Below are positions 1 through 20,000 of a stretch of 20,000 bases of DNA, one piece after another. The notes beneath the pieces are model-generated. The model made no database searches. It was given only the letters and a program-made list of their open reading frames with translations, and was not told the DNA's origin. The position numbers and the translations under genes are program-made. The DNA comes from Chromera velia. Taxonomy: Eukaryota. Positions within the stretch are counted from its first letter, which is position 1. Every line of letters begins with the position of its first letter. The stretch is taken from the NCBI GenBank assembly GCA_018398765.1, contig JAHBMJ010000355.1, positions 110,368 to 130,367 of the forward strand. Reading direction: 5' to 3'.

Positions 1-770
1 GGTGGCTGTTGCCATACATCTCCTACCTTCCTCTCCGCTCCCCTTCTGTCGGGCCGTCAGTTGAGAGAGGGAAGAGGGAGAAAGGGGAATGGATAACAAG
101 GACGAACAAGGTCGCACATAGAAAGAGAGTACAGAAATTGATCAAAGACGAAACGACCAGACTCAGTCACCCGCATGACAGGGAAGAGCTGATTCTTTCC
201 TGACAGCAAGCAAGCTGCCTTCGTGGCAAGAAATACAGTCTGTCAGGAGACCTTCGTATCCTTTCATGACGTCTCGATCTCTTTTATCTTTTCTCAACAT
301 TCCCCTTTTTCCGTTAATTCTGTCACTTACCTCGCGGCTTCTCTTCTCTTCCTCTGGCCCTTCCTTCTCCTAGCTCCCGCCTCCTATTCATTTCCTTCCA
401 CAGAATGAATCGTCACTCCCTCCCTAGCTGCATCATCGGAAGGACAAAGGGATTCATGTAGCTTGGTGATGTGCGTGCATGCCCACCCAATCATCAATCC
501 CCTTTCTTTACCTTTTTCCTTTCGTTCTTTCTTTCTTTCTTTCTTTTTTTCTTTCTGACTGGCGTGTTGTCTGCCCGATTGACACCTGGACGGTTGCTCG
601 ATCGACCGGTGGGTTGCGCAGGCGGGGAATCCAGTGGGAGCTGTTCTCACTCCTTTCTGATTGGATGCCACGGAATCGGGGTGGACGAATCCTTTTTTTT
701 CTTCTGACAGGAAGCCTTAGGGACCAACCGACAATTCGAGTCGCCGTCTCTTGACGTACTCCTGCCTGCC

Positions 771-809
771 TGACTGAGGACTGCATTGATTGACTGAGGA
801 CTGCATTGA
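771..809. repeat. 19-bp tandem duplication (period 20)
   Basis: TGACTGAGGACTGCATTGA at 771-789 and 791-809. Confidence 0.9.
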
Positions 810-1236
810 ATGCATGACCTTGATTGCATGATGGCATTTGATGCATCACGCAAACAAACAGTGCACGGATCGATGGATCAATGGAGGTGCGCATCCGGTA
901 GAAATAAAGCAATGTGCTAGGCAATCATGTGTTTAAACGCAGTCTCGCAGGCAGACTGACTGGTGTTGGCTGCACTTCAGTGCATGCGGAGGTGATCATA
1001 GATTGGCGGTTGGACCTTCATCGTGCACGAGCACAGCCTGCTGACAGCTTTAGACAGCTCATGCATGCATGCAGGCAGAAGATTCAAACAGTGAATCAAA
1101 CTCGGGGTGTTATCCATTGTGCACTGGCACTCATTCACAAGTTGACGGTCAACATATCGGTGGGTCGATGAAGGTTGGTCCGGGACCCCTGGGCGATACA
1201 CAAAGAGCCGTTTGTCACGTCGAACTTGAATCACTT

Positions 1237-1256
1237 GTCACTCTCTAGGTCACTCT
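1237..1256. repeat. 8-bp direct repeat flanking CTAG (putative transposon excision footprint)
   Basis: GTCACTCT-CTAG-GTCACTCT. Confidence 0.75.
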
Positions 1257-1691
1257 TAGTTACTCTCAATATCTATTTGTAGCGATCGAGCAAGAATGAA
1301 ATATTAAATGCTAGATTATAAATGCTGTAAAATTTTAAATTTCATCATCGTGTTCATTCTATTTTAAAATATTTGCCTAGTTGTCAGAGGAAGAGATTGA
1401 CTTGCCTGAGATGGTTCAAGAATTCGAAAGAGAGAAAGAAAAGGTTTTGATGGGACTGAGTTGAATGATTTTCATGCTTCCGGAACCTTGTAATGATTGC
1501 GCTGATTTGCATACGCTGATGCTGGGGTCCTTTCCATTCTTTCCTTTTTGCGTTCTGCCCAGGGATGAACAGAGTTAAGGGGGGGAATGGTTGTTGGGAA
1601 CAATCTTGGGAACCAGAAAGACTTCATACGCGCACGCCGAGCGATAAAGAAAGTGCAAGGCGATGTCAGGCAGTAAGCACCGCGCGCGCAT

Positions 1692-2322
1692 CTAGGGTTG
1701 GGCACTAAAGTTTTTTTTATAATATAGTTTGCCTGAAAAACTTTAAACTTTAACTTTAAAACTTTAAAATAAACATGCAACTATTTATATGTGATAAGTG
1801 ATTTAGCCATGCCCTTAAGCACTGTCGCCGTTTTATAACTTTTGTCTCATGCAGTATAGAGGTCGCCCCCGCAAATGGTAAGTGGATCTAGAAGACGTTG
1901 CGAGAGAATTTGATTTCATTTATATCGTTATATATCGTTACGGGTAGTTGCGAGCAAAGTTCCGCTGAGTCCACCGTCATTTTCCCCTTGCTCTGCTTCT
2001 AACTCTAACTAATTTATAACTTTTCCGCTAACTTTTCCGTCGCCGATGATTATTTCTGATGTGCATGAACATAAATTTAAACCTGAATAGCTAGCTGAAT
2101 AGACTAAGCTCCTAGAGTCCTAGTTAAGCTCTAGGACTGAACTTTTGTTACCTTCTTAGTATATAAGCTAGTTGATATGACTTAAAATTGATTTAATTAT
2201 GACTGACTTAATTAAAGATTTATTAAAAAACTAATTGAAAAATTTTTTTTTAAAATAAAGTCTGGAGGGCAAAAAAAAACTTTAACAAAAAAAAACTTTA
2301 AAACTTTAGTGTCCAACCCTAG
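1692..2322. mobile_element. 631-bp non-autonomous TIR element (MITE) with CTAG termini and an 8-bp TSD
   Basis: TIR CTAGGGTTGG(G/A)CACTAAAGTTTT at 1692-1714 and inverted at 2300-2322, 22/23 identical. Flanks GCGCGCAT (1684-1691) and GTGCGCAT (2323-2330), 7/8. AT-rich interior with subterminal AAACTTT repeats and no coding capacity. Confidence 0.85.
2083..2102. repeat. 8-bp direct repeat flanking CTAG (putative footprint), nested inside the MITE
   Basis: CTGAATAG-CTAG-CTGAATAG. Confidence 0.7.
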
Positions 2323-2701
2323 GTGCGCATACAGAGTGCTCATGCAGTTTGCAATGCATGCATGAATACATTATACATGGAAAAAGAAATACCACAGAAG
2401 TGAGTTCACATAAAACGGAATGACAGAGAGACAGAACAGACATCAGAAAGAGGGACACAAAAAGATACAGAGGTGACATGTATTTAAGTGGACCAATACA
2501 AACGAATACGGTAGTACATGCACGACACGTGCACACATGCAGTCTGACTGACCGATCGTATCTGTTCTGAGTAGCCAACCTGGAATCTCTCTAGAAGGAG
2601 TCGAAAGATGAACGACCAGACGAACAGACCGTTGCGTAGATACACGTAAGTAGAAGTCGTAGCCCTATACGCTAGCCCTCCGTATGCTCAACAATCTTTA
2701 A

Positions 2702-2721
2702 AAGTTTTCCTAGAAGTTTTC
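2702..2721. repeat. 8-bp direct repeat flanking CTAG (putative footprint)
   Basis: AAGTTTTC-CTAG-AAGTTTTC. Confidence 0.7.
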
Positions 2722-2963
2722 TAAAAAAATAAGTTTTACGCTTTCACTGCCTTTCAGCAGCTTTCTTACGCAGCTATCAAACTTGAAGTCACGCTGAATT
2801 TCTCACTTCTAAAAAAGCTATAAAACTAGTGACTTTAAAATTGATTAGTTATTTGACAAATTTAATTGACAGTTCATGAGATTTGAGTATCACCAGACTC
2901 CATGTCAAATGGTCTACATGTACAAAGGAACAGAGCACTTTGAGTTTTTCCAGTATGTCTATT

Positions 2964-5009
2964 TCAGAACCCGTGTGCCCCGAAGAGCTGAGTCAAGTAG
3001 AAAGACCCGTCAGGTGACTGTGATATTCCAATCCCACACACAGAGAACTTCCCCCGCAGGTTTCGTTCGTGCCCTGGCGATTTGATCCATCCATCGACCG
3101 CCATCTTGGCGACCTGAAACACCCCCTTGTTCATCGCAACGTTCTCTGCTGACTGGACCGATCGGAAGGGGTAAGCCTTAAACCGCTCATTTGCACCATC
3201 ATGCCCGAAAGGCACACGCCCAGCAGCCATGTTTTGGGAATGGCCCTGTGCGATTCGACACAGGGCGTCTGACCAAATGAGAGCGTTCAACCCTAGTTTC
3301 CGTCGGTATTCGTTCGTAAAATCCAAGGCCTGTTTGCCAATGTAGACGGGGTCAAGTTCCTGATTTCGGATTTCTGCCAGAGACTTGGGGGCATTCCACC
3401 TCCGTCTCTCGTCCTCTGCGTACTTTCCGGGGCCGTCTCCTTCTTTCCCCCTCGACTCCCGTCTCTGCCGGTCCCCCCCTTCCAGTGTTCCCAAGAAACG
3501 TTTCGTCTCCTCGGCTGTCATGCCACGCAAGCTGAACGTCTGCTGCTGCTGTCGAGAGGCGCTGCCGGGGCGAGAACCGGAAGAAGAAGAAGCAGAAGGA
3601 AAAGACGGGACTAGTCCCCCACCCCCTCCCCCACCGGAGACGGCCGCATGCCGCTGTTGCGCCATCAGCCGGGCCGCCAAAAGTTGCGACTGCGCGTCTT
3701 GTCGGGCTGTGTCGCCCTTAGTCCTTCGCTGAAACTCAAACGCACCTCCACCCCCTCCACGCCCCTGCCGCCCTCCCCCCTGCTGACGCTGGTTCACCTC
3801 CCCACCCGCAGCTGCTGATCCCTGCGCGGGGGGCAGGGGACTCCTGCTTCTTCCTGCCCCCCTCCCTGCTCCTCCGGCTGCCCTCGTTCTCGATTCGTGA
3901 ATCTCTGCAAGGAATCTCCGCTGGGAGATGCCACTTACGCCTGCTGCTGCTCCTCCAGCTGCTGCTGCTGCTGCTTTTGAAGTTTGTTGCTGGTTCTGTC
4001 GCTGTTTTGCTGGGGGCAGCTGGGCAGTGCCAGGCTTTTTGTTTGCTGCCTGTTCGGCAGGGGGGATGGCTGAGGGGTCTATCTCAACGATGAGGTCCTC
4101 AAGGAGACCTAGAGCAACTGCGAGGGTGTCAATGAGGGCAGCCTGGGAAGGAGACAACTCGGATAGAATCGGAGGGGGGGCGGGAGCCTCAGGGGATGAA
4201 AGGGGGAGGCACATCTGGAGGGGGTCTTCTGGGGATTCGATAAAGCCACTGGCTTTCATGAAGTCCTTTGCTGCTGGGAAAGCACCGATGGTTTGTGAGA
4301 TTTTTGGATTGGTGAGTTTGAAGGAATGAAATTTGGTTTCGAGTGGTTTCTCCGTCACGTTGTTCAAAAGAGTTCTCATAATCTTCATCGTCTGCAGTCG
4401 TTTCTCTGAAACATTCAGAGGCGTGATGGTCGGGTTGGGGGGGTGAGAACCATCGGGAGGGGAAGGAGAAAAGGGGAAGGGACTGGGCTCCATGAGAAAG
4501 AGAGGCTCCAAGGCACTCACAATTCTCTCCAACGACTCTTCGGACACAGTCGAAGAAGATGGAACATTTTCTCTCCCCTCCTCGTCTTCCCTTCCTTCTT
4601 CATCGTCTTCATCTAGAGTGAGGTCGATGAGCGGAGGCTGATCAGAAACCTCTGCGGGGGGGGGAGAAAGATCACCACCTGCCTCCCCTCGCTGTTCGTT
4701 TCCCTCACCCCCACCCTGAGCAGGAAAGGAGCACTCCCCCCTGGCTGCTTTTTCCAGAACAAAATTGACAACAAACTGACGGGAGGGCAAAATGTCTCCA
4801 TTTGCCCGCACAGCTTCATAGATGCATGTGCGAAGAGAGGCCACTTCTTCTGAAGGGAACACCTCCATCAACTCCCTCAAGAGAGCTTCTGCAGATTCCG
4901 CTCCCTGTCCTTCTCCCTCACCGTCTCCAACCAGCAACTGGCGCCCCAGCTCCCTCTCTCCATCCGCATCCCGGTACCCTCCCGCCTCCCCTCCTGCCAT
5001 CTGTCCCAT
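2964..5009 (-). CDS. Intronless 681-aa protein: N-terminal CUE-like ubiquitin-binding motif, SIM-like motif, PUB (p97/VCP-binding) domain, long G/Q/A-rich linker, C-terminal CAP/SCP (YkwD-like) domain
   Basis: Uninterrupted ORF with an in-frame TGA 7 codons upstream of the ATG. PUB-like segment aa ~203-268 (KIMRTLLNNVTEKPLETKFHSFKLTNPKISQTIGAFPAAKDFMKASGFIE). CAP signature in the last ~120 aa (TNEYRRKLGLNAL, AQGHSQNM, FGHDG, AENVA, VDGWIKSPGHERNL, GIGI, YLTQLF). CUE-like LRELMEVFPS...NGD...FVLE at aa ~40-87. LIDLT plus acidic run at aa 127-144. Domains recognised by eye. Confidence 0.9.
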   Translation of the reverse strand: MGQMAGGEAGGYRDADGERELGRQLLVGDGEGEGQGAESAEALLRELMEVFPSEEVASLRTCIYEAVRANGDILPSRQFVVNFVLEKAARGECSFPAQGGGEGNEQRGEAGGDLSPPPAEVSDQPPLIDLTLDEDDEEGREDEEGRENVPSSSTVSEESLERIVSALEPLFLMEPSPFPFSPSPPDGSHPPNPTITPLNVSEKRLQTMKIMRTLLNNVTEKPLETKFHSFKLTNPKISQTIGAFPAAKDFMKASGFIESPEDPLQMCLPLSSPEAPAPPPILSELSPSQAALIDTLAVALGLLEDLIVEIDPSAIPPAEQAANKKPGTAQLPPAKQRQNQQQTSKAAAAAAGGAAAGVSGISQRRFLAEIHESRTRAAGGAGRGAGRSRSPLPPAQGSAAAGGEVNQRQQGGGRQGRGGGGGAFEFQRRTKGDTARQDAQSQLLAARLMAQQRHAAVSGGGGGGGLVPSFPSASSSSGSRPGSASRQQQQTFSLRGMTAEETKRFLGTLEGGDRQRRESRGKEGDGPGKYAEDERRRWNAPKSLAEIRNQELDPVYIGKQALDFTNEYRRKLGLNALIWSDALCRIAQGHSQNMAAGRVPFGHDGANERFKAYPFRSVQSAENVAMNKGVFQVAKMAVDGWIKSPGHERNLRGKFSVCGIGISQSPDGSFYLTQLFGAHGF

Positions 5010-5890
5010 CGTCCAGATCAGAGGGAATCAATCTGGTTCACTCTCTACGGACGCAGTTGGAACTCGAATTGATTTGATTGATTCAGAACCCAAATTCTTG
5101 CCGTCTCCGGAGGGCTTTCAAGGGACTCTCTCGCAAGCTTGATATTGTGCCGAGCTTTGATATTTTGCCTTTACAGGTTCAAGCGAGATCACAGGAGCTC
5201 CTTCCTACTGACAGCAACTTGCAACTTCTTCTCTTAATACGTAGCTCCCCTGAAGTTTCTGCGTTTGCTTTTGACAAGATCTGCGAAGTCATCAAAAAGG
5301 ATACCTCCGTAAATTTTTGTGGTGACTCTGCCGGCGTCCTGCCGGTGGCCCCGGAAAGCTCCGCCGCACATGTTGGAAGCCGCTTTGAAGGGCCACGCGC
5401 ATGCATATGCAGGAATTTATGAGCAACGCTGAAGTTTACTATAGTTTATACTCAGAGTGTCTGACCGATGTCTGACCGTCATCATGCAGATCGTAATAGA
5501 TCGTATCAATTGAGCTAGGCTGCACGACTGCACACAAGAAGATCCCTGCATGAGCAGTACATACAGCCCAGTTGAGATTGTGCCAAGAGTTTAAGTTGCT
5601 TTTGAACTTTCCCATCAAACCGTTCTGATCGATCGCACTCTGGATCGACTCTCATCATGAACTCCGGTCGTCTCTCTTTCCTCCAGCTTCAGTCTGCCTT
5701 CCTAGATCAGGCAGGCGCTCTACGATAGAGCTAGTCCGTCCGTGGAGGCGCCCTCCCGCTCACTTTTTGTTTGCGACGTGAGCAAAACATAAAGCAAAGC
5801 ACGATAGACTAGGGTGTGAAAAAGTTTTTCGTTCCAAAACGCAACCGAAGGAACGCATCAAGAACTAAGGCAAGGAGGAGCTAGGCGAAC
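5010..5890. promoter_or_regulatory. Shared upstream region (probable bidirectional promoter plus 5' UTRs) of the divergent gene pair
   Basis: 881 bp between opposite-facing start codons. Contains GCATGCATATGCA at 5399-5411. No transcription start can be located from sequence alone. Confidence 0.55.
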
Positions 5891-6025
5891 ATGGGGAATG
5901 AGGAACCGCTATCGCCTGCGCAGGCAGAGCCCACTCAGGCCGACCTCTCTCCTGTCGCACCCACCGCCAATGGGGGACCGCAACCGCCCCAGGCCTCCCA
6001 GACGAAGGAGCTGCAAAGAGTCAAG
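5891..6025 (+). CDS. MFS transporter exon 1 (MGNEEPLSP...ELQRVK)
   Basis: ATG at 5891, 45 codons, donor AAG|GTGAGT, in phase with exon 2. Confidence 0.8.
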
Positions 6026-8085
6026 GTGAGTGCGTCTCGAGTAGCAAGCAAGTAATCCCTCTGGATACAAATCTTCCCCCCGCCTGTCTCCTCTTGCGCC
6101 CCCTTTTTCCGAGCCCCTTTGCCTGGCCCCTGCTCTGTGCATGCATGTGCCCCCTTTGCGCTACGCACGCACGCAGGTGGGCCATCCAAGGGAGGACGTG
6201 GGGTACACGAAGTGGGTGTTCGCGTCCTTCGTCGTGATCTCCACTCTGGTACAGTTTGACTCGGGCATCGTCCCCTCCTCCCTCATTGAGATCCAGGGGG
6301 TCCGTCAGCTTGCTTGCTCACTGTCATTCCTCCTTTCGCTTGTGTCTGCACAGGAAAAGGGAGTATGAGGCATTGCCGTGCTCTTCTTCGGAAGAGAAGA
6401 AGGGAAGGAAGGAAGGAAAGATCGCGGCTCTCCCGACTGCCAGGTTGAGGCTGAGGTTCGACGGAAAGGAGGAAGGAGAGGGGTCCCGGTGGAGGGCGCG
6501 CGCGCGCGCGCGCGCGCGCGCGCGCGCGTGTGTGTGTGTGTCTGTGTCAACAATGTCCGCGTGCCCCCCTCACCAGCTGGATTTGCACAGCAGATGGATG
6601 GGTGGATGCATGCATGGCCATGTGTGGCTGCCTGCTTGTGTCTATGTGTATGCATGTATGCATGTGGGTGTGTTTGTATGGCTTCCTGCAGCAATTTGGA
6701 ATGAATGCCTCGGAGGCAGGGCTCCTCGGGGCCCTCCCCTATATCGGGGTCGTGGTTGCGAGCGTGCCGGTCTCCCGTCTCCTCCAAAAGAACGGGTGGC
6801 AGCAGACGGTACTCTTCTGGGGCCTGTTGTTGAATCAGGGATCCCTCGCGCTCCTAGCACTCGCTTGGGAGAGAGGGCTCCTCTACACGTCCCGTATTTT
6901 GATCGGCATGACTCAAGTCAGTGCATGCATGGCCCTCTCCCTCTCTGTCTCTGTCTCTCTCTCTCTCGTTGAGTGTTCTGCTTTTTGCAATCGTCGTGAT
7001 CACTATGAGGGATTCCCATCTTCTGAAGGGGGGGAGGGTTCCTGTGTTGTTCTTCATTGCCTCCGGCTGGCTTGCTGCAAATTAGGTCCGCTGCTCCTCT
7101 CTTCCGGTTGTCTCTTGACTGACAAGGATCGAGGGCTTCCCTCCCTCCCGGCCATCTCCCTCCGCCCTGTCATTTCATTTCCTCCACTCCCCTCTGTTGC
7201 TTCTCTGTCTCAATCAAGCATCTCTCTCTTTCTCTCTCTCTCACACACACACACACTTTCTGTCTGTCTGTTTGTCTCTCCCCTGCCCACTTTGTCAGAG
7301 TTTTCGTGATGTTCTTTTATCTCTGTTGCTTTCTTTCTGTTTGTCTGTTGTGTTGATGAAGAAGAGGAGGGAAAAAGAAACCATATAGTCTGTCTGTCTG
7401 TCTGTCTGTCTGTGTGTGTGTGTGTACACGATGGATGGATGGGGGCATGATGGATGGATGGATGGAATGATGCATGCAGACGGTGGTTGCGGTGTACGGC
7501 CCTGTGTGGGTGGACGAATTCGCTCCTCTGGAAAGCGCCACTTTGTGGATGGCCCTGATCCAAGCTGCCAATGTGCTCGGCGTGACTGTCAGTCATCTTT
7601 CTTTGTCAATCAATGAATGAATGGATGGATGAATGAATGAATGGATGGATGAATGAATGGATGGATGAATGAATGAGTGAATGGATGGATGAATGAATGA
7701 ATGAATGGATGGATGAATGAATGAATGGATGGAGGGGTTTCGTTGAATCAACCAGCCTGCTTTGTGTGAGAATCAGAAAAAGCTCCCGTGCTCTCTTTTG
7801 TAGTTTTGCTTCTTCTTCGCAGCGCTCTGGATTTAATTTCATGAAGTGTTTTTTTCTGCTTCTCTCCTCTTGCCGATGCTGCTTCTCCTTTTTTTTCGGC
7901 ATAGCTGTTGAGGGAAGGTGTGTGTGGGGGCGGGGGTGGAAGCAGTCGGAAGCAAGGAAGGGACAGAGGCAGGGGGCAAATTGTGGCAAAGAGAGTGACA
8001 TGTGGACATGGCGGGCGGTGAGACAAAGCAAAGCTACAAAAAGCGGATGAGAAACGACAAAATTCAAAGACGAAACGTCGCCCTA

Positions 8086-8123
<38 letters not shown>

Positions 8124-8676
8124 TTCTTGTGTGCAGTTTGGGTATGCAATTGCTGGAGGATTCATTTCGGCAGGTGGGCCATCATTTTTTCCTTTTGTGT
8201 CGATTTGCTTGGATGATGCGCTTTCTTTTTTCTCTTTCCTGTGCTGTCCTGTCCTTTATCCAACAACCGTCAGATTGTGTGTGTATGAGAAGTTAGTTCG
8301 TCGTTTGTTTGTACGTGGAGGGTCTAAAGAAAGAAAGAAAGAACCCTGCTGCCCTGTGCACAGTCCCTTTCTTCCTTCTTTCCTTCCTTCCTTCCTCTCA
8401 GGTCTCCCTTGGCAATTCGCCGTGTGGCTTCAACTTATCCTTCAGGGCCCTGTCACACTCTGCACAGGTCTCCTGGTCTCCTGGAGAAAGTCAGTCAGTC
8501 AGTCAGTGTATGCATTCATTCTGATGAAAATAAATGGATGCACAGGTGTCCTCGTCTCCTGGAGAAAGTCAGTCAGTCAGTCGGCAGTTAGTCGGGGGAC
8601 GCTCTCTTTGCAGCCGATCTCGGTGGCAGCTGGGAGGGCAGGTTGGCTCGATCGTTTGTTGGTCTGTAGAAGGAGG

Positions 8677-8718
<42 letters not shown>

Positions 8719-9251
8719 GTGGTTCTGGTTCTGTGTATTAATGAATGAATGAATTTTTGTTTGTTTGTGTGTTTCTGGCGGGTCGTCAGGGAAGAAGAAC
8801 GCAGAAAGGGACCTCGGATTGCACGCACATGTTTTTGTTCTTCCGTTCTAGCTATCTGTCTGACGGCTGGCTCTATTGCTTTGCCGAATCTCGAAGACGC
8901 ACTCACGCGCGCGGTTAACCATTCATCTGTACATTGACTAGTTTGTTCCAGGACAGCAGGTCCCGCGCAGTATGCGACCCATTCAATGAATACACGCAAA
9001 GGTGCACGAATGAATTCGATCTATCGAGATATCGACCTGTCTGCACGAACGATCGATGTCCCTGTGAAGACTGCAAGGCATTTCTTTCTTTCCTTCCAGT
9101 TTTGAAGCAGCAGCGCGCAGATGGATGGAACGCGTGTCTACTTGCTCCTCAGCTTTTTCTTTTCTTGTGCGTCTACGTCCTCTCCCCCTCTCTTTTCCTC
9201 TCCCTCTGTCTCCTGCCCACCCCCCTTCTCTCTGTGTGTGTGAACGAACAC

Positions 9252-9291
<40 letters not shown>

Positions 9292-9336
9292 GTACATCAA
9301 CCTCCCGGATCCGGAGGAGCTGAAGGTTGGTAGGGC

Positions 9337-9376
<40 letters not shown>

Positions 9377-10927
9377 TTTTCCTTTCCTCATTTATCGCTC
9401 ATCAAGCGCAGAAAGATAGATAACGTCTGCTGTCCTCTATGCGCGCGTCCGTCAATAAAGCTTTCTCTCTCTGCTTTAATTGTACCTCGAACAAACATGT
9501 CGATATGTCTTCTTGACGCTTCCTCTTTTGATGCGATTTCTGATGGGTCGTCACAGTGAGATGGGCGGGCACTCCCTTCCTTCCTTCCTTCCTTCGTTCC
9601 GTCCGTTTGGAGGGAGGGAGGGAGGGAGGGAGGGAGAGAAATGGAAAAGAAAAGAGCGGAAAGCACGAACAGGAGAGGGGGGTGAGGCAATCCTGTGAGA
9701 GCGAAGAGAAAAGAAGCAAACGATCGAATGTAGCACGGAAGAAAAAATCGATGGTTAGTGACTCGTCGAAGAAATACACGCACAGTTTTTCTCTTCCCTC
9801 TCTGTCGCTGCTGCTATTTCAAAGAAATGATGTCATTGACGCGTTTTCTTTCTTTCATTTGCCATGTCGTATGCATGCTGTGCTCGCTCTGCAGAAGGCG
9901 ATGTTGGCCCTCCAGAGGGAGCAGATGAAAAGGGGGACGATACAGCGGGCTATCGGGACGGGACGGTGAGTCGTCGATCGACGCACGCAACAGCTAGACA
10001 CGACAGAAGAGGATGGGAGAGGACTGAGAGACTGACAAAAAGAAAGAAAGACGTCCTGGAAAAGAGAAAAAACTCGGTCTACTGAGAGGGGAAAAACACA
10101 TTTCCCTCCTGGTCTTTTCAAATTTCATTGCTTTCCCGTCTGCCTGGTCCCTGTGTTTTGGCTCGCCCTCCTTCTGTCTGTCAGTCAGTCAGTCTGTCTG
10201 TCTGTCTGTTTGCGTTCTTTTGACTTAATCATTCATGAACTCTCTCTCTCTCTCTCTCTGCGCGCTTCGTCGAGAGGCCCCACTCCCTCCCGCCTGCCTG
10301 CCTGCAGGTACGGGGACCAGAGCGCTGCCCTCCTTGCCGAGGGGGACCCTTCAAGGGAACAGAGCGGGAGCGCCGAGGGAGACGGAGACGGAAGCGAATA
10401 CCCCCCTTCCCAGCAGATGAAGCAACACCAGTCGGACCCCCTTCCCGTCACGTCTCGGGACGGCCTCTCGACCGCGCCTCAGAGCGCCCAACTGAACGGA
10501 AACGTGAACATGGTGAACGGTCAACCGAGCAAGGGTGCGAGGAAGAGCATGTTTCCCGCAGTCGGAGCAGCAGAACACGAAGGCCTGACGTCCTCTACAG
10601 AGAGGGAGGGGGTGCTTGAGGGAGACGCTGGAGGGTTGAGCCAGCCAATGCAGGCTCCTCGTCTGACTGCGGCAGTGTTGAGTCTTCTCCAGAAGGATTT
10701 GGGGGCATCGGGACAGGAGGAAGAGGAAGAGGAAGGGAAGGACGAGGGGGGAGAAGAGGAGGGAGAGGGAAACGGAGGGAAAGCAAATGGACAGCAGCGA
10801 GCCGCCAGCAGTCCTCATCGACCGCGCTTGGAGAACGGCTTGGAGACCAATGGAGGTAGGTACCTGCGTGGAGAGATAGGTGTATGTGCCCTTCCTTCCC
10901 TCCCCCCTCCCTTCCTTTCTAAAGGCA

Positions 10928-10981
<54 letters not shown>

Positions 10982-11802
10982 GGTTGTTTCCATTCCACGT
11001 TTCCTTTCTGTCTCTCTTCTCCATTTATTTCTTTTCTGGCTGCACGTTGGGAAGTGATGAGATTTTCATATTCCGCCTTCTCATACGGCGTCTTGTCGGA
11101 ATTCTTCCCTGCCTGCCTGTCCGTCCGTCGGTGTGTCGGTCTCTTCTTTCGTCCGGCGATGTTTTTGGTTGATTTCGTGAACTTTTGACAATCCCCGTCT
11201 TTCTGTGCAAAAGTAAATACATATTAGGATCAAAGAAAACGGAAAAGAAACGAAAAAAGAACCACAGGCACATCAAATTCCTCCTCGTGTTCTCCCCTGA
11301 ACGTGTAAAGAAAAAGGAGTCAAAGGAAATTAAGGAATAAGGAGCAAGGATAAAAAAATCGACGCAGATGAATGTGTGAGCGACACTCTTCTAGCTCAGC
11401 GTCGTTTGCTGATTTCGTCCACAAACAAAAAGCAGTCGTCATTCATTTATCGCATGTATTCATCGTATGCATCCATGCATGCAGACGGAGGCAACGGCGC
11501 AGGTCTAGAGGAGGACGGGTTTGGGTTGGAAGGCCCGGACCTGCGCGCTGCCTCTCAGATCAGCGTGCGGCCTTCTGACGGTGGGACTTACGAGACAGAG
11601 AGGCTGATGGACATCGCAGACGAGAGCGACACACCAGAGGAAGAACACGAGAACGTCTGGAAGAGACTGCTCAAACCTACCTGTGCGTCCTCATCCTCAA
11701 GATTTGTTTCTTTCTTTCTTGATTGATCGATTGAGTGATTGATGGACATTTTTCATTCATGTACCTTCTATTCTGGATTGATTGTAGTCTTGGATCACCC
11801 AT

Positions 11803-11851
<49 letters not shown>

Positions 11852-14800
11852 AGTGTGTGTGTGTCTGGATACACACCGAAAGGGAAGAAGACCTGACCTC
11901 TAGGTCGAACGAACAGGTACCTTCCTTCCTTCCATCAGCCGACTTTCGAGTACGCCGAGCGAAGACTTAATTGTGCGATTTTCAGCGGTAGATTGAGAGA
12001 GAACGAAATTGGCAGAAGACAGGCCGACTGCGAGAGAGGGACGCGTGCAGGAAGAAAATGCAGTCAAGCAGTCTCGGTGGCAATCGAACAGAAGCGGCGC
12101 AATTGGCAGAGGATCCCATCTAGCTGTGCATCCGCTTCTGCTGTGCCGCCTGAATGTTCTCTTCTCTGTCTCTTTCTCTCTCTCTCTGTGACTGTGTGTG
12201 TGTGTGTGTGTGTGTGTGTCCGTCTGTCTGTCCCATTGCTTGCTTACTTCATTTTGTTCTTGCGTATGTGTGTGTCTGTGTCTGGGCCCCCGGGGGGCCC
12301 TGCTGCAGCCAACATGGTTCTTGCGGGTCCGAACGCGGGCGTGACGGCGTCTCTGAATCCGCTGATCGAGGACGAGAGGGAAGGTCTGAGAGTCCATCAA
12401 CAGGGGGGGGCGTGGAATCGGATGAGGTCGTCTAGCATGGACAAGGAGGACCCTGGGGGGGAGTTTGGAAGGGGGATCACGGGGGTGGCTCTCGGGGTGT
12501 TCGGAGGTCAGCGGTCGGGGATCCACTCCCCTTCTGGCAGCCCTGCGAGGGCAGGCGGCGGTCTGAGGGCCTCAACAGAGGCGGGGGGTATGGCAGCCAT
12601 CCAGGAAGAGGGCGACAGCCCTAACGGAGAGGGGGCGTGGCAACGAGAATCACATCTTCATAGGGACATTTCAGCAACACCGGTCCCTCGGGCAGGTCGG
12701 TGTTTGTGAGAGTGATGAGGTTGTTTCTTGTACATTGTGATTCTTTTCTTTTGCTTATCCGTGTCTTTCTGTGTCTGTCTACGCATATGCATGTGCTCGT
12801 GATTGGAACACTCATTGATGTTTTGCCGTTGTTTTCAGGTTCGCTTCTCCTTTTCTTCATTGCTTCCTTTCTTCCTCTCTCTCTTGTTCTCTCTCGCTCA
12901 CTCTCTCTCTCGCTCGCTCGCTCGTTCTGTGTGTGCGTGTACGTCTGTGTAGAGTCCGCTCGATGCCTCTCTCGTCCCACCCCTCTGCCTCCCTCGCTCT
13001 TTTCTACTGATTGCAGAGTTACCCCTCAACTTTCCTCGAGGACAGTCCCCCCCGCCCTCAGGAAAGATTTCCGTTCTCACTCCCATCAGAAGAGGACCTC
13101 AGCCGACCTCAGCTTCCAGTCCCTTCGGCAGGGCGAACTCTCGAAAGGAGAAAGAGAAACAAGACAGAGAGGTGTCCTCTCACGGAGTCAGCCCCAGTTC
13201 CCAGAGGAACACAACAACGGGAGTCCCCCCAAGACCCCCACGAGCAGTGACCTCCTCCGAGACGCCTCAGGTGATTGGGAAACCCTCAGCGTTGGGAGAG
13301 GGGGGACAGCAGGGGTGCCACTTGAGTGCAAATTTGGACCAGCTTCCTTTGCCCCAAGTCATCTCAGGGGAGTCCAACGGTCGGCAGAGAAAAGAGAAAG
13401 GAGAGGGAAGGGACAGAGAGAAGGAAGCTCTGTCTGACGATCTGGAGGCTGGGGGTGGGGGTGAGGGGACAACGTGGCGGGATCCGGAGGCGCCTGTGGG
13501 GGGAAGGAGAGATGACGGGATGTCCAACCACAGAGAATACTCCCTGGGGGGGGGGCCTGGGGCAGATGGGTCCTTTCATCTGTACGGAAAGCATCAGGTG
13601 GGTGGGTGGGTGGTCGAACTGTTGTGTTTCGTTGACCAACAAACATTCTGTTTTTCTTTCTTTCTTTCGAGTTGCTGCTGTGTCTGACCAGTGAGTGCCA
13701 GGGTCTCCCTGAGACGAACGAATTGACGGACTGCCTCTTTGTCTGTTTGTCTGAGTGCGTGCCTGCCTGCCTGCCCATTGGCTTGCTTGCAGAGAACGAG
13801 CGACCCAAACTTTCCCTACAAAGGACGAAGACAGTCCTCCGTCCTGTCTGCACTAGGAATGGAGATGCCGACACCCGGACAGGGGGGGCAAGGGGGGCCC
13901 GATGAAGTGCAGCCGACCTCCGCTTGGGCCGTTTTTTATGATAATCTCAAGAGCGTCGTTACGTCAGTCAGCCTCCTTCTCTCTCTTTTTCTTTCTTTCT
14001 CATACACACACGCACTGGATCTTTTCCCTCAAGCAGCGAAAGCGACGGGCGGACTGCGAGACAAAAAGACGAACAAATAAAGAGACAGAAAGAAAGGCAG
14101 CAGACAGACGGTAGGCAAGAGACAGAAAGGCGCATGCGGGGAGGGACAGATTGCATGGGTTCTCCCTCGTTCCTTCCAACCGCCTCGCCTGCTTTTCTTC
14201 TTTCTTTCTTTCTTGCGCCACCTCCAACTTTCATTTCCGACAAACAGGAAGATCCGGACAAATTCGCGAAGAGAATATTTCGGGTGTTCTCGCGTTATCT
14301 TCTTTCTCTATTTGTTTCTTTTTTTTGCTTTCTTTCTTTATTCACGTTTTCCTTTTCTTTCTTTCTTTCTTTCTTTCTTTGTTTGTGTTTTGTGCGTATG
14401 TGCAGCAACTGGATTTTCCTGTCGCTTGTGTTTGGCCTTTGTGCCCTCTTCTTCGTGCTGACGGGAATCCAGTTTTGGTCCACAAAGTATTTCGTTGAAG
14501 AATTTAATGTCAGTCAGTCGTCAGGCTAAGGCTCTCCTCGAAGCAATAAAGCTCACTTCTCTGAGAATATTATGGTATTCTTGGAGAGAGGGGGATTGAA
14601 AATGTAGAGAGAGGGAAGAGAAATGACAACCTTTCTGACTGTCAAGTCTTTGTTCCCTTCCCAAAATTATGGAAGGAACTGTTTTCGCTCCTTCATTGAC
14701 CCCCGGGGGGTTTTCGGCTTCTCTGCTCTTTCCCCCTCTCCGCCTCTTTCCCTGCTTTCTCCCTGCATCTGAATAGAAAGAACCAAGCGGATTTCCCACA

Positions 14801-15488
14801 CAAAACAAACAAACAAACAAACGAAAAGAAAACCAATCAATCGACAGGTGGGAGGAGCCCTGACTGTCTGTTTTTGAATCATGCAAGAAACGCTCTGTCC
14901 GGCCCGCTAGCCAACATTCTAGACAGACTGAGGATCCCCTTCGTGCTTCACGGCACCGTTATCCACCGGGCTGCTTATCTTCTTCTTCTCCTCCAATTTC
15001 ATCACTCCCCTCACCCCTTCCCTCTTCCTCAATCTGTCTGCACGAGGAAAACGAGCACCGTCAGGGGGGCCCACTGCATGACAGCACATTTAGTTAGGTG
15101 ATGACATGTTATTATGCATTGATGAGCTAATTGCAGCAAGCGCAAGCGACGATCACGATTGCGTTCTCCATCACGGCCGTGTCTGCCCCCGTCATCGGCG
15201 TTATCGGGGGGGGCATCTTGGTGGACTGCGCGGGGGGGTATAAGGGAGCGGCGTCGACCATCAGGGCCCAGTACATCACTTGCGCGTTCGGGGCCTGCGC
15301 CACTGCGGCGGGGGCAGTGGCCTCGATCTCGCAATCGTTTCCTCTCTCCATCGCCATGGTCTGTCCGTCAGTGACTTGGTTCAATTCTTTCACTGTCCCC
15401 CCCCTTCCTGTTTCTGGTCTCTTCTTCTTTCTTTCCTGTCACAGTCAGCGCCTCGATCCCTCAGTCAGATGATCTTTCTATCTATCTA

Positions 15489-15523
<35 letters not shown>

Positions 15524-16990
15524 GTGTGTGTGTGTGTGTGTAAACGTGTGTGTGTGTGCAGGTATGGTTGGTCCTTTGTTTTGGTGGAGGCGTCGTGCCG
15601 GCAGCGTTTGGAATCATCGTGACGACTGTGGAAATTGAGTTGCGACCTTTTGCCACAGGAACGGGAATGCTTCTGTATAATCTTTTGGGATTCTCTTTAG
15701 GTTCGTTGGTTGGTCGGTTGGTCAGTCAGCTAGATGGATGGATGGATGACTTTCTAGAATCCTTCCTTCCTTCCTTGCTTGCTTCCTTCATGCAGTTAGT
15801 TGATAGTAAATGTTGTCTCTTAATTAATTGCAGCACCTGGCCCAGTAATCCTCCCCGTCTCTTCAGGCTCGTCTCCCTCTCTCTCTCTCTCTCTCTCTTG
15901 TTCTCTTCTTTGGTTGGGTCGTTATTGTTTCTTCTTGTGCGCATCTTTGCGCAGCTCTAGTCTTCTTCTTCCTTCCTTTCCAGCAGTGGTCAGATTGGGG
16001 AGAACGCTCTGGTGGGGTACTCACAAAATGATTTGGATTTTGTTTCTTGTGATGTTCCTTTCCGCCAATGCGTGTGAAGAGTTTGGTGGGATAGACGGAG
16101 AGGGAGAATGAAGTTATGCGACTCCATTTTCATCTCGATGGCAGAATTGTATTGTCTTCCGTTCTCGGTCGTGCCTCCCCCCTCCCGTACACGTGTGTGT
16201 GTGTATGTGTGTGCGTGTGTGTGCGTGTGTGTGTGTGTGTGTAAACGTGTGTGCAGGAACTTTTCTGCCGGGTGTCGTGATTAGCTCGGTGAATTTGAGG
16301 TGGGGCATGGTTGTTATTTTTCTGTGGTCCTTTTTCGGTTTGTTCTTCATGGGTCTCGCTGCGTTTCTCGGGACGATTAAGTACAGAGCGCTGCTCGCCC
16401 AGCAGAAGTTGGACGAGGAGGCGATTCGGAGGGGCTTGCTGGAGGAAGAGGAAGAGAGGAAGGGGAAGAGGGGGGTCGGGAAGGCCAGTAAGAGAGGGAA
16501 GAAGAAGACGGTGGGCAGCGGTTTTCATCCTTTCACAGGAGAACAGCTGGAGGAAATCGGCTTGACGGGCCCGTCTGTGCGGGATGTGAAGAGAATTCGG
16601 AAGCAGACCCTTGTGCAAGTCGATGGGGATGGGGGAGAGAGTACCGTCCGCAGACGGCACTCCTCGATGGGCCCATCTGCCCGAAGTTCCTCCCATCCAA
16701 GGCCTCAACAACAGATGTTGGAATCGCCGGTGAAACAGAAACCCGGAAGGCCTCTGCAGCCTGTGAGTCCCCTCTGCGGAGTGGCAGATTTGCCAAACAG
16801 CCAGAGTACGGGAGGTCACGATGCGGCTGTGAGTGTAGAGAAAGACGTTGCAGACGAAAAGGAGAAGAAGGGAGGAAGGACGCCCATGAGGTCGCTCGAG
16901 TTCGGGGGAGGGGGTGCTGCAGGGCGTCTGTCTGCGACCGCAGCGCCGGATCCGGCCAGGCTGCTTGACTCAAAGCAGCAGCAAAAGTAA
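5891..16990 (+). CDS. 17-exon major facilitator superfamily transporter (Spinster/SPNS-like, alveolate type), about 1300 aa, 6+6 TM helices separated by a very large loop
   Basis: Manually spliced exons, all GT-AG and phase-consistent, total 3903 nt: 5891-6025, 6177-6299, 6692-6916, 7480-7587, 8137-8173, 8402-8489, 9292-9325, 9895-9965, 10308-10855, 11485-11682, 12309-12695, 13017-13597, 13793-13962, 14406-14508, 15137-15358, 15562-15700, 16257-16990. Motifs: VQFDSGIVP (TM1), SRILIGMTQ (TM4), YGPVWVDEFAP, FFVLTGIQFW (TM7), APVIGVIGGGILVD, YNLLGFSLG. Confidence 0.88.
6177..6299 (+). CDS. MFS transporter exon 2 (TM1)
   Basis: ACGCAG| acceptor; VGHPREDVGYTKWVFASFVVISTLVQFDSGIVPSSLIEIQG; |GTCCGT donor. 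Confidence 0.87.
6497..6540. repeat. Compound microsatellite (CG)16(TG)6 in intron 2
   Basis: Direct reading: perfect CG repeat 6497-6528 followed by TG repeat to 6540. Confidence 0.95.
6692..6916 (+). CDS. MFS transporter exon 3 (TM2-TM4)
   Basis: CTGCAG| acceptor; QFGMNASEAGLLGALPYIG...SRILIGMTQ; |GTCAGT donor. Confidence 0.9.
7480..7587 (+). CDS. MFS transporter exon 4 (end of TM4 to TM5); this frame is not in the ORF track
   Basis: ATGCAG| acceptor; TVVAVYGPVWVDEFAPLESATLWMALIQAANVLGVT; |GTCAGT donor. Confidence 0.9.
7613..7731. repeat. Mixed (GAAT)/(GGAT) tetranucleotide microsatellite in intron 4
   Basis: About 120 bp of interleaved GAAT and GGAT units. Confidence 0.95.
8137..8173 (+). 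CDS. MFS transporter exon 5 (37-nt exon)
   Basis: GTGCAG| acceptor; FGYAIAGGFISA completes TM5; G|GTGGGC phase-1 donor. Confidence 0.85.
8402..8489 (+). CDS. MFS transporter exon 6 (TM6)
   Basis: TCTCAG| acceptor; GLPWQFAVWLQLILQGPVTLCTGLLVSWRK; AA|GTCAGT phase-2 donor. A duplicated alternative donor lies at 8568. Confidence 0.8.
8461..8582 (+). repeat. Duplication with 78-nt period spanning the exon 6/intron 6 boundary
   Basis: TGCACAGGT(C/G)TCCT(G/C)GTCTCCTGGAGAAAGTCAGTCAGTCAGTC starts at 8461 and again at 8539. Confidence 0.9.
9292..9325 (+). CDS. MFS transporter exon 7 (34-nt exon, YINLPDPEELK)
   Basis: (TG)n-CAG| acceptor, phase matches exon 6, AAG|GTTGGT donor. Confidence 0.78.
9895..9965 (+). 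CDS. MFS transporter exon 8 (KAMLALQREQMKRGTIQRAIGTGR)
   Basis: CTGCAG| acceptor and CG|GTGAGT phase-2 donor; needed to join exon 7 to exon 9 in frame. Confidence 0.78.
10308..10855 (+). CDS. MFS transporter exon 9 (central disordered loop)
   Basis: CTGCAG| acceptor, open frame YGDQSAALL...GLETNG, G|GTAGGT donor. An alternative phase-1 donor at 10880 is possible. Confidence 0.78.
11485..11682 (+). CDS. MFS transporter exon 10 (central loop)
   Basis: ATGCAG| acceptor; DGGNGAGLEEDG...WKRLLKPT; T|GTGCGT phase-1 donor. Confidence 0.78.
12309..12695 (+). CDS. MFS transporter exon 11 (central loop)
   Basis: CTGCAG| acceptor; NMVLAGPNAG...ATPVPRA; G|GTCGGT phase-1 donor. Confidence 0.75.
13017..13597 (+). 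CDS. MFS transporter exon 12 (central loop)
   Basis: CTGA branch-like motif then TTGCAG| acceptor; frame ELPLNFPRGQ... continues into track ORF 13172 up to ...LYGKHQ; CAG|GTGGGT donor. Confidence 0.78.
13793..13962 (+). CDS. MFS transporter exon 13 (end of loop)
   Basis: TTGCAG| acceptor; RTSDPNFP...FYDNLKSVVT; AC|GTCAGT phase-2 donor. Confidence 0.82.
14406..14508 (+). CDS. MFS transporter exon 14 (TM7)
   Basis: GTGCAG| acceptor; NWIFLSLVFGLCALFFVLTGIQFWSTKYFVEEFN; |GTCAGT donor. Confidence 0.9.
15137..15358 (+). CDS. MFS transporter exon 15 (TM8-TM9)
   Basis: GCTAAT branch-like motif then TGCAG| acceptor; QAQATITIAFSITAVSAPVIGVIGGGILVDCAGGYKG...LSIAM; |GTCTGT donor. Confidence 0.88.
15562..15700 (+). 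CDS. MFS transporter exon 16 (TM10-TM11)
   Basis: GTGCAG| acceptor; VWLVLCFGGGVVPAAFGII...LYNLLGFSL; G|GTTCGT phase-1 donor. Confidence 0.9.
16257..16990 (+). CDS. MFS transporter exon 17 (TM12 and long hydrophilic C-terminal tail)
   Basis: GTGCAG| acceptor; GTFLPGVVI...WSFFGLFFMGLAAFLG, then open to TAA at 16988-16990. Confidence 0.88.
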
Positions 16991-17364
16991 AGGAGGGGAA
17001 AAAGGGGCACATGCAGGACGAGAGCGGGGAAGGAATGAGGGCGAAGAGAAAGAAAGAAGGTGAGGGATCAGACGTTGGAGAGGAGAGAGGGAAGTGCAGA
17101 CCCATTCCGCCCAAGGAATTCCGTTCCTCTTTCCCTAGCTCTCTGTCTACCTGAGTGCAAACGTCCCTACTCCAAAGAATCAAACGAGTAGACAGTATGC
17201 ATGCGGGACTCCACTTGTGCACATCGGGCCCGGCCCATGGGGCAGGTGTGTGCTGCTGGTGGACACCCGCCCGGAATCGTCGTCAAAAATCACTGTAAGC
17301 AAATGATTGATTGCATGCACGCATCCATACAGAATTCAAGAAAAAACAATTAAGTCACGTCAAT

Positions 17365-17384
17365 CAGCCGTTCTAGCAGCCGTT
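17365..17384. repeat. 8-bp direct repeat flanking CTAG (putative footprint)
   Basis: CAGCCGTT-CTAG-CAGCCGTT. Confidence 0.75.
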
Positions 17385-17840
17385 TGATGAAGTGTGTTAG
17401 TTCGTCTGTCGACCGGTTGGCGTGTGCATGCAGGCTTTTGAAGGAGCGATGCCCTTGTGCCTTAGTCTTTGTGCATGGCAGCCCATTGCAACAAACTTCT
17501 CAGTGCCAGAGTCAATTCGATCATTCATATATCGGTTCATGTATGTAAAATGAAGTCCTAGATACAGTCTTTAGTACGGTCTATAATAGTCTACAGTGAC
17601 TCTACACTAGAGTCTACAATTGGCTTCATAATTAGCTAGGCATTAGATCTACTATGAGATTAGGGCTTTTCCCTATAGTAAGCATATCACATTAATTGTA
17701 GATCAGCCTCTCAACTCTATCAACTCGGCGGATAGACTGGACTGTCATACAGTCACCGTATTGCATGTCTGCTTACTTCAACTGAGTTTAGCGTTTAATT
17801 TCAAGAGTTCAATCCTAAACTATAGATCCTAAAAAAATAT

Positions 17841-17860
17841 GTCCTTCGCTAGGTCCTTCG
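17841..17860. repeat. 8-bp direct repeat flanking CTAG (putative footprint)
   Basis: GTCCTTCG-CTAG-GTCCTTCG. Confidence 0.75.
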
Positions 17861-17897
17861 CTTTGGCATGACGCCCCGCCACTTTCTTTATTCGATC

Positions 17898-18191
17898 CTA
17901 GTGTGATCTGTAAAGTTTTAAAATGAAATAAAGTTTAAAGTGTGGTTTAAGTCTATGGACTGTAAAATATAACTTTTGAAATGCATTTTAAATTTTTTTA
18001 TACATACATTGAAACTATATTGAAAAATGTTTTAAAAGGCTAAACATTTAACAATCCTAAACAACACATCAATATGTTCAAACTTTTTATTCTTAATAAT
18101 TCTTAAAGTTTTAAAACCAAGAAAGTTTTAAAGTCTAAAGTCTGTGGTCAGACTTTATTATAGTAAAAATAACTTTACAGATCACATCTAA
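17898..18191. mobile_element. About 290-bp MITE-like element with a perfect 16-bp inverted repeat
   Basis: TGTGATCTGTAAAGTT at 17902-17917 and its reverse complement AACTTTACAGATCACA at 18171-18186. Left end preceded by CTAG, right end followed by TCTAA. AAAGTTT/AAACTTT-rich interior. TSD not recognisable. Confidence 0.65.
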
Positions 18192-18197
18192 AAATGT

Positions 18198-18217
18198 TAT
18201 ATATTCTAGTATATATT
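18198..18217. repeat. 8-bp direct repeat flanking CTAG (putative footprint)
   Basis: TATATATT-CTAG-TATATATT. Confidence 0.65.
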
Positions 18218-18542
18218 CAAACAATTAAATAATTGAATTAATGCAATTATATGTAAGACTAGGTATAAGAAATTAGGTATAAGAAACCTAACTCAGTGAC
18301 TGACAGTGAAAAAAAACTTTAGGAAAAATTAAATAATAAATATATATAGTAAAAAATGTAGGTCTAGATGCAGGTACCATATGATATTATTTGAAAGCAT
18401 GCCAAGTTGGATGACTTAAATCCTATACCTCTGCCTAGACCCCTGCTGAGGGCCTGCTTTACTTTGCTTCCTACTTCAGGTTTTCCGACTATCCCTAACT
18501 CACGCTAACTGCATGTATATGTCTATAACATTCTATTATTAA

Positions 18543-18806
18543 GGGGCCATGTAAAAATCTATTTGAGTATTAGTGGTACGCAAACGGGCTTAGGTCGGAG
18601 CGGAGGGGGTCTTTGCATGCTAGCAAAGCAAAAATGACCATTCTTCTCGACTATTAAAACATATTTTTACTAGCATTGTTAAGTTAAAAAAACTGGGTTT
18701 TCATTTTTTTTAGGGGGGGTGTGCCGGTGCGTGCTGCTGTAGTCGAAAGTAGGGGAAGGGGGGTCTTCCATGCCACTGACACTCAAATGAATTTCCATAT
18801 GGCTCC
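18543..18806. mobile_element. Degenerate ~265-bp TIR element at a TTAA-like site (Kolobok-like by termini)
   Basis: 18539-18580 aligns without gaps to the reverse complement of 18769-18810 at 31/42, and 10 of the 11 mismatches are transitions. GG...CC termini flanked by TTAA and TAAA. Confidence 0.55.
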
Positions 18807-19791
18807 TAAAGTTAGACCTAAACACACCACTTAAAATCTTAAATTCTCAATTGTACAGTGTTAATTCTACTGTTCAAAAATCATTTTTTGAAAATCTGTG
18901 TCGCAAGCCGCTGCGTGTATGGGGTAAGTTTTGAATTTTTAATAATGTTGCATGTAAAAATGGTGTAAGTCTTCAAAGTTCTAAATTTTAAATCTAAAAT
19001 CTTCAAAAGCAATACTATGCATAGCTATAGATACGGCGTAGATTTCGAAAAACCTAGTAAAAAACCGTGCCAGAAACCGTATATATTGATGCGGCAAACG
19101 TAAGTGCGGCGCATAACGGAACCTAGAACCGAACAAAAACTTACCTAGAAACCTCAGGCTACAAGTTTATAAAAATTTAAAGCAGTAGTTTAAAAGAATT
19201 TAACATAATTCAACGTGAAAACAGAAACTAGAGGTCAACCACGGATTTAAAGAAATTTATTAGGGAAATTAAAAAAGTTTAAAACAAAAATCTAACTATA
19301 CAGATTTTAATTTGAAGAAGGAATTTAGCATTGCATAAAAATTAGTAGTAATTTAGAGAACGTCAACTTACATGTACGTACATACCTGCTTTGTATTTTA
19401 ACAATCGGTTTCACAAAGGACACTACCTTCTGATATAAGAAGACACCCGCTCGTAGTTTTCTGAAGAAAAATGGTTGAGAAATAAAGGAGATCTGGTCAT
19501 CCAATTATCTCTGCCGTCTCCGTCTGTTTCTCTTCCAAGCATCACTCTGCTGGGCCGGTTCCTGTGTCCGCTTGCCACTCTCTTTGCTCCCGGAAGGAGC
19601 GCGGGGGCGCGGAAGCGTGGACACCGGTGGGGGGAGCGAAAGGACCCGCCGAACCCAGCGACGTGAGCAACCGATACGCGGCCACGCAGGGCTGAACGAT
19701 ACGCATCACTCAGATTGAGCATAGAATTCCTCGTTGCTGCTTTTATCTCTATTGAACAAACCCATCGAGACTCGGCAAGGGAGCAGCACCC

Positions 19792-20000
19792 ATGTCGCAG
19801 TCTCCTGAACACAAGCAATCTTCTCCTTCCCCGTCTCGACATGACCTCTCTGATAAGAGAGCTGGACCGTCTCCTCCTCCGTCTTCAACATCTCCTACTC
19901 CTCCGTCTTCAACCACTGACTGCCATCGCCCAGGACGTCGGAAAACATCAAAAGGCCAGTCAAAGAGTAAGGCAGATGGCGCCAGCGAAGTGGGCCTGTC
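19792..20000 (+). CDS. Probable 5' end of a gene with an S/P-rich N-terminus (MSQSPEHKQSSPSPSRHDLSDKRAGPSPPPSSTSPTPPSSTT...), truncated by the window edge
   Basis: ATG at 19792 and 69 open codons to the edge, so absent from the stop-terminated ORF track. In-frame 24-nt-period duplication at 19874-19913. Composition shifts from AT-rich to GC-richer upstream. No recognisable domain. Confidence 0.5.
   Translation, partial: MSQSPEHKQSSPSPSRHDLSDKRAGPSPPPSSTSPTPPSSTTDCHRPGRRKTSKGQSKSKADGASEVGL

Follow-up and report, generated by a model that had tools for sequence, protein, structure and literature searches.

Among the transposons against which the elements described here may be set, Novosib makes an 8-bp duplication, hAT elements have YA..TR ends and short subterminal repeats, the wider P superfamily has the terminal consensus CA..TG and a THAP/GTP-binding RNase H transposase, piggyBac seals through a palindromic 4-base sticky end, and the 3' end of Helitrons is CTAG. 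The P element makes an 8-bp duplication (PMC7776569) and has 17-nt tails (PMC2895639); from Table 1 of the latter paper, we count 5 of 66 donor junctions with the structure TSD-CATG-TSD, in which an intact target-site duplication (TSD) stands on either side of a palindromic 4-mer. Introner family 4 of Aureococcus sp. is of small size, bears inverted repeats and makes an 8-bp duplication; its removal leaves 4 element bases and 8 duplicated bases according to the relevant passages of PMC9860276; the supplementary row for this family marks its TSD with '?'. Tc1/mariner elements leave a short piece of the element end between intact duplications, as described in the excision passages of PMC4490562. 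Duplications of 8 bp (hAT) and 8-10 bp (MULE) are also on record (extracts of PMC5499845 and PMC5873905), as are those of 8 bp made by Merlin/IS1595, which has GG..CC ends (PMC8101967), and by Zisupton/KDZ, for which the Kyakuja examples show CA..TG ends and 7-bp duplications (PMC12730594). In the available portions of the last two papers, no excision footprint is given for either group.

Here, we analyse a window, the whole of a 20,000-nucleotide stretch of DNA, that carries two families of CTAG-ended elements and about 20 short motifs in which CTAG, or a variant of it, separates two copies of an 8-mer. Helitrons were rejected as a source, since they make no duplication and have no such inverted ends. 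The likeness to the P element includes whole 8-bp duplications on both sides, element-end bases between them, a palindromic terminal 4-mer, a +12 product and a 3'-terminal G. The P element differs, however, in its ends (CA..TG, against CT..AG in both families here) and in its inverted repeat (31 bp, against about 23 bp); no P-type transposase was found here, and the 4-base product is a minority outcome for the P element (5/66) but the main visible class in the window. In Aureococcus, the +12 arises through splicing in genes, whereas here it is found in DNA, outside coding sequence (PMC9860276, introner passages). Tc1/mariner duplicates TA and leaves 2-base non-complementary overhangs, in contrast to the unrelated 8-mers and self-complementary end of the present case; the excerpted accounts of hAT and MULE excision tell of flank hairpins, deletions, flank-derived palindromes or precise repair, and of no constant element-derived 4-mer; and Merlin ends do not match CT..AG. 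Excision of piggyBac is seamless (PMC7351741). Its 4-mer belongs to the target site and no bases stay behind, while in the present case the 4-mer comes from the end of the element itself and a remnant of 12 bases stays.

A preliminary description of this DNA knew of no precedent for such a scar. That view has to be narrowed: a TSD, a palindromic 4-mer and a second TSD are recorded for P elements (Table 1 of PMC2895639), and the 8+4=12 arithmetic behind the +12 is already published for the Aureococcus introner (PMC9860276, same passages). What is new here is the CT..AG ends, which fit none of the 8-bp-TSD superfamilies checked, together with the uniformity of the scar. Our literature search found neither CTAG-ended elements with an 8-bp duplication nor this scar described, and the CTAG passage seen in PMC3698922 concerns a target site; Repbase, which lay outside the search, may catalogue such families.

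Results

Each of the 14 motifs of the N8-CTAG-N8 type noticed beforehand (6 perfect, 8 imperfect) was verified at its coordinates. A perfect 8-base repeat surrounds 6 of the 33 intergenic CTAG sites and a match of at least 7/8 surrounds 10 of them, whereas none of the 24 genic CTAG sites rises above 4/8. After omission of one low-complexity genic site, itself scoring no higher than 4/8, repeats of at least 7/8 are found at 10/33 intergenic against 0/23 genic sites (Fisher p=0.003), and those of at least 5/8 at 20/33 against 0/23 (p=1.5e-6). The repeat length and the spacer were compared with 4-base spacers, k from 4 to 13 and low-complexity hits excluded. The CTAG spacer gave six motifs at k=8 and none at all other k from 4 to 13, while no other 4-base spacer exceeded one motif at k=8; the expected peak at k=8, specific to CTAG, is thus present within the window. 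At offsets -8 to -1, 17-22 of the 33 intergenic CTAG sites match at lag 12, a number that collapses to 4/33 at offset -9 and 5/33 at offset 0, and the repeat is therefore exactly 8 bases long. When spacers of 0-45 were compared, lag 12 was the peak (19 runs, 8 perfect), and other spacer lengths occur in just 2 of about 20 scars. Local order-2 Markov resampling (n=2,000) gave 1,995 sequences with no perfect motif and 5 with one, so the claim that six such motifs lie beyond chance holds. A consensus of the target over 17 sites yielded nothing clear and no strong base preference. By its length, the +12 preserves the reading frame, as had been proposed, but one of the three phases of CTAG reads the stop codon TAG.

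All six perfect motifs are found unchanged (0 differences) on contigs of public runs. Their sources are DNA runs belonging to two studies, together with two further runs, and the earlier worry that the scars might lack read support can be dismissed. Runs X3, X5 and X7 are RNA by guess alone, and run X9, a small share, was left out of the evidence. The motif GTCACTCT-CTAG-GTCACTCT at 1237-1256 (this and all other scars, as well as both MITEs, are given without strand) is carried by X1 and X2 contigs spanning 900-1409, the motif at 2083-2102, within MITE A, by an X1 contig (1989-2274), that at 2702-2721, immediately to the right of a likely solo LTR, by an X1 contig (2633-3300), that at 17841-17860 by X1 and X2 contigs (16900-17930), and that at 18198-18217, adjoining the right end of MITE B, by an X2 contig (18133-18708). 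The sixth, at 17365-17384, is on X1, X2 and X7 contigs and also on an X5 contig (16900-17529) of about 1% divergence, which differs at 7 letters and has a gap of 3 bases at 16990. Because contigs of two of the runs guessed to be RNA extend about 530 bases beyond the stop codon, this motif probably lies in the 3' UTR of the MFS gene. The preliminary statement that all motifs are intergenic, with none in exons, stands for the genic CTAG sites, none of which passes 4/8, but has to be qualified for this one.

Imperfect copies are present as well. Repeats matching at 7/8 lie at 17599-17618, 18427-18446, 19115-19134 and, absent from the preliminary list, 18356-18375. Older scars overlap in pairs at 17550-17582 (6/8 around CTAG, 7/8 around TTAG) and at 19046-19081 (6/8 around CTAG, 7/8 around CCAG), and the stretch at 18251-18284 can be read, with uncertainty, as an older scar (6/8) with a 14-base tandem repeat after it. 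A CTAA spacer stands between perfect 8-mers (8/8) at 2020-2039, within MITE A, and the right copy carries an insertion of 3 bases at 909-931 (again absent from the list) and of 2 bases at 1303-1324. Two further scars absent from the list differ in spacer. At 2104-2131, a long scar (+20, 7/8) has CTAG-AGTC-CTAG between its 8-mers, so that either both terminal CTAGs were retained or two events are nested; at 17812-17833, perfect 8-mers (8/8) surround CTATAG, which may be either the first three and last three bases of the element or the product of a later TA insertion. Three motifs sit within MITE A itself.

The intact CTAG-ended element reported at 1692-2322, MITE A, is indeed present. It is 631 bp long, with CTAG-ended inverted repeats of 23 bp that match at 15/16 positions inside the CTAG ends, subterminal AAAGTT/AACTTT arrays and no coding remnant. 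Its flanks, GCGCGCAT at 1684-1691 and GTGCGCAT at 2323-2330, form a duplication that matches at 7/8, and among all pairs of 59 CTAG sites MITE A alone combines a duplication with an inverted match. Reading the ends as TAG..CTA (hAT- or Academ-like) was rejected, since the flanking direct repeat then no longer abuts the element (1684-1692, 2322-2330). High summed contig depth at both ends marks MITE A as high-copy; at the MITE ends this depth, which is not a copy number, exceeds the single-copy level by a factor of about 100 or more.

MITE A lies in a host repeat, likely a solo LTR, at 1374-2693 on the + strand. Depth is high from 1372 to 2694, with loose contig ends at both borders; without the MITE, the repeat is 681 bp long, has TG..CA ends and is flanked by ATATT/ATCTT. 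Sister copies of this host repeat lack both MITE A and exactly 8 bases (joints in X1 and X2 skip 639 = 631+8), an empty site that confirms the target duplication. Likewise, sister copies of MITE A have one 8-mer and no CTAG at the 2083 scar (joints 2090->2127 and 2060->2130); they lack both the +12 and the +20 at 2083-2131, the +20 scar being missing by the joint 2090->2127. The proposed link between element and scar is thereby strengthened, with the 12-base insertions tied to CTAG-ended elements with 8-bp TSDs, and with the insertion step and the scar step each seen in empty sister copies. These empty states are sister copies at 80% likeness, not alleles, the main empty-site joints carry the flag 'between: not known', and no single locus was observed in all three states (empty, filled and scar).

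MITE B, at 17898-18191, is a 294-bp degenerate copy of a second CTAG-ended family. It has perfect inverted arms of 16 nt, and its ends have TAAAGTT at positions 15-21 in common with those of MITE A; no 8-bp duplication is recognisable around the window copy. This family is high-copy as well. A consensus over 22 contigs with loose ends before 17901 finishes with CTAG in both X1 and X2, and by such loose ends sister copies start with CTAG followed by GT(G/A)TGA and finish with CTAG, so that family B ends bear both splice signals. As single-stranded DNA, MITE B folds strongly (z=-5.9). The window contains no 20-nt palindromic scar, as long family B tails would allow, and no introner-type, CTAG-ended intron. 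A search in 12 frames, covering MITE A and the right intergenic block with MITE B, revealed no transposase or remnant of one and gave no credible Pfam hit; a FokI-domain hit (E=0.04) was rejected as weak. Rfam matches and tRNA genes numbered zero. The pattern of end A was found in none of the public metagenome contigs or prokaryote genomes, and that of end B in none of the public metagenome or viral contigs. One match to end A in a viral contig (L001) is attributed to chance, as it stands alone over 19 bases, no inverted partner to it was seen, and none of 29 CTAG sites shows a scar.

Discussion

On balance, we favour the view that the motifs are the landing-and-exit scars, TSD-CTAG-TSD, of a CTAG-ended cut-and-paste element, with the gap likely sealed by CTAG pairing. 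CTAG-ended non-autonomous elements are abundant, one of them was inserted with an 8-bp target duplication, and two of the scars can be seen to have been added to a single 8-mer that was there before. For the exit, an unseen DDE transposase common to families A and B would cut the non-transferred strand 4 or more bases into the element at either end, and each flank would thereby retain a 3' tail beginning with CTAG. The two tails would then anneal at CTAG, the flaps would be trimmed, and ligation would give the scar. CTAG is self-complementary and is the sole self-pairing 4-base word among the 17 outermost bases of end A, and for this reason the tails would be expected to anneal there. Annealing demands that the spacer be the first four bases of the element, an identity expected from a 2+2 join in only about 1 case out of 16. 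The scar at 2104-2131, which keeps the full CTAG from both sides in a 12-nt spacer, also counts in favour. The clusters could have grown over a long time as elements landed again and again in the same AT-rich intergenic patches, older MITEs included, since matches ranging from 8/8 to 6/8 suggest ageing. Clean excisions that restore one 8-mer are invisible, and the dominant outcome is therefore to be taken as dominant among visible scars. The proposal that much of the intergenic DNA grew in this way was an overstatement: about 20 scars amount to some 250 of 5,112 intergenic bases (5%), as against about 37% for elements still in place.

A stagger of 2-3 nt, long tails or host gap repair would leave the same letters as a 4-nt stagger. 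The same elements could be cut 2-3 bases inside their ends in the manner of Tc1/mariner, with CT and AG joined after fill-in or with CTA tails paired at TA, which we regard as unlikely. Tc1 sets an example with its 2-base non-complementary 3' overhangs (PMC4490562, as above), and a 3-base stagger accounts better than a 4-base one for the perfect CTATAG variant at 17812-17833, which equals three bases of each element end. However, a 2+2 join needs no palindromic start, yet both families have one; the scar at 2104-2131 retains at least 4 bases of both ends; and Tc1/mariner duplicates TA rather than 8 bases (PMC10045372).

Equally doubtful is a scar made by the host, whether by hairpin-forming excision (e.g. 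of a hAT element) with gap repair that takes a few bases of each end from the sister chromatid and anneals at CTAG, or by replication slippage from one terminal CTAG to the other across the element hairpin. End A without its first C reads TAGGG, which we take to resemble hAT ends and count for this alternative, as we do the strong fold of MITE B and the subterminal short repeats. The 8-bp duplication also suits hAT (extracts of PMC5499845), and hAT is annotated in a chromerid genome (supplement 11 of PMC4501334). Nevertheless, hAT footprints, in the portion of PMC5873905 that treats them, are deletions and flank-derived palindromes, whereas both 8-mers remain whole in the scars here. Moreover, the longer, 8-base repeat should be favoured by slippage or gap repair, and a ladder of longer remnants would be expected, but other spacer lengths are confined to 2 of about 20 scars.

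It is very improbable that the scars are reverse-transcribed splice products, in which family B was removed as a GT-AG intron and the RNA with TSD-CTAG-TSD was copied into DNA. The start and end of family B copies would permit it, and the Aureococcus introner adds 4+8=12 bases to mRNA (introner passages of PMC9860276); the scars, though, avoid the genic span (0/24 sites) and occupy AT-rich intergenic DNA and MITEs, the window has no such intron, and splicing of family A, which starts with CTAG followed by GG, would fail to yield +12. The evidence here refutes an origin of the motifs by chance, by simple tandem duplication, or as an artefact of the library or the assembly at CTAG sites, for although the regions are AT-rich, the window is rich in microsatellites and its own source may be among the two best DNA runs, shuffles reach one perfect motif at most, contigs from the DNA runs of the two studies and from the two further runs carry the motifs, aged and mismatched copies exist, and the empty sister copies lack CTAG and one 8-mer, unlike a plain 12-base tandem duplication.

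With pairing at CTAG as the preferred reading, a broader and decidedly tentative idea can be added. The ends of family B would form a GT-AG intron like that of the Aureococcus introner, and an unclassified CTAG-ended, 8-bp-duplication lineage might have two exits that leave the same 12 bases, namely sticky-end sealing of DNA and GT-AG splicing of family B copies in genes, in either orientation.

The scars offer a sequence handle on unclassified elements. Since each carries its own target sequence twice, past transposition events can be counted with a single regular expression; mismatches between the copies could date these events, and the scars map target preference where the elements themselves have left. 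A published chromerid annotation lists 6.3 Mb of class 2 DNA as both non-autonomous and unassigned (supplement 11 of PMC4501334), a figure that is relevant provided that the window belongs to this lineage. Should the cognate enzyme really leave complementary ends, its reaction would represent a second self-sealing excision chemistry beside that of piggyBac, and would show how an unplaced family with an 8-bp duplication cuts its ends. Finally, a lineage with two exits, if true, would supply proteins with patches of four residues and serve as a generator of introns.

Results

The scar field (an 8-bp repeat, CTAG and the same 8-bp repeat, a net gain of 12 bp) is real and well-supported. All 14 motifs of the preliminary description were found as given on re-reading the sequence, and the proposed specificity for length and spacer held across the window. 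With CTAG as the spacer, there were six exact repeats at k=8 (1237-1256, 2083-2102, 2702-2721, 17365-17384, 17841-17860 and 18198-18217) but none at k=4-7 or k=9-13; every other 4-base spacer gave at most one at k=8, and no more than one perfect motif arose in any of 2,000 shuffled resamples. The match around CTAG ended abruptly at 8 bases, and among spacers of 0-45 bases the peak lay at 4 (19 runs, 8 perfect; runner-up 10 runs, 4 perfect).

The window is eukaryotic, its sequence style perhaps that of a chromerid-like alveolate, and contains two genes with microsatellite-rich introns, flanked by two AT-rich intergenic blocks. The scars had been placed in intergenic DNA rather than exons, and this was borne out: perfect motifs surround 6 of the 33 CTAG sites in the two blocks, with matches of at least 7/8 at 10 and at least 5/8 at 20, and none of the 24 sites of the genic span exceeds 4/8 (Fisher p=0.003 for at least 7/8 and 1.5e-6 for at least 5/8, the genic side being 23 filtered sites). 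This concentration outside the genic span is seen though introns and promoter there total several kilobases. Several scars lie inside or adjoin older elements.

The minus-strand gene (2964-5027) is one long reading frame, and its protein combines PUB and CAP domains with long low-complexity linkers. A dinoflagellate, ciliates and a slime mould are among the named relatives, and the PUB and CAP pairing is also found in other protists. The plus-strand gene (about 5891-16990) is of MFS transporter type, one exon matching MFS_1 at E=9e-6, below the curated cut-off; many of its introns are filled with microsatellites, several starting with GTCAGT, and the middle loop of the protein is disordered and very long. 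Summed depth in the DNA runs is high at 16900-17070 and 19423-19500, which places the end of the last MFS exon and the right block edge in additional repeat or paralogue families.

An artefact of library or assembly had been a concern, but contigs from public runs carry all six perfect motifs with zero differences (spans 900-1409, 1989-2274, 2633-3300, 16900-17930 and 18133-18708); runs X1 and X2 represent two studies, one of which may be the window's own source. Over 630 bases, a contig from X5, a run guessed to be RNA, departs from the window by a 3-base gap and seven letters. It spans the motif at 17365, and the six substitutions listed all fall outside that motif, so this scar probably predates the split of the two sequences.

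Two CTAG-ended families are present. MITE A (1692-2322, 631 bp) has inverted repeats ending in CTAG and a flanking duplication of 7/8, and is nested in a longer high-copy repeat that spans 1374-2693 and is likely a solo LTR (681 bp once the MITE is discounted). Behind 2694, a loose end from run X9 continues into a TGGT-containing stretch, which we take to resemble a tRNA primer-binding site. A perfect 8-mer repeat around AATC (1594-1613) within the LTR is probably LTR-internal rather than a CTAG scar, as sister contigs carry a related 47-base back-jump (1661 to 1615). Inside MITE A, 1784-1834 shows very high depth in X3, a run also guessed to be RNA, and in the DNA runs it is flanked on either side by many loose ends; this stretch may be a repeat or transcription unit in its own right, and had no match in Rfam.

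Sister copies of the 1374-2693 repeat bridge MITE A by passing from 1685 straight to 2325 or from 1688 to 2328, skipping 639 bases, the element plus one 8-mer. Sister copies of MITE A itself, like these paralogues aligned at 80% likeness rather than alleles, pass from 2090 to 2127 with four letters against 36 in the window. The net 32 bases equal 12 from the scar at 2083-2102 and 20 from a longer scar at 2104-2131. A further joint, 2060 to 2130, occurs in both runs, and there too the first 8-mer is single-copy. The scars are additions, insertion duplicates 8 bases, and the elements end in CTAG. No single site was observed in all three states (empty, filled and scar).

A second high-copy family is represented by MITE B (17898-18191, 294 bp), a degraded copy. 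Before 17901, the loose ends of 22 contigs yield, in both DNA runs, a consensus whose last four bases are CTAG; the loose ends behind 18190 start with G. The window copy shows no 8-base duplication, which counts against a tidy picture. MITEs A and B share little beyond CTAG(G) and TAAAGTT at 15-21, which recurs further in; these common ends suggest that one enzyme may serve both. No coding remnant was found in either element. A third multi-copy MITE (18543-18806) has ends of the GGGGCC type and is flanked on either side by TAA; it presumably resembles PIF/Harbinger elements and shows no relation to the CTAG families.

Discussion

A transposase cut would leave 3' tails beginning with CTAG on both flanks, and the two tails could then anneal. 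Within the first 17 bases of end A, CTAG is the sole self-pairing 4-base word, so sealing would occur at that word even if the tails were long. Single examples point to differing tail lengths: a 12-base spacer containing both CTAGs would fit tails of at least 4 bases, and a CTATAG spacer at 17812 would fit tails of three. In family B, positions 9-12 form a further palindrome, GATC, and long tails should therefore produce a palindromic scar of 20 bases; the window contains none, which is weak evidence in a stretch of this length. Host gap repair or slippage is a possible alternative source of the scars. Clean excisions are invisible to scar counting.

The P element offers a close parallel. It makes 8-base duplications and 17-base tails (PMC7776569), and by our own count from Table 1 of PMC2895639, 5 of 66 junctions read TSD-CATG-TSD (TSD, target site duplication), the same layout as the TSD-CTAG-TSD found here, which suggests that the two scars work alike. 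The window families, assigned here to no superfamily, differ in ending CT..AG; the likeness lies in the scar. In contrast, hAT and MULE elements form flank hairpins and leave footprints of other kinds (PMC5499845, PMC5873905), Merlin has GG termini (PMC8101967) rather than CT..AG, and Tc1 duplicates TA (PMC10045372, PMC4490562) rather than 8 bases. For one Aureococcus introner, an mRNA gain of 4+8 bases is described (PMC9860276). Family B sister copies start with CTAG/GT and end with CTAG, so splicing would leave the 12 bases that the DNA scar also carries; no intron of this type was found in the window. Our literature search, with Repbase and several key papers outside it, returned no account of this end type or scar.

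Scars added about 5% of the intergenic bases, and still-present elements make up about 37%, a figure in which the third element's borders are counted five bases too wide. Any of three factors could account for scar placement: target preference, local hopping (described for P elements, PMC7776569), or selection against insertions into transcribed DNA. Taken together, the scars are likely the excision footprints of CTAG-ended MITE families.
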